A DNA stretch of 64,000 nucleotides from an uncultured bacterium (GTDB lineage: Bacteria; Zixibacteria; MSB-5A5; CAIYYT01). The notes beneath the pieces are model-generated. The model was not told where the DNA came from. It did not search any database and saw only the letters and a program-made list of their open reading frames with translations. The position numbers and the translations under genes were made by a program. The DNA is taken from positions 256,001 to 320,000 of the forward strand of contig CAVSCK010000005.1 in assembly GCA_963726455.1 (NCBI GenBank), written 5' to 3'. The first letter of the stretch is position 1; each line of letters starts with the position of its first letter. Below are positions 1 through 64,000 of this stretch, piece by piece.

Positions 1-1
1 C

Positions 2-982
2 ATCACGCAAACTCACGTAGATATTATTCAGTTCCTTCGCGATAAGTCTGATTGGGTTTCGACAAAAGCTCTCGCCGGCCACTTCAAACTCACTACCCCT
101 TCGGTGAACGAATCCTTGCGGGAGCTGCTGCGCTGGGGATATCGATTCGACACAAATCATCGGGGTGAGGTCAAGTTTCTTTCGGCGCCCGATATTTTGT
201 TTGCACATGAGATTTGCCGCGGACTCAAGACCCAGGTGCTCGGAAAGACGATCTACTGCTTTCGCTCAGCCGGCTCCACCAATACTCTGGCGCAACGTTA
301 CGCGATCAAAGGCGCACCGGATGGCACGGTCATCGTGGCGGGCAAACAGACTGCCGGACGCGGACGGTTGGGACGAACCTGGATTTCTCCACCGAAAGTC
401 GGCATCTACATGTCGGTTATCCTCAGGCCCGATATTACTCCGGCACAGGCGCCGGGACTATCATTGGTTGCGGCGCTGGCGGTTGCCGAGGCAATTCGCG
501 AGTACCCTCAACTCACCGCAACCATCAAATGGCCGAATGATGTTTTGATCAGCGGCAGGAAAGTTGCCGGCGTTCTGACCGAGTTGTCTGCCGAGTTGGA
601 CCACGTCTTGTTCGTGATAGTCGGTATCGGTATCAACGCCAACCATCAGAAGCAGGACTTTCCGGATACTCTGGCAGACAAGGCGACATCATTGCGAATC
701 GCGTGCGGTGATGTTGTTGATCGAAGCGCCGTGGTCAGAAACGTGCTGCACCATCTCGAAAAGAGATATCTGCAATTCGTCAAACACGGATTGAAAGACC
801 AGATCAAGGCTATCAAAGACGCGTCCTCGATACTCAGTCACACGATCAACTTCCAACAAGACGGCAAGACCGCTCATGGTACAGCCGTCGATATTGACAC
901 CGACGGCGCACTGATCGTCACGAGCGGCAAACGAACCATCAGATTATTGTCGGGCGAAATCACCCTCAAGGAGAACTACTGA
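2..982 (+). CDS. birA: Bifunctional biotin--[acetyl-CoA carboxylase] ligase/repressor (class II BirA), 5' end outside window
   Basis: GSTN, QTAGRGRLGRTW, KWPND and RKVAGVL motifs. The frame is open from base 2 (ITQTHVDIIQFLRDKSDWVSTKALAGHFKLTTPSVNESL), consistent with an N-terminal HTH. Confidence 0.93.
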   Translation: MTQTHVDIIQFLRDKSDWVSTKALAGHFKLTTPSVNESLRELLRWGYRFDTNHRGEVKFLSAPDILFAHEICRGLKTQVLGKTIYCFRSAGSTNTLAQRYAIKGAPDGTVIVAGKQTAGRGRLGRTWISPPKVGIYMSVILRPDITPAQAPGLSLVAALAVAEAIREYPQLTATIKWPNDVLISGRKVAGVLTELSAELDHVLFVIVGIGINANHQKQDFPDTLADKATSLRIACGDVVDRSAVVRNVLHHLEKRYLQFVKHGLKDQIKAIKDASSILSHTINFQQDGKTAHGTAVDIDTDGALIVTSGKRTIRLLSGEITLKENY

Positions 983-984
983 CC

Positions 985-2430
985 TTGTCCGCCTCGTCCA
1001 AGCGCAACATCCTCTTTGCCTGCGCCGCACTGGTAATTCTGTTCGCTTTGGTTGAACTGACTCTGCGGTTGGTCGTCCAAGTGTCCGTGGATTATCTGTC
1101 GCAAAATGATGATGTCAATTACGAGTATAAGCTCTGGCAGATGCACCTCTTTGACTCGGCGATGGAGATGCAGGAATTTGACCCGGACCTGTTCTGGAAA
1201 ATGAAACCGGGGTACCGGTCGCCATTTGTCTATATCAATAGCGACGGATTTTCGGGACCCGAAATCCGTGAGCGTCAACCCAACGAATTTCGCGTTCTGT
1301 TTCTTGGCGACTCAACACCACTGGGCGTCGGCTTGCCGAAATCGACCGGCTCGTTTGTGTGGCAAACGCGCGCGTTGCTCCAGGATGCCATGCCGGATCG
1401 GGCCGTGGTTGTGATCAACGGATCCGCCGCGGGATACACGAGTTGGCAGTGCCGCAAACTGCTGGAGTTGAAAGGCGATGAATTGAACCCGGATCTCGTG
1501 ATAACCTACTTCGGAAATAACGATGCATCCTACAATGGATATCTTTCTGACCGCGAGCTCTACAATCTGACTCGCCGCTACGGCGCGGTCAACCGCCTGC
1601 TGGCGAAAAGCTACACTTATCAGTTGATCAAGAGCATCGCTTTGAAGGTCAAGTCGGGCGTTCCGGCGGACGCAAAGCTCAAGGAAAGAGTCTCCGTGAG
1701 CGAATTTGGAGATAATCTACAGGCAATCAGGAATTGGTGCGAAAACCACCAATGTAAACTGGCAGTGTGTTCAATACCGACTCCTGATCTCTGGCCGCCC
1801 GGTATTCAATTCAAGGTTTTCACCGGCGGCAAGGATGCTTCCGGCAGACTCGTGATGGCCGAAAGCATGCAGAAGGACCTGGCGGAGTCGTGGAACTTGT
1901 GCCTCGACACTCTCCTGCTTCCGGGAGTGACGGACGTGTGGTCGAGTCTCGTCTACAAGTCGGGTAATGGCGATACAAAGTCGCCCGAACAACTGGAGAA
2001 ATCCTGTCGAGAGCAATTGAGGTCAACTCCCAATGATCCTCGGCTACTGAACAATCTCGGAGTTGCCCTTTGGCGCCAGGGACGGGACTCGCTGTCCTAT
2101 TTTCGACAAGCGCTCGAGATTGACAGTCTGAACCCGGCGCCCTGGTACAACCTTGGGATCGAAGAATATCATTCTGACTCGCAGCAAGCTGTCAGGTGCC
2201 TGGAGCAGGCAAAGGAACTGGATCGATACTCGTTACGCACCAAAGCGGCTTACAATCAGAAACTGCGGGACTTCTGCACTTCCCGTGAGGTCACCTTTAT
2301 CGACCTTGTGAAAGATTTCGCAGGTTTACCGGAGACGGAATACTTCGTAGACCATTGTCATCCGACAGCCAAAGGTCACGCATTGATAGCTCGCGAAATT
2401 GCCGAGGCAGTAACCGGCACGGCGCGCTAA
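985..2430 (+). CDS. SGNH/GDSL hydrolase family protein with N-terminal TM anchor and TPR-like insert
   Basis: FLGDS (block I), GYTS, FGNND (block III) and DHCHP (block V); TPR-like segment LNNLGVALWRQG...WYNLG. Confidence 0.8.
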   Translation: MSASSKRNILFACAALVILFALVELTLRLVVQVSVDYLSQNDDVNYEYKLWQMHLFDSAMEMQEFDPDLFWKMKPGYRSPFVYINSDGFSGPEIRERQPNEFRVLFLGDSTPLGVGLPKSTGSFVWQTRALLQDAMPDRAVVVINGSAAGYTSWQCRKLLELKGDELNPDLVITYFGNNDASYNGYLSDRELYNLTRRYGAVNRLLAKSYTYQLIKSIALKVKSGVPADAKLKERVSVSEFGDNLQAIRNWCENHQCKLAVCSIPTPDLWPPGIQFKVFTGGKDASGRLVMAESMQKDLAESWNLCLDTLLLPGVTDVWSSLVYKSGNGDTKSPEQLEKSCREQLRSTPNDPRLLNNLGVALWRQGRDSLSYFRQALEIDSLNPAPWYNLGIEEYHSDSQQAVRCLEQAKELDRYSLRTKAAYNQKLRDFCTSREVTFIDLVKDFAGLPETEYFVDHCHPTAKGHALIAREIAEAVTGTAR

Positions 2431-2556
2431 CGTAGTATTCACGATCTACTATCATTCTCGTCAGGATATACCTAATCGCTTGTCAGGTATGGCCCTCTGG
2501 CTCAGACCGCTGCCGGCATACCGGCTGCGCGGCGTCAGTCCCGGCGAAAAAAGTGG

Positions 2557-2585
2557 TTGACATTGGCCGGACGTTGTATTAAATA
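2557..2585 (+). promoter_or_regulatory. Putative sigma70 promoter of the porin gene
   Basis: TTGACA-17 nt-TAAATA; RBS AAAGGAG before ATG 2700. Confidence 0.55.
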
Positions 2586-2699
2586 GCCCGCTCAGATTTC
2601 GGCGCTGGGACGTGTGTCCGCGGATCTGAGTGGGAGAGTGCTATCGCATTCATTTGATAACGAAAATTAGAAAATTTCAGAGGTACTAAAGGAGAATCT

Positions 2700-3830
2700 A
2701 TGAGAAGGATTTGCCTGCTACTGTTGTCTGTGGCCGCTTTTCTCTTTGTTACGAATCCGTTGTCAGCAGCCGAAACCAAGTTTAGTGGCGTGATTTTCGG
2801 CAACTGGACACTGCATCTTAATGACCAGGGGCTGTCGAAGAATTACAATTACTTCGATATCACACGCGCCCGTCTGATCGTCGATCATCAGTTTAGTGAC
2901 AAGTATTCCGCCAATATGATGCTTGACCTGGTCCCGCGCGACACGGCAGATCCCAGCGCCGATCGATTCGGCCTGTCATATCGTTTACGTTCCGCCTACA
3001 TCCAGGGCGACAAGCTCGTCCGCTATACCACGTTCCGCCTTGGTCTGCAGGGAATTATGTGGTTTGACAAGCTGGAGAATTTCTGGGGCCTGCGCTATAT
3101 CGATAAAGTATCTTTGGACAAGTTTGGTTACCTCGACCGCGCCGACTTCGGCGTTAGCGCCATTATGGATTGCCCGGGCAACTATGGTACCGTAGCACTT
3201 CAGATCTTCAACGGTTCCGGCTATGCCGGTCGCGAGGCAAATCGGAACAAGGATTTTGTCGGCTTCGCGTCGTTCAACCCCATGCCCAAGAATCCTGACT
3301 TCGGCGAATCCAGTGTTTGGTTCCAGTATTACAAGGGCTGGCCGAACATTGCAAACACTGCCCCTGCCGGTGAAAGCTTCCATTCCATTACCAAGAGAGA
3401 CCGTTTGCAGCTAGCGGGCGCCTTCAAGTACCGTAAGTGGGCGACCGCAGTAGCGGAATACTTCCATACGTCGGATGACAATATTCCGACTAATCTTCCG
3501 GGTAACCTAGACGTGCAGAAAGCCAAGGGCGTGTCGCTGCTGGGCAAGCTGAATGTTGCCACTGCGGAGTCCTGGCTTGCCAGAGTCTATATTTTCGCCA
3601 AGTATGATTGGATCGATAAGAACTTGCAGCTTGACAAGTCGCTTGAGCCGTTTGCCTCGCAGGCGGGCGACGCGCGCGGCATTATCGGCGGTGTCGGTTA
3701 CGAGCCGGTCGACGGTTTGAATATCGCCTTGTCAATTTCGCGTTTGACCACCAAGTTGAACGATCGGAACATAGCCGTCGTGGAAGACGAAAGAAACTCG
3801 TTCGTCTTCAATTTCAGCGCAGCTTTCTAG
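2700..3830 (+). CDS. Outer-membrane beta-barrel porin-like protein
   Basis: Signal peptide, RARL and RLRSAY porin-type strands, alternating amphipathic strands and a C-terminal Phe. Confidence 0.7.
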   Translation: MRRICLLLLSVAAFLFVTNPLSAAETKFSGVIFGNWTLHLNDQGLSKNYNYFDITRARLIVDHQFSDKYSANMMLDLVPRDTADPSADRFGLSYRLRSAYIQGDKLVRYTTFRLGLQGIMWFDKLENFWGLRYIDKVSLDKFGYLDRADFGVSAIMDCPGNYGTVALQIFNGSGYAGREANRNKDFVGFASFNPMPKNPDFGESSVWFQYYKGWPNIANTAPAGESFHSITKRDRLQLAGAFKYRKWATAVAEYFHTSDDNIPTNLPGNLDVQKAKGVSLLGKLNVATAESWLARVYIFAKYDWIDKNLQLDKSLEPFASQAGDARGIIGGVGYEPVDGLNIALSISRLTTKLNDRNIAVVEDERNSFVFNFSAAF

Positions 3831-3850
3831 ATTCTCAATCAGGTGATACC

Positions 3851-3887
3851 AAAAGGCCCGGTCAGATTTGACCGGGCCTTTCTTTTT
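3851..3887 (+). terminator. Rho-independent terminator after the porin gene
   Basis: AAAGGCCCGGTCA-GATT-TGACCGGGCCTTT followed by CTTTTT. Confidence 0.85.
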
Positions 3888-3890
3888 GAG

Positions 3891-3924
3891 CAAAAAAAGA
3901 GAGCGGCAAGTGCGCTCTCTTTTG
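3891..3924 (-). terminator. Rho-independent terminator for a minus-strand transcript
   Basis: Minus strand reads AAAAGAGAGCG-CACTTGC-CGCTCTCTTTTTTT. Confidence 0.8.
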
Positions 3925-4058
3925 ATGGGAAATAGTCCTGACCCTGTCGTCAGGTCTTCCTTAACAAAACTTGGCTAAATATCAGTGACAGACCCTGTCG
4001 CCTGCCCACTCGTCTTGTCGCTGTTCCCTCCTAGCAAAATGTGAACGTGCTCCCCCGT
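3891..4058 (-). ncRNA. Candidate sigma54-dependent small RNA (~170 nt) with repeated GACAGG hairpin loops
   Basis: Bounded by a -24/-12 promoter and a terminator; two stems share the loop GACAGG; no convincing ORF. Confidence 0.55.
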
Positions 4059-4068
4059 TATCTATGCA

Positions 4069-4084
4069 TGCAAATTTCGTGCCT
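4069..4084 (-). promoter_or_regulatory. Sigma54 (-24/-12) promoter
   Basis: Minus strand AGGCACGAAATTTGCA is GG-N10-GC and matches TGGCACG-N4-TTGC at all but the first base. Confidence 0.7.
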
Positions 4085-4211
4085 CAGAGTTTGCACTCGG
4101 AGTCAAGATACTGATACAATGAGAGTTAGATGCAGAGGGAGGGTTTGGTCACCGACCCGGTTTTCCCAGGAATGTATGCAAAAGCGACGCTGTCTTTCAC
4201 ACTTGCCTGAA

Positions 4212-4227
4212 TTGTCATGCATGACAA
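4212..4227. promoter_or_regulatory. Perfect 16-bp palindrome, candidate enhancer-binding-protein site
   Basis: TTGTCATGCATGACAA, ~130-145 bp upstream of the sigma54 element. Confidence 0.45.
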
Positions 4228-4360
4228 CGGATTAATGGTTACCGCCACCGTCGAGAATCCGAACAAGGTTGGCACTGTTTGTCATACGATATAAGTAGAC
4301 ACAGTCACGCGCTGTACGAATGTGCTTGAGCAACGAAATAACGGACGACAAACTGTGGTA

Positions 4361-4789
4361 TTACTTGAACAGGGCTTTGATCTTGCCCCAGGTGGACAGG
4401 CGGACATCCAGAGTGGTTTCGACGCGCAGGTCAATCTTGAGGTTGTCTGCAGTCGGCGAGAACGTGGGCTTGGCGTTTCGCCCGTTCAGCTTGACCTGTA
4501 TTACGTCGGCGATTGACCGATAGCCCTTTATATCGGGCCTGGAAGGGTCGTATTCGGGAATGCGAAGTTCAAAATTGCCGTTATCCTGAGTTTGCACCTC
4601 GGTGATCTTGTCCTCGCCAATGAATGCAGTCAAAGGCAGGCCCTTGTCGGCAGGGCGACCAAGGAATTGAATGGTGCCGGTTACGATGCAGACATTGGTA
4701 AAGAACAGCGCCTTGGCAGCCGCTGAACAGAGTAATGCCAGCATCAGGCACAAAACTACAACTTTGAAGCGCTTTAAGGAATGCGTAAT
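4361..4789 (-). CDS. Small secreted protein with C-terminal TWGKIKALFK motif (probable ATT start)
   Basis: AGGAG-5 nt-ATT yields the signal peptide MTHSLKRFKVVVLCLMLALLCSAAAKA; beta-rich body. The track start at 4849 falls inside a -35 box. Confidence 0.7.
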   Translation of the reverse strand: MTHSLKRFKVVVLCLMLALLCSAAAKALFFTNVCIVTGTIQFLGRPADKGLPLTAFIGEDKITEVQTQDNGNFELRIPEYDPSRPDIKGYRSIADVIQVKLNGRNAKPTFSPTADNLKIDLRVETTLDVRLSTWGKIKALFK

Positions 4790-4820
4790 GACTGCTCCTG
4801 CAACTAATCTCCCCTGGTAC

Positions 4821-4849
4821 AAATTACGTGTATGTCCAAAATGTGTCAA
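4821..4849 (-). promoter_or_regulatory. Putative sigma70 promoter for the 4361-4789 gene
   Basis: TTGACA-17 nt-TAATTT. Confidence 0.55.
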
Positions 4850-5502
4850 GTTTTTTTGCGATCGGTCCGGCGGGGCAAATTGTTAACCAGCGAAAATGAC
4901 AGGTACTCCAGTTCCATCGCCATATTCTCGGTGCGAATAAACACATCGTCCGGAACTTTCAACTTGATGGGTGCAAAGTTGAGAATGGCTTTGATCCCGC
5001 AATGCACGACATGGTCTACGATTGCCTGCGCCGATGACGCCGGCACGGCCAATATGACCATCTCGATCTTATTCTCGTTTAGTTGCCGCTCAAGGTCGTC
5101 CATACCCAACACGGTGATGCCCTTGTGATTGGAGCCGATCTTGCGCTGGTCATTGTCGAACAGAATCTTGATATTGAACCCCTGCCGGGAGAATTCCTTG
5201 TAGGATACGAGTGCCGAACCGATATTTCCCACGCCTACCAAGGCTACGCTCCAGGTGCGGTCGATCCCGACGATGCGGGCGATCTTTTCTTTCAATTCCC
5301 TGACCGGATAACCCAGACCACGTGTGCCGAAAGAGCCAAAGAACGACAGATCTTTGCGAACTTGAGCCGGAGTCAGCTTTTCGCGGCGCGCCAATTCCTT
5401 GGAGGAGATGGTGTCGAAGTGTTCACGCTCCAACTGGGTCAGGGCACGGTAATAGTGAGAAAGTCGCTGAATTGTTGACTCAGATATTTTGCGTTCTTTC
5501 AT
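4846..5502 (-). CDS. rex: Redox-sensing transcriptional repressor Rex
   Basis: RLSHYYR, QVRKDLSFFGSFGTRGLGY, VGVGNIG and ILNFAP motifs. Confidence 0.97.
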   Translation of the reverse strand: MKERKISESTIQRLSHYYRALTQLEREHFDTISSKELARREKLTPAQVRKDLSFFGSFGTRGLGYPVRELKEKIARIVGIDRTWSVALVGVGNIGSALVSYKEFSRQGFNIKILFDNDQRKIGSNHKGITVLGMDDLERQLNENKIEMVILAVPASSAQAIVDHVVHCGIKAILNFAPIKLKVPDDVFIRTENMAMELEYLSFSLVNNLPRRTDRKKT

Positions 5503-5541
5503 TTACTTCCTCGCATCAGTTTTCGCCGCTAAAGTGGTCTG

Positions 5542-5559
5542 TTGTGAATCCTTTCACAA
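5542..5559. promoter_or_regulatory. Rex operator (autoregulation)
   Basis: TTGTGAA-TCCT-TTCACAA, a perfect consensus just downstream of a minus-strand TTGACA (5581-5586). A weaker half-match lies at 5624-5641. Confidence 0.9.
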
Positions 5560-5681
5560 CAAATAGGACATTTTCACTTCTGTCAAGCCCTATTTTGTTT
5601 GTACGGCTTAACATGCCCTCTATTAGAGAGATTTTTCACAATGCGCAAGACACCCCTGACTGTCAAAGTCGGTGTCAGAGC

Positions 5682-6578
5682 TCAGGGTTTGGCGTGGTGT
5701 CTTTCCGGTGAATGTCCCAGTTCGGTCATGCGCACCAACCATTTCCACTGTGACTCAACATGACTCTGGATTCGACGTATAGTCGTGCTGCTGAGCGAGG
5801 AGAATCGTCCCTGGCGCAAGATGAATTTCGTGACTGGGGTAAAGGTTTCCGGAGTGATGTTGATCGTATATTTCGAGCCGTTTTCGATCTCGTAGAGCGG
5901 GAAGATTCGGCTCTGGACAGCGGCCCGCGTAATTTCCACGGAAAGCTCCGAGGGCATTTCCCAGTGAGTCGGACAGGGCGAAAGGAGCTGCAGGAATCTG
6001 AAGCCGGTGTAAGACAACGCCTTCTTTACTTTGACAGAAAGATCATCGGGATAGGCAACACAAGCGGTGGCGCAATAAGGGATGTAGTGGGCCGCCATGA
6101 TCTGCATGATGTTCTTCTGCGGATGGTAGTTTTGGCGTTGAGGCGCAGGTGTGTTATCTGACAAGTCTGCGGACAGAAAATCGATCTTGGCATAAGGTTC
6201 GTTGTTGTAGCAGACATAGAGAATGTCATCGTTGCGCTCGGCGACCGATGATACGGCGTGAATTCCTGAGTCAAAGGCGCCGGTACCACCCGCCCAGGCC
6301 AGCACACGGACATTGTGTCTTCCTTTGGCCTCAAGGGCGGCACGAATTCCGGCGGCTGCCGCAGCCGTAGTTTCCATCGCAACGTGCAGAATCGGAATTT
6401 TGACTGCCGAATGCGGCCATTGGCCGTCCACGTAGGAGGCACAACACGACGGCACCACCATAATGGTATTCTCGCCGATCGCCTCTAAGACCAGGCGCAG
6501 GCCTAGTGCCTCGCCGCAACCCGGGCAGCCAAGATGGCCGGACTCCATCGGACACTGCGATTCATCGACGCGAGTCAC
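5682..6578 (-). CDS. porB: 2-oxoacid:ferredoxin oxidoreductase beta subunit-like protein with degenerate ThDP motif
   Basis: GHLGCPGCG, SCC and SPCPTHW cysteines retained; GDG motif reads AGGTG; YMNTG absent. Confidence 0.85.
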   Translation of the reverse strand: MTRVDESQCPMESGHLGCPGCGEALGLRLVLEAIGENTIMVVPSCCASYVDGQWPHSAVKIPILHVAMETTAAAAAGIRAALEAKGRHNVRVLAWAGGTGAFDSGIHAVSSVAERNDDILYVCYNNEPYAKIDFLSADLSDNTPAPQRQNYHPQKNIMQIMAAHYIPYCATACVAYPDDLSVKVKKALSYTGFRFLQLLSPCPTHWEMPSELSVEITRAAVQSRIFPLYEIENGSKYTINITPETFTPVTKFILRQGRFSSLSSTTIRRIQSHVESQWKWLVRMTELGHSPERHHAKP

Positions 6579-7756
6579 AACCGCACTCCCTCCCAGTATT
6601 GAGTTCCCGGCACATGTTTGCCGTCCGGGTATTTCAACGCGATTTCCCTTATCATCGCCGGCGTAATATCACGTCCACCCAGGCCGAGAGTGATATCGTA
6701 GAGACGAGTTACAGCGGCGGACGAATACAACGCGGCCTTCGTTTCCTGTCCGAGAATTCCACCGGCGCCGAAACTGATATTACGGTCCAGCACAATATAA
6801 CAGCAGGCGGGATTCAGCAATTGTAGCAACTGTTCGACCGGAAACGGGCGAAACATCCGCAGGCGAATCAAACCGACTTTGTGCCCTTCACTCCGCATCT
6901 CTCTCACGGTATGCCTGACAGTTTCCGCCATCGTCGCGTAAGTGATGAACACGACCTCGGCATCGGCAACTTCGTAAGTTTCCAGGCAGGAATACTTGCG
7001 GCCAAAGATTGCGGCAAACTGGCGAAATGTCTCGCCGGCAACCCTCTTGGTTTCGTCCATCGCTTGTTGAATCTTGTACCGGAATTCCAGATAGTAGTCG
7101 GGCGAGGTCAAATTGCCGATTGATCGCGGCCGCTTGGGATCGAGTTGCCACTCGGTTTCAAACGGCGGCAGGAAACTGTCCACTTGATTCGGTTCCGGCA
7201 GCATTACGGGCTCAATAGTCCGCGAAAGGTAGAAACCATCGAGGTTAACCAGTACCGGCAATTGCACAAGTTCGCCGAGCTTGTATGCAATGAGAATCAT
7301 GTCGTGCGCTTCCTGGCTGGTTGACGCGTAAAACTGAATCCAGCCGGTATCGCGCTGGGAAAAACTGTCGTTGTGATCGACCCAGATCGACCAGGGCGCT
7401 CCGAGCGCGCGGTTGACATTGGCAACCACAATAGGAAAACGGTCACCGGCAGCCCAGTGAAGCATTTCGTGCATCAGCGCCAGTCCCTGTGATGACGTCG
7501 CGGTGAAGGTACGGGCGCCTGTGGCAGACGCGCCAATCAGCGTCGACAAGGCGGAATGAGCGGCCTCGACCTTAACCATACGCGCGCGCAAGGAACCGTC
7601 GGCGCTGAAGTCGCAGAGGTGATCCATGATAGTCGAGGGCGGGACGGTCGGATAGACGACAACGACATCGGGTTGGGCGGCTTTGACTGCGTGCGCCACC
7701 GCCTGCGAACCTGAGAGCAAAGCGCCCTGCCCGGATATAGTTACTCTCGGCCTCAA
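6575..7756 (-). CDS. porA: 2-oxoacid:ferredoxin oxidoreductase alpha subunit-like protein with degenerate active site
   Basis: TATSSQGLALMHE, QRDTGWIQ, FRPFP and GLGGRD motifs; YPITP reads YPTVP and ESEH reads EAAH. Confidence 0.87.
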   Translation of the reverse strand: MRPRVTISGQGALLSGSQAVAHAVKAAQPDVVVVYPTVPPSTIMDHLCDFSADGSLRARMVKVEAAHSALSTLIGASATGARTFTATSSQGLALMHEMLHWAAGDRFPIVVANVNRALGAPWSIWVDHNDSFSQRDTGWIQFYASTSQEAHDMILIAYKLGELVQLPVLVNLDGFYLSRTIEPVMLPEPNQVDSFLPPFETEWQLDPKRPRSIGNLTSPDYYLEFRYKIQQAMDETKRVAGETFRQFAAIFGRKYSCLETYEVADAEVVFITYATMAETVRHTVREMRSEGHKVGLIRLRMFRPFPVEQLLQLLNPACCYIVLDRNISFGAGGILGQETKAALYSSAAVTRLYDITLGLGGRDITPAMIREIALKYPDGKHVPGTQYWEGVRL

Positions 7757-9432
7757 CGTGGCACCTGTCGCAGTCTAAGGTGAATGGCGTCGCGCGGACA
7801 TTCATGGATACAGATTCCGCAACCTTTGCAGTAATCGTAATCAATCGCGTACTCGTCGTTCGTACGGCTCACGGCATGTTCGGGACAGAACGTCAGGCAA
7901 TTGTCGCAGTGATCGCAGACACCGCAGGAGAAACAGCGCGCCGCTTCGCGCATCACTTCCGGTTCCGAAAGTCCGAGGTGAATCTCGGCGAAAGTGGTCG
8001 TCCGACGGTTGACAGGAATACGCTTCCACTCCACGACCTGCGATCTCGGGAAGTACGCAATATTGATGTCGGACGGCCGCGTCACAATCTGCGGCTTCGC
8101 TTCGACGAAGATATTCATGCCGCGCAGGTATCTATCAATGGCATTTGCAGCGGACATGCCTGAACCGATCGCACTGCCCACGCCCTTGTGTCCATCGGAG
8201 CAGTCACCGGCAGCAAAGATGTTCTTAATGCTGGTCTGATGTGTACCGCCGGTGTTGAGGCCCCAGCTTTGACACTCGATGTCCTTGGGCAAAAAAGATA
8301 AATCGGGATCTTCGCCGAGCGCGACCAGAACAAGGGACACGTTCTGTTCGAATTGAGAGCCGTGGATTGAGACTGTGACGCGCTGGCCAGAAGAATCTTT
8401 CTTGCCGAACATCAGTCGCTGCAAAGTAATTTGCAGATTATCGCCTGCTTTGCGGATCACAACCGGCGCTGTGAGCAAGTGGATTTCAATGTCTTCCTGG
8501 CGTGCCTCTTCTATCAGGTCTGCGAAAGCCGGCATCTCGGCAAGCGAACGGCGGAAATAGACAACCGGCTTGCCGCCCAGTCGTAGTACTGTGCGCGCGC
8601 AGGTAATAGCTGTGTTGTTGCCGCCGACAATTGCGACCTCGCCGGGGACATGATCCCGATGCCCCTTGCTGACATCCGATAGGAAGGTTAGTCCTTGTTG
8701 TACCTGCGGAAGCTCTGCTCCGGGGATTTCCAGGTCGCGTGGTTTGTCGGCGCCCGTGGTAATCAATATGGCACGAAATCGCGAGAGGTCTTCGAGCAGC
8801 ATATCCGTGCCGATCTTTGTCCCGACACAAACTTCAATTCCTCGGTCGATGAGGGAATGGATTTCGGCATCGAGAATTTTGCGAGGTAGTGTGTATTCTG
8901 CGATTCCGGCGCGCATCATTCCGCCCAGTTTGGTCTGCGACTCGAACAGCGTAACACGATAACCCAGATTTGTCAGACGCCACGCCGCCGAGAGCCCAGC
9001 CGGCCCGCCACCCACGACTGCCACTTCGCCGAGCTGAGGATCAAATTCTGCCGGCTGGGTCTTGACATTCTTCAATCCCCAGTCGCCGATGAAGCGTTCA
9101 AGACAACGGATCGAGATAGCGTCATCCAGCTCGCGGCGGTTGCAGTTGGCTTCACAGGGGTGATTGCAGACTCGGCCGCAGATCGCCGGAAGTGGATTAG
9201 TCTGGCGGATCGCGTCGTACGCCTCGCGGAACTTCTTGTCGTCTATGAGCGAAATGAACCTCTGAACATCCCCCCCTGCCGAACAGGCATGGTTACAGGG
9301 CGACAAGTGGTCTTCATGTATCGGATCAAAATAGCGCCAATGTCCGGTCAGATTCCATCCCATCCAACCCTGACTTATTGGCAGAGGCGGCATGACTTTC
9401 GCGGAGGTCAATGTATTCTTCTTGCCACTCAT
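7753..9432 (-). CDS. PorD-like 2x[4Fe-4S] subunit with inserted GltD-like FAD/NAD(P) oxidoreductase
   Basis: N-terminal TGHWR, CGRVCNHPCEANC, GGGPAG, YFRR, AAGD, and C-terminal CDHCDNC...CP and DYDYCKGCGICIHECP. Confidence 0.85.
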   Translation of the reverse strand: MSGKKNTLTSAKVMPPLPISQGWMGWNLTGHWRYFDPIHEDHLSPCNHACSAGGDVQRFISLIDDKKFREAYDAIRQTNPLPAICGRVCNHPCEANCNRRELDDAISIRCLERFIGDWGLKNVKTQPAEFDPQLGEVAVVGGGPAGLSAAWRLTNLGYRVTLFESQTKLGGMMRAGIAEYTLPRKILDAEIHSLIDRGIEVCVGTKIGTDMLLEDLSRFRAILITTGADKPRDLEIPGAELPQVQQGLTFLSDVSKGHRDHVPGEVAIVGGNNTAITCARTVLRLGGKPVVYFRRSLAEMPAFADLIEEARQEDIEIHLLTAPVVIRKAGDNLQITLQRLMFGKKDSSGQRVTVSIHGSQFEQNVSLVLVALGEDPDLSFLPKDIECQSWGLNTGGTHQTSIKNIFAAGDCSDGHKGVGSAIGSGMSAANAIDRYLRGMNIFVEAKPQIVTRPSDINIAYFPRSQVVEWKRIPVNRRTTTFAEIHLGLSEPEVMREAARCFSCGVCDHCDNCLTFCPEHAVSRTNDEYAIDYDYCKGCGICIHECPRDAIHLRLRQVPR

Positions 9433-9986
9433 TTTGCGCTCCAGATGGCGTGCTCGTAGGCATCGCGAATTGCCGATTGGACCTCCGGAATTTTGTCGGT
9501 TGCATATTCGCCTGCCGACTGTTGGATCTGTGCCAGCGACACTTGATCGAACGCCCTGGCCAACGCCCCAAGTATCGCGAAATTGACATGCGGCAGCAGT
9601 CGTGTACCGAGCCGATGATTAAATGCAATCTGGGCAGCATCGACTGCGGCGATCCTGAAGCTTTCGCGGTACTCGGCCAGAACGGTTTGAGAACCGGTAT
9701 TGACTACCAGCAACCCGTCAGGCGCCAATCTTGAAGTTGCATCTGCGGCTGACAACACGGCGGGATCGAGAAGTATAATGATGTCGGCCTGGTCGATTTC
9801 ACACCTCAACCAGACTTCCTGATTGTCGTAGCGAACAAAGGCCTCTGCAGGAGCACCCTTTTTTTCAGGCCGGAATGCAGGAAAAGCTTGAACGTATCTG
9901 CCGTTCTTCCAGAGTGCATGTGCCAGTGTTGCGGCAGAAGCCAGAACCCCTTGTCCTCCTCGACCACAGAAAATCACTTGCCTCAT
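9429..9986 (-). CDS. porC: 2-oxoacid:ferredoxin oxidoreductase gamma subunit
   Basis: GRGGQG, QAFPAFRPEKKGAP and LLVVNT motifs. Confidence 0.88.
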   Translation of the reverse strand: MRQVIFCGRGGQGVLASAATLAHALWKNGRYVQAFPAFRPEKKGAPAEAFVRYDNQEVWLRCEIDQADIIILLDPAVLSAADATSRLAPDGLLVVNTGSQTVLAEYRESFRIAAVDAAQIAFNHRLGTRLLPHVNFAILGALARAFDQVSLAQIQQSAGEYATDKIPEVQSAIRDAYEHAIWSAK

Positions 9987-10026
9987 GACGCCTCTCTCTC
10001 AATGTGGCAGCAGGCAATGCCGTTAA

Positions 10027-10115
10027 AGTATAGCGTTGCATCAAAACCTGTCAAGCCAAATGTGAAAAAAATCACAAACTCATAACTTGACATCGGCCGA
10101 AAATGACGTTATGCT
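10027..10115. promoter_or_regulatory. Divergent sigma70 promoters with a Rex operator between them
   Basis: Minus strand TTGACA(10054)-16-TATACT; operator ATGTGAA-AAAA-ATCACAA at 10060-10077; plus strand TTGACA(10087)-17-TATGCT. Confidence 0.75.
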
Positions 10116-10145
10116 GAGTTGATTAGTATGCATTCAGGAGGAAAG

Positions 10146-10970
10146 ATGAAACGATTCTTCTACTTAGGGATAATTCTTCTGGGAATAACGGCAATCGCCG
10201 GGTGCTCCAGGAAAGAGGGACAGCAAAGCTCAGCTCAGCTCAAGCCAACGGACCCGACGACAGGTATTCGCGAGGCCGACTTCGTATGGGGCAAGGAAGT
10301 AATTGGAAATGTCACGCTATTCTATCAGCCAACCGATTCGCTGAAACGTATCGCTCCGGCGATGAAAGACCGGGTCTCGAAGGTGTATCAGAGGATCAGC
10401 GATTACCTTCGATATGCGCAGCCGGAGCCGATCGAATTTTATTGCTACCAGGACACGGCCGCATTGATGAAGTACACCGGTAGAGACACGACTTTCTTCC
10501 TGGGGAATCGTTTCTATTACGGCTACGGCCCGTCGTATGGGCGGGAAATGGCAGAGTTCGTCGTCAGTAAGTTGCCGGGCGGACCATCGAGGTTTGCCTT
10601 CGTTCGTGATGGAATCTTATTTCTGCTCGATTTTTCGGGGCGCAATTATCATCACGCTACTAACAACTTCCTGCAGGAAAAGACTCTGTTACCGGCACAG
10701 GTCCTGGTGGACGATGAGCGATACAACAAAGAACAGGGCCTGCAAAAGTCGGTCGAGGCGGCGTCTCTGTGTGCTTACATAATGTATGATTACGGGTATG
10801 ACAAGTTCATGGAAGTATATCACAGCAAGGACGACTTCCCCACCACGTTGAAGAACGTGTTGGGAATTGATATGAACAAGCTGGAGAAAGACTGGGAAGC
10901 GTTTTTGCCGGAACACACGAATGAAAAAGAGATGGAGCGCGAAAAAGCGGCTGCCGAAGGACGTTCGTGA
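10146..10970 (+). CDS. Lipoprotein with peptidase MA-like fold, probably lacking zinc ligands
   Basis: Lipobox IAGC; C-terminal pattern typical of MA-like proteins (YIMYDYGYDKF...LEKDW); REMAE in place of HExxH. Confidence 0.5.
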   Translation: MKRFFYLGIILLGITAIAGCSRKEGQQSSAQLKPTDPTTGIREADFVWGKEVIGNVTLFYQPTDSLKRIAPAMKDRVSKVYQRISDYLRYAQPEPIEFYCYQDTAALMKYTGRDTTFFLGNRFYYGYGPSYGREMAEFVVSKLPGGPSRFAFVRDGILFLLDFSGRNYHHATNNFLQEKTLLPAQVLVDDERYNKEQGLQKSVEAASLCAYIMYDYGYDKFMEVYHSKDDFPTTLKNVLGIDMNKLEKDWEAFLPEHTNEKEMEREKAAAEGRS

Positions 10971-11740
10971 CCGAAGACACTGCGTGGCAAAGCGCGATTA
11001 GCGAGGTTGCCAGAAACGTCATTCGCGTACGCGGCTATGATGTCGCCGAACTGATGGAGAAGATCAGTTTCAGCGATACAATCTATCTCTTGCTCAAAGG
11101 CGATCTACCGGACAAGAATTCTTCCGAGTTGTTCCGCGCGATTCTCGTATCGTGCATCGACCACGGCGTTACACCCTTGTCGGTGCTGGCAACACGCACG
11201 GTGATGTCAGCGGGCAATCCGCTGAACGCGGCGGTGGCGGCCGGAGTTCTGGCGATTGGCGATGTGCACGGCGGGGCGATCGAAGCGGCAGCGAAGATCC
11301 TGCAGGAAGTCGCGGGTCAGAAAGGTGAGCCGCAGACACTGGCAGAAGACCTGGTAAAGAATCTTCATGACCAGAAGCGCAAGCTGCCGGGGTTCGGGCA
11401 CCAATTGCATACGGTTGATCCGCGCACGGTAACACTGTTTGAGATGGCGAAGCGGCTGGGGTTCAATGGCAAACATACGGTGCTGATACTGGAAATTGAG
11501 AAGGCGATTCACAAAGTCACGGGAAAGCAATTGCCGATTAATATTGACGGCGCGATTGCCGCGGTGACGTCGGATATGGGATTTGATTGGCGCCTGGGAA
11601 AAGCATTCTTTATTCTCTCACGCATGGCCGGCCTGGTTGCCCACGCTTACGAGGAGCAAGCCACACAGAAACCATTGCGTAAATTGGGCGACACAAATTC
11701 AGTATACACCGGCCCGGGACACAGGACGATCAAACCTTGA
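10967..11740 (+). CDS. Citryl-CoA lyase / short citrate synthase family protein
   Basis: IDHG, HGGA, LPGFGH, DPR, NIDGAIAA and SRMAGLVAH motifs; 257 aa. Confidence 0.85.
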   Translation: MTEDTAWQSAISEVARNVIRVRGYDVAELMEKISFSDTIYLLLKGDLPDKNSSELFRAILVSCIDHGVTPLSVLATRTVMSAGNPLNAAVAAGVLAIGDVHGGAIEAAAKILQEVAGQKGEPQTLAEDLVKNLHDQKRKLPGFGHQLHTVDPRTVTLFEMAKRLGFNGKHTVLILEIEKAIHKVTGKQLPINIDGAIAAVTSDMGFDWRLGKAFFILSRMAGLVAHAYEEQATQKPLRKLGDTNSVYTGPGHRTIKP

Positions 11741-12615
11741 ATTCCAGAATTTCAATTGTCACCGTGACCATGATCCGACTATGGGCGGCCACGCTGCTCG
11801 CGGTCGGAATAATGTTTCTTTGTGCGTGCGGTCCCAAACCCGCGCCGGCCCCGTCAACGCCGCTACCTTCGAAACCGAGCAAACCGTACCCGGCTCCATC
11901 GGAATTGGAAGCGCGGGTATTTTATCACCGAATCAACCTGACCTGGAAGACCAACCGCTCCGACAGCACAATGATATCGGGCTACAACATATATCTCTGG
12001 AATGAAAAGGAAGCGGCCGACACATCATTGGCTTCTTTCAAAAAAGTTAATCTTGAGCCGTACCCGGGTGATATGAATCCCGACATCGCGCGCGAGTCAT
12101 TTGCGTTGGAGGGTCTGGAAAACGGCGTGATCTACCGGGCGTATGTTACCACTCTATTTCCCAACGGCATCGAGTCGGCCCGGAGCAATATTGTCGAGGC
12201 AATTCCAAGGCCGGAGGGCTGGTTCACTCTGCGGGAGTCGTTTAGAGGCGATGAATCGGGATATTCCTTTCGCAAAACCAAGTCAGTGTCGACTGATGAT
12301 CTCAGCAACGACATCTATCTCGCGACGATCAATGGATCGTTGTACGTCGCTTCACCCCGCCGGATCAACGTTGTCTTTCGAGCGACCAAATTCTATGGAA
12401 TGATCATTTACTCTCAACTGGATGATGTAGCGCCGACGACCGTGCCACCCAAGGCCGACAACGCGCTTGAAGTATACAACGGACAAGTGTTCATGTTGCA
12501 GGACCAGGATAGCTGCTACGCGGTACTGAAGTTCGACGCGGTTGACGTCAAGGGCAAGACCGTGCAGATTTCGTATATTTATCAGCCGCGTCCTTCCACA
12601 CTCGTGTTTCATTAG
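11737..12615 (+). CDS. Lipoprotein with fibronectin type III domain
   Basis: Lipobox-like LCAC; LTW...GYNIY...GLENGVIY...ESARSN FN3 pattern. Confidence 0.7.
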   Translation: MNSRISIVTVTMIRLWAATLLAVGIMFLCACGPKPAPAPSTPLPSKPSKPYPAPSELEARVFYHRINLTWKTNRSDSTMISGYNIYLWNEKEAADTSLASFKKVNLEPYPGDMNPDIARESFALEGLENGVIYRAYVTTLFPNGIESARSNIVEAIPRPEGWFTLRESFRGDESGYSFRKTKSVSTDDLSNDIYLATINGSLYVASPRRINVVFRATKFYGMIIYSQLDDVAPTTVPPKADNALEVYNGQVFMLQDQDSCYAVLKFDAVDVKGKTVQISYIYQPRPSTLVFH

Positions 12616-12621
12616 GTCGAA

Positions 12622-15318
12622 ATGGCCAAAACTGAGACGCACCTGCCGGTAATTCTATATTGTGACATTAAGGCGCCGAACCTGCGTGCGCGAATTTTGA
12701 CTGTCGAGAAGCAGCAGCTTGTCCATGACGAACTGCGCGCGGTCGATACGCTGGTAATTCCAGAGGATCCCGAAGCACCAATTAACCGCGCCCGGACGGA
12801 CAAGTTCTTTCTCGATTTGCAGGAGAGCATCGGGTATCAATTCGTCGATCGTGAAATCATTTCTCCGCACAAGGAATGGAAACGGGTCGGCGAATTTCTC
12901 GCGGGATCGCCACTTGTTGATCTGCGGAAATTGCTGACCATCTTCTTCCCCACCCTCAACGCCAGGGAATTGTCGGATTTCAAGAGAGCATTTCTGCTTG
13001 ATGACAAGCTGACACCGCCGCAGACGATGGCGCAGGTCGCACGGATTGCGTTGAGCAAAGCCGGCAGTTTGCCGGGAAGCGCGATCAGAATACTCCGGCA
13101 GATATTTCGCGCCCTGCCGAAACAGTACGCGGTTTGGCTGGATACAATTCCGGCCAAAGGTTCGGTCGAGAATTACCGCTTCAATCCCGAGTGCTTCGTT
13201 GATCTGGACCGTTTCGAGAACCTCACCGCCGGGACGGAGTTGACATCCGAGAAAGTGAGGGAATTGTTCGGCGGTTCCTCGCCGTTGTTGGCGCAATTTC
13301 CCGGTTACGAAATTCGCAAGGGGCAAGCCAGATATGCAGAAACGATTCTGAAAGGAATGGAGCAACAGGATATCGTGCTGGTGGAAGCAGCAACGGGAAC
13401 GGGTAAGTCAATCGGTTATCTGCTGCCGGCGGTAGCGCGGTGCTTTGAGGAAGAGGCGCGAGCCGTAATTGTCACCCGCACCAAGTCTCTTCAAGAGCAG
13501 TTGTTTCGATCAGACCTGCAGAGGATCAAGAACATTATTCCTACCGGCATGAAGATCGCGTTGCTTAAAGGATTGGCGAATTATCTCTGCCTGCTGAAAT
13601 ACAAACATTTTCTTTCCGACCTGACATTGGCTTCGTCGGAGTTGACACCGGAATATATGGCGGCGCTGGTAGTCTGGGAGATCGACACCAAAAGCGGCGA
13701 TCTGACCGAGACGGAAATATTCGATCAGCCCGATTCGGATACGTTATTGGGTAGAATCACGCTCGACGAGGCAACCTGCCTCGGCAAGGAATGCGCCTTC
13801 TTCTCCGACTGTTATGCCTTTCGCGCGAGAAAGAACGCTGCCAAAGCGAGTATCGTGATAACTAATTACGCTTTGCTGTTTTCCGATCTTCTCGCTGATG
13901 GCACAATTTTGGGCAAATTCTCGCACGCCGTATTTGACGAAGCGCATCGGCTTGAAGCCGAAGCAGTGAGCGCTTTTACTGACAGTCTGGGATTGCAGAC
14001 ATTCGCGCGCACCCTGGACAGAATCAGCAGCGACAGATTCACACGTTCGTTGGCGGGAAGTTTCGGCGACAGCGAGGCCGTCGCGAAAATCGCCATCGCG
14101 ATTCGCGACCTCGCGCCGCAACTGGTCGAACCATTGCGAATACAGGCAGCCAAAGCGCTAAAGCTGATACAGTCCTCGGGCAAAGGTGTCGGCGAACGCC
14201 TGCGATTCAAGACCGGCCAGCCGTTGCACGGTTTGGTGTGCCAGATCTGGAAGAACAACGAATTATTGCTATCTGATCTTCGCGAAACTTTGAAGTCGCT
14301 GCAACAATTGTCGGCGCCGACTGATCGCGAAATGGGAGAGTGGGAATCGGTAGTCGATATCAGAAGACAACTCGCTTTGGCGATCCGCAACATTGACCTG
14401 CTGGAATCAATAGCCGGCGCCGTCGACGAGCGCACCGTGATGTGGGGACAAGCATACGATTCGGGTGAAGTAGTAATCACAGCCGCGCCGTTTTCGGTGG
14501 GCGGGCTGTTGGTTCAAAAGCTGTATGCGCGATACAATTCGGTGACTTTGACTTCAGCGACGCTCGATTCCGAGGACGATTTCCAGTGGATTTCGGCACG
14601 GCTGGGTTTGCGGGAGAGTCGGGATTTGGAGCCGGTGAAACTCAAAGTACGCTCACCATTTCCCCTGGCGGAACAGTTGAAGATCGGAGTGGCGCGTTAC
14701 TTGCCGCCACCGGCGGCAGAACAATACACGGCGCGGCTGGGCCAGCTTATTCTTAAGTTGCGTTCCTCCGTGCGACTTCCTACCTTGGTGCTCTGCACTT
14801 CGTATCGAATGATCGACGCGCTGTCAAAGGCGCTTCAAACAGATAAACGGGTGGCGGCAGACTTGCTGATACAAACTCCTGAGAGTGTGCCGCAGATACT
14901 TCTCAATCGCTTTCGCCAGATGCCGAGTCCGCTGTTGATCGGCACTGAGGCGTTCTGGGAAGGAATCGATTTGCCGGGGCGATTGCTGCGACTATTAGTG
15001 ATGACGCGGCTGCCTTTTCCGGTGCCGGACGATCCGCTGGAATTGGCCAAGCAGGAACAGGCGGAAGCGCGCGGCGAAAACGCCTTTATGAACGTGTCGC
15101 TGCCGACGGCGGTGCTGAAATTCCGCCAGGGAATTGGCCGGATGATCAGGAACTCCTCGGACTGGGGAGCGGTTGTAATTACGGATTCGAGAATGGGAAC
15201 GAAGAATTATGGCCGGATATTTTTTGATGCGGCCCCGGCGCCTGTGGAGGCGTACGAGCATGAGAGTCTGCTGGTCAAAGAGATCGCCGGTTGGCTGACT
15301 CAAATGGGAGACAGGTAG
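12622..15318 (+). CDS. dinG: DinG/YoaA family ATP-dependent DNA helicase
   Basis: EAATGTGKS, Fe-S cysteines (YLC, CLGKEC...C), DEAH, TSATL, FWEGID and QGIGRMIR motifs. Confidence 0.9.
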   Translation: MAKTETHLPVILYCDIKAPNLRARILTVEKQQLVHDELRAVDTLVIPEDPEAPINRARTDKFFLDLQESIGYQFVDREIISPHKEWKRVGEFLAGSPLVDLRKLLTIFFPTLNARELSDFKRAFLLDDKLTPPQTMAQVARIALSKAGSLPGSAIRILRQIFRALPKQYAVWLDTIPAKGSVENYRFNPECFVDLDRFENLTAGTELTSEKVRELFGGSSPLLAQFPGYEIRKGQARYAETILKGMEQQDIVLVEAATGTGKSIGYLLPAVARCFEEEARAVIVTRTKSLQEQLFRSDLQRIKNIIPTGMKIALLKGLANYLCLLKYKHFLSDLTLASSELTPEYMAALVVWEIDTKSGDLTETEIFDQPDSDTLLGRITLDEATCLGKECAFFSDCYAFRARKNAAKASIVITNYALLFSDLLADGTILGKFSHAVFDEAHRLEAEAVSAFTDSLGLQTFARTLDRISSDRFTRSLAGSFGDSEAVAKIAIAIRDLAPQLVEPLRIQAAKALKLIQSSGKGVGERLRFKTGQPLHGLVCQIWKNNELLLSDLRETLKSLQQLSAPTDREMGEWESVVDIRRQLALAIRNIDLLESIAGAVDERTVMWGQAYDSGEVVITAAPFSVGGLLVQKLYARYNSVTLTSATLDSEDDFQWISARLGLRESRDLEPVKLKVRSPFPLAEQLKIGVARYLPPPAAEQYTARLGQLILKLRSSVRLPTLVLCTSYRMIDALSKALQTDKRVAADLLIQTPESVPQILLNRFRQMPSPLLIGTEAFWEGIDLPGRLLRLLVMTRLPFPVPDDPLELAKQEQAEARGENAFMNVSLPTAVLKFRQGIGRMIRNSSDWGAVVITDSRMGTKNYGRIFFDAAPAPVEAYEHESLLVKEIAGWLTQMGDR

Positions 15319-15580
15319 ACTGAAGTCAAACAGCGTGCAGAACCGGCGAGCCAATCAGGGGTCAGCCTGCAGCAGACAGTGCACCTGCTGCGCGAAATTT
15401 CGCGGACTGCAATCAAAGTGCGCATTCACTAAGTCAATGTTATATATCGAGGTACACGTTTGGGGATGCAGCGAGAACGCAAGTTCTGCGGGTGAGGAGT
15501 TGTGAATCGCAAACCACCCGAATCCGGTTCGCCAAGTTGTTGTGGCACACGAGGTTATTGGCGCAGAAAACTCTGCCGTT

Positions 15581-15596
15581 CGGCACGAAGTTTGGA
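15581..15596 (+). promoter_or_regulatory. Possible variant sigma54 promoter upstream of the TPR-ExbBD-TonB operon
   Basis: CGGCACGAAGTTTGGA; the -12 element is GG rather than GC. Nearly identical to the 4069-4084 element. Confidence 0.35.
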
Positions 15597-15710
15597 TATC
15601 ATGGGAAAGGTGAGTGGCATTCATACCGATTTTGGTATTTCCAGACCATCTTCACGGGAAGAAGTAAATGATTCGATTGTATAAAGTTCGGCCACGATAC
15701 GGGAGGAGAT

Positions 15711-15908
15711 TTGGCAAACGTAGAGCAGGTTATTAGCTATTTATCGATCGGACTCGTCTTATTTGTCGGGATCCTGATCGTGGCGGGTTCGTTCGGTTTT
15801 ATCGAGCCGCTCTACCGAATCTTGCTGGGAATTCTGATTGTTGCGTACGCCGGTGTCCGCCTGGTAATGCTGGAATCGGCGAGAAGACGCGGGAGCAAAA
15901 AATCTTGA
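15711..15908 (+). CDS. Small two-TM membrane protein
   Basis: GGAGGAG RBS, TTG start and two hydrophobic helices. Confidence 0.7.
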   Translation: MANVEQVISYLSIGLVLFVGILIVAGSFGFIEPLYRILLGILIVAYAGVRLVMLESARRRGSKKS

Positions 15909-15976
15909 CTGAGTGGTCGAGCAAGGATATATTGAAAATCTTTAGTCGCAACCCTGTGTGCGAACGGAGCCAATTG

Positions 15977-17792
15977 ATGAAACTCAGATTAGTGCGCTTC
16001 TTAATGGTAATTCTCGCGATTACCATGTGCGCCTCGCTCTACGCCGATACGGCTACGGACGCGCAGGCCATGATCAAGCAACGCCAGTATGACAAGGCCG
16101 TCACCTTCCTGAATGAAGCCATTCAGAAGGATCCCAGCTACGCTGACCTCTATTTCTATCTGGGCCAGGCCTACTACTTCAAGAACGATTACGCAAGCGC
16201 CAAGGAACAGTTTCAGAATTGTCTGGATCGTAAGAGAAACTACGAAGATGCCAAGGCCTATCTGGCCTTGACTTACGTCGCATTGAAAGACTATCCGAAG
16301 GCCAAGGATATCCTTGACGAGGGCGTTGCCAAGAGCAAGACTCGCAAAGGATTATTCCAGGACATTCTCGGCAAATACTACCTGGCTCAGGGACAGTTCT
16401 CGGACGCCGATTTGGCGTTCAGGAAGGCCCAGATCGAAGAACCCAATAATCTTGCCTACAAGCGCGACCTGGCAGATCTGAATTTCGAGAACAAAGTTTA
16501 CGAGGTCGCGATTCAGGGTTACAAGGAAATTCTCGCCGCCGATTCGACGGACATCCTGACGCAATATCGGTTGGCGCGAGCGCTTTATTTCCAACAGAAG
16601 TTCGGCGAGGCGATGAAATCCCTCAATACGGCAATTGCGCTGGATTCTAGTTACTGCGGACGCTTACCAATTGGCCGGCGACATCTACATGATTCTGGGA
16701 TTGGCGGCTACGAATGCGGGGACGAATGGTGATGCTGGCGAGTCAAGCAATCAGGCGCCCGATTTCTTCAAGAATGCAATCTGGATGTATGACCACATGC
16801 TGAAATTAGGCGGCAAAGAAACACTCGACGTCGATTATCGCATGGGACAGGCATACTACAACGTAAACGGATTCCCGTCCGCGGTTGAGTATCTCGATAA
16901 GGCTATTGCCACAGGCAATGCCAAGGCGAACGCCTATGCCTTGAAAGCCAAGGCGCTGTTCCGGATGAAGCAGTACGATCAGGCCGAAGCGGCGTTTAAC
17001 GACTACGAGATGAAGGTGACCAAGGGAGATCCGAACTATCAGTGGTCGGCCAGTGATTTTGACTATTTCAGAGAGCGCTCACTCACTTATTTCCAGCTCT
17101 ATTGGGAAGGCAAGCGCGAAGGCCAGGCGGATAGTACGCTTTTGGAGAAGGCCATTCCCTTTTATTTGAAGGCGATTCAGGTTAGAGATACGTCTCTGGC
17201 GCCCGATGCGACTTTGTACGATCAGTTGGGTATTGCCTATTACTACGTCAACAAGTATCAGGAGGCAATTCCCTGGTTCGAGAAGAAGGTTGCCGTCGAC
17301 ACTCTGGCAATCAAGAGTTATCAGAACCTGGGCAATTGCTATATGAAGCTGAACAATCCGGAAAAGGCGATGGAGTACTTTAACAAGGTATTGCAACTCA
17401 ATCCCAGTGCTTGTTCGATTTACATTACGATGTTCAGCTACTATCTTGGTGAACGCAAGGACAGGAAAGAAGCGGCCAATATCGCACAGAAGTGGGCACA
17501 ATGTGACTCGGCCGGATATCAGGCCTACAAGTGGCTGGGGTTCTTCGCAATCTCGGACAAGCCACCTCGGAAGGACGCCGCGATCGAATACCTATTAAAG
17601 GCATATCGGCGTATGGAGGCACAGGGCGTCGATCCTTGCAAAGAAATCGATATTACCATTTGGATAGCGCAGGCATACGACATGTATGAGGATGACGCGC
17701 ATAAGAAGCAGTCGGTGGATTGGGCCAAGAAGGGCCTGAAATGTGACCCCAACAACAAGACGCTTAAAGATATTATCGAAAACTATCAGTGA
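15977..17792 (+). CDS. Secreted multi-TPR protein, split by a +1 frameshift near 16654
   Basis: Signal peptide and many TPRs. Removing one base joins ALDSSY to ADAYQLAGDIY, giving ~604 aa. Confidence 0.82.
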
Positions 17793-17813
17793 TGAATTAA
17801 GAGGTGACGCTAG

Positions 17814-18506
17814 ATGGCGGATGAAAAACAGGTTAATCCCGAGGAGCGATATCGATATATCGGTTTCGAGGTCTTCGGCGACAAACCTCAGAAATTTTGG
17901 CAGAACGACGATGAGCGAAAGAGCTACATCCAGCGGGTCAAAGCTGAGATCGGCTCGCTCTATCGCAATTCGGTCGTTTATGCATCGGTAATCAGTCGCA
18001 CCGATCGGATATTCATTATCATTGCCAGCGCGCTGATGATCCTGGCGCCGTTCTTCCCCTGGATGAGCGTCAAGACGCTCTACGGTTCGGAATCCTTTCT
18101 GGGGATCACCGGTCTGTTCAGCATGGGCGGGTTCTGGTTTTATGTCTCCAAAATGGGAGGCATGATAGTACCTCTGTCCCTGTATCTGCTGGCGCTGCTG
18201 GCCTACCTGTCGCTGGTATTCGGTGTCTGGACGCTGTTGACGGTGTTCAGCAAGGCGCCGTCGCAAGAAGCCTACCTGGCAAAGCTCAAGAAGGTGCTGC
18301 GCCTCAACATGATTCCGGCAATCGTGTTCCTGCTGATCGTGCTGTTAGGGCTGATCGGCCAGCGGATTCCCTTCGGTCCCTATCTGGGCATCGACGGATT
18401 GGGCGGCCATTACTCGATCGTTACCCTGATTCAGTTTTCCAGCATCGGGCTGTGGATGTCGTTCTTTGGTTTCATGCTGAATTTCAACAAGTCGAAAGAA
18501 TTCTAG
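17814..18506 (+). CDS. Hypothetical multi-TM membrane protein
   Basis: About four hydrophobic segments; GAGG RBS; lies in the operon upstream of exbB. Confidence 0.7.
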   Translation: MADEKQVNPEERYRYIGFEVFGDKPQKFWQNDDERKSYIQRVKAEIGSLYRNSVVYASVISRTDRIFIIIASALMILAPFFPWMSVKTLYGSESFLGITGLFSMGGFWFYVSKMGGMIVPLSLYLLALLAYLSLVFGVWTLLTVFSKAPSQEAYLAKLKKVLRLNMIPAIVFLLIVLLGLIGQRIPFGPYLGIDGLGGHYSIVTLIQFSSIGLWMSFFGFMLNFNKSKEF

Positions 18507-18562
18507 CATTAGTTTGGAAATAAATTCTTTGATCTATAACAGAAACTCGGAGGATTGATTCG

Positions 18563-19318
18563 GTGAAACAGTCGATTTTCATTACCGTGATTACGATTAC
18601 AGCGATCGTGCTGGGATATGTGATCTGGATGTTATTGGGCAGCCAGCCGGTAGGCACGATTACGCACTCGGTACACCAGGGTGGGCCGCTGGTAGTCATC
18701 CTGATTGCCGTTCTCTTCATGCTGTTGTGTTTCGTGGTTGAGCGCTTCCTGTCGTTGCGCGTCGCCAAGGGCACGGCCTCGGTACAGGTTTTCTTCAAAA
18801 GCTTAATTGAGATGCTGAGAAACCGTGACTATGAAGGCGCTTTGGCCGCCTGCGACAAGCAAAGAGGCACCACCGCCAACGTGCTGCGCGCCGGTATCGA
18901 ACGCTATGTGACCGTGAAGGACAACAAGGCCCTTGACGGCGACAAGAAGATTTCGCTGGTACAGGCCGCCATTGAGGAAGCCAACGCGCTGGAAGGACCG
19001 CTATTGGAGCGCAACCTGATCGCCATGTCAACGATCGCTTCGATCGCCACCATGATCGGTCTGCTGGGTACCACGATCGGTATGATTCGTGCGTTCGCCG
19101 CAACCGGTTCGGCTGCCGGCGGCGTGATTGACGCCACCCAGCTTGCGACCGGTATTTCCGAGGCATTGGTGAATACCGCAGGCGGACTGATCTCCGGTAT
19201 TCTGGGTATCTTCTTCTATAACTTCTTCGTCAACAAGGTCGACGCCTTCAACTACACGACAGACGAAGCTGTTTACGAAGTCATCCAGCTCTTCAAGGAG
19301 CAGGGAGGCGCTGCCTAA
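18563..19318 (+). CDS. exbB: MotA/TolQ/ExbB proton channel protein
   Basis: ATMIGLLGTTIGMIRAF and GISEALVNTAGGL motifs. Confidence 0.93.
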   Translation: MKQSIFITVITITAIVLGYVIWMLLGSQPVGTITHSVHQGGPLVVILIAVLFMLLCFVVERFLSLRVAKGTASVQVFFKSLIEMLRNRDYEGALAACDKQRGTTANVLRAGIERYVTVKDNKALDGDKKISLVQAAIEEANALEGPLLERNLIAMSTIASIATMIGLLGTTIGMIRAFAATGSAAGGVIDATQLATGISEALVNTAGGLISGILGIFFYNFFVNKVDAFNYTTDEAVYEVIQLFKEQGGAA

Positions 19319-19795
19319 ATGGCAAACATCAAGAAGAAACGGCGGATAGCCATCCGGATCGATATGACGCCGATGGTCGACATCGCCTTTCTGCTGTTGA
19401 TTTTCTACATGTCGACCACGCAATTCAAGCCGCCGGAGGCCAAATCCGTGAGACTGCCATCCTCGCACTCGCAGATTCAGCTGCCGGAAAAGGACAAAAT
19501 CGTAGTTACCGTTACGCCGGATGATTCGGTCTTCGTAGATTATATTGAAAGAGTCGAAAAAGAGGTTGAGGGCAGGACAATTTCGACCCTTGAGAGAGTC
19601 TACGTGGAAACCACGCCTGAGGCGGTGGGTAATGAGATCAACAAGATTCGAGCGCACAACCTCAGAGCGTTGGTAGTAATAAAGGCCGACAAAGACGTGA
19701 AGTACGGTACCATGGAAAAGATAATGAACACCATGGTGGAATCTAACCTGGCTCGATTTCAGATCGTCACTGAGCTGAAATCGGAGCGGCTGTGA
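19319..19795 (+). CDS. exbD: ExbD/TolR family protein
   Basis: IDMTPMVDIAFLLLIF and IKADKDVKYG motifs. Confidence 0.92.
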   Translation: MANIKKKRRIAIRIDMTPMVDIAFLLLIFYMSTTQFKPPEAKSVRLPSSHSQIQLPEKDKIVVTVTPDDSVFVDYIERVEKEVEGRTISTLERVYVETTPEAVGNEINKIRAHNLRALVVIKADKDVKYGTMEKIMNTMVESNLARFQIVTELKSERL

Positions 19796-19809
19796 GGAGG
19801 TGATCGTCC

Positions 19810-20430
19810 GTGGCTGATATACAAATGAAAGAAAAATCCGGCGGGAAGAAGGGCTTACGTCGTCCAAAGCGCCGCGTCGGTATTCGTATCGACATGACTC
19901 CCATGGTCGACATCGCTTTCCTGCTCCTGATCTTCTACATGGTGACCACGATTTTCGCGGCGCCACAGGCGATGGAAATCAACCTGCCACCCAAGCAGGA
20001 AGACTCATTGCCAGCTGAAAAGGTTAAGGAAAGTAATCTTCTGAGCGTCTTTGTGGACAAGGCCGGAGACTTCTATTACACCATTGGCAACGAGTTGAAG
20101 TCAACCCAGAACATTAAGATTCCCTGGCGGATACCTGCCGATTCGATCCGCGATCTGTTCATGAGATACAACTGGGCACGGCCGAAGCTCAACACGCTGT
20201 TTATCATCCATCCGCAAGCCAAGTATTCGCGGATGGTGGACTTGCTGGATGAAACTGAAGTTGTAGAGGCATTGCTTCGAACTAACCAGGATTTCCTGAA
20301 AGCATATTTGGCGGAAAACAAAGATGCCAAAACGTTCAGTTACCGATATGCGCTACGCCCGTGGGGTGCAAGGGATGACAAGACGTTTGAGAAAGTTTAC
20401 AATCCCGGGGCAGGAGGTTTATCGCCATGA
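19810..20430 (+). CDS. exbD: Second ExbD/TolR family protein
   Basis: IDMTPMVDIAFLLLIF and AKYSRMVDLLDE motifs. Confidence 0.9.
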   Translation: MADIQMKEKSGGKKGLRRPKRRVGIRIDMTPMVDIAFLLLIFYMVTTIFAAPQAMEINLPPKQEDSLPAEKVKESNLLSVFVDKAGDFYYTIGNELKSTQNIKIPWRIPADSIRDLFMRYNWARPKLNTLFIIHPQAKYSRMVDLLDETEVVEALLRTNQDFLKAYLAENKDAKTFSYRYALRPWGARDDKTFEKVYNPGAGGLSP

Positions 20431-21167
20431 CAGCAATAAGTCATTCGGTTAGATGGTCTCCGATCGGCGCCATTGAACTTAAGCGTACCTATCAGCGGAA
20501 TTTCCGTAACGCCACGTTCCTGGTGCTGGCGGCCTGGGCTGCGGTTATTCTTCTCGTAGTCATCGTAAGATTGATTATGGGCAGTGACACCGCCAACATT
20601 CCGACTCTGGTAATTCGAGACATTTCGCAACTGGGTCCGCCGCCGTCGGTAGCATCGAAGCCGGCACAGGTGAAGGTCACGCAGGAAATTGCGGCGCCGA
20701 AGTTTTCGCTGCCGGAAGCCGTTCCTGACGAGGAAGTCACCGAGGATTACACCGTGGTTTCGCAGGAGCAGTTGGCGGAGATGACAGCCCCTGCGGTCGG
20801 CGAAGGCGAAGGTGCAGGCGGCAATGTCAGAGTTGACATTCCTCTGGAAGAGTACTTGCCACAGCCGGACGAATTTGTCGCCGTCGAAGAACAGCCGGTT
20901 GCCATTCAACTTCCGGTTGCGAAGTATCCAGAGATGGCTAGAAAAGCCGGAATCGAGGGCAATGTTTGGGTGAAGGTACTGGTTGACAAGACCGGTAACG
21001 TGCGCGACGCTGTCATAGTCAAAGAGTCCGGTGCTAGCGCCGGATTTGAAGAGGCCGCATTGGAGGCAGCGAAGCAGGGTAAGTGGAAACCGGCGATGCA
21101 GAACAAGCAGCCGGTCGCAGTCTGGGTCTCCTACGAGGTCAAGTTCCAGCTAGGAAAATCGAGGTAA
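20427..21167 (+). CDS. tonB: Energy transducer TonB
   Basis: N-terminal TM, Pro-rich linker and YPEMARKAGIEGNVWV C-terminal domain. Confidence 0.92.
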   Translation: MTAISHSVRWSPIGAIELKRTYQRNFRNATFLVLAAWAAVILLVVIVRLIMGSDTANIPTLVIRDISQLGPPPSVASKPAQVKVTQEIAAPKFSLPEAVPDEEVTEDYTVVSQEQLAEMTAPAVGEGEGAGGNVRVDIPLEEYLPQPDEFVAVEEQPVAIQLPVAKYPEMARKAGIEGNVWVKVLVDKTGNVRDAVIVKESGASAGFEEAALEAAKQGKWKPAMQNKQPVAVWVSYEVKFQLGKSR

Positions 21168-21173
21168 TCATCG

Positions 21174-21203
21174 AAAAGGCCGACGAAAGTCGGCCTTTTT
21201 TTT
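21174..21203 (+). terminator. Rho-independent terminator
   Basis: AAAAGGCCGAC-GAAA-GTCGGCCTTTTTTTT. Confidence 0.92.
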
Positions 21204-21242
21204 GTTGCGTGTTCCCCCACATCTCACGATCCCCCATCGGCA

Positions 21243-21325
21243 GTAGGATAAGCATTCTTGCTTGTCCCTGTTCGATGCTGTCACTTGAACGGATGGGTGA
21301 AAGGACAAACAGGAATGTTCGTCCT
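21243..21325. repeat. Degenerate REP/REPIN-like inverted repeat
   Basis: GTAGGATAAGCATTCTTGCTTGTCC ... GGACAAACAGGAATGTTCGTCCT, an imperfect inverted pair starting with GTAG. Confidence 0.5.
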
Positions 21326-21484
21326 GATAAAGAAAAACGCCTACAAGGCGCTGCACCACGGGAATATTGTCTTTGAAAAGCGGTATGTCCTCTGGATGAG
21401 GAAAACGTTCTCATTCGCAGTAAGGACGGGCGGCAAACCAGCATACAGGTGCTGTACACGCCGTTTGGGAAGGAGGAACAAGAA

Positions 21485-22240
21485 ATGACCAATGTTTATG
21501 CGCAGACTGCTGTCTATGCTCATCGAGCATGGTCGCCGATCGGTGCGATCGAGTTGAAGAGCAAGTACCACGCGAATATGGGGAAAGCGGTTGTTGCTGT
21601 GATCGTCCTGTTTGGAGCAGTGATCGGCGGAGTGGCGTTGGCGAAAATGCTTATGGAACCAGTGCCGACGGATGGAATCCAATCCGTGGACTACGTATAC
21701 GAGATTGCAGATCTGGGACCGCCACCATCGTTGACAGAAGAACCGCCGCAGATTTCAATTACGCAGGAAATACAGAAGCCGATATTCACGATTCCGGTGC
21801 CGGTGCCGGACAACGAAGTGAGCGTTGAATACAAACTGCCGTCTCATGAAGAACTAGCCACCTATAATCCCGGCAAGATCGACCTGAATGGCGACCTGAG
21901 CGGCATCGCGATCCGGATTCAGCCGGACACTGAGATCATGGAGCCGACAATAGTGTTCGTGCCATTCGACGAGAAGCCGATTTCTGTCAAAATGGTGACC
22001 CCTAAGTATCCCCAGATGGCGCGGACCACACAACTTGAAGGGACAGTGACGCTTAACATACATATCGACACCAAAGGCACTGTGGACCAGGCGCTTGTTT
22101 CAAGCTGCACAACCCCAAATGTCGGATTCGAGGAAGCGGCTATACAATCTGCTCTACAGGGCAAGTGGAGACCTGCCATGCAGAACAAACAGCCGGTGGC
22201 GGTATGGGTTTCGTATCCAGTAGTGTTCAGATTGAAGTGA
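21485..22240 (+). CDS. tonB: TonB paralog 2 (full length)
   Basis: Shares WSPIGAIELK, LGPPPS and PAMQNKQPVAVWVSY with TonB1; AGGAGG RBS. Confidence 0.88.
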   Translation: MTNVYAQTAVYAHRAWSPIGAIELKSKYHANMGKAVVAVIVLFGAVIGGVALAKMLMEPVPTDGIQSVDYVYEIADLGPPPSLTEEPPQISITQEIQKPIFTIPVPVPDNEVSVEYKLPSHEELATYNPGKIDLNGDLSGIAIRIQPDTEIMEPTIVFVPFDEKPISVKMVTPKYPQMARTTQLEGTVTLNIHIDTKGTVDQALVSSCTTPNVGFEEAAIQSALQGKWRPAMQNKQPVAVWVSYPVVFRLK

Positions 22241-22312
22241 CTCCACGTGAGGCAAATTGATCGGGAAGCATATAGAATGCCCAATGAAATCAAAGAATTT
22301 TCGAAGTTATTG

Positions 22313-22341
22313 TGGACACAACCGTTGACGACGTATATACT
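22313..22341 (+). promoter_or_regulatory. Putative sigma70 promoter of TonB paralog 3
   Basis: TGGACA-17 nt-TATACT. Confidence 0.5.
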
Positions 22342-22428
22342 GTGAGTGGACCTTGCGTCCCGGTTCCCCGCCGGGATGAGCCCACAGGTCCGAACGGCAT
22401 CCTATATTGATGGATCAAGGAGGCAAGC

Positions 22429-22890
22429 ATGGCTAACCAGCTTTTGCGTCTGCTTTTCGCCGCAGCAGTGACAGCGGCATTATTGGTCACTTTCTCGATC
22501 GGTACTCAGAATTCGGCGTGGGCGGGAACCAGTTTGACAGTGGCTGAGAATACCGGCAACGACACGGCGAAGGTCGTTGACAAGAAGTTACCCTCGCCCG
22601 ATGATTTCATCGCCTACGAGACCGCACCGGTTAAGTTGAATGAGCCGGTAGCAGCGTACCCGGACTCGGCGATGAAGGCCGGAATCGAAGGCCGAGTATG
22701 GGTGAAGGTCCTGATCGACAAACAGGGCACCGTCAGGGACGCCCTGATCGTCAAGGATTCCGGCAAGAAGGTCGGTTTCGAAGAATCAGCGTTGACTGCA
22801 GCGAAACAGGCGACGTGGAAACCGGCTACGCAGAAGGGCGAGCCCATCGCGGTATGGGTGTCATACGAGGTGAAGTTCGCGCTGAAGTAG
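22429..22890 (+). CDS. Short TonB C-terminal-domain protein with probable signal peptide
   Basis: N-terminal hydrophobic stretch with SAWA site; YPDSAMKAGIEGRVWV. Confidence 0.85.
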   Translation: MANQLLRLLFAAAVTAALLVTFSIGTQNSAWAGTSLTVAENTGNDTAKVVDKKLPSPDDFIAYETAPVKLNEPVAAYPDSAMKAGIEGRVWVKVLIDKQGTVRDALIVKDSGKKVGFEESALTAAKQATWKPATQKGEPIAVWVSYEVKFALK

Positions 22891-22979
22891 CTCGTTCGAT
22901 TCTTCCTGCGATCGAACTTGCTATTCGTGACATCAGTTAGCATTTTGCCTCTGATACGTTACCGTTTGAGAGGGACAGA

Positions 22980-23444
22980 ATGCTTATACTTCGAACTGCC
23001 GTCATGGTAGTCGCCGGCACTTGCTGCTTATTGATGGGTTGTGCCGCGAGTTCAACATCAAACTCGACCGGCACGACCCTTACAGCTAAAGCCACAGTCA
23101 ATTCACCCCAATCGTCGACCAGCTCCCCGAGTCCCGATTCCGGCCTGTCAAATTCTGATAGCGTGCAGGTCGTAGATGAGATGCCGGCCTTCCTCTATGG
23201 GCCACGCCCTCATTACCCGGAGATCGCAAAGAGAAAGAAGGTTGAGGGTTCAGTCTGGGTCAAGGTTCTGGTCGGGAAGGACGGCAGGGTTCACAAAGCA
23301 GTCGTTTCCAAGCCGTCGAATACGGGAGTAGGATTTGAGGATGCGGCCCTGCAGGCGGCCAGACAGGGGACTTGGAATCCGGCTACGTTGAAGAGCAAGT
23401 ATGTTGACGCGTGGGTAACATACGAGATCAAATTCGAGCTCTAG
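22980..23444 (+). CDS. Short TonB C-terminal-domain lipoprotein
   Basis: Lipobox LMGC, Ser/Thr linker and YPEIAKRKKVEGSVWV. Confidence 0.83.
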   Translation: MLILRTAVMVVAGTCCLLMGCAASSTSNSTGTTLTAKATVNSPQSSTSSPSPDSGLSNSDSVQVVDEMPAFLYGPRPHYPEIAKRKKVEGSVWVKVLVGKDGRVHKAVVSKPSNTGVGFEDAALQAARQGTWNPATLKSKYVDAWVTYEIKFEL

Positions 23445-23460
23445 AAGTTTGAAATTTAGC

Positions 23461-23489
23461 TTGACGCGTTATTTAGTGTATGCTATCTT
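23461..23489 (+). promoter_or_regulatory. Putative sigma70 promoter of TonB paralog 5
   Basis: TTGACG-17 nt-TATCTT. Confidence 0.5.
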
Positions 23490-23646
23490 ATTATGGTTCT
23501 GAAGATTCGTTTGACACTCGATCCGGAATGACAGCCAACGGTTTTGATGTGTCGGCCCAGTCTGCCTGAGTCGACTCCATGGCGCATAGGCCCGTTTTTG
23601 TGAGGTTATGGCCTGTGTTGGATCGTAGTGAGAGGAGGAGAAGGCG

Positions 23647-24159
23647 ATGAAATTGGATGTTGCTTCGAACCTGCTAGTGGCGTTCGCGGTTGGCATTCTG
23701 TTGGCCTTCGCGATTTCATTTCTGCCGACGCATTCTGCTTATGCCGGTGAGGTCTACGCGGCCGGTCTGAGCGGCGGCAAAACCAAACCCCTGGTCGACA
23801 TCGAGAACAAAGTTGTTGCTCCGCCCAAGGAACGGCCCATCAAGGAAGCGCCGTTGGCGTCAACCAAGCCGGGACAGAACGACAGTTCACGCGCTATCGA
23901 AGATGCCGACAATTATCAGCTTTACATTGAGCCGGCTTATCCTCGTAAGGCGCGGTTGGCGATGAAGCAGGGTCAAGTCGACGTGCAGATCACGTTCGAC
24001 AAGGAAGGCAAGATGAAGGATGCTCGTGTCGTGCACTGTTCGACCCCGGGATGGGGATTTGAGCAGGCGGTGCTGGCTGCATCGCTGGAAGCGCGTCTTA
24101 ACGGTCATCCCGATCGCGAGGTCACAGTAAAGGCCACGTTGAAATTCCAGCTCGAATAG
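23647..24159 (+). CDS. Short TonB C-terminal-domain protein with probable signal peptide
   Basis: SAYA site; YPRKARLAMKQGQVDV...GFEQA; AGGAGG RBS. Confidence 0.8.
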   Translation: MKLDVASNLLVAFAVGILLAFAISFLPTHSAYAGEVYAAGLSGGKTKPLVDIENKVVAPPKERPIKEAPLASTKPGQNDSSRAIEDADNYQLYIEPAYPRKARLAMKQGQVDVQITFDKEGKMKDARVVHCSTPGWGFEQAVLAASLEARLNGHPDREVTVKATLKFQLE

Positions 24160-24531
24160 CAGCGGGACACAAGTCCGTCCCCTCAACCATCCCTCTAACG
24201 CTCGCAGGCAGCGTTAATCGAGCATTATAATTCCTGCCATAGCTGTGGCGCTATCGGTGTTGCACTTGCTATGGGAATAGATTGCTTCGTTGCCGCTATC
24301 ACGACTCCCACTTTCCTCATGCTCCTCGCATTGACTAGCTCAACCAACCAGAACAACCTTTCCAAACATTGCTGCCAGTCTGCATAAGACGGCGGTCACT
24401 TTTGCCGCAGAATGATCGCAACAAACCAGTGGACAAACAGGGAAATCGGGTGCATTTTTGGCGCGTATAACCCTAGAGGTTACGGAGAATAATGAATTGA
24501 TAATTTTTCTGTAGATTGCGAGGAGGAAAGA

Positions 24532-26460
24532 GTGGCAGACAATTTGGCCTACAAAATTCTCAAGGAACACCTGGTCGATGGCGAGATGAAGCCGGGAAGC
24601 GAAATTGGAATTCGGATCGATCAAACGCTGACGCAGGATGCGACCGGCACGATGGCCTATTTGCAGTTCGAAGCGATGGGATTGGATCGCGTCAAGACCA
24701 AGATTTCCGTGTCCTATGTCGACCACAACATGTTGCAGACGGGATTTGAGAACGCCGATGATCACATGTATTTGCAGACGGTTGCCGCGAATTACGGCAT
24801 CTATTTTTCTAAGCCCGGAAACGGCATTTGTCATCAGGTGCATCTGGAACGTTTCGGCGTGCCGGGCATGACGTTGCTGGGATCCGATTCACACACACCG
24901 ACCGGAGGCGCACTGGGAATGATTGCCATCGGCGCAGGTGGTCTGGATGTCGCCGTGGCAATGGGTGGCGGCGCGTTCTATCTCCCCTGCCCTCGCATTG
25001 TTGGTGTGCATTTGACGGGCAAACTGCAACCGTGGGTGAGTGGCAAGGATGTTATACTGGAAGTACTGCGGCAATTGACGGTCAAGGGCGGAGTCGGCAA
25101 CGTGATCGAGTATTTCGGCGAAGGCGTTAAGTCCCTTTCGCTGACACAGCGCGCGACCATCACGAACATGGGCGCCGAACTCGGAGCAACCTGCTCTGTA
25201 TTTCCAGCGGATGAAAATACCCTGCAATACCTGAAGGCGCAGAACCGCGAAAAGGATTTCAAGCCGTTGGCGGCCGATCCGGGCGCAACCTACGACAAGA
25301 CCATAGAGATTGATCTGGCCAAACTCGAACCGATGATTGCCAAGCCGCATTCACCTGATAGCGTGGTCAAAGTCCGTGACGTTGCCGGCACCAAGGCACA
25401 GCAGGTTTGCATCGGTTCCTGCACGAACTCGTCGCTGTACGATCTGGAAATCTCGGCCGCAATTTTGAAAGGCAAACAGGTATATCCGGAGACCAGTGTG
25501 ACCATCACTCCGGGCTCAAAGCAGGTCTACAAGATGGTTTCTGATTCGGGTGCAATGGCGGAAATGATTGCCGCGGGTGCGCGCATTCTGGAATCTGCCT
25601 GCGGCCCCTGTATCGGCATGGGACAGGCGCCGGCGTCGGGCAGCGTGTCCGTGCGGTCGTTTAACCGCAATTTCGAGGGGCGCTCCGGCACCAAAGATTC
25701 GTATGTGTATCTCGCGTCGCCCGAAACTTGCGCCGCAACTGCCTTGAAGGGCGTGATTACCGACCCGCGCGATCTGGGGACACAACCGACGCTGCATCTT
25801 CCGGACAAGTTCTATATCGATGATCGCAGTGTGTTGCCGCCGGCCAAGGACGGCGACCGTCCGAAGATCGTCCGGGGACCGAACATCAAACCGCTGCCGA
25901 CGCGCGGGGCGATGGCTGACAAACTGAACGGCAAAGCGCTGCTAAAGCTGGGCGACAATATTTCGACCGACCATATCATGCCGGCGGGCGCCAAGATTCT
26001 GCCGCTGCGCTCCAATATTCCGGCGATTTCGGAATTCGTGTTTTTCTACGTCGATCAGAATTTCCCGAAGCGCGCCAAGGAAGCTGGAAGTTTCGTGGTG
26101 GTCGGTGGCGAGAACTACGGACAGGGCTCTTCGCGTGAACATGCGGCACTGGCGCCGATGTACCTCGGTCTGCAATTCGTGCTGACGAAATCTTTTGCCA
26201 GAATTCACAAGACCAATCTCGTGAATTTCGGAATTCTGCCGCTGACTTTCGCCAATCCTGCCGACTATGACAAACTCAAACAGGATGACCAACTGGAAAT
26301 TCCGAATGTGCGCGAAATGTTGCCGAAGGGCAACCGCGTCACGATCAAGAACATCTCGCAGGGATACGACTTTGATGCTCAGTTTGACCTCTCTCCTCGC
26401 CAGGTGAAGATTCTTCTGGCCGGTGGGTTGTTGAACTTCACCAAAGCAGGTGGAAAGTAG
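24532..26460 (+). CDS. acn: Aconitate hydratase (short ~640 aa type)
   Basis: QDATGTMA, DHN, GICHQVH, GSDSHT, GSCTNS, CGPCIG, NRNFEGR, STDHI and GQGSSREHAA motifs. Confidence 0.95.
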   Translation: MADNLAYKILKEHLVDGEMKPGSEIGIRIDQTLTQDATGTMAYLQFEAMGLDRVKTKISVSYVDHNMLQTGFENADDHMYLQTVAANYGIYFSKPGNGICHQVHLERFGVPGMTLLGSDSHTPTGGALGMIAIGAGGLDVAVAMGGGAFYLPCPRIVGVHLTGKLQPWVSGKDVILEVLRQLTVKGGVGNVIEYFGEGVKSLSLTQRATITNMGAELGATCSVFPADENTLQYLKAQNREKDFKPLAADPGATYDKTIEIDLAKLEPMIAKPHSPDSVVKVRDVAGTKAQQVCIGSCTNSSLYDLEISAAILKGKQVYPETSVTITPGSKQVYKMVSDSGAMAEMIAAGARILESACGPCIGMGQAPASGSVSVRSFNRNFEGRSGTKDSYVYLASPETCAATALKGVITDPRDLGTQPTLHLPDKFYIDDRSVLPPAKDGDRPKIVRGPNIKPLPTRGAMADKLNGKALLKLGDNISTDHIMPAGAKILPLRSNIPAISEFVFFYVDQNFPKRAKEAGSFVVVGGENYGQGSSREHAALAPMYLGLQFVLTKSFARIHKTNLVNFGILPLTFANPADYDKLKQDDQLEIPNVREMLPKGNRVTIKNISQGYDFDAQFDLSPRQVKILLAGGLLNFTKAGGK

Positions 26461-26505
26461 TTTTTGTAGGTTCGAATTTATTCGAGCACAAGCATAGATT
26501 TGACA

Positions 26506-26536
26506 AGGGCGACCATACGGTCGCCCTAATGTTTTT
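26506..26536 (+). terminator. Hairpin between convergent genes (terminator or REP-like)
   Basis: AGGGCGACC-ATAC-GGTCGCCCT. Confidence 0.6.
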
Positions 26537-26548
26537 CTGACTCGTCAA

Positions 26549-29500
26549 CTACGGGCAACTCGCGCAGGGAGCCGGACCGCCAGAGAAGATATAGCTTATC
26601 AGATAGACAACATCGGAGATGTCGATCGAGCCATCGCAATTTGAGTCACCGGCCGAGAGCGGATCTGGTGCCGGGCCGTTGGAGAAGATGTAACCGATGA
26701 GAAAGACGGCGTCCGAGATGTCAACTGCTCCGTCGCCATTGGCGTCGCCACAGATATAAGCGGGCACACACCCGACATCCAAAGCGCCGATCAACGACAC
26801 ACAGGTGTTATTTTCCGGAGCGCAGGGTGAGGCCGGCGTCAAGCCGAAGTCGCCAGCGACCGTGTCACAGAATAAGGGATCAGCCGAAATATTCCCTTTG
26901 ATGCCTAGTTGACCGGCGAAACCTCCGATCCAATCCCCACCGGCATTTCCAAAGAGGTCGCAGCAATTCATTTGTGGCATGTAGTACTGGGCATCCACGG
27001 CCGGGCCGAAGGTCGAGAAAGTTACGAGACAGTGATCCAAATTGAGTAGCGCCCCCTGCTCCAGGACGGCACTTTGATTTAGCGCGAAAGTGCAGCCGGA
27101 CAAATTCACTATGGCAAAGCTGCCGTGAACGCCCAGTTGATTGCTGACAAAAACGCTATTAGACACAAAGGCCTGGGACGCCGACTGCGGGGACTTGTAT
27201 CCGGAAATCATCACACCATAACTAGTCTGATTCTTGAAGATACAATTGTTGACGTTAATCTTCCCCCATTCCAGAGCCAATCCGCCGTTATTGTTCAGGA
27301 ATGAACAATCCGTCACCATCACCGAATCACCAGACAAATCTGCTGCCCAGCCGATATTAGACTGGAACTGACAGTTCGCTACCCGGATCGGTCCGTTGCG
27401 ACTGACTCCCACCAGTCCCGCGTCAGAGTTACCCATGAATGTGCACCCGATGATGGTGGCTGAACTGCCGGCTAGATTAACGCCACCCCCCGTGCTTGCC
27501 GAATTTGAATCAAACGCGCACGACAATATCTTCAGCGAAGTTCCTTCCGCGTAAATGCCGCCTCCGTAGCTGCCTCCTGTGTTGCCGCGAAACACGCAGT
27601 TGCTAATCCTGGGTGATGAGAGAAAGCAATACATTCCTCCACCGCACGGAGCCAGGTATGCTGAGTGGTCCGGCAGTCCAAAGCCGCCGGCGATCGTAAT
27701 GTCCTCGACAATCGAGGTGAAATCCTCGCAGCCACCAAAGTAAAATCCTCGACGCGGATTATCAACTGTACCCTGGCAATCAATGACAGATTGTGCTGCG
27801 CCGTGCTGCGACTTGAGGACAATTGCCTTCCCGCGAAACTCGATGTTACGATTGCCGACGCCGGTGAAGACGCCGTCAGCAACTATTACCGTGTCCCCGT
27901 GTATCGCGGAATCAATCGCGGCCTGAATTGTAGGCGCCTGACCGCTGCCGTCGGGATTGACCAGCCAGGTGCGATTCTGCGGAGAACAGCCCACACCGAG
28001 CGCTCCGATCAATACGCCACAACTGTTTTGTCCTGCGGCACAAGGGGAGTCATCCATGAGGCGGTAATCTCCGGCGTCCGCTCTGCAGAATCGCGGATTG
28101 AGCGAGAAATTCCCGTCGATGCCGATACGGTTGGTGGCACTATCGCCCGAGAAATCTCGCCTATCGGGAATTACGTCACTGCAAGTCAGCGTGAAACTAC
28201 TGAGCGCGTCACAGGTGATCGCGCTGCTATTCACGATAGTGATTATGCATCTTGCCAGCGTCGGAGACGAACCTTCCGCGAAACTTACAACTCCAAAATC
28301 GGACGGATTTCCGGTCATGGTGCAGTTGGTGATTTGTGGAGAAGATGATTGGCAATAGATGGCCGCGCCATCGCCGAGACCGTTGCCTGTGAAGAGACAA
28401 TTTGAGATGACGGGAGAGGAGTTAGTGCAATAGATACCGCCTCCCTGATAGCCCGCCGTTGATGCCAGCGTCGAGTTCTGTTTGAAATGGCAGTTTGCAA
28501 TTGTGGGGGAGGAATTGCCGCAGTAAATAGCGCCACCTTTCTCGGCAAAGCCACCCTGTATAGTGAATCCGTCGATGACCGTGCCGGCGCCTTCGCCGAA
28601 GTGTATGTAAAATCCTCGGCGCGGTGTAGACAAACTTCCCTGGCACAGGATCACCGTGGAATCCATTCCGTGCTCCGACCGGACGACGATGGCCTTGCCG
28701 CCGAGGTCGAGATCGCGATTGCCGTAACCCGAGAATGCCCCGGAGGCCACCAGCACAGTGTCTCCGGCGGCACTTGAATCAATCGCCGCCTGAATCGTCG
28801 GCGCGTCTCCCGAACCATCGGCCTTGACATGCCAGACCCTGCCTCCGGGATAGCAGGCAATTCCCTTAGCGCCGATGAGAACGCTACAACTGTTGTTGGC
28901 CGGAGCACAGGGAGAGGCACTCGATACTGTATAATCATGGTTCTGCACGTTGCAGAAGCTCGGAGCAGACGAAAAATTTCCGTTTACACTCCCCTGTCCC
29001 GCGATACACCCGATCCAGTCGCCGCCGGCACAGCCATAAATGTCAGTGCAAAAGAACGTGGGTTGACAGGGATCACCCGGGCACTCGAATGCAGAATAGT
29101 ACTGAGACCAGGCAATGATCGAGTTCTTGATCACCGGGTTGCTCCCATTGCAGTAAAAAGCATCTCCAATAATGGTGCAATTGGTGAAGACCGGGGCGGA
29201 CGGAGTCCCCAAGAAAATCTGGTACGGCACATTACTACTTCCATTTTCGTAGAAGACACATCCAGTTACCCTCGGCGCGCCACTGTCGCAACCAAGAGCC
29301 CCCTGGTCGTTCAACGTGAACAAACAACTGTCTATCCTGGCGTCGGAACTCCTGCAGAAAACACCGGCTCCATTGGTGCCGAGGTTCGAAATGAATTGGC
29401 AGTCAACAATTTGTGGCGACGCGCCGAGACAGAGGATACCGCCTCCTATCTCCCAGTACTCTTGCACGATAGAGGCATATCCGTTTGTGATGGTAAATCC

Positions 29501-29857
29501 CCTCACAACCGAATTACTATCCTCGCCTGAGTGAAAGTAGAATGCGCGATGAGGATCCAGGTTGGTGCCTTGACAATCAATTGTGGTTGCTGTCGGACCG
29601 GCAATTGATTTGACCACGATCTGCTTCCCCAGGAAGTCGAGGTCGCGGTTTCCCGTCCCGGTATATGTCCCGCCGGCCACGATAACGGTGTCGCCAATCT
29701 GGGCCGCATCAATGCCTCCCTGAATCGTGGCTACATCGACTGGAACGCGAATGACGGAACCGAAGAGATCCGAGAAATGTGATGAAAACAGCAGGATTGA
29801 GAGGATCAGCGCCCAAGAGCGCCGGAACCGATTCGATGTCGGCATGCTACGGTGCAC
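26549..29857 (-). CDS. Secreted right-handed beta-helix (pectin lyase-like) protein with three internal repeats and a C-terminal dockerin-like domain
   Basis: Three TIQ(A/G)xID...GDT modules, each ending in SPCA; C-terminal CGDANGDGAVDISD...GDSNCDGSIDISD; AAAGGAG RBS before GTG 29857. Confidence 0.85.
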   Translation of the reverse strand: MHRSMPTSNRFRRSWALILSILLFSSHFSDLFGSVIRVPVDVATIQGGIDAAQIGDTVIVAGGTYTGTGNRDLDFLGKQIVVKSIAGPTATTIDCQGTNLDPHRAFYFHSGEDSNSVVRGFTITNGYASIVQEYWEIGGGILCLGASPQIVDCQFISNLGTNGAGVFCRSSDARIDSCLFTLNDQGALGCDSGAPRVTGCVFYENGSSNVPYQIFLGTPSAPVFTNCTIIGDAFYCNGSNPVIKNSIIAWSQYYSAFECPGDPCQPTFFCTDIYGCAGGDWIGCIAGQGSVNGNFSSAPSFCNVQNHDYTVSSASPCAPANNSCSVLIGAKGIACYPGGRVWHVKADGSGDAPTIQAAIDSSAAGDTVLVASGAFSGYGNRDLDLGGKAIVVRSEHGMDSTVILCQGSLSTPRRGFYIHFGEGAGTVIDGFTIQGGFAEKGGAIYCGNSSPTIANCHFKQNSTLASTAGYQGGGIYCTNSSPVISNCLFTGNGLGDGAAIYCQSSSPQITNCTMTGNPSDFGVVSFAEGSSPTLARCIITIVNSSAITCDALSSFTLTCSDVIPDRRDFSGDSATNRIGIDGNFSLNPRFCRADAGDYRLMDDSPCAAGQNSCGVLIGALGVGCSPQNRTWLVNPDGSGQAPTIQAAIDSAIHGDTVIVADGVFTGVGNRNIEFRGKAIVLKSQHGAAQSVIDCQGTVDNPRRGFYFGGCEDFTSIVEDITIAGGFGLPDHSAYLAPCGGGMYCFLSSPRISNCVFRGNTGGSYGGGIYAEGTSLKILSCAFDSNSASTGGGVNLAGSSATIIGCTFMGNSDAGLVGVSRNGPIRVANCQFQSNIGWAADLSGDSVMVTDCSFLNNNGGLALEWGKINVNNCIFKNQTSYGVMISGYKSPQSASQAFVSNSVFVSNQLGVHGSFAIVNLSGCTFALNQSAVLEQGALLNLDHCLVTFSTFGPAVDAQYYMPQMNCCDLFGNAGGDWIGGFAGQLGIKGNISADPLFCDTVAGDFGLTPASPCAPENNTCVSLIGALDVGCVPAYICGDANGDGAVDISDAVFLIGYIFSNGPAPDPLSAGDSNCDGSIDISDVVYLISYIFSGGPAPCASCP

Positions 29858-30168
29858 AAATGCTCCTTTGAACGACGACGAAAATTGTTTGGTCTTGAAC
29901 CAGTAGCAGTCGAATCGGTAAGAATTACTCCGGTGCCAGGGAAAATCTAATAGTAGATTCTTGCATCGACAGTATACACAATGGGGCATAATTGTCAAGT
30001 GAAAACTGTTCGGGACGCTTCAACAGCTATCAAGGCCACCGGCAGGCAGTCGCGTCGGGCAAGTCCAAAAAGCGGTTGACGGCGGTTAGCGCTTTGGGTA
30101 ATATGAGTGCCAATCTTTAGCGGGGCCGTACGTAGTATTTTTTGCACTTCAACGCCGAGTAGAAGGTT

Positions 30169-31266
30169 ATGACAAACATAAAGAGCACGCCGTTCACCAG
30201 AATTAACGAGCAAGCCGGCGCCAAGATGGTCGAATTTGCCGGCTACAACATGCCGATTCAGTACCGTTCGATTAACCAGGAACACCTCAAAGTCCGCAAG
30301 AGCGTGGGACTGTTCGATCTCTCACACATGGGAGAGTTTTTCGTTAAGGGTGACAAGGCGCTGGAGTTTATCCAGAAGATGACGACCAACGACGCGGCAT
30401 CTTTGCGAATGAATCAGGTGCAATACTCTTCACTGCCGTATCCTGAAGGTGGATTGGTTGATGACTTGTTGGTCTATCGCTTGCCTGATCAGTACTTGCT
30501 GGTGGTGAATGCCGCCAATATTGATAAGGATTGGGCGTGGCTGGTGGAGCATAAGCCGGCAGGAGTGGAACTGACGAATCGCTCCGATGACTTCGGTCTG
30601 CTGGCTATTCAAGGGCCCCACGCCGAGCCGGTTATGGCGAAACTGACCGACTACGATTTGAGCAAAATTGGCTTCTACGAGTCCGCTTTGTCCAGGATTT
30701 GTGGCAAAGAAACGTTATTCAGCCGCACCGGTTATACTGGAGAGGATGGCTTTGAAATTTACTGCGACCCGTCGATCGCCGAGGAGTTGTGGCAACGGGC
30801 GATGGCAGCCGGAAAGCAGTTTGACGTTGAGCCGATTGGTTTAGGCGCCAGGGACAGCTTGCGGCTGGAGATGCGTTACATGTTGTACGGCAACGACATA
30901 GACAGGACGACGAACCCCATCGAGGCAGGCTTGGGCTGGATCTGCAAGCCGGAAAAAGGCGAGTTTATCGGGCGGGACAAGATCGTGGCAATGAAAGAAG
31001 ACAAGCCCAAGCGCAAGTTGCAGTCTTTGGTATTGAAGGAGAAAGCCATCCCACGGCACGGCTACCCGATTTTTGTTGGCAACGAGAACGTTGGCCACGT
31101 AACTTCGGGTTGCTTCAGCCCGTCACTGGAGATGGGCGTCGCCTTAGGATATGTTGACAGCAAGTTTGGCAAAATCGGGGAGACGGTGGACATTGACATT
31201 CGCGGCAAGCGTGTAGCCGCTGAAGTAGTTAAAGGCGCCTTCTACAAACAAGGCACCCACAAGTAG
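30169..31266 (+). CDS. gcvT: Glycine cleavage system aminomethyltransferase T
   Basis: FAGYNMP, LFDLSHMGE, SRTGYTGEDGFE and GLGARDSLRLE motifs. Confidence 0.97.
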   Translation: MTNIKSTPFTRINEQAGAKMVEFAGYNMPIQYRSINQEHLKVRKSVGLFDLSHMGEFFVKGDKALEFIQKMTTNDAASLRMNQVQYSSLPYPEGGLVDDLLVYRLPDQYLLVVNAANIDKDWAWLVEHKPAGVELTNRSDDFGLLAIQGPHAEPVMAKLTDYDLSKIGFYESALSRICGKETLFSRTGYTGEDGFEIYCDPSIAEELWQRAMAAGKQFDVEPIGLGARDSLRLEMRYMLYGNDIDRTTNPIEAGLGWICKPEKGEFIGRDKIVAMKEDKPKRKLQSLVLKEKAIPRHGYPIFVGNENVGHVTSGCFSPSLEMGVALGYVDSKFGKIGETVDIDIRGKRVAAEVVKGAFYKQGTHK

Positions 31267-31271
31267 GACTG

Positions 31272-32018
31272 ATGAAAGTTAAGCTATATTTCACACCAAC
31301 GCCTTTGACAGAGGCGAAACTCAGGGGCAGAACCACGATTGTGGTGGACATTCTGCGCGCGTCCACGACGATCTGTACAGCAATCCAGAACGGCTGCCGG
31401 GAGATAATCCCCGTGGCAACCGTCGGCGACGCGGCAGCAATTCGCGCCAATCTGGACCGCGACAGCGTGCTGGTTTGCGGCGAACGCGAAGGCATGAAGA
31501 TTGAAGGTTTCGATCTGGGCAACTCCCCTGCCGAATACAGCGAGCAGGTCGTCAAAGGCAAAGTCCTGGTGTTTGCTTCCACCAACGGTTCACGCGCCAT
31601 CCTCAAATGTGCGCCATCCGCCGCTACTTTCGTCTGCGGATTCGTCAATCTCAACTCGGTTGTGGATATCACGCGCAAGTTTGACCGTGATGTGGCGATT
31701 GTCTGCGCGGGCAAACTGGGCAACTTCTCGCTGGAGGACACCTTCTGCGGCGGCGCCATTATCGAACGACTGCAGCAGGGCGGCAAATATGAGGTCGCCA
31801 ATGATGCGGCGCAAGTGGCACTAATGTTGTATAAGAATCAAGGCCAGCCCTTGGAAGCGGTGATCCGTCAGGCGGATCACGCCCGTTATTTGATCGGCCT
31901 TGGATTTGAGAGCGACATCGCGACAGCAGCGGCGCTGGACACAATCAATGTGGTGCCGGTGCTGAGCGGAAACAAGATAGTGGACGCTCAAAAGCACAAA
32001 CTAGAAGGAACAATTTGA
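31272..32018 (+). CDS. comB: 2-phosphosulfolactate phosphatase family protein
   Basis: VVDILRASTTI, GEREG...GFDLGNSP, STNGS and LEDTFCGG motifs. Confidence 0.92.
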   Translation: MKVKLYFTPTPLTEAKLRGRTTIVVDILRASTTICTAIQNGCREIIPVATVGDAAAIRANLDRDSVLVCGEREGMKIEGFDLGNSPAEYSEQVVKGKVLVFASTNGSRAILKCAPSAATFVCGFVNLNSVVDITRKFDRDVAIVCAGKLGNFSLEDTFCGGAIIERLQQGGKYEVANDAAQVALMLYKNQGQPLEAVIRQADHARYLIGLGFESDIATAAALDTINVVPVLSGNKIVDAQKHKLEGTI

Positions 32019-33895
32019 CCATTCGCATTGTCCTCAGCGCTCTGCTGATCTTCCTGGGCAGTTCCGTCGCAAAAGGGTCCAAACCCAACGCCTTCTTCTT
32101 CACTTGTGATTTCATGGAGAAGTATCAGGACTCGGCCTGGCAAGTGGTCGACAGCCGGTCTTTTGCGGCGCCGTTGGAAGCTGATTTTCAGTTTTCAATG
32201 GGCAATTTCTCTTACCGCCTGCGCCCTGATTCCTTAAGCAGCAAAGCCGTGAAGCTTGAGTCGCAGGTCAACTGTTTCGACACGTCCTGGCGGAACTTCT
32301 TTGACCAGAAAGTTGTGACCAAGGGAGCTTCAGTATTCTTCGACTCGGCGCTGGTCAGGGGCAGTTCTGTCTATCGGATACGCCTCACCTTCGATTCACT
32401 TGCCAATTCAAACAGCGAATGCAGTTACAAATATGGGGATTCGAGTTTCGTCTCGGATCCGTCCGGTAAGTATGAGATCTTCTATATCAAGAAATCTCTT
32501 GGCGACGTGCGCTGGAATCAGATCCGCGATGCGCTCGAACGCGACTACAAAAATATCGCGCCGATTTATGAACTGAAAGACCAGTCGCGGATCAATTACT
32601 TCATCTCCCCCTGTCGGGTTGCCGATGTTGGTTGGGATCCACGTTGGGAAAATGCCATCGATCTGTCGCGCAACAATGTCTTCACCCAGTATAGTACCAA
32701 CGTGAATCAAATTTACATGGACATAGTAATGATGTTGCGGTTCTTGCGCAACTGGGGCTACTCACCGTCGCTTCTTCTGGAGGGAGCGGCATGCGCGCCG
32801 GATTTTTGCGACCTGTATGCCAAAGAGGATTTGCAGAGCCACAAACTTCCGTCTTTAGCCACGGTCGGCGTATCGAAAAAATACCGGGCACTGGATCGAA
32901 CACGTTCGTCGGCTATGGCGGGATCGTTTGCGAATTACCTTCTGCGCACACAAGGCCTGACCAAATACCGGGACTTTTATCAAAGGTGTACTGATTTGAC
33001 ATTGGCTCAGACGTTCCAGCAGGTCTTCGGAAGGCCGTTGAGCGACGTCGAGAGCGAGTGGCACGGCTATCTGGACACGCTCACCTTCAAGGCCTCGGCC
33101 TACCTATACCATATTGAGCGGGCGCAAGTGTTTATGCGTGTCGACGAGATGAAGCAACTGGGCGAAGAAGGGCTGGCCGCGACACATGATACGACACGGT
33201 TTGGGCCGACGCTTTCAGGCATCTACTACTCGTTGGGTGATTACAGCCGCGCCGCGGCATTCTTCAGGTATCAGATGCAGCACGACACATCCAGTCACTC
33301 CAGCGGGGTGTTTCTGGCTAATATGCTGTTGGCGGACGGCAAAATTGCGGCCGCAGAAAGCTTATACTTGAGGGTGGCAGAAACCGACACGTCCGATACT
33401 TATGCCAGTCAGAAACTCGCACTTATCGATCTTCATCACAAGAAACCGGCTGCGAGCATTGAACTGCTGCAGAAGGCAGGTCGAAAGAACACAATCCCGG
33501 CAAATGGAATCGACATAGATCTGGCCCTCGGAGACGCCTATTCAGTTTCGGGCCAAACCGACTCGGCGCGGGTGCATTATCAACTCGCGCTGGATCATTC
33601 CAAAATCCTGATTTCGAGCGCAAGCGATAATCCCATGCACTACTTGCGCGCCGGAAGAGCCGCGCTTCGACTTGACTCACCCAAAGTGGCGCAGGACTAT
33701 TTGCAGACTGCGTTCTTCCTGGAGGAACGGATGTTCTATCTTGGCCAGATCCTGCTGGCTCTGGGTCAGACGAACGACGTTCTCGGTGATCGCAAGACGG
33801 CGCTGGAGAACTATCACAAGGTCTTGAAATTCCCGACCGCATATCTTGATCGTCAGGAGGCGGAAAAATATCTGCAGTCTGCCTACCACAACTGA
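32015..33895 (+). CDS. Secreted protein with MA-like middle region and C-terminal TPRs
   Basis: Signal peptide; AGSFANYL...FQQVFG...EW pattern; TPR helices at the C-terminus. Confidence 0.65.
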   Translation: MTIRIVLSALLIFLGSSVAKGSKPNAFFFTCDFMEKYQDSAWQVVDSRSFAAPLEADFQFSMGNFSYRLRPDSLSSKAVKLESQVNCFDTSWRNFFDQKVVTKGASVFFDSALVRGSSVYRIRLTFDSLANSNSECSYKYGDSSFVSDPSGKYEIFYIKKSLGDVRWNQIRDALERDYKNIAPIYELKDQSRINYFISPCRVADVGWDPRWENAIDLSRNNVFTQYSTNVNQIYMDIVMMLRFLRNWGYSPSLLLEGAACAPDFCDLYAKEDLQSHKLPSLATVGVSKKYRALDRTRSSAMAGSFANYLLRTQGLTKYRDFYQRCTDLTLAQTFQQVFGRPLSDVESEWHGYLDTLTFKASAYLYHIERAQVFMRVDEMKQLGEEGLAATHDTTRFGPTLSGIYYSLGDYSRAAAFFRYQMQHDTSSHSSGVFLANMLLADGKIAAAESLYLRVAETDTSDTYASQKLALIDLHHKKPAASIELLQKAGRKNTIPANGIDIDLALGDAYSVSGQTDSARVHYQLALDHSKILISSASDNPMHYLRAGRAALRLDSPKVAQDYLQTAFFLEERMFYLGQILLALGQTNDVLGDRKTALENYHKVLKFPTAYLDRQEAEKYLQSAYHN

Positions 33896-33948
33896 CAACG
33901 ACCCGGCACAGAATCAGACTGTAAGACAATCCGCGCGTATAGGATAAT

Positions 33949-36052
33949 ATGAATTTTATCAACCCCTTCCTGCTCCTGTTTGCTGCGGCTGCCAGCATTC
34001 CCTTGCTGCTGCATTTGTTCAATCGCCAACGGGTCAAGGTTGTCGAGTTCTCTACCGTCAAGTATCTGCTGTCTTTGCAAAAGACCCGGATGCGCAAGAT
34101 CCGCGTTCGGCAGATTCTGTTATTGATCTTGCGCACATTGGCTCTGGCGGCAATCGCGTTTGCCTTTGCGCGCCCGACCATTGAAGGCGGTTACCTGCCG
34201 GCACTGGGCGGCAAGAGCACGACGACGGCGATTATTATGCTCGATATTTCCGGCTCAGCGCAGACGGAAACCAACTCCGGCAGTTTCTTCGAGCGAGAGA
34301 TCGACAAGGCGACGCAGATCATGAGCAATTTCCGGGAGAAGGAGCGCGTCGAGATTATCGGTTTCGGCTCGTCCATTCTCTACGATTCCGGCGAACCGAC
34401 GTCCGATTTCGATCGTCTGCGGGCACTGCTCAAGTCGATGCAGCCATCCTTTTCGGCGGCTGCCCCGCAATTGGCGTTTCTGCGCGCTGAGGAAGTGCTG
34501 AAGAACAGCCATGATCCCAACCTTGAAGTCTATCTGATCAGTGACCTGCAGGGTCAGGTGTGGAAGAATTTCGATTTCGAGATGTTTCAGACCAACCACC
34601 TGAACGTGAAATTATTTATTTCGCGCGTGTCACCCAAGACGGTTGACAACGTCTCGGTACAGACGATCAAGTTTCCGAATCAGTTGATCACCGCCGGACG
34701 GGAATTCAGTCTGCAAGGCGAGATCAAGAATTTCAAAGCGGAAAATTCCGCCGACTTGTTGGTGTCACTTGACTTGAACGACAAGAAGGTGGCGCAGACT
34801 GATCTGGCGATTGCTCCCGGAGCAGCCGGAAAGATTACGTTCACGAACAATGCGCCGGCGAGTGGATTCATGTATGGATCGGTCAGCATCGACGACGATG
34901 AGCTCCTGCCCGATAATCATTTCAGCTTCGCCATGAAGATACCGTCGAGTAGTCATGTGGCGCTGGTCTCGGACGACGATCAGGAAGCTTTCTATATTCA
35001 GAAAGCGCTGGCGCCGGTGGCGAATGGCAGCTTCACCAAACAGGTGACCCTGGTCGGCACGCTGCAGGCAAGCAGCGCCAATCTGTTCAGCTATGATGCC
35101 GTTATTGTGAGTCTCACGGGACAGATGCCGGCGGCATTGGTGTCGAGTCTGCGCAGCTATATCAATTCGGGCGGCGCCGTGTTGTTCATGATGCGTCCTG
35201 ATATTGATTGGCGCGACTTCTCCGATAAAATCGCATCGCCAATATTCAGAATAAGGGCCGTCGAGGCGCCGCCTACACCGACTCCGCAATCGGGAAAGTA
35301 TCTCTTGAATCGTTTTGATTTCGATCATCCATTGTTCTCGCCATACAAACAGTTCACCGCGGACAAACTACCGCAGGCAGAATTTCTCGGTCATTTCCGC
35401 ACCGTCGAGGAGGCATCGAGCCGGGTGCTGGCAAGGTTTTCCGACAACATGCCGGCGGTGCTCGAGGGAAGTGTCGGCAAAGGCAAGGCGCTGCTGTACA
35501 CTTTCAGTCTCGACGAACGTTACAGTGACATCGTCCAGCGGCCGTTTATGGTGATTCTGCTAAATCGCTCGCTTGAGTATCTCGTGTCGGAACCGCTCAA
35601 TCAGCGGGAGAATCTGATTTCGGGAACTGAGGTAACGCGCGAATTGGGAGTTCTCAGACGCCAAACAATTCTCGCTGGTTGATCCCGACAATGACACCAC
35701 TCAACTCTCGCCGGCGTTTCGCACCGGCGAAGTAATTTTCAATGTTGGACGGGTGCAACATCCCGGAATTTACAAGATCATCGGCGACGGAGCCGTCGTA
35801 GATGTGTTTGCGGTTAACTTCCCTTCCGAGGAATCGGAACCGCTGTACAACGAACCGGAGGCGGTAGGCAGCAAGGTCACCGGCGCCACCACGATTGTGC
35901 TTGACTACGCAGCCGATCCGGCCGCAGTGATCAAATCGGCGCGCTACGGAACCGAACTCTGGAAGCTGTTCCTGCTAATTGGTTTTGTGCTACTGATGGT
36001 TGAGATGGCAGTCGCTTACGGCGGCAAGCAGAGCGAGGGCGCCGCAACTTGA
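33949..36052 (+). CDS. BatA/vWA-domain membrane protein, split by a +1 frameshift at 35646-35648
   Basis: FINP...IPLLLHL, FARP, DISGS, ISDLQ and C-terminal ELWK...EM. Removing one G restores ELEFSDAKQF...VQHPGIY. Confidence 0.85.
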
Positions 36053-37938
36053 TCTTCCTGCAATTCTCCGGAATCACGAAGAATTACAACGACAGAGAAC
36101 TGCTACGTGGAATTGATCTGACCGTTGTGCGCGGTGAGCGTATCGGCCTGGTCGGTCCCAACGGAGCCGGCAAGACCACGCTACTCAAGATCGCGCTTGG
36201 ACAAGTCCTTCCCGACAACGGCAACGCGACACTGGCAAGCAAGATCAAGGTCGGGTATGTTTCTCAGGAAGACGAGATAACTTCCGACTATTCGCTGTTC
36301 TTGGCGATGCTCGAATCATACTCCGACATGCTCAAGATCAAAGCCGAACTCGAAGAACTGGAACTGGCGGTTGCCGGCGGTTCGGAGAGGACGCTGGAAC
36401 GGTACGGAGAGCTGCAGCACCGTTGGGAAATGATGGGCGGATACAATCTCGACACAGTCATCAAGAGCACCTTGATCGGTTTGGGATTCAGCGAGGACGA
36501 TTTCCATCGTTCGATCTCAAGTTTCTCCGGCGGCGAGCGGAATCGCGCGTCCATTGCCAAGGTTTTGTTGCAGCAACCCGATTTGCTACTGTTGGACGAG
36601 CCGACAAATCATCTGGATATCGAATCGACAATCTGGCTGGAAGACTACTTGCAGAAATTCGAGGGCTCGCTGATTGTCGTGTCGCACGATCGCGTGCTGC
36701 TCGATCATGTGGTGAACAAGATCGTGGAACTCGACCACGGCCTGCTGGAAACCTATCACGGAAATTTCAGCGCCTACTGCGAAGAGCGCAATGAACGCCG
36801 GCGGTTGCAACTGAAGCACTACTTACAGCAACAGGAAGAGATCGAGAGAATCCAGGATTTCATTCACCGCAATCTTGCCGGACAGAAGACAAAACAGGCA
36901 CAATCGAAGCGGCGCGCGCTGGGCAAACTGGCGCGATTGGAAGCGCCGACTTCAGAAACTAAACGCGCATCTTTGAATTTACAGGTATCGCGGCGGGCAT
37001 ACCAGTCAGTCTTGAAGGTCGAGAATCTGGCATTCGGATTTGGCAACAACTTGCTTTTGCAGGACATCGAATTTGAAATCGAGCGCGGTGAAAAGATTGG
37101 ACTGATCGGCAGGAACGGCGCCGGTAAGTCGACTTTGGTCAAGCTGCTGGTCGGTCAACTGGAGCCATGGGACGGCAGCGTGGAAATCGGCGCCAATGTC
37201 GACTGTGAATTCGTGGATCAGGAACTTTCAATGCTACGCGCTAACGACACAGTACTGGACACAATTTGGGATTTGCAACCGCAGTGGGAGGCGTTCCAAT
37301 TGCGCAGCCATCTGGCGCGCTTTCTTTTCTTTGGAGAAGACGTCTTCAAACACGTACGCATGTTGTCGGGCGGTGAGAAGAAGAAGCTGGCACTCGCCCG
37401 GCTGTTGGCAACTCCGGCCAATTTCATCATCCTGGACGAACCTACCAACCACCTGGATATCGGTTCGCGCGAGGTGCTGGAGGAGGCGTTGCGCGAATAT
37501 GAAGGAACAGTGTTATTCATCAGCCACGACCGCTTCCTGCTGGAGTCGGCGGCACAACGGATTCTCGCAATACGCGACGGCAAACTGTACGACTGGCGCG
37601 GCAAGTATTCGGAATTCGCGGAACAAAGCAAGACCATTCCGTTGAAGTCGGAGGGCAGCCACAAGGTACAGAAGCGTGAAGATCGTAAACAGGAACGTCG
37701 CCAGAAGAACATCGTCACAGCGCGCCGCAGACGTATCAAGGAATTGGAATTGGAAATCGCGACACTGGACCAGGAGATCGAGCAACTGCAATCGGAATTG
37801 CACGATGAACGATATGCCGCCGATTGGGAAAGACTCGCGGAGCTTGGCCGTGAACAAAACGCCAAACGATCGCTACTTGACGAACGCACTTCGGAGTATT
37901 ATCAACTGACCGAGGAAGATGAAACTGCTGATAGTTAA
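36049..37938 (+). CDS. ABC-F family ATP-binding protein
   Basis: Two Walker A motifs (GPNGAGKT, GRNGAGKS), FSGGE/LSGGE, two DEPTNHLD, no TM, C-terminal coiled coil. Confidence 0.93.
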   Translation: MIFLQFSGITKNYNDRELLRGIDLTVVRGERIGLVGPNGAGKTTLLKIALGQVLPDNGNATLASKIKVGYVSQEDEITSDYSLFLAMLESYSDMLKIKAELEELELAVAGGSERTLERYGELQHRWEMMGGYNLDTVIKSTLIGLGFSEDDFHRSISSFSGGERNRASIAKVLLQQPDLLLLDEPTNHLDIESTIWLEDYLQKFEGSLIVVSHDRVLLDHVVNKIVELDHGLLETYHGNFSAYCEERNERRRLQLKHYLQQQEEIERIQDFIHRNLAGQKTKQAQSKRRALGKLARLEAPTSETKRASLNLQVSRRAYQSVLKVENLAFGFGNNLLLQDIEFEIERGEKIGLIGRNGAGKSTLVKLLVGQLEPWDGSVEIGANVDCEFVDQELSMLRANDTVLDTIWDLQPQWEAFQLRSHLARFLFFGEDVFKHVRMLSGGEKKKLALARLLATPANFIILDEPTNHLDIGSREVLEEALREYEGTVLFISHDRFLLESAAQRILAIRDGKLYDWRGKYSEFAEQSKTIPLKSEGSHKVQKREDRKQERRQKNIVTARRRRIKELELEIATLDQEIEQLQSELHDERYAADWERLAELGREQNAKRSLLDERTSEYYQLTEEDETADS

Positions 37939-38506
37939 CGGCTCGCCGCGCCTCGGAAGTTCGACCGAAATTCTGGCGGCATCCTTTGCGGCGGGATTCT
38001 TGTCGGTTCATGCCGACGCCGAGGTCGTGAATGTGCGATTGAACGACCTGGATATTATTCCCTGCCAGGCCTGCGGAATTGATCCGACGCCGTTGCCGTG
38101 CATATATAAGGACGATCTCTATCCGATTTTGGAACATCTGCTGAACGCAGATATGTTGCTGGTCGCCACGCCGGTCTATTTCGACACGGTCAGCGCGCAG
38201 ACCAAGCTGTTTATCGATCGCACCAATTGCTTCCGGCCGCCGCGGTTTCGCAACCACCGCGTTGAGTTTGACGACCATGGTCTTCTTCATTCGAAGGGCG
38301 CGTATATTCTGGTCGGCGGCGCCAGAGAGAAGTTTGATGCGGCTGAACGCGTTATCGGTGGGTTCTTTATCTGGGCTGGAATCGAAAAGCTGGGCAAAGT
38401 AGTATATGCGCACGATGATTGGCCGGTTGGCGGCGCCGAACGCAATCCGGAAATCCGCAGTCGCTGTTTTGAACTGGGAACGACTGCAGGAAACGCACTG
38501 TTATAA
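37919..38506 (+). CDS. Flavodoxin family / iron-sulfur flavoprotein-like protein
   Basis: GSPR, PCQAC...C.YKDD and TPVYF...KLFIDR motifs. Confidence 0.85.
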   Translation: MKLLIVNGSPRLGSSTEILAASFAAGFLSVHADAEVVNVRLNDLDIIPCQACGIDPTPLPCIYKDDLYPILEHLLNADMLLVATPVYFDTVSAQTKLFIDRTNCFRPPRFRNHRVEFDDHGLLHSKGAYILVGGAREKFDAAERVIGGFFIWAGIEKLGKVVYAHDDWPVGGAERNPEIRSRCFELGTTAGNALL

Positions 38507-38671
38507 TCTACAGCAGGTATTCACCTCGATAGTTACTGAGGTGTGAAAATGTTTTCGTCCGTTAATTGTGGGGCAAAACGGAGAGCCAAAAAACGTGTTT
38601 CCGCTTGCGCAAAGCAGAATTATTATACGTAATTATTCGGAATTTCTGTGCGTCGAGAAAGGTAGGAACAC

Positions 38672-40966
38672 TTGGATATCAAGGAAATATTAAGACAAGT
38701 TGAGACTTACGAAGAGGCCGGCGCCTATGTCACGGACCGCGACAAGCCGCTGAGCGAATACGCGGAACTGAGTGCCGGCGAGTTGGAACATATTTTCGAT
38801 ATTATGGTGAAGTCGCGGCGAATCCTGATCGAGGAAAAGTTGCTGACCCGCCGCGGCGAAAGTTACTTCTTCATCGGCTCATCCGGCAAGGAACTGATCG
38901 ACGCCTGCACCGGACACTTCCTGCGCATTACCGACCCGTTCTTCGGTTATTATCGCAACAAGACTCTCGACATATTCCGGGGAATTGACATCCGGCAGAA
39001 GATGCTCGAATGCATAGGTGATCCGCGGTCGTCGTCTACCGGCGGAATGTTGCAGCATGCGCATTCGGCGCATCCCAAGGAAAGCATTATGCCGCAATCG
39101 TCCCCTACCGGCGCACATGCACTGGAGGCGGCCGGAACCGGCGCCGCCATCGGAAATCCATCGCCGATATCGCAGCAGTCGCGGTATCCCGGCGGACGTT
39201 GGCCGAGCGATTCAGTAGTGTACTGCGGTATCGGCGAGGGCTCGACATCGGAGTCCGAATTCGCGCGTGCCGTTTTCTATTCGGTTTTCTATAAGGCCAG
39301 GAATATTTTCGCGATTTACAATTGCGGGTGGGCGATTTCGGTTTCGGTGGAGGAGCAATTCCCCGACGGCGACCCGACTTCACCGTTCGAAGGGTACCAG
39401 CGATTCGGGCTGAAAATTGACCATTTCGATGGAACGGACATCAAGGAAGTCCTTCGACATGTTCGCGACAATGTCGAATACTGCCGCAGCGGCAAAGGGC
39501 CGGTGCTGGAAAACGTCAGAGTCGTGCGCGAGGAAAGCCATTCCGGATCAGATGACCAGTCGTTCTATATGGCGTTGTCGGACCAGAAATGGCACTACAC
39601 CAATGATCCCATTCTGAAAAGCGCCAAGACGCTTATCCATGACGGCATTCTGACTGCGGAACGCGTGAAAGAAATGTACGAAAAGTACGATGAAGAGGTG
39701 TCGCGGATTTCGGCAGAAGTGGTTGCGGATCGGCGGCTCAAGACGCGCGATTATATCAAGAGTCTGGTGGTCGGTTATGATTTCGACAAGGCGAAGCGGC
39801 GTTGGAATCAGATCGTGACTTCGTATAAGGGTGATCGCAAGGAAGACTACCAGAAATACCACGAACAGGGTGCGCGTACTTCGGCGGAGCTGCCGGAGAA
39901 TATGGGCGGCATGACGTTACGTCGCGCGATGAATTATGCGCTTTTCGACCTGTTCCTGCTCACTCCCGACGCGATCTTGTTCGGGGAGGACGTTGCCGAT
40001 TTCTCCGGCAAGATGAAATTCAACACCGAAGAACAGAAGACACTTAAGGGCAAGGGCGGCGTCTTTCTGGTAAGTCAGGGCTTGCAGCGCGCGTTCGGTA
40101 TCGGTCGCGTGTTCAACACGCCATTGGATGAGGCAGGTATTCTCTCACTGGGAATGGGACACGCTTATCAAGGACGAATTGCCCTGCCGGAAATTCAGTT
40201 TCTCGACTATATCTCGCCGGCCTACCAGCAACTCAAGGACCGCATTGCTACCTTGCATCAGCGCTCCAAGGGTCAGGAACTGGCCAATGTAGTAATTCGC
40301 GTGTCGTACGGTGGATATAAACAAGGCGCCGGCTCGTTCTGGCATTCGGAAGCGAATCTCGGAACGTTCCTGAATATCCCGGGATTGCATATTGTCATAC
40401 CCTCGAACGCGGAAGATGCTGTCGGCCTGTTCCGGACGGCGGTCGCCTGTAACGACCCCGTGCTCTTCTGCGAAGCTGTTGCGTTGTACAATCGCCGCGA
40501 ATGGGACGGCGTCAATATCGAACGTCCATACCCACCGCTCGATTTTATGATCCCCTTCGGTCAGGCCAAAGTGTATGACGAGCAGAACCATGACCTGGCG
40601 ATAGTTTCGTACGGCATCACGTTGCCGATGTGCCGTCGCGCGTCGCAGTTATTGGCCGAGAAGGGCATCAATGCCCGGGTCATTGATCTGCGCACTCTTA
40701 GGCCGCTCGATGAAGACGCAATTCGCAAAGCTGCCACCGAGTGTGCGCGCGTGCTGATCGTGTCGGAAGATAGATTCCCCGGAGGCGTTGGGCCGACAAT
40801 CGCTTCGGTCATTACTTCGTCGGACGCTTTCGGATACCTTGATGCTCCGATCGGAATGGTCACGGCTCTTGACGCCCGTGTTGCCTACGGTCCCGACGGT
40901 GATCGCGCCTGCATCCCGCAGATCGAGCAAATTATATCGGAGGCTGAAAAGGTGATGGCATATTGA
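38672..40966 (+). CDS. Fused 2-oxoacid dehydrogenase E1 alpha+beta (branched-chain-like)
   Basis: GEGSTSE...N ThDP motif, HSGSDD, GEDVA, FNTPLDE, EIQFLDY, HSE and IDLRTLRPLD. Confidence 0.9.
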   Translation: MDIKEILRQVETYEEAGAYVTDRDKPLSEYAELSAGELEHIFDIMVKSRRILIEEKLLTRRGESYFFIGSSGKELIDACTGHFLRITDPFFGYYRNKTLDIFRGIDIRQKMLECIGDPRSSSTGGMLQHAHSAHPKESIMPQSSPTGAHALEAAGTGAAIGNPSPISQQSRYPGGRWPSDSVVYCGIGEGSTSESEFARAVFYSVFYKARNIFAIYNCGWAISVSVEEQFPDGDPTSPFEGYQRFGLKIDHFDGTDIKEVLRHVRDNVEYCRSGKGPVLENVRVVREESHSGSDDQSFYMALSDQKWHYTNDPILKSAKTLIHDGILTAERVKEMYEKYDEEVSRISAEVVADRRLKTRDYIKSLVVGYDFDKAKRRWNQIVTSYKGDRKEDYQKYHEQGARTSAELPENMGGMTLRRAMNYALFDLFLLTPDAILFGEDVADFSGKMKFNTEEQKTLKGKGGVFLVSQGLQRAFGIGRVFNTPLDEAGILSLGMGHAYQGRIALPEIQFLDYISPAYQQLKDRIATLHQRSKGQELANVVIRVSYGGYKQGAGSFWHSEANLGTFLNIPGLHIVIPSNAEDAVGLFRTAVACNDPVLFCEAVALYNRREWDGVNIERPYPPLDFMIPFGQAKVYDEQNHDLAIVSYGITLPMCRRASQLLAEKGINARVIDLRTLRPLDEDAIRKAATECARVLIVSEDRFPGGVGPTIASVITSSDAFGYLDAPIGMVTALDARVAYGPDGDRACIPQIEQIISEAEKVMAY

Positions 40967-41096
40967 TCCGTCGCGAACGAAATTTGAGAATTATGCGGAT
41001 GTGAGCCGGGCGAGAACGGTCCGGGATATTTATCCACTATGCAGAAGGGCGCGTGTTACGCGCCCTTCTAGTTTTGCATCGGTCAAATATCCTGGT

Positions 41097-42497
41097 CTAG
41101 AATCCGAGGAACAGAATGTCCGTTTCGATATAGGACTTGTTCTCGAACAGAATCGCTGAGCCGAGCGACTTCGAGGTATATAGCCGGATGTCCGGCATCC
41201 GCACGGTCCACCAGAGATTGCGGTAGAATCGAGTCGTGCCGCCGACGCGTGCTTTGAGATACATCGACCGGTTGTCCAGCAGCGTCTTGTCGGTACCGTT
41301 GGAAAATGTGCGCGCTTCAAAACCTATCATGGCGTTAAAGATGCGCGTCAATTTACTACTCAATTCGACGTTGAACGCCGTCGACGATATGTTCTTCAGA
41401 TTCACGAGTGACAATTGCACCGGCACGAAATCGGTCTCGGTCTTGCTCAGGGAATTGGGATATTGGCCGGTCTCTAAACAACCATATAAAGCTGTATTGG
41501 CGCCGAGGACTTTGGTGCCGTCGACATAGAATTTCCACTTCGGCACCAGACTTTCGAAACTCTGCGCGCGATAAGACGGGAGATAGATACTGGGATAATT
41601 GTACTGGCTGGCCCCGCTGTATTGATAGTCAAACAGGTTGAAATACAATGCGCCGCCGCCGCGAACATAACTTCCGGATGCAAAGGTCTTCTTTACCGAG
41701 ATTTTCGGCGCGCCGCTGTAAATGTATTCCTTCACCGTCGCCGTATCCTTGAAGTTCTGTGGAAGTCCGTCAGGTCCAAATGGCGGCTCAGGAGCATCGA
41801 ATTTCTCATACATGCGAGTGAAGACTCCTCCAACCACCACATCGATGTTGTTCTTGGTGCGGTACAGAAGATCGACTTCTCCCTGAATGTTTTCACCGTC
41901 ACCCGAAGGCAGAGTTAACTGCGAATCGGCCTGGGACGCATACGCAGGCTGCAATGCAAAAATGTAAGACGCCGGATAATTGCTGATGGAGCCCGAGACA
42001 CCCAGGGTCACATTTTCCTTCGGCTTCCAGGCAAATGCCGTCTTAAAGTTCAGGCGCGACGGCACCGACTGCAGGAACGGCTCACGGTCCCTGGCGTTTC
42101 GATCACGGCCGTAGTCCACCCAAAGTGAGCCGAAAGTCGTCTTGCCGAAGTTTGAGTAGATGCTGAGGCGAAAGTCAGTGTTCTTGTAGTCGATTCCCCG
42201 ATAGAATGAATACCCGTAGCGAGTAGCAGCAGCGCCGTTCAATTGATTGAGCGAATTGACGTTCTTGCCATATCCGAATGCAACCGAGACATACATTTTG
42301 TCGAGATCGCCGAGATATGCCGGGCTGCGATAATTAATCTCGAACGGCCAGGAATTTGCCATCCACATCACCGAAGGGACGGTAGACAGATTAATGTCCG
42401 GCCAGGGACGAGACCGCCGCCGACTTTGCGCTGACGCCGTCACTGCCGAAATCAGAAATATGCAAAGGAGGAAGAGAAACTTTAGCCGAGTTTTCAT
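41097..42497 (-). CDS. Outer-membrane beta-barrel protein
   Basis: Signal peptide (ASA), aromatic amphipathic strands, C-terminal Phe; AAGGA RBS. Confidence 0.65.
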   Translation of the reverse strand: MKTRLKFLFLLCIFLISAVTASAQSRRRSRPWPDINLSTVPSVMWMANSWPFEINYRSPAYLGDLDKMYVSVAFGYGKNVNSLNQLNGAAATRYGYSFYRGIDYKNTDFRLSIYSNFGKTTFGSLWVDYGRDRNARDREPFLQSVPSRLNFKTAFAWKPKENVTLGVSGSISNYPASYIFALQPAYASQADSQLTLPSGDGENIQGEVDLLYRTKNNIDVVVGGVFTRMYEKFDAPEPPFGPDGLPQNFKDTATVKEYIYSGAPKISVKKTFASGSYVRGGGALYFNLFDYQYSGASQYNYPSIYLPSYRAQSFESLVPKWKFYVDGTKVLGANTALYGCLETGQYPNSLSKTETDFVPVQLSLVNLKNISSTAFNVELSSKLTRIFNAMIGFEARTFSNGTDKTLLDNRSMYLKARVGGTTRFYRNLWWTVRMPDIRLYTSKSLGSAILFENKSYIETDILFLGF

Positions 42498-42634
42498 ATC
42501 GAATCCTTTATTAGTCTTGTAGCGCTGTATCTCCCGCGCACTGTCCAAATATTCCGGTCACGATAGGATCCCAACAATCGCCGGCGCAAAGGAAGGTATC
42601 CCACTCCCAATGGCATTTCCACAAACCACACCGG

Positions 42635-43600
42635 CTATTTGTTAAGACGAATAAGCTCCAATACTTGTCTAAAATCTTCCGGTAAGTCGACGAAAAATTC
42701 TGCCGTTTGACCGGTCGTCGGATGGACAAACTCCAGCCGCGCGGCATGAAGCAGTTGGCGCGACGTCTTTGCCAGCAGCAGACGCGCCTCTGGCCTGTAC
42801 CGCGCCTCAATGCCGGTGAGCCGTATTTCCCGGCCACCGTACTCCGGATCGCCAAATACCGGATGACCGGCCTCTTTCAAGTGCGTCCTGATCTGGTGCG
42901 TTCGGCCGGTCATTAACCTGACCCGAATATAGCTCAACCAGCCCCAGCTTTCAATGGTCTCGTACAGGGTGATTGCCTCCCTCGGTTTGAGACTCCCTGA
43001 GGTCATTATCCGGCGGTCTGCACTCGAACGGCCGATCGGCACGGATATGGTGCCCTCGGGCGGGCGCAGCTTCCCCCAAACCAGAGCCAAATACTCGCGT
43101 TTCAGCGTCCGCGACTGAAGCTGCCGACTCAGTTTCGTATGGGCCTGGTCATTCTTGGCTACGACCAGCAGTCCGCTGGTGTTCTTGTCCAGCCGGTGAA
43201 TTAAGCCGGGATATCCTTTGGCGTAACCTGAAGCAAGCCGCGTGAAATGGTGCAGCAGCGCGTTGGCCAGTGTCCCGCTCATGTTTCTGGGCGCCGGATG
43301 CGTGACCATGCCTGCGGCTTTGTTGATGACTGCCAGATCGTCATCTTCGTAGATGATATCAATCGGTAAGTCTTCGGCCGAGAAAGTGACCGTCCGCTCC
43401 TCCGGTTGGTCGATTACGATTTCTTCCCCTTCTGCAACAATGTGTGAGGGCCGGACCTTCGTCTCGCCGATGGTCACCCTGCCCTCGCCAATTAGGCGCT
43501 TGATCTGGCTGCGCGACAGGCCTATCGCCGCCTGCGCCAAATAGGCGTCGACGCGAATGGCCTCGGCCGCCGGGTCAACTAATACGCGAAGAATCGGCAT
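42635..43600 (-). CDS. rluD: RluA-family pseudouridine synthase with S4 domain
   Basis: NKAAGMVTHP, HRLDKNTSG, TGRTHQIR and GDPEY motifs. Confidence 0.93.
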   Translation of the reverse strand: MPILRVLVDPAAEAIRVDAYLAQAAIGLSRSQIKRLIGEGRVTIGETKVRPSHIVAEGEEIVIDQPEERTVTFSAEDLPIDIIYEDDDLAVINKAAGMVTHPAPRNMSGTLANALLHHFTRLASGYAKGYPGLIHRLDKNTSGLLVVAKNDQAHTKLSRQLQSRTLKREYLALVWGKLRPPEGTISVPIGRSSADRRIMTSGSLKPREAITLYETIESWGWLSYIRVRLMTGRTHQIRTHLKEAGHPVFGDPEYGGREIRLTGIEARYRPEARLLLAKTSRQLLHAARLEFVHPTTGQTAEFFVDLPEDFRQVLELIRLNK

Positions 43601-44156
43601 CGGTATGCCCTTTTTTGCCGAAGAGGAGCACGATAACTATCAGAGTCATTCCGACAGTAACTGCGGAGTCGGCGACATTAAACACCGGCCAGCGAGTCAT
43701 TTCGTAACCGGGAAATTTCCAGAACAGGAGATTGGTAGGTGGAATGTGAATATCGAAAAAATCCACGTCGACAAAGTCGACTACCGAGCCGAAGCGAAAC
43801 CTGTCAATCAGATTACCCAATGCACCACCAACTACCAGCGCCAGCGCAAAATCGAGTAGCTTGTTTCTGCCGGCCTCGCGAAAGAGAAAGGCAATAACGA
43901 ACACCATTACCGCCAGCGATGCGACAGTATAGAAGAGGGTTGAGCCGAGTTTGGTGGAAAACGCCCCGCCCTCGTTGAACACCAAAGTCCACTGCAGGAA
44001 ATCACCCCACACGACATGCTTATCGAACGGAGCGAGATGCGTTAAGGCAATCTGCTTGGTGATTTGATCGAGTGCGAAAATGCAGACGGAGATCAGCGAT
44101 AGTCTGAGGAGGTACTTATTCGCGGGCGACCATGAAAGTGAATCAGAGCATACCAT
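43575..44156 (-). CDS. lspA: Signal peptidase II
   Basis: DQITK, NEGGAFS, GALGNLIDR, VVDF and PVFNVAD motifs. Confidence 0.95.
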   Translation of the reverse strand: MVCSDSLSWSPANKYLLRLSLISVCIFALDQITKQIALTHLAPFDKHVVWGDFLQWTLVFNEGGAFSTKLGSTLFYTVASLAVMVFVIAFLFREAGRNKLLDFALALVVGGALGNLIDRFRFGSVVDFVDVDFFDIHIPPTNLLFWKFPGYEMTRWPVFNVADSAVTVGMTLIVIVLLFGKKGHTDADSSRIS

Positions 44157-44160
44157 GCGG

Positions 44161-44556
44161 CTACTTTTTGCGAACCGCTTTCGACTTTTCCAGCTCTTCG
44201 CGTTCCTTGCATTCAATGCAGTAGGAGGCGTGAGGAACCGCCATCAAACGTTGGGCGCTAATGTTTCGGCCACAGCTTACGCATTTGCCGTAAGTGTTCT
44301 CCTGAATTCGCCGCAATGCCTCATTGACGTGATAAAGCAGCCGCCCCGATTTGGAAGCCATCATGAAGGCCTTCTCGCGTTCCATAGCGTCGGTGCCCTG
44401 GTCGGCCATATGGAACGAGTAACTGGAGTGGTCGCCGGTAGCTTCCTTGGTGGTCGTATCCAGGTTCTGCTTCTTGATCATACCCATCTCTTTGACCAGT
44501 TCATCCCGCTTCTTGATCAGCAGCTTTTCGAATCGTTCCAGTTCGCGTTTTCGCAT
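44161..44556 (-). CDS. dksA: TraR/DksA C4 zinc-finger protein
   Basis: HMADQGTD and YGKCVSCG...RL...CIEC motifs. Confidence 0.88.
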   Translation of the reverse strand: MRKRELERFEKLLIKKRDELVKEMGMIKKQNLDTTTKEATGDHSSYSFHMADQGTDAMEREKAFMMASKSGRLLYHVNEALRRIQENTYGKCVSCGRNISAQRLMAVPHASYCIECKEREELEKSKAVRKK

Positions 44557-44637
44557 AATACCAGCTTCCCGAAGAGCGCCCCAACTCTTCTATAGCATGT
44601 TATTATAAGGCAACGAATGGCAGTTGAGCAAGCGAAA

Positions 44638-47600
44638 TTATCGTTTGATAGTCAGGGTCGCCGGCTCCCCGTTGACGTCCCATTCCCGGCGGAAACCGTC
44701 GGCAGAATCGGCGAAGTTTATCGATTTAGCCAGCGTTTCCTTCTTTATATAAGCCAGGTGTTTCTTCGCGGCCGCCGCCACGCGCGGCGTCGAGGCAATG
44801 CTGACATCAATTGTATCGGTAACCTGATAATCGGCGTCCTTACGCATATTCTGAATCTTGTTCACCAGTTCGCGCGCCAAACCTTCGTCACGCAAGTCGT
44901 CGGTGATCTCGGTGGTCAACGCCACGGTAAAACCACCATCGGCTGCTACGGCGAAGTTGTTCTTTCCGGTCAGCCGAACCTGTACTTCATCGCTCGTCAG
45001 ATGAAATACCCGGCCGTCGGCAGAGACCTTGAGTTCCTTGGTCGCCAACAGCGTCTTGATATCGTTCTCCGAGAGCGTCGCCAGTGCCGTCTTCAAGGCA
45101 TTGATCGCTGACCCGACTTTGGGGCCAAGTTCTTTGAAGTTCGGCATCACCGAATACTCAGCCACCTGCGTGGTGTCGGCTATGAAGGTGATCTCTTTGA
45201 CATTGATCTCCTCGGCGATCACCTGCAACAACGGCTCGACGTTGGCTTCGTCAATACCGGCCGGCAGCTTGACTTTCATCTCCTGCAGCGGCTGGCGCAC
45301 TTTGATCTGCACGGTGTTGCGCGCAGCACGACCCAGGGTCACGAGCTTTATCGCGGCATCCATTCGTTCTTCCAGTGCCCGATTGATGCGCGATTCATCG
45401 TAGGACGGAAACGCCTGATGATGCACTGAATCCTTGCCGCTAAGTTCGCGGAAGAGTTTCTCGCTCAGGAATGGAATTACCGGCGCCGAAACCAGCGCCA
45501 CCGTTTCCAAAGCGTTGTACAGTTCGAGATAAGCGCGGAACTTGTCCGGTGTGTCCCCTGATGCCCAATAGCGCCGACGACAGCGGCGGACGTACCAGTT
45601 GGAAAGCTCGTCAATGACAAACGAATCGAGTTGCCGGACGGCGCGCGTGATGTCGTAACGGTCGAACGCCCCGCCTACTTCTTTCGTCAGACTGGCGAGA
45701 CGCGACTCCAACCACAGATCAATCTCCTGCGGCGGCCCGGCAAGAGACGCCAGGAACTCGCGGGTGTCGCCGCCATAATCTTTGGCGGCGCGATCCTTGA
45801 TTTCATCAATATTGGCATAGATCGCGAAGAAGGCGTATGTGTTCTTGAAAGTATCGAGAAACTTGCGCTGCGTTTCGGCAATGCCTTCAACGTCAAAGCG
45901 GGTGGTCTGGTGCGGTTGATTGACCTCGAGCAGATACCAGCGCAAGGCATCGGCGCCGTACTTCCCCACGATTTCAAACGGATCAGCCGCGTTGCCGAGG
46001 TGCTTCGACATCTTCTTGCCCTTCTTGTCGAGAATGAAGCCGATCACGACGACGTTCTTGAATGCCGGTTTGTCGAACAGCAGGGTGCCGATGGCCAGGA
46101 GTGAATAGAACCAACCGCGCGTTTGATCGGTCGCTTCGCTGATGAAGTCGGCCGGGAAATTCGCCTCGAACATCTCCTTGTTCTCGAACGGATAATGGAA
46201 CTGCGCGTAGGGCATCGAGCCCGAGTCAAACCAGACATCGATGACTTCCGGCTCGCGCGTCATCCTGTCCGCCACAGGGACACTTGAGGTGGATTTCGTC
46301 GACATGCGGCTTGTGGAGATCGAGTTTCTCAGGGAAATCGACAGCGTATTTCTTTAGCGACTCAATGGAATCGACAGCGACGATCTTTTCGCACTTGTCG
46401 CAGATCCAGAGCGGCAGCGGCGTGCCCCAATAACGTTCGCGTGACAAAGCCCAATCGACGTTGTTCTCCAGCCATTCACCCATGCGGCCGGAGCCGATCT
46501 CGGGCGGTACCCAGTTGATTTCATTGTTACGTGCGAGCAGTCGGTCCTTGTTTTGGGAGGTCTTGATATACCAGGACTTGCGCGCATAATAGATCAACGG
46601 CGAATGGCAGCGCCAGCAAAACGGATAGGAATGCTCGTACAATTCCTTCTTGAACAGCACGCCCCGCTTGTCGAGTTCCTTGATGATGAGCGGGTCGGCG
46701 TCCTTGATGAACTTGCCGGCGTAGTCGGTTACTTCCGGCGGCAACGTTCCGTCCGGTTCGACCGCCTGCAGAACGGGCAGCCCGTATTTCAGACCAACGC
46801 TGTAGTCGTCCGCGCCAAACGCAGGCGCCATGTGCACAATTCCGGTGCCGTCTTCAAGCGTGACAAAATCGGCAATGGTGACGAACCAGATCTTGTCATA
46901 CTTGCCCTCGAAATACTTGAAGAACGGTTTGTATTTCTTGTATTCGAGAGTCGATCCCTTGAACCGCTCGAGCACTTCGTAATCGGGTCCGAGGACACGA
47001 TCTGCCAGCGCTTCGGCAAGGATCAACTTTTCCTCACCCCGTTTGACCTTGATATAATCAGCATTCGGAGCGACCGCCAACGCGACGTTGGAAATCAGCG
47101 TCCAGGGAGTCGTCGTCCAGACCAGGAACTTGGTGCCCGGTTCGTCCACCAGCTCCGCACGCACGAAGATTGACGGATCCTTTACATCTTCATAACCCTG
47201 CGCTACTTCGTGCGATGACAGGCCGGTGCCACAACGCGGGCAGTAGGGCAGAATCTTGTGCCCTTTATATAGCAGGCCACGATTGTAGAACTGCGCGAGA
47301 ATCCACCAGACGGTCTCGATGTAGTTGTTGTCGCAGGTGATGTATGGCTTGTCCAGATCGAGCCAATAGCCGATTCGGCGAGTGAGTTCATCCCACTCTT
47401 TCTTGTAGCGAAATACCGAGAGCCGGCATTTTTCGTTGAAAGCGGCGACGCCGTATTTCTCGATGTCACTCTTCGTCTTGAGGCCCAGCTCCTGTTCAAC
47501 TTCAATCTCCACGGGCAGACCATGCGTGTCCCAGCCGGCTTTGCGCTCGACCAGGAATCCGCGCATTTGTTTATAGCGGCAGACCATGTCCTTGATTGTG

Positions 47601-47788
47601 CGCGTAATGACGTGATGCACTCCCGGTTTGCCGTTGGCCGTCGGCGGTCCCTCATAGAAAGAGAATCGCGGAGAGTTGCGATGCAGGGCGAGGCCTTTGT
47701 GGAACGTTTCCGCCTCGTCCCAGTATTTGAGGACTTCTTCCTCCAGCTTGGGATATGAAAAATCAGATTTTAGCTCGTCGAACTTCAA
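44638..47788 (-). CDS. ileS: Isoleucine--tRNA ligase (IleS2-like), split by a +1 frameshift near 46265
   Basis: GPPTANG, GWDTHGLP, WTTTPWTL, SRERYWGTP, DVWFDSG, DQTRGWF and KMSK. Removing one base joins CPCGG to MTREPEV. Confidence 0.95.
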
Positions 47789-48609
47789 AGCTTTATCCTT
47801 TCGATCACGGCAGCGATCATCTCCGTCATTTTCGGTTCAGCAATATCTGCTGCCGCCAAAATCTTCTGATGACTGCAAGGATGGAGATTATCCGGCAATC
47901 CCATATCAGATATTATCGAAACACCGAGGACTTTTGTTCCCTGATGCCGCGCCACAATTACTTCCGGCACGGTGGACATACCGACCTGGTCGGCGCCCAT
48001 GGTCCGCAACATGCGATATTCGGCGGCCGTTTCCAAATTCGGTCCGGTTACGCCGACATAGACACCGCGATTGACTTTGTAACCCAGTTTCAGCGCGGTT
48101 TCCTCGGCGAGGTTGACCAGATCCTTGTCATAGCAATTGTACATATCAGGGAAACGCGGTCCCAACTTGTCGTCGTTGCGCCCTAACAGCGGATTCTGGC
48201 CCGAGAAATTGATATGATCTGTGATCAGCACCATGTCGCCGATATTGAATTGCGGATTGAGTCCGCCGGAAGCGTTGCACACAATCAAGAGTTGAATACC
48301 GAGAGCTTTCATTACCCTCACCGGGAACGTCACCTGATCCATCGAGTAGCCCTCGTAGAAGTGAAACCGTCCCTGCATGGCCACAACCTTCTTGCCGCTA
48401 AGACTTCCGAAGATCAATCGCCCGGCATGGCCTTCGACCGTGGAGACCGCAAAATGCGGTATCTGGTCGTAGGAAATCGTGCTCTCGACCGTGATCTTTT
48501 CCGCCAGCCGGCCTAGGCCGGTGCCGAGGATGATACCGATGTCGGGCGTCAATTTCGTCTTGGACTTGATAAAGCCGGTAGCTTCGTTAATTTGATCAAT
48601 TAGCGTCAT
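47785..48609 (-). CDS. punA: Purine-nucleoside phosphorylase (trimeric type)
   Basis: ILGTGLG, GHAG, QGRFHFYEG, GPNLETAAE and GMSTVPE motifs. Confidence 0.93.
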   Translation of the reverse strand: MTLIDQINEATGFIKSKTKLTPDIGIILGTGLGRLAEKITVESTISYDQIPHFAVSTVEGHAGRLIFGSLSGKKVVAMQGRFHFYEGYSMDQVTFPVRVMKALGIQLLIVCNASGGLNPQFNIGDMVLITDHINFSGQNPLLGRNDDKLGPRFPDMYNCYDKDLVNLAEETALKLGYKVNRGVYVGVTGPNLETAAEYRMLRTMGADQVGMSTVPEVIVARHQGTKVLGVSIISDMGLPDNLHPCSHQKILAAADIAEPKMTEMIAAVIERIKL

Positions 48610-48678
48610 GGTCTGTCTCCGTGTTATCTTTTCTGCGGGGCTGCATCTCTATTGCCCGAACTGGCCTGAAACCGCGTG

Positions 48679-49176
48679 TCATTCCTCGTGTGTTGTGACC
48701 AGTTCCGATTCGGGGGAGGTTTCCTGGTCGATCTTCTGCCGTTCCTCGATCATGTGATAGTGTCCCTCGATCAGCGACTTCAGTTCTGCCAGAAAACGGG
48801 CTTTTTGCATGCGGATAGAGGCAATTTCCAATTTGATTCTGTCGACCTCATTCATGTACTCGGCCTGTAGCTGTTTGCAGACGGCATCGGTCTCCTGCAG
48901 GCGAGCTTCCGATTCGCGCTGTGCGGCCTTCTGGGTGGCTTCGGCGGCCTGCTGCGCCGTCACGATGGAGTCCTTGAGGACCTGTTCGATATTCCGGTAA
49001 CTGCCGAGCCGTTCCTCCAACTGCCTGACTTGCCGCTGAAGTTCGGTATTGGCATCGATAAGCTTTTCCAATTCGGTTGCGGCCTCGGCAATGATCGAAT
49101 CGACGTAGAACGGATCATAGCCGCGGAACTTCCGTTCGAATCTCATGTTGCGCAATTCCACCGGCGTTATTGTCAT
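48679..49176 (-). CDS. divIVA: DivIVA-domain protein
   Basis: ITPVEL...FERKFRGYD followed by coiled coil. Confidence 0.88.
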   Translation of the reverse strand: MTITPVELRNMRFERKFRGYDPFYVDSIIAEAATELEKLIDANTELQRQVRQLEERLGSYRNIEQVLKDSIVTAQQAAEATQKAAQRESEARLQETDAVCKQLQAEYMNEVDRIKLEIASIRMQKARFLAELKSLIEGHYHMIEERQKIDQETSPESELVTTHEE

Positions 49177-49190
49177 AGCGACATCCTTTC

Positions 49191-49892
49191 CTATGCAGGC
49201 CTTGATCCAAACAGCGCCCGCCCGACGCGAATCATCGTTGCGCCTTCCTGCACAGCGATCTCGTAATCATCGGACATTCCCATCGACAGCACCGTAAATT
49301 CATTCTTGTCAGGGTGGCTTGCCCTGATGCGATCAAACAAGCGACGCAATTCGGCGAATGACTCGCGAATAGCATCTCGATCTTCGGTCAGCGGCCCGAC
49401 CGTCATCAATCCGGTCAGCCGCATATGTTCTAGTTCGAGCACCCTGGCCGCCGCAGCTTCCACATCCCGCAACGCGAATCCATATTTCTGCGGTTCGCCG
49501 GAAGTATTCACCTCGAGCAATATCTCGCCGGGCTTTCCCCGCCGCGAACACTCACTATCGAGAATCTCGGCGAGCCGGAGCGAATCTACGGATTGAATCA
49601 CGTCGAACAATTCGACGGCATCTCGAGACTTATTGCTCTGGAGATGACCGATCATGTGCAACCGGAAATCCCGTTTCACACCGGCGAATTTGCGCTCGGC
49701 CTCCTGGACCCGGTTCTCACCAATACTCGTCATCCCGGCAGCCACGGCCGCAGCTACATCAGCCAGCGGTCGCGTCTTGGTGACGGCTACAACCGTAAGC
49801 TCGGCAGCGCTGCGACCGCAACGATCGGCGATTTCTCCGAGTTTCGCCAGAAACTCGCGGCAGTTTTGCTCCAGAGTTGTTTCGCCGCCCAT
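49191..49892 (-). CDS. yggS: YggS family pyridoxal phosphate homeostasis protein
   Basis: AVTK, GENRVQE, HMIGHLQSNK, GLMT, SMGMSDD and RVGRALFG motifs. Confidence 0.95.
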   Translation of the reverse strand: MGGETTLEQNCREFLAKLGEIADRCGRSAAELTVVAVTKTRPLADVAAAVAAGMTSIGENRVQEAERKFAGVKRDFRLHMIGHLQSNKSRDAVELFDVIQSVDSLRLAEILDSECSRRGKPGEILLEVNTSGEPQKYGFALRDVEAAAARVLELEHMRLTGLMTVGPLTEDRDAIRESFAELRRLFDRIRASHPDKNEFTVLSMGMSDDYEIAVQEGATMIRVGRALFGSRPA

Positions 49893-49989
49893 AGCGTTAC
49901 AGGATTATACGGTAGGCCGCATGGTGACGCAACGAAAAGTTTGGCGACAGTTTTGGGGGATTATCTGATTGACTAGTGGGCGCGGACGG

Positions 49990-50349
49990 CTATAGAAATT
50001 GCTCAACGACCGATTGAATATCGGTCATTTTAAACGGTTTGTGGATAAACCCGTTGGCAAGGCCCTCGACGACCTGCCCTTCGCTGGACGAATAGTTGTA
50101 GCCGGAGATTACGATTACCGGGAGATTCGGGCGTTTGCTTTTGATCGCCGTGAGCAGTTCCGTGCCGGACATTTTGGGCATTTTCAGGTCGGTGATGACC
50201 AGCGCGAAGTCTTCCGCCTGCAACAATTCCAGTGCCGATTCACCGTCGTTGCTGATACGGCTCTTGAGATCGAAAACATCGAGCATCTCGGACAGCAGAG
50301 ATGCCATGTTCGGATTGTCGTCAACTATTAAGATTTCACGTTTTGCCAT
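49990..50349 (-). CDS. Single-domain response regulator (CheY-like)
   Basis: IVDD, TDLKMP, ISG and KPF motifs. Confidence 0.92.
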   Translation of the reverse strand: MAKREILIVDDNPNMASLLSEMLDVFDLKSRISNDGESALELLQAEDFALVITDLKMPKMSGTELLTAIKSKRPNLPVIVISGYNYSSSEGQVVEGLANGFIHKPFKMTDIQSVVEQFL

Positions 50350-51484
50350 AACTGTTATCGTGGTTCTGCTTAGAACCTCTTATTTCTTTTTCGGCATAAG
50401 AGGTAAGAAACATAAGCAGTTTGTCGACTCCAGTTTGAGTTTTGGCCGAAACCACGAAAGTGCGCGCAGGACTAAAGTTTACGTCGAGTGTAGGCAGGTC
50501 GGCGACATCAATCAAATCGCTCTTGTTCAAAAGCAGTACTCGCGGCACTTTTTCAGCGCCAAGCTGCTCCAGAACCTCTAAGGTCTTCCGGAAATGATCG
50601 TCGCAATTGGGGTGAGATACGTCGACTACAAGTAAGAGCAGGTTGGCGTATTTGACCTCGTCCAGTGTTGACGCAAACGATGCCACCAGTTCGTGCGGCA
50701 GTTTCTTGATGAAACCCACGGTGTCCGAAATCACGATTCGACGCTGGTTATTCAATGGCAAATAACGAGTTACGGCATCGAGCGTGCAGAACAATTTGTC
50801 GTCGGCCCAGACGCCGGCATTGGTGAGCACATTAAACAAAGTGGATTTGCCGGCATTCGTGTAGCCGACAATGGCAATCTTGAAAATGTCCATTCGGCGC
50901 TGGCGCTGTGTGCCTCGCTGACGGTCGATTTTGTCCAGGCGCTCTCTCAGCTTGGCGATCTTTAGCTTCGCGTCGCGGCGGTCGGCCTCGAGCTGTGTTT
51001 CGCCGGGACCGCGCGTGCCGACTCCGCCCCACTGCTTGCTCATGTGCGTCCACATTCGCGTCAGCCGAGGCAGCAAGTATTGTAATTGCGCGAGTTCTAC
51101 CTGAATTTTCGCTTCCGCCGTGTGGGCACGTTTGGCGAAGATGTCGAGGATCAGATTCCCCCGGTCGATAACCTTGACCTCCAGCTCTTTCTCAAGGTTC
51201 TTAACCTGGCTGGCCGAGAGCTGTTCATCAAAAACCACCAGCGTTGCCGAAGTCGCCCCGATCAGTTCCTTCAGTTCGGCAACTTTGCCGGCGCCGATAA
51301 ACGAATGACCGTCGGGCACAGGACGTTTTTGAGTGACGATACCCACGACATTGGCGTCGGCGGAGAGAATAAGCTCCTTGAGCTCTTCCAGCGATTCGCG
51401 GAAGGCGGCGTCATCTATGTCGCGTAACTGCACGCCGACAACGATTGCGGCCTCGGATTCTTTCTTGATATCAAAAAGTCGCAG
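50336..51484 (-). CDS. hflX: GTPase HflX (probable CTG start)
   Basis: GPGETQLE, GYTNAGKST, DTVGF and NKSD motifs. The frame extends to CTG 51484 after a GAGGA RBS. Confidence 0.95.
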   Translation of the reverse strand: MRLFDIKKESEAAIVVGVQLRDIDDAAFRESLEELKELILSADANVVGIVTQKRPVPDGHSFIGAGKVAELKELIGATSATLVVFDEQLSASQVKNLEKELEVKVIDRGNLILDIFAKRAHTAEAKIQVELAQLQYLLPRLTRMWTHMSKQWGGVGTRGPGETQLEADRRDAKLKIAKLRERLDKIDRQRGTQRQRRMDIFKIAIVGYTNAGKSTLFNVLTNAGVWADDKLFCTLDAVTRYLPLNNQRRIVISDTVGFIKKLPHELVASFASTLDEVKYANLLLLVVDVSHPNCDDHFRKTLEVLEQLGAEKVPRVLLLNKSDLIDVADLPTLDVNFSPARTFVVSAKTQTGVDKLLMFLTSYAEKEIRGSKQNHDNSYGKT

Positions 51485-51489
51485 GAGGG

Positions 51490-51756
51490 TTAGTCCTCAT
51501 GAAAACGTTCCTCACCGGTCAACTGCACGAACTCGACGCGGTCTTCCTTCTTGATATTGCCGTGTGGTACATCCAGCACGGTATACGTACAGCGGCGGTC
51601 GTGGAATTTGACCGAGAAGATATTGCCCAGCAAAATTTCGTGGGAAGCTTTGGCTTTGCGGCCGTCGATTTCCACCGCGCCCCGGTCGCAAAGTTCTTTG
51701 GCGAGACTGCGGCGTTTAACGATGCCCGTTTTTTGAAGGAATTGATCGAGCCGCAT
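51490..51756 (-). CDS. S4-domain RNA-binding protein (Hsp15/RqcP-like)
   Basis: MRLDQFL...KRRSLAKELCDRG...KAS. Confidence 0.9.
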   Translation of the reverse strand: MRLDQFLQKTGIVKRRSLAKELCDRGAVEIDGRKAKASHEILLGNIFSVKFHDRRCTYTVLDVPHGNIKKEDRVEFVQLTGEERFHED

Positions 51757-53055
51757 CAAAAACTGCGCAGTTCCAGGTAGACCTTATCCTTCATTTCGTC
51801 GACAATTTGCGAAATGACGACCTGCGATTTTTGGCGGCGTGCCATTTCCTTTAAGCAAGTCCCAGTCCTCTGTCGGCGAAACCGGGCGCGAGGTCTTGCG
51901 ATCGAGTAGCTTGATGACATGCAGGCCGTCGGATGACCAGATCGGTGCGCTCAACTCTCCTGCTTTCATTGTATCCAGCGCTGCCTTGAACTGCGGCGGC
52001 AATTGCTCCTCCGCCAGCCAACCCAACTCGCCGAAATTTGCGCGGGTAGTGCTATCGGTCGAGTACTCTTTCACGAGCGCGCCAAAATCCTCGCCCTTCC
52101 GAATCCGATCCAACAACTGATTTGCCAGAGTCATGACGGATGCGCTGTCGGCAGGCGTTGGCTTATTGAGCAGCAGGATATGCTTCACTTCGTATTGGTC
52201 GCCGCTGCGAGCCATCAGCTTGATAATATGATAACCCAACGGGGTCTTGACCACATCAGAAACGCCTCCGGGAGTGAGCGACAGAGCGGCCCTTTCAAAC
52301 TCAGGCATCAAGTCGCCCTTCCGTACGGTACCGATTTCGCCACCGGAGGCAGCCGATGCATCCTGGGAGTACTGTTTGGCCAGATCCTCGAACGACCCGC
52401 CACTTCTGATTCGCTCCAGAATGGAATTCGCCAGGTTGAAAAGCGAATCGGACGTCGACTTCGAAACCGTCGGCACCAGTAGAATATGAGCGACTTTGAC
52501 CTGCGCCGGCTGTGGCGGGATGCTGTCGCGGTATGTCTTGTAAAATTGGTCGACCTCGTCTTTGCCGACGGATACTTTGCCCAACAACTTGTTGATAAGT
52601 TTCTGCTTGAGGATTTGCTCGCGGGCTTCCTCGCGCAGTTTGGCCTTCAGTTCGCGCATGGTGTAGCCCTCTGCCACCACTTGCTGTTCGAATGCTGCCT
52701 CGGTCGGGAAACGGCTCTTCAACTCGTCCAGGCGCGTATTCAGTGCTTCGTCGACTTCTTCATCACTGACAGTTACCGTCGTATCCTGCATCGCCTTGAT
52801 CAGGATCAGGCGGTCGTCGATCATTTGGCTGAGAATCTGTTGCTTGAGCTTGTGCGCCTCGGCATCTACCGGGACTTTGGATCCCGTTTGGACGGCATAT
52901 AGCTGAAGCTGGAATTCCAGCTCCGATGCCAGAATCACTTTGTCGCCGACGACGGCGACGATCTTGTCAAGCGGTTCCCAGGCATATAGCGCCGGGGCCA
53001 CGGCGAAGATCAACAGCGCCACCGCGAATAGGAAGGTGCTAACTCTTCTTTTCAT
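51756..53055 (-). CDS. surA: SurA-like periplasmic chaperone/PPIase, +1 frameshift at 51850-51852
   Basis: DKIVAVV N-terminal domain and two parvulin domains (HIL, YSQD...GG). Removing one A restores KEMARRQK...VYLELRSF*, whose stop overlaps the next ATG. Confidence 0.87.
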
Positions 53056-54778
53056 ACTTGGACTTGTCAATGGAATTCCTCAGGACATCCTCGAATATCT
53101 TGATATCGGTTTTGGCGCGCTGCTGTTTCAACCAATCGAGCGTAAGGTTAACGCGTTTCGTTTCCATCACCTTTGCTTTGACCTGGCCACTAACCGAATC
53201 AAGCGGCACCAACATCGGTTGCTTGGCATCGACCAATTTAATGATTGAGAATTTTCCCTCGTCGTTTTGGATCACGTCGGATAGTTGTCCCTTTTCCAGG
53301 ACTCTGGCGGCTTCGCACAGCTTCGGAAAACTCACGACCGTGACGAATCCGATATCGCCCTTGTTCTGCCGGCCACCTACCCGCACCGTGTATTGTGACG
53401 CCAGCGTGCCGAAATCGGCTCCGGCCGTCAACTGCTGATGCACTCGCGATGCTTCCAGACTCGAATCGAGTTCGATTTCCATCAGGTGATATGCCATGGG
53501 GGTCGTGAATTCCTGGGTGTGCGAGTCGTAATACTGCGTGACTTCGTTCTCGCTGGCGGTCACATCTTTTGTCAAAATCGAGCGACGGAATTTATCATTC
53601 ATTATGCCTTCGCGGAATTCAGTCAAACGCTTCTGATAATCCGCCTCCTGTTCGACGTTACGCTGGCCCGCCTCGTATTCCATGATGTTGCGCAACTCAA
53701 GCTGGAAGATGATGGCCTTGAGACTGTCGGGCTTGTCGAAACGGGGACGAAATGCTTCCTGAACGTTGGCAATCTTCTTAAGGTAATCCTCCACCGTGAC
53801 CTCGCCACCCTGATAACTGGCCAAGACCATTTGACGTTCGAACGGCTTGAGCAAGTCGATCTGGGGGAAATAGTTGTCAGGACGCTGGGCGCCGCCCAAC
53901 TGTTTCGGATAGAACTCATTCAGCCGGTCGATCAGCATCTGTGTGGCCTCGGGATTGATTTCTACTTTGGCCTTTTCTTCAATCTGGCGCAGGAATTCCG
54001 ACTCGGCGGTATTGGACTTGCGTGATTTGATCAGCTCACGAATAATCGGGTACAATTGCTCCTTGGTGCCGATGTTTTGAGCAGGACGTGTTTCGATCAC
54101 CTTGATTATGTGCCAGCCGTACGGAGTCTTGACGGGCGCAGATACTTGGCCGACCTGCAAACTGAAGCCGGCATCGCGGAACGACTCGTCCAACTGAGAG
54201 CCCCAACTGGCAAATCCAAGGTCACCGCCCTTGACCGCGGAGGCCTGATCCTCCGACAAAGTGCGCGCGATCGCGCCAAAGTCGGCCCCTCTCTTGAGTT
54301 CGGCTTCGATACTATCCGCCTGGGATTTACTGGTCACAAGAATGTGTGCAAAGTGATATTCGGTTTGCAGCCTATCCCAGAACTCGTCGACTTCCTTATC
54401 GGTTACCTGAATCTTGGGGACAATCTCCTGCCGATACAACTCATCGAACATGAAATTGGTCTTATCCGCGTTTACCAACTGGTCGACCTCGGCGTCTTTG
54501 TCCAATCCGGCGGAGTAGGCGCCCTTGACCATCAGCTTGTAGTCAATCAGACTATCGAGGGCATCCCGCTTGGCGCGGTATTCCTCATCGGCGGACGTGA
54601 ACGTCGCACCAATCTTGTCGAAAAAGCCGTTGACCACGGAGAGAGGTATATCCTCGCCGCCGACCACGGCAACAATCGGTTCTTTTTTGCTCTTGCTGCA
54701 GGCGACCGCGATAGCCAGCACCACCAGGAAGAGGAGGATGAGTGAATAGTATGGGGTTCGTTTCATTAGTTTCCTCAT
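53039..54778 (-). CDS. Lipoprotein peptidyl-prolyl isomerase with two parvulin domains
   Basis: Lipobox AVAC; HILV, KGGDLG, PVKTPYGWHIIK and KGDIG motifs. Confidence 0.87.
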   Translation of the reverse strand: MRKLMKRTPYYSLILLFLVVLAIAVACSKSKKEPIVAVVGGEDIPLSVVNGFFDKIGATFTSADEEYRAKRDALDSLIDYKLMVKGAYSAGLDKDAEVDQLVNADKTNFMFDELYRQEIVPKIQVTDKEVDEFWDRLQTEYHFAHILVTSKSQADSIEAELKRGADFGAIARTLSEDQASAVKGGDLGFASWGSQLDESFRDAGFSLQVGQVSAPVKTPYGWHIIKVIETRPAQNIGTKEQLYPIIRELIKSRKSNTAESEFLRQIEEKAKVEINPEATQMLIDRLNEFYPKQLGGAQRPDNYFPQIDLLKPFERQMVLASYQGGEVTVEDYLKKIANVQEAFRPRFDKPDSLKAIIFQLELRNIMEYEAGQRNVEQEADYQKRLTEFREGIMNDKFRRSILTKDVTASENEVTQYYDSHTQEFTTPMAYHLMEIELDSSLEASRVHQQLTAGADFGTLASQYTVRVGGRQNKGDIGFVTVVSFPKLCEAARVLEKGQLSDVIQNDEGKFSIIKLVDAKQPMLVPLDSVSGQVKAKVMETKRVNLTLDWLKQQRAKTDIKIFEDVLRNSIDKSKYEKKS

Positions 54779-54827
54779 TGTTCTAATCTTACACCTGTGT
54801 CGCGGGAATGATCCCTCGGCCAATCCC

Positions 54828-57800
54828 TCAAGTTACTGAATGGCGCAGTATTGGCAACAGCTTTTTGGCCTCTTGTAACGGCCGCACGCCGTCCTGAGGA
54901 AAGGAGATCTTTATGATAAAGCCCTCGGACGCGTCGAACTCCATCTTGTAAGGAGCCGCCACGCGGAGATTCTCGATCTGCTTTTTGGTCGGCAGGTTGC
55001 CGGCGCCATAGGCGAAAGTGAGTTGCGTCTTATGTAAGCGTACTTTGCCAATGTACGATCTCTGCGCCAACAGTTTTACCGCCATGACATCCAACAGGTT
55101 CTCGACTTCAGCGCCGTACTGGCCGAAACGATCCACAAGCTCCGCCTGCACGGCCTCCAGGTCGGCGACGGATTTCGCATCGGAAATCTTGCGATAAATG
55201 TCGACCCGTTGGCGGCTGTCTTCGATGTATTCCTCCGAGATATAGGCATCGCAATCGATGTCCAGTTTTACCTCGAAATCGTGCTCTATCTTTTCGCCCT
55301 TGAGTTCGGCGACCGCCTCTTCCAACAGGCGGCAATACAGGTCGAATCCGACCTCTTCGATAAAACCATGCTGCTGCGGGCCGAGCATGTTGCCGGCGCC
55401 GCGGATTTCGAGATCCTTCATGGCCAGATGGAAGCCGCTTCCCAGTTCGGTATGCTGCTCGATGGCTTTCAGCCGCTTGCGTGCCGTGTCAGTGAGTTGT
55501 TTGAACGGCGGCACCAGCAGGTAAGCGTACGCCCGTTCCTGGGATCTTCCGACGCGTCCGCGCAATTGGTATAGCTGCGCCAGCCCGAAACGGTCGGCGC
55601 GATTGATAACGATTGTATTCACGTTGGGGATATCAATGCCGGACTCGATAATGGCACTCGTCAGCAGAACATCGTAATCTTTGTTAAGGAATCCCAACAT
55701 CACTTCTTCGAGCTCATGTTCCGGCATCTGGCCGTGCGCCACGGCGATTCGGATATGCTTGAGCAGCTTGCTTAGATAGCGGTGCATCGACTCGATAGTC
55801 TCGACGCGGTTGTGAACGAAGTAAACTTGTCCCTTGCGCGACACTTCGTAATTGATGGCTTCGTAAATCACCTTGGGATCAAATTCGCAAATCTCCGTGA
55901 TAATCGACTGCCGCTCCTTGGGCGAAGTATTGATAATGGACATGTCGCGCGCGCCCAGTAATGACATTTGCAGAGTTCGCGGGATGGGCGTAGCCGTCAG
56001 CGTGATGCAATCGGCTACGTCGCGCAGCTTCTTCAGCTTCTCCTTGTGCGCAACCCCGAAACGCTGTTCTTCGTCGACGACGATCAGCCCCAGGTTGGGT
56101 ATCCGCATGTCTTTTTGCAGCAATCGGTGCGTCCCGATGATGATATCAACCTTCATCGACTCGACGTCGGTGACGATCTCCTTCTGTTCCCTCTTGTTCT
56201 TGAAACGCGAAAGCATATCGACTCGCACCGGCAGCTTATCCAATCGTCGCGTGAAGGTGTTCAGATGCTGTTCCGCGAGAATTGTGGTAGGCACCAGCAC
56301 TGCCACCTGCTTGCCGCCGGCGACGGCCTTGAGCGCCGCTCGAATCGCGACCTCGGTCTTGCCGAAACCGACGTCACCACACACCAGCCGGTCCATCGGC
56401 GTCGCTTGTTCCATATCTTTCTTGATAGCCGCGATGGCGGTCAACTGGTCGGGAGTCTCTTCGAATGGGAACGTGGCTTCCAACTGCTTCATCCAGTCGT
56501 CATCAGCGCCAAATGCATGACCCGGCTTCGCCCGTCGTGCCGCATACAGAGCGAGCAGTTCCTCCGCCATTTCGGCGATGGCTTTCTTGGTGCGTGCTTT
56601 GACCTTTTCCCAACCCGATCCACCCAACCGTGTCAGCTGCGGCGCTCCTTCCTTGCCGACATACTTCTGCACCCGGCTGAATTCTTCGAGCGGGACATAG
56701 AGCTTGTCGTCTCCGGCATAGGCAATCAGCAGGCATTCGCGCTTGCGGTCACCCAGATTGATTTCCCGCAGGCCGCGATAGCGCCCGATCCCGTGGTCGA
56801 CATGGACGACGAAATCTCCGATCTCCAACGCGTTGTATGAACTGATCGCGACACCCTCTTTGATCTGGCGTCGACGACGCCGTACGAAGTGCCGCTCGAA
56901 AACCTGATGGTCGGTCAAGACGACCATGTTGATTTCCGGGAACACGAAACCACGGCGTAATTCACTGACAATGAAGCTGACACGATCGCTGAATTCGACC
57001 AGCAATTCCTTCAGACGGTCACGCTGCAGCTGGTTGTCGCTGGTGATAAATATGGCCTGCTTGTCCGCCAGCCAGCGGTCAAAGGATTCGCGCAACAACG
57101 ATACCTGACCGTTGAACGACGGGTGTTCTTTCATTCCGAAATTGAGCCCGTCGGCGGATTGGCCTAACTCCTTCTGATTGATGGAAGCATATCGGTCAAG
57201 CCGGGTCGCCAGAGTCTTGTCGTTCAAATAGATGTTCTCTGGCTTGGGCGCTTTTGGCAGTATTTCTTTGGCTTGATCGAAAAGCGATTCAGCATCGCGC
57301 GCCTGCGCCTCGGCGCGTGCCTCAATCATTGCCCGGTCAACGAAATAGACTCGGCAGTCGTCCGGCAAGTAATCCGGAAGATAGTGCGCCTCAGGCGAGA
57401 ACATCGCCGCCACCCATTCCAGTCCGGGATAATCGAAACCACCCAGACACTTATCTCGCAGTATATCGGAAACGTGCGCCCCGAAGCCGTCGACTGTCTG
57501 CTCTAACTCCTCTTGCGAAACGAGGACTTCGCGCTTGGGAATAATGGCGATCTCATGGATCGGCTCAACCGATCTCTGGGTGAGCACATTGAAGTATCGC
57601 ATCGAGTCGATGAAGTCACCGAAAAACTCGCAGCGCACAGGATCTGCCGACGTAAACGGAAAGATATCCAGAATGCCGCCGCGAATCGAAAATGTGCCGA
57701 CCTCTTCGGTAATTGGCAATCGCTCATAACCGATGTCGACCAATCGCCGGGCGACATCGGTCATCTCGTATTCTTCGCCAACCACAAGGTTGAAGCACTT

Positions 57801-58235
57801 CAACTGCAGTTGATCTTTGGCGATCGTTCGTTGACTGATCGCCTCAACTGAGGCAACGACAACCAGGGGATCGCCCGATGTCAGCCGCCACAAGGTCTCC
57901 AGCCGGTCGGAGATATTCTCCAATGGCGGCGCCAACCACGAATAGGGGTGAATTCCCCAGGGCGGAAACAGTAGCGCCTTATCTTCACCGCAGATTTCGC
58001 TGAGGTCGCCGAATAAATCACGAGCTTCTCTGTCGGTGGAGGTGACGGCCAGGATCGTCTTGCCAAGCTGTTCGAACAGTTGGGTGATAACAAAAGCGCT
58101 GGCCGATCCGGCAAGACCGGCAATTTCTACCCTGTTGCTTGTCTTGGCGGACAACAACAACTGATCGAGCAGCGGGCTACGTGAAAATCCCGTTTTCAAT
58201 CGCGCTGAACGTTTTGTCGCAGAGGCACTTGTCAT
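54828..58235 (-). CDS. mfd: Transcription-repair coupling factor
   Basis: RGGILDIF, VHVDHGIGRY, CGDVGFGKT, DEEQRFG, TATPIPR and QLRGRVGR motifs. Confidence 0.97.
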   Translation of the reverse strand: MTSASATKRSARLKTGFSRSPLLDQLLLSAKTSNRVEIAGLAGSASAFVITQLFEQLGKTILAVTSTDREARDLFGDLSEICGEDKALLFPPWGIHPYSWLAPPLENISDRLETLWRLTSGDPLVVVASVEAISQRTIAKDQLQLKCFNLVVGEEYEMTDVARRLVDIGYERLPITEEVGTFSIRGGILDIFPFTSADPVRCEFFGDFIDSMRYFNVLTQRSVEPIHEIAIIPKREVLVSQEELEQTVDGFGAHVSDILRDKCLGGFDYPGLEWVAAMFSPEAHYLPDYLPDDCRVYFVDRAMIEARAEAQARDAESLFDQAKEILPKAPKPENIYLNDKTLATRLDRYASINQKELGQSADGLNFGMKEHPSFNGQVSLLRESFDRWLADKQAIFITSDNQLQRDRLKELLVEFSDRVSFIVSELRRGFVFPEINMVVLTDHQVFERHFVRRRRRQIKEGVAISSYNALEIGDFVVHVDHGIGRYRGLREINLGDRKRECLLIAYAGDDKLYVPLEEFSRVQKYVGKEGAPQLTRLGGSGWEKVKARTKKAIAEMAEELLALYAARRAKPGHAFGADDDWMKQLEATFPFEETPDQLTAIAAIKKDMEQATPMDRLVCGDVGFGKTEVAIRAALKAVAGGKQVAVLVPTTILAEQHLNTFTRRLDKLPVRVDMLSRFKNKREQKEIVTDVESMKVDIIIGTHRLLQKDMRIPNLGLIVVDEEQRFGVAHKEKLKKLRDVADCITLTATPIPRTLQMSLLGARDMSIINTSPKERQSIITEICEFDPKVIYEAINYEVSRKGQVYFVHNRVETIESMHRYLSKLLKHIRIAVAHGQMPEHELEEVMLGFLNKDYDVLLTSAIIESGIDIPNVNTIVINRADRFGLAQLYQLRGRVGRSQERAYAYLLVPPFKQLTDTARKRLKAIEQHTELGSGFHLAMKDLEIRGAGNMLGPQQHGFIEEVGFDLYCRLLEEAVAELKGEKIEHDFEVKLDIDCDAYISEEYIEDSRQRVDIYRKISDAKSVADLEAVQAELVDRFGQYGAEVENLLDVMAVKLLAQRSYIGKVRLHKTQLTFAYGAGNLPTKKQIENLRVAAPYKMEFDASEGFIIKISFPQDGVRPLQEAKKLLPILRHSVT

Positions 58236-58428
58236 ATTACAAACACAATTATCCCACTCCCGGCTCCGATATGGGGGGTGGGTCTCTTTCTTTTACAAGT
58301 TTCGACAAATCCGGACGACTCGTCAAGTACAATGTGGATCAATCCAATCGCACTAATTTTTCGGCTTGCCCAGTCCGATATCTACCAATAAGGGGTACCG
58401 CCAACGAGCCAGAACGGAGAATAGTCAT

Positions 58429-58860
58429 ATGTCCGGCAAGACAATCTTGTTCTTGGCGCTATTTGTCTTCATGGTTATCGGCGTAGTCAAGGTCTTTCGT
58501 CCTGATACTTCCGATCCGAACTCGGTCATGAAACGTTATCTCACTCATTGGGAGACGAACAACACTACCGGCATGTATCCGTTGATCTCGCAACGAGCGA
58601 AAGCGGCTTTGCTGCGCGAAAACGTGCGAAGCGTGACGGATTACTATGGCTATTTTGTCGACCACCGTGGTGATCTCACCGGGTTCAGCGTCAACTCGCA
58701 ACAAGTCAGCAGTGACAACGGCAGATTCTGGGTGACGCTCAAACTTCTGGATTACGCCGGGAGAGAATACGAGCAACCCGCCACTTTCCTGCTGGTGAAG
58801 GAACCCGAGGGCTGGCGAGTTGATGGCTGGCAGGCGGGCGCAACCTACGCACTGCCATAA
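58429..58860 (+). CDS. Membrane-anchored NTF2-like hypothetical protein
   Basis: N-terminal TM; LVKEPEGWRVD C-terminal pattern; GGAG RBS. Confidence 0.65.
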   Translation: MSGKTILFLALFVFMVIGVVKVFRPDTSDPNSVMKRYLTHWETNNTTGMYPLISQRAKAALLRENVRSVTDYYGYFVDHRGDLTGFSVNSQQVSSDNGRFWVTLKLLDYAGREYEQPATFLLVKEPEGWRVDGWQAGATYALP

Positions 58861-58955
58861 AATCTCTGCTATTAAAGCAAATAGAGTCCGAGGGGTACCA
58901 TCGCAGACACGACCTCGAACTCGATTCCCTTGAACACAAACCGTCAAGGCCAGAA

Positions 58956-59783
58956 TTACTTCTTTATCTTCGCCTGCCATTCTAGCGAGAGCTTCTCAGC
59001 TTGCTTCAATTGGTCGGGATTGAGATCCATTCGCAGCAGGTCTCTCTTTTCGATCATTTCCTGCTGGTGCTCAGGATTATCAATACCCGACATTGCGGCT
59101 ACGACAAGCGCGTATGCTTGAACCGGGTCTCTCTTAACCCCGGCGCCTTTCTCATAGGCAACTCCCAGGAACCACATCGTTTCCGGATTGCCGACTTCCG
59201 ATCCTTTGCGGTACCACTTTACTGCCTCCACACTGTCGGCTTTGACTCCCCAGCCATTGAAATAAATTTGTCCCAGGTGAAAGGTGGCTTCCGGTTGGCC
59301 CTGCTCCGCCGCCAAACGATACCACTTGACGGCTGCGACCGGGTCTTCGTCCACACCACCGGGGATGCGTTTGCCTGCTTGATAGATCAGTCCGAGACTA
59401 AATTGACAATCTGCATTCCCCTTATCCGCACCGCTACGGAAATACTTCATCGCTGCCGGCAAATCGGCGTCGCCCATAAAACCGTTGGAATACACGTATC
59501 CCATGTCGTACCACGCCTGGCTCTTTCCGGCATCGGCGGCCTTTTGAAGCCACTTGAAACCATCGTCCACGTTTTTGTCAACACCAGTGCCTTGAATCAG
59601 GCGCTCGCCCAGTTCGAGCATGGCGTCGGCATTACCCTGTGTCGACATCGTCTTGAGCTCTTCCAGCGTCGTCGCGGAATCAACCTTAGCCGATACTGCA
59701 AACGCTACGGAGCTGATCAAAACCACGGCGAGAAACGCCACGATCAACGTGAACGCTCCATTCACTTCAAAATGTGCTTTCAT
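58956..59783 (-). CDS. Secreted Sel1-repeat protein
   Basis: Several Sel1 repeats (AVKWYRLAAEQG, GWGVKAD); AAAGGAGG RBS. Confidence 0.9.
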   Translation of the reverse strand: MKAHFEVNGAFTLIVAFLAVVLISSVAFAVSAKVDSATTLEELKTMSTQGNADAMLELGERLIQGTGVDKNVDDGFKWLQKAADAGKSQAWYDMGYVYSNGFMGDADLPAAMKYFRSGADKGNADCQFSLGLIYQAGKRIPGGVDEDPVAAVKWYRLAAEQGQPEATFHLGQIYFNGWGVKADSVEAVKWYRKGSEVGNPETMWFLGVAYEKGAGVKRDPVQAYALVVAAMSGIDNPEHQQEMIEKRDLLRMDLNPDQLKQAEKLSLEWQAKIKK

Positions 59784-59850
59784 TCTTGTACCTCCTTTAA
59801 GGTCAATTATTGGCATCATCCCACGGACTCCTGCACGTCCGTCGAGAATT

Positions 59851-61123
59851 CTACTCTACCCCTAGCAGCTTGCCATTCTCGTCAAAGACGACGACCTGAC
59901 CCTTCGTAACGGAACGTCCTTCGACGGTGATATCCGTTGCTACCTTGGCGCGCTTGAGATTGCCGTTATCGTAGAAATAGGTTCCGGCGCCGCCGCCAAA
60001 CACGTCAGACGAGAAACTGTATTCAGCTATGGGAATATCCTGAATGACCTCTTCGCGTCCCAACCATGCCACCCTCAGCTTTCCGTTCGGATAGAACACC
60101 GTTTGAAAGTCATGGCCTCCCCCCTTGCACAGGTGTCCCTGAATCTCGGTGTCGTGCGGCAGGAAGCACCATTCTTTCAGCCCATCCTTATCGAAACTAA
60201 CCGTCGTCCCTTCTGGCAACGGCTGGCCCGCCAGAGTATCCTCGCTGGCCAGCACGCACATCTTGATTACGCCGTTCGGATAATAGGTAACATGCCCTCG
60301 GCAGCTTATTCCCTGAACCTGGGTCACGGCATTCGCGGCGATAGATGCCGGACTCGGCTTCCCTATGCCGCCGATACTGCCGCTCAGAAAAGTGAATACA
60401 ACCACGATCGCGGCAGCGAAAGTAGACAGTATGATCGCCCGAATCGACCGCGACCGTTTGCCCCCTTCGTTCGTTTCGGGCTGTGCGCCTAGGTACAGAC
60501 AACCTGCGGCGATCAAGATAACGGCAACGACCATCCACATGGCCAGCCGCTGAATTTGAAATTCGTAAAGCCGGAGCCAGATAATGAGAAAGCCGCTGAA
60601 CAACACCAGGAAGAGCGCCACCACTCGCGGAAATTTGCGCGACACTATTCCCAGAGAAGCGAAAGCCAGCGCTAGCCCAACTCCAAGCAGTCCCGGTACC
60701 GACAATCCGGAATCGAAGGCTATAAACAGCGCCATAATCAGCCCGACCGTGATGACGAAAACACTTCCGGCTTTGCGCAGGTCACCCCACAACAACAGCC
60801 CCGTAACTGCCCGGGCGCCGATACCGATGACAAGTATGGCATACAATTCTTCCGGCTGTTCTCCTTTGAGCAAGATGCCCCAGTGCAAACCCGAGCATGG
60901 CCAGCATCACTGCGATGAAGGCGATATTCCCCGATCTGGAATGGACCTCAACCTGGCGCTCATCGGCAAACTTGGTTGCCAGATCGAAAGCATGCAACGT
61001 CGGTCGCAGCAGGTACGCCCCGACTAAGAACAGCAGCCCCAGGTCCATGTTCATGATCTCCAGGACCACGCCAACTGCGAAAATGCCGCAGGCGGCAAAG
61101 AATATCCTATCTCGCTTGAACAT
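59851..61123 (-). CDS. Multi-TM membrane protein (DUF2178-like DER motif) with C-terminal beta-repeat domain, +1 frameshift at 60890-60892
   Basis: FADER motif. Removing one G joins LAMLG to LHWGILL; C-terminal YYPNG/FYPNG/FYDNG repeats. Confidence 0.65.
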
Positions 61124-61325
61124 GATCTCCATCCTCCAATTCGAATAATGCCTCGACGGTCGTGTTGAGCTTGGTGGCCAACTGCAGCGCCAGCTTGACT
61201 GACGGATTGTAGTCGCCCCTTTCTATCGCGATAATTGTCTGCCGGGAAACAGACACTATGTCTGCCAGTTGCTGCTGGCTCAACTCGCCGCTTTCAAATC
61301 GATATCTTCTCAAACTATTCTTCAT
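61107..61325 (-). CDS. XRE-family HTH transcriptional regulator
   Basis: LSQQQLADIVSVSRQTIIAIERGDYNPS...VEALF. Confidence 0.92.
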   Translation of the reverse strand: MKNSLRRYRFESGELSQQQLADIVSVSRQTIIAIERGDYNPSVKLALQLATKLNTTVEALFELEDGDHVQAR

Positions 61326-61371
61326 GATCACCCCGAATGTTGATTAACAGCCCGCTGTAATATCCTCGACA

Positions 61372-61435
61372 AATGTACAGTTACCTTTACATTATGTCAA
61401 GTACATTTTTCATAATGTAACATATATTTTACATT
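61372..61435 (-). promoter_or_regulatory. Promoter overlapped by three phased palindromic operators
   Basis: AATGTA-N10-TACATT at 61372 and 61414, with a degenerate copy at 61393; minus strand TTGACA-17-TACATT. Confidence 0.8.
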
Positions 61436-61503
61436 TACAGACAGACTTGTCGCGCCAGGAACGTTCAGTATTTCCGATAATGCGTTGAATTACAATAAAT
61501 TAG

Positions 61504-62376
61504 CTATTGTTTACGCTTCAAGGAGTCGTAACCGATGATTTTGTGGATCAGTTTGGCTGCCACGAAGTCGGAAACCGCAGTGTCCTGAATCGGTGACAGC
61601 TCGACCACGTCGAAGCTGACCAGATTGCACTTGGTAATGACCTTGCGGAGCAATTCCAGCACCGGGTACCAGGTCAGCCCACCGGGTTCGGGGGTACCGG
61701 TCGCTGGAATCAGCGACGGATCAAGCACATCAAGATCGAAAGTCAGATAAACATCGCCTTCGATTTTGGCTACTACGTCATCGATCCAGTTCGGATTCTT
61801 GTCGGCGAAATGGGCGGAGTAGATCGCGACCTTTTCGGCTTTGATGTATTCGTTTTCCTCGATCGAGTAGTTGCGTACGCCGACGGATACTGTCTTTTTC
61901 GACAGTTCCCTGATACGTCGCATCACTGCCGCATGACTGAATGGCTCGCCGAGATAGCCATCGCGCAAATCGGCGTGCGCATCCAGATGCAAAACCGTCA
62001 ATTGGGGATATTTCTCCAGGCAGGCACGGACCGCTCCGTAGCTGATGGTATGTTCACCACCGAGCATACCGACAACTTTATCGTGCCGCAGCAACTCTCG
62101 AACATGCTCAAAGACGATCTGGTTCTGTTCAGCAGGTCCCTTGGAGGTGATCGTGATGGACGGCGCCGTGTGGATGCCGGCATGATACGGCTCGCAACCG
62201 AGTTCCTCGTCGAACAATTCAACTTCCTGTGACGCGGCAATAATCGCCGCCGGACCATATTGAGTCCCCTTGCCGTAAGTAGCGGTTTCCTCGTAAGGCA
62301 CCGGCAAAATCACGTACGGTGACGAGACTAACTCGGATTTGTTAGCGGGTATTCCCAGAAAGTTACGTGGCGGCAT
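61504..62376 (-). CDS. speB: Agmatinase (ureohydrolase family)
   Basis: GGEH, DAHAD, DLDVLDP and TGTPEPGG motifs. Confidence 0.93.
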   Translation of the reverse strand: MPPRNFLGIPANKSELVSSPYVILPVPYEETATYGKGTQYGPAAIIAASQEVELFDEELGCEPYHAGIHTAPSITITSKGPAEQNQIVFEHVRELLRHDKVVGMLGGEHTISYGAVRACLEKYPQLTVLHLDAHADLRDGYLGEPFSHAAVMRRIRELSKKTVSVGVRNYSIEENEYIKAEKVAIYSAHFADKNPNWIDDVVAKIEGDVYLTFDLDVLDPSLIPATGTPEPGGLTWYPVLELLRKVITKCNLVSFDVVELSPIQDTAVSDFVAAKLIHKIIGYDSLKRKQ

Positions 62377-62464
62377 AATCGGTTTCTCCCCGGTTTGCTC
62401 TGATGCTTACTATAAGCGAATCCAAAACCGCGCGCAAATGAATATTGATGTTCGGAAGAGTCCC

Positions 62465-62574
62465 GTAGGTCGGCGTTCCGAGTCCCTTGTCTCCCGAACC
62501 AGAATGTCTCCCGCAGACCTGTGTCAACATTTCCACTCGTTCGCCGAAACCATGGGACGAGAAACCCGACATGC
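62465..62574. repeat. Degenerate REP/REPIN-like inverted repeat
   Basis: GTAGGTCGGCGTTCCGAGTCCC ... GGGACGAGAAACCCGACATGC, an imperfect inverted pair. Confidence 0.45.
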
Positions 62575-62578
62575 GGCT

Positions 62579-63799
62579 TTACTTGATCAATCTATTCGCC
62601 AGCAAATGCAGGAACAGCCCGACATCGGTCACGATGCCGACAGTTTGAGAGGAACCACGGTCGGAGAGTTTGGTCACGACCGAGGGATTGATATCGACAC
62701 AGATTGTCTTGACCCAGGCGGGAAGCATATTGCCGGTAGCGATCGAGTGCAACATGGTCGATAGCATCAGGACGATTTCCGCGCCTTTGATCTGCTGCGC
62801 GTAGGCCTCCTGTGCCGCGTTCATGTCGGTAATCGTCTCCGGCAGCGGTCCGTCATCGCGCAGTGAACCTGCCAGCACGTACGGCACATCGTGTTTGACG
62901 CACTCGTACATGATGCCCGACTTCAGAATTCCCTTTTTGACCGCGACCCTTATTCCACCGGCCTTGTTAATCGCATTGATTGCGCGCATGTGATTTCGAT
63001 GTCCTTGGTCGACAGGCGTGCCGGCCGACGTGTCAATCCCCAGCGACGTGCCGAACAATGCATTTTCGATATCGTGTACAGCCAACGCATTGCCGGTCAG
63101 CAGTCCATCGACAAAGCCGCTACGGATCATCCGGCAGAGCGAATCAACCGCGCCCGTATGAATCACGACCGGTCCGGCGACAACCAGTAATTTGCCCTTA
63201 CGTTGGCGAATCTGTTCCGCAACCCGGTCAACCGCGATTGAGACTTTCTTTTCCGAAGAGACTTCGTTGGACATGAAGCTGAACTCGTCGCGTTCGCGAT
63301 CCTTGAATTCCGGGTGCACGCGAATGCCGTCCAGCCCGCAGACGACACAGTCACCCTTGCGCACCTCCCGGAGCTTCTTGACCGTCGCCTTATGTTTATC
63401 GATCACAATGACACCATCCATGCGCTGGTTGGCGACCTCGATCCATTTGCCGTTGAGTCGCACCTCGGTGCGGTAATTGGTGGTGGAGTAGAAATCATCG
63501 GGCACGGTTCGGTCTTTGGTCGTCGCCGTAGTCTGTATCGCGCTTTCACTGACGACAAAACAGCCCCGTTCCGACAGCACGTTCAGAATCAATGCCAGTC
63601 GATCCGCCGACGGCGCCGAGACTTTGACCCGCGCCAGCGACATTTCGGTGTTGGTGCGACCGATGATAAAATCCCGGATTTCAAACCTGCCACCGGCGCC
63701 GATGATCAGGTCAAAGACGTCACGCAACAGGTCAGAGTCGACAATGTGTCCTTCGATCTGGACTAACGCTTCGGGTGCATGTTTCAACGCAGGTTTCAT
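62579..63799 (-). CDS. TIGR00300-family (LOR/SDH-type) protein, putative ornithine cyclodeaminase
   Basis: EGHIVDS, DFYSTTN, FSFMSNEVSSEK, GNALAVHDIE, LAGSLRDDGP and KLSDRGS motifs. Confidence 0.9.
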   Translation of the reverse strand: MKPALKHAPEALVQIEGHIVDSDLLRDVFDLIIGAGGRFEIRDFIIGRTNTEMSLARVKVSAPSADRLALILNVLSERGCFVVSESAIQTTATTKDRTVPDDFYSTTNYRTEVRLNGKWIEVANQRMDGVIVIDKHKATVKKLREVRKGDCVVCGLDGIRVHPEFKDRERDEFSFMSNEVSSEKKVSIAVDRVAEQIRQRKGKLLVVAGPVVIHTGAVDSLCRMIRSGFVDGLLTGNALAVHDIENALFGTSLGIDTSAGTPVDQGHRNHMRAINAINKAGGIRVAVKKGILKSGIMYECVKHDVPYVLAGSLRDDGPLPETITDMNAAQEAYAQQIKGAEIVLMLSTMLHSIATGNMLPAWVKTICVDINPSVVTKLSDRGSSQTVGIVTDVGLFLHLLANRLIK

Positions 63800-63843
63800 G
63801 GGTTCCTCTGGTCAGTTATCGGCCTGTGCGCCAAGAAATTAAC

Positions 63844-63872
63844 TTGACAAACTGTGAGTGAGAGTCTATCTT
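63844..63872 (+). promoter_or_regulatory. Putative sigma70 promoter for a transcript continuing beyond the window
   Basis: TTGACA-17 nt-TATCTT. Confidence 0.6.
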
Positions 63873-64000
63873 TAAGTGTGAGCAGGAGGGTAGTCATTCT
63901 CGAAGATTGTTCTATCCACTGCCCCGTCCTCACTCCAAGAGTCAGTCCAGAAATGCTCTGTTGTTAGCGAAAGGATACACACTAACGCTGAATTAGCTAA

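Follow-up and report, generated by a model that had tools for sequence, protein, structure and literature searches.

The window, by which we mean the whole 64-kb stretch of DNA that was analysed, carries a predicted small RNA gene on its minus strand between two protein-coding genes that face each other. We refer to the window's genome as G000; it belongs to a family of 21 genomes in genera g1 to g5. A preliminary description of this region had reported, on the minus-strand reading, a palindrome, a -24/-12 promoter element, two stems that present the loop GACAGG, a third variant of the motif (CGACAAG) and a terminator at 3924-3891. All of these are found at the positions that it gave, the promoter with the exact GG-N10-GC spacing and the terminator with both hairpin arms and its run of T. 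They are listed here together with the neighbouring genes:

4846-5502, minus strand: rex, a rex-type redox repressor gene, beyond the gene for the 162-aa protein
4361-4849, minus strand: upstream neighbour, encoding a 162-aa protein with an N-terminal signal-like segment
4212-4227, strand-neutral: perfect palindrome of 16 bp, TTGTCATGCATGACAA, ~130-145 bp upstream of the -24 element
4084-4069, minus strand: sigma-54-type -24/-12 promoter AGGCACGAAATTTGCA, GG at 4083-4082 and GC at 4071-4070 in GG-N10-GC spacing
4058-3891, minus strand: predicted small RNA of ~168 nt, the 5' two thirds of which are specific to genus g1
4020-4014, minus strand: CGACAAG variant
4006-3987, minus strand: hairpin 1, with a 7-bp stem (GGCAGGC and GTCTGTC) and the loop GACAGG
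3954-3937, minus strand: hairpin 2, with the stem CCTGAC and GTCAGG and the loop GACAGG
3954-3943, minus strand: family-wide inner hairpin CCUG-ACGA-CAGG, an alternative fold of the hairpin 2 region
3935-3923, minus strand: seed CUAUUUCCCAUCA, predicted to be single-stranded, between hairpin 2 and the terminator
3923-3892, minus strand: intrinsic terminator of the small RNA, an 11-bp hairpin with arms 3923-3913 and 3905-3895 and a T run to 3892
3848-3886, strand-neutral: second, bidirectional terminator hairpin, common to the small RNA side and the convergent gene
2700-3830, plus strand: convergent downstream neighbour, encoding a 376-aa protein with an N-terminal signal-like segment

Neither the 162-aa nor the 376-aa neighbour protein matched a Pfam or NCBIfam family. 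In genus g1 rex is the second gene upstream of the small RNA, and in G010 it sits ~1 kb downstream in another arrangement; its proximity to the small RNA gene is possibly neighbourhood conservation only. The bidirectional terminator hairpin follows directly after the small RNA's own terminator. A simple terminator scan missed 3924-3891 and flagged as terminator-like both GACAGG hairpins and, at 3852-3881, this bidirectional hairpin. The two GACAGG sites each lie within an exact 10-nt direct repeat, CGACAGGGTC. Folded as a whole, the 170-nt RNA is not unusually stable (z -1.44). Its start near 4058 is predicted from the usual spacing to the promoter, ~12 nt after the -12 element.

In order to see how far the element extends beyond this genome, a covariance model was built from the conserved core and run on the family genomes and on the class. 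Exactly one copy per genome was found in 19 of the 21 family genomes (4/4 in g1, 13/13 in g2 and 2/2 in g5), and the model had no match in G005 (g3) or G006 (g4). At the DNA level, 73% identity extends over 4044-3891 in the three other g1 genomes, and in genus g2 only 3942-3891, the last ~52 nt, is conserved. The predicted length of the RNA follows the same division, with ~170 nt for g1 and ~90 nt for most g2 genomes, the 5' part being variable. The family architecture is thus made up of a GG-N10-GC promoter, a variable 5' part, a small hairpin, the CUAUUUCCCAUCA stretch and a covarying terminator. The most conserved stretch of the RNA is the seed, whose columns are invariant or nearly so in the family alignment. 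The covariation analysis that had been proposed for this RNA gave a divided answer. The terminator stem covaries, with 97% of cells in the helix paired across 12 copies and three pairs changed on both sides, whereas support for the inner hairpin is weak, its covariation score being reached by 27 of 500 shuffles; G010 does carry a compensatory CCCG/CGGG version of this hairpin. The neighbourhood of the small RNA is kept in genus g1 and is different in g2, and because the flanking genes differ between genera we take the small RNA to be an independent gene.

The preliminary description had called the RNA undescribed, which agrees with the Rfam scan of the window, where there were no matches at the gathering threshold; the best sub-threshold matches were terminator-only, to other small-RNA families. 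In the class outside the family the covariance model gave weak matches in 20 of 130 genomes (best E 8.6e-4). Seventeen of these matches, from 14 genomes, were inspected and rejected as family members, all being terminators after ORFs without seed plus promoter. Among the 80 loci listed by a degenerate seed-pattern scan of the genome contigs, most were chance matches; three were real, and these added no further genomes. One of the inspected covariance-model matches, in another family of the class (L176 in G054, 1501-1572 on the minus strand), has a hairpin, a seed-like CUAUUCCAAUCAAG and a terminator, with no sigma-54 promoter within 120 nt, and could be a distant relative or a chance occurrence.

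Sigma-54 promoters have a -24 GG and a -12 GC with exactly 10 bases between them, in a TGGCAC-N5-TTGC-like context. In the 64-kb window GGCAC-N5-TTGC is observed once against 0.76 expected from shuffles, so that the match taken alone is not significant; what gives it weight is its conservation. Of the 19 family copies, 15 have a strong GG-N10-GC ahead of the conserved core, at a distance that varies. The -24 element is weak in the G012 and G013 copies. In g5 neither copy has a convincing sigma-54 promoter, and both directly follow an ORF. The position weight matrix scores of 20.5-23.7 are circular, because the 12 promoters that they describe are the ones from which the matrix was built. The presence of rpoN, named earlier as a check on a sigma-54-dependent transcript, is confirmed by one Sigma54_DBD match of 197 bits in the window's genome, which also has 20 strong Sigma54_activat matches, that is, sigma-54 activator genes. 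No enhancer-binding-protein gene was found adjoining the small RNA.

A promoter match that is expected about once per window, and g5 copies that directly follow an ORF with no clear sigma-54 promoter, are also what would be seen if there were no independent RNA gene here, and the conservation were that of an untranscribed intergenic region or of the 3' end of an upstream transcript. We consider this quite improbable. The promoter spacing is exact in those 15 copies while both the core distance and the flanking genes vary, the terminator covaries, and the upstream genes in g2 have terminators of their own. The claim that a separate, terminator-ended small RNA gene stands behind the -24/-12 promoter is thus upheld by the recurrence of promoter, core and terminator in relatives, and from these sequence comparisons we conclude that the element is very probably a real and so far undescribed sigma-54 small regulatory RNA.

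What might activate this promoter is less clear from the sequence upstream of it. The palindrome of the window is a possible activator site, its role being unproven; the three same-genus relatives do not keep it, and the sequence that aligns with it there is non-palindromic. It was rejected as a Rex operator, since its half-site spacing differs from the Rex consensus and the palindrome is not conserved. The palindromes upstream of the promoter in genus g2 differ from that of the window. At the g2 loci L006-L013, the inverted repeats GTCCG-N5-CGACG and TGTCG-N7-CGACA and a conserved GTTTGTAAT block are seen ~75-150 nt upstream of the -24 element, with TGTCG-N7-CGACA sitting 77 nt upstream of the g2 promoter. 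This last repeat occurs 19-27 times per genome compared to 3-6 times for a reversed control (~5x), and among 15 loci examined, which cover a minority of the 116 sites, a sigma-54 promoter follows it only at the two small RNA loci. It was rejected as a regulon-defining activator site, being too common genome-wide.

The preliminary description had also noted the lack of a good ORF, and this holds: within the small RNA a single ORF of at least 20 aa is present, a TTG frame of 20 codons at 4037-3975. The frame is open in the same-genus copies, as it would be if the region encoded a small peptide. We regard such a peptide as extremely improbable, given that no ribosome-binding motif precedes the frame, that the changes between copies are mostly non-synonymous in an alignment read by eye, and that the region is missing from the ~90-nt form of the RNA in genus g2.

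What did not survive comparison with relatives is the function originally proposed, in which the RNA titrates an RNA-binding protein via repeated GACAGG hairpin loops, like CsrB/RsmZ or CrcZ. In the window's genome itself the pattern is as described. The motif CGACAGGGUC is present twice and the CGACAAG variant once, the minimum-energy fold places both copies in hexaloops, and the genome has one gene for CsrA. The repetition is not conserved, however. In the three same-genus relatives the stem of hairpin 1 is kept and its loop reads ACTAGC, so that the GACAGG loop is found only in the window's genome, and hairpin 2 in the same relatives is missing its 3' arm. The g2 form of the RNA does not have hairpin 1, and most relatives have one copy of GACAGG. 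Nor is the placement in a loop general, for in 8 of the 17 hairpin-bearing copies only CCYG-N3/4-CRGG can form, which leaves GA in the loop and CAGG in the stem. The GGA motifs in the small RNA are few and not conserved, and the reading as a CsrA sponge was rejected on that ground; Hfq, which CrcZ titrates, was not found in the window's genome, and we know of no protein that binds GACAGG. It is the seed, and not the loops, that is the conserved part of the RNA. Titration of a protein by these loops is therefore very improbable in our view, and GACAGG seems, from its complementarity, to matter as an antisense element against CCUGUC in the leader of a target mRNA.

This leader belongs to an unlinked gene on another contig. 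The leader is ~140 nt long (~235 nt in g5), and its predicted first 12-16 nt are complementary to the seed at 3935-3923, at the following site:

Contig C3 of the window's genome (G000), 820068-820080: seed-complementary site, at the predicted 5' end of the leader

Across the family, the small RNA and target loci are on different contigs or 105-111 kb apart. A TTGACA-16/17-TATATT promoter, scoring 11/12 in the window's genome, ends 5-7 nt before the site, which is therefore predicted to form the first bases of the leader. The site is present in all 17 of the leaders recovered, with seed-site duplexes at z -2.1 to -5.9 and no more than 9 of 300 shuffles as good, and three genera keep it amid diverging leader sequence. 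It is mostly invariant, with wobble-compatible changes, some distal mismatches and one both-sided change, seen by eye in G012. Searching the 21 genomes for exact 13-nt matches to the seed complement returned 17, made up of nine small RNA genes, seven copies of the same leader and one match elsewhere, so that 7 of the 8 non-self 13-mers fall on the orthologous leader. With up to one mismatch there are 82 matches in the family genomes compared to 17 for a reversed control.

In G006, an 89% complete genome, the syntenic leader (Aminotran_5, NifU, promoter, HYR gene) is shorter and lacks the site, and this genome has no match to the small RNA. The target ortholog was not located in G004, G020 or G005; the G020 gene is apparently cut by a contig end, and three near-matches in G005 are uninformative. 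One further site in G005 was noted: ~330 nt upstream of an adhesin-type gene (L248, G005:C65), paralogous or orthologous to the target, there is a TTGACA promoter-like site, and the transcript predicted to start there would open with a local hairpin, with AUGGG:CCCAU pairing in cis, followed by a UAUACUU motif as in the leaders.

Within the window's genome alone the leader stands out far less. A naive seed-complement search finds 75 sites of at least 10 nt, about the number estimated for chance. By duplex energy of a 17-nt seed the leader site is about 15th of 18,969 candidate sites, and when the GC-rich hairpin is included in the duplex it ranks 260th of 6,642, which is not discriminating. 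Among the top ~13 non-self sites nine were checked, the leader and eight others, and the leader is the only one free of an ORF. Inspection of other near-matches yielded no second target. Long open frames contain the exact non-leader match as well as nine of 11 inspected one-mismatch matches (of ~50), and the remaining two have no promoter-plus-leader context. The target leader itself has no Rfam match. On contig C4 of the same genome, outside the window, two 42-nt tandem-repeat arrays flank a short gene at ~1165870-1166600 (L037). The arrays have 2.6 and 8.6 copies with 92-95% matches, their units hold a GC-rich palindrome, and their sequence suggests a repeat of the REP type that surrounds a transposase-like gene; one of them has an 11-nt match to the small RNA seed, within chance expectation.

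Both RNAalifold and single-sequence folds predict that the leader site forms part of the 5' arm of a hairpin at the very 5' end of the mRNA. The 3' arm of this hairpin holds two conserved motifs, CUUAUUU and CCUGUC, the latter being the complement of GACAGG. A second helix between small RNA and leader, of 8-13 bp, can be drawn in 12 of the 17 genomes if G-U pairs and at most one bulge are allowed. In the window's genome this helix has only 6 bp and is no better than shuffles (z 0.2). The bases beside GACAGG:CCUGUC fall into classes that pair, namely AU:AU in G001-3 and G017, GUC:GAC or GUC:GGC in G010, G016, G008, G015, G011 and G018, and AC:GU in G012 and G013. Cognate pairs are no better than non-cognate pairs for the second helix as a whole, and conservation of CCUGUC could also be accounted for by the leader's own hairpin. 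Further helices are lineage-specific (ACAUUCC with GGGGUG or GGAAUGU, and AGUCC with GGACU), distal lineage-specific ones are seen in G008, G015, G012 and G013, and the g1 relatives have an extra helix of AAGUAGA with UCUACUU.

These observations bear on whether the small RNA, real as it may be, has its main function elsewhere, its complementarity to the leader being a relic of common origin, for example as an inverted copy of the 5' hairpin of the leader, or the product of two motifs that are each conserved independently. In the reverse complement of the core the motifs follow one another in the order seen in the leader hairpin, several sites inside ORFs of the window's genome pair as well by energy, and cognate partners are not favoured for the second helix, all of which speaks for such a reading. 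A relic would be harder to reconcile with a site that is kept in three genera despite diverging leader flanks, with the joint loss of site and small RNA in G006, or with the both-sided changes beside GACAGG:CCUGUC between loci that are unlinked. Moreover, the one exact and 11 one-mismatch matches that were inspected contain no other conserved intergenic site. On balance we find a main function elsewhere unlikely.

We instead favour the reading in which the element is a trans-acting antisense small RNA that acts on the leader of a giant surface-protein gene, and not a protein sponge; it is the best explanation of the sequence data and one in which we have moderate confidence. The small RNA would be transcribed by sigma-54 RNA polymerase under the control of an enhancer-binding protein. 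Its single-stranded seed would then pair with the first 12-16 nt of the unlinked leader, in the 5' arm of the leader hairpin, and in most genomes the GACAGG region would bind the 3' arm, such that an RNA-RNA duplex replaces the hairpin.

As for the consequence of this pairing, the ribosome site is more than 100 nt away from the pairing site, and blocking nt 1-22 of the leader leaves its predicted accessibility unchanged, which points to control of mRNA stability. A hairpin at the 5' terminus is a classic protector against 5'-end-dependent decay. The window's genome has RNase E/G and RNase III, and gave no match to the RNase J C-terminal domain (RNase_J_C). The likely outcome would thus be a change in mRNA stability rather than direct blocking of the ribosome site. 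Repression is slightly favoured as the direction of this change, either because RNase III would cut the duplex or because the protective hairpin would be lost; alternatively, the intermolecular duplex could keep the 5' end of the mRNA protected.

The target gene encodes a giant secreted surface protein, the ORF of which runs off the contig end in the window's genome. Its ortholog in G011 has 1683 aa, and profile matches identify HYR, Big_9 and CarboxypepD_reg domains as well as a T9SS type A sorting domain (33.2 bits compared to a cut-off of 23). An N-terminal match to cohesin is weak, its 21.4 bits falling below the cut-off of 24.1. The cohesin-like N-terminal module belongs to a large paralogous family, with 5-23 matches per genome in G005, G006, G004, G020 and G012.

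The antisense reading can be taken one step further, as a tentative proposal that we think somewhat doubtful as a whole. On a signal passed through sigma-54 and its enhancer-binding protein, the small RNA might invade both arms of the leader hairpin like a clamp and so switch the stability of the mRNA for a T9SS-sorted, cohesin-like scaffold. Such a clamp may have originated as an inverted copy of the leader hairpin and would work without Hfq. If so, the display of the lineage's surface machinery, of cohesin-dockerin type, would be coupled to an environmental signal.

To our knowledge, hardly any regulatory RNAs are known from this uncultured lineage. Should the antisense reading be correct, the element would define a new small RNA family that comes with its promoter type and a specific target, backed by conservation and partial covariation. 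It would tie the expression of a giant type IX secretion surface protein to sigma-54 signalling, and it would be a case of control at the extreme 5' end of an mRNA, in an organism in which Hfq and the RNase J C-terminal domain were not found. The small RNA and leader form a pair that can be tested in a heterologous reporter, for which cultivation of the organism is not needed.

A search of the literature on sigma-54 small RNAs in Ignavibacteria, or on base-pairing small RNAs of type IX secretion adhesins, found no such RNA. CrcZ of Pseudomonas is a sigma-54-dependent small RNA. With the CsrB/RsmZ and CrcZ sponges the RNA of the window shares a short motif repeated in predicted loops, in this genome only; it differs from them in that neither the repetition nor the loop placement is conserved, and in that the motif is complementary to the leader of the target. 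A closer parallel for the proposed mechanism is RoxS-yflS, with which the RNA of the window would share pairing to the first nucleotides of the mRNA, far from the ribosome site, pointing to mRNA stability. Rex represses RoxS, which gives protection against RNase J1; rex is also a near neighbour of the small RNA gene in g1 and in G010, perhaps by coincidence. The RNA of the window differs in having a promoter of the sigma-54 type, in a genome that gave no match to the RNase J C-terminal domain, and the 5' end of its target already lies inside a predicted hairpin.

In its gene organization the element resembles known sigma-54-dependent small RNAs. Qrr of Vibrio and GlmY/GlmZ of enterobacteria are reported to belong to this class (PMC3045617, PMC10162802). 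Qrr, GlmY/GlmZ and CrcZ share with our element a stand-alone gene, a -24/-12 promoter that needs an enhancer-binding protein, and an intrinsic terminator. The differences are that there is no sequence or Rfam relationship to these RNAs, that the lineage is another one, in which Hfq was not found, and that no activator gene is adjacent. In addition, there is one dominant predicted target, which would be paired at the 5' end of its mRNA, and not pairing at a ribosome site or titration.

With respect to the kind of target, NcS25 of Burkholderia cenocepacia is reported to repress an outer-membrane porin (PMC10117139). NcS25, a conserved small RNA too, has a single cognate envelope-protein target, with a link to a nutritional signal. 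It comes from an unrelated organism and has an unrelated sequence, and it differs from the RNA of the window, for which the target would be a T9SS-sorted giant surface protein and the pairing would take place at the 5' end of the mRNA.
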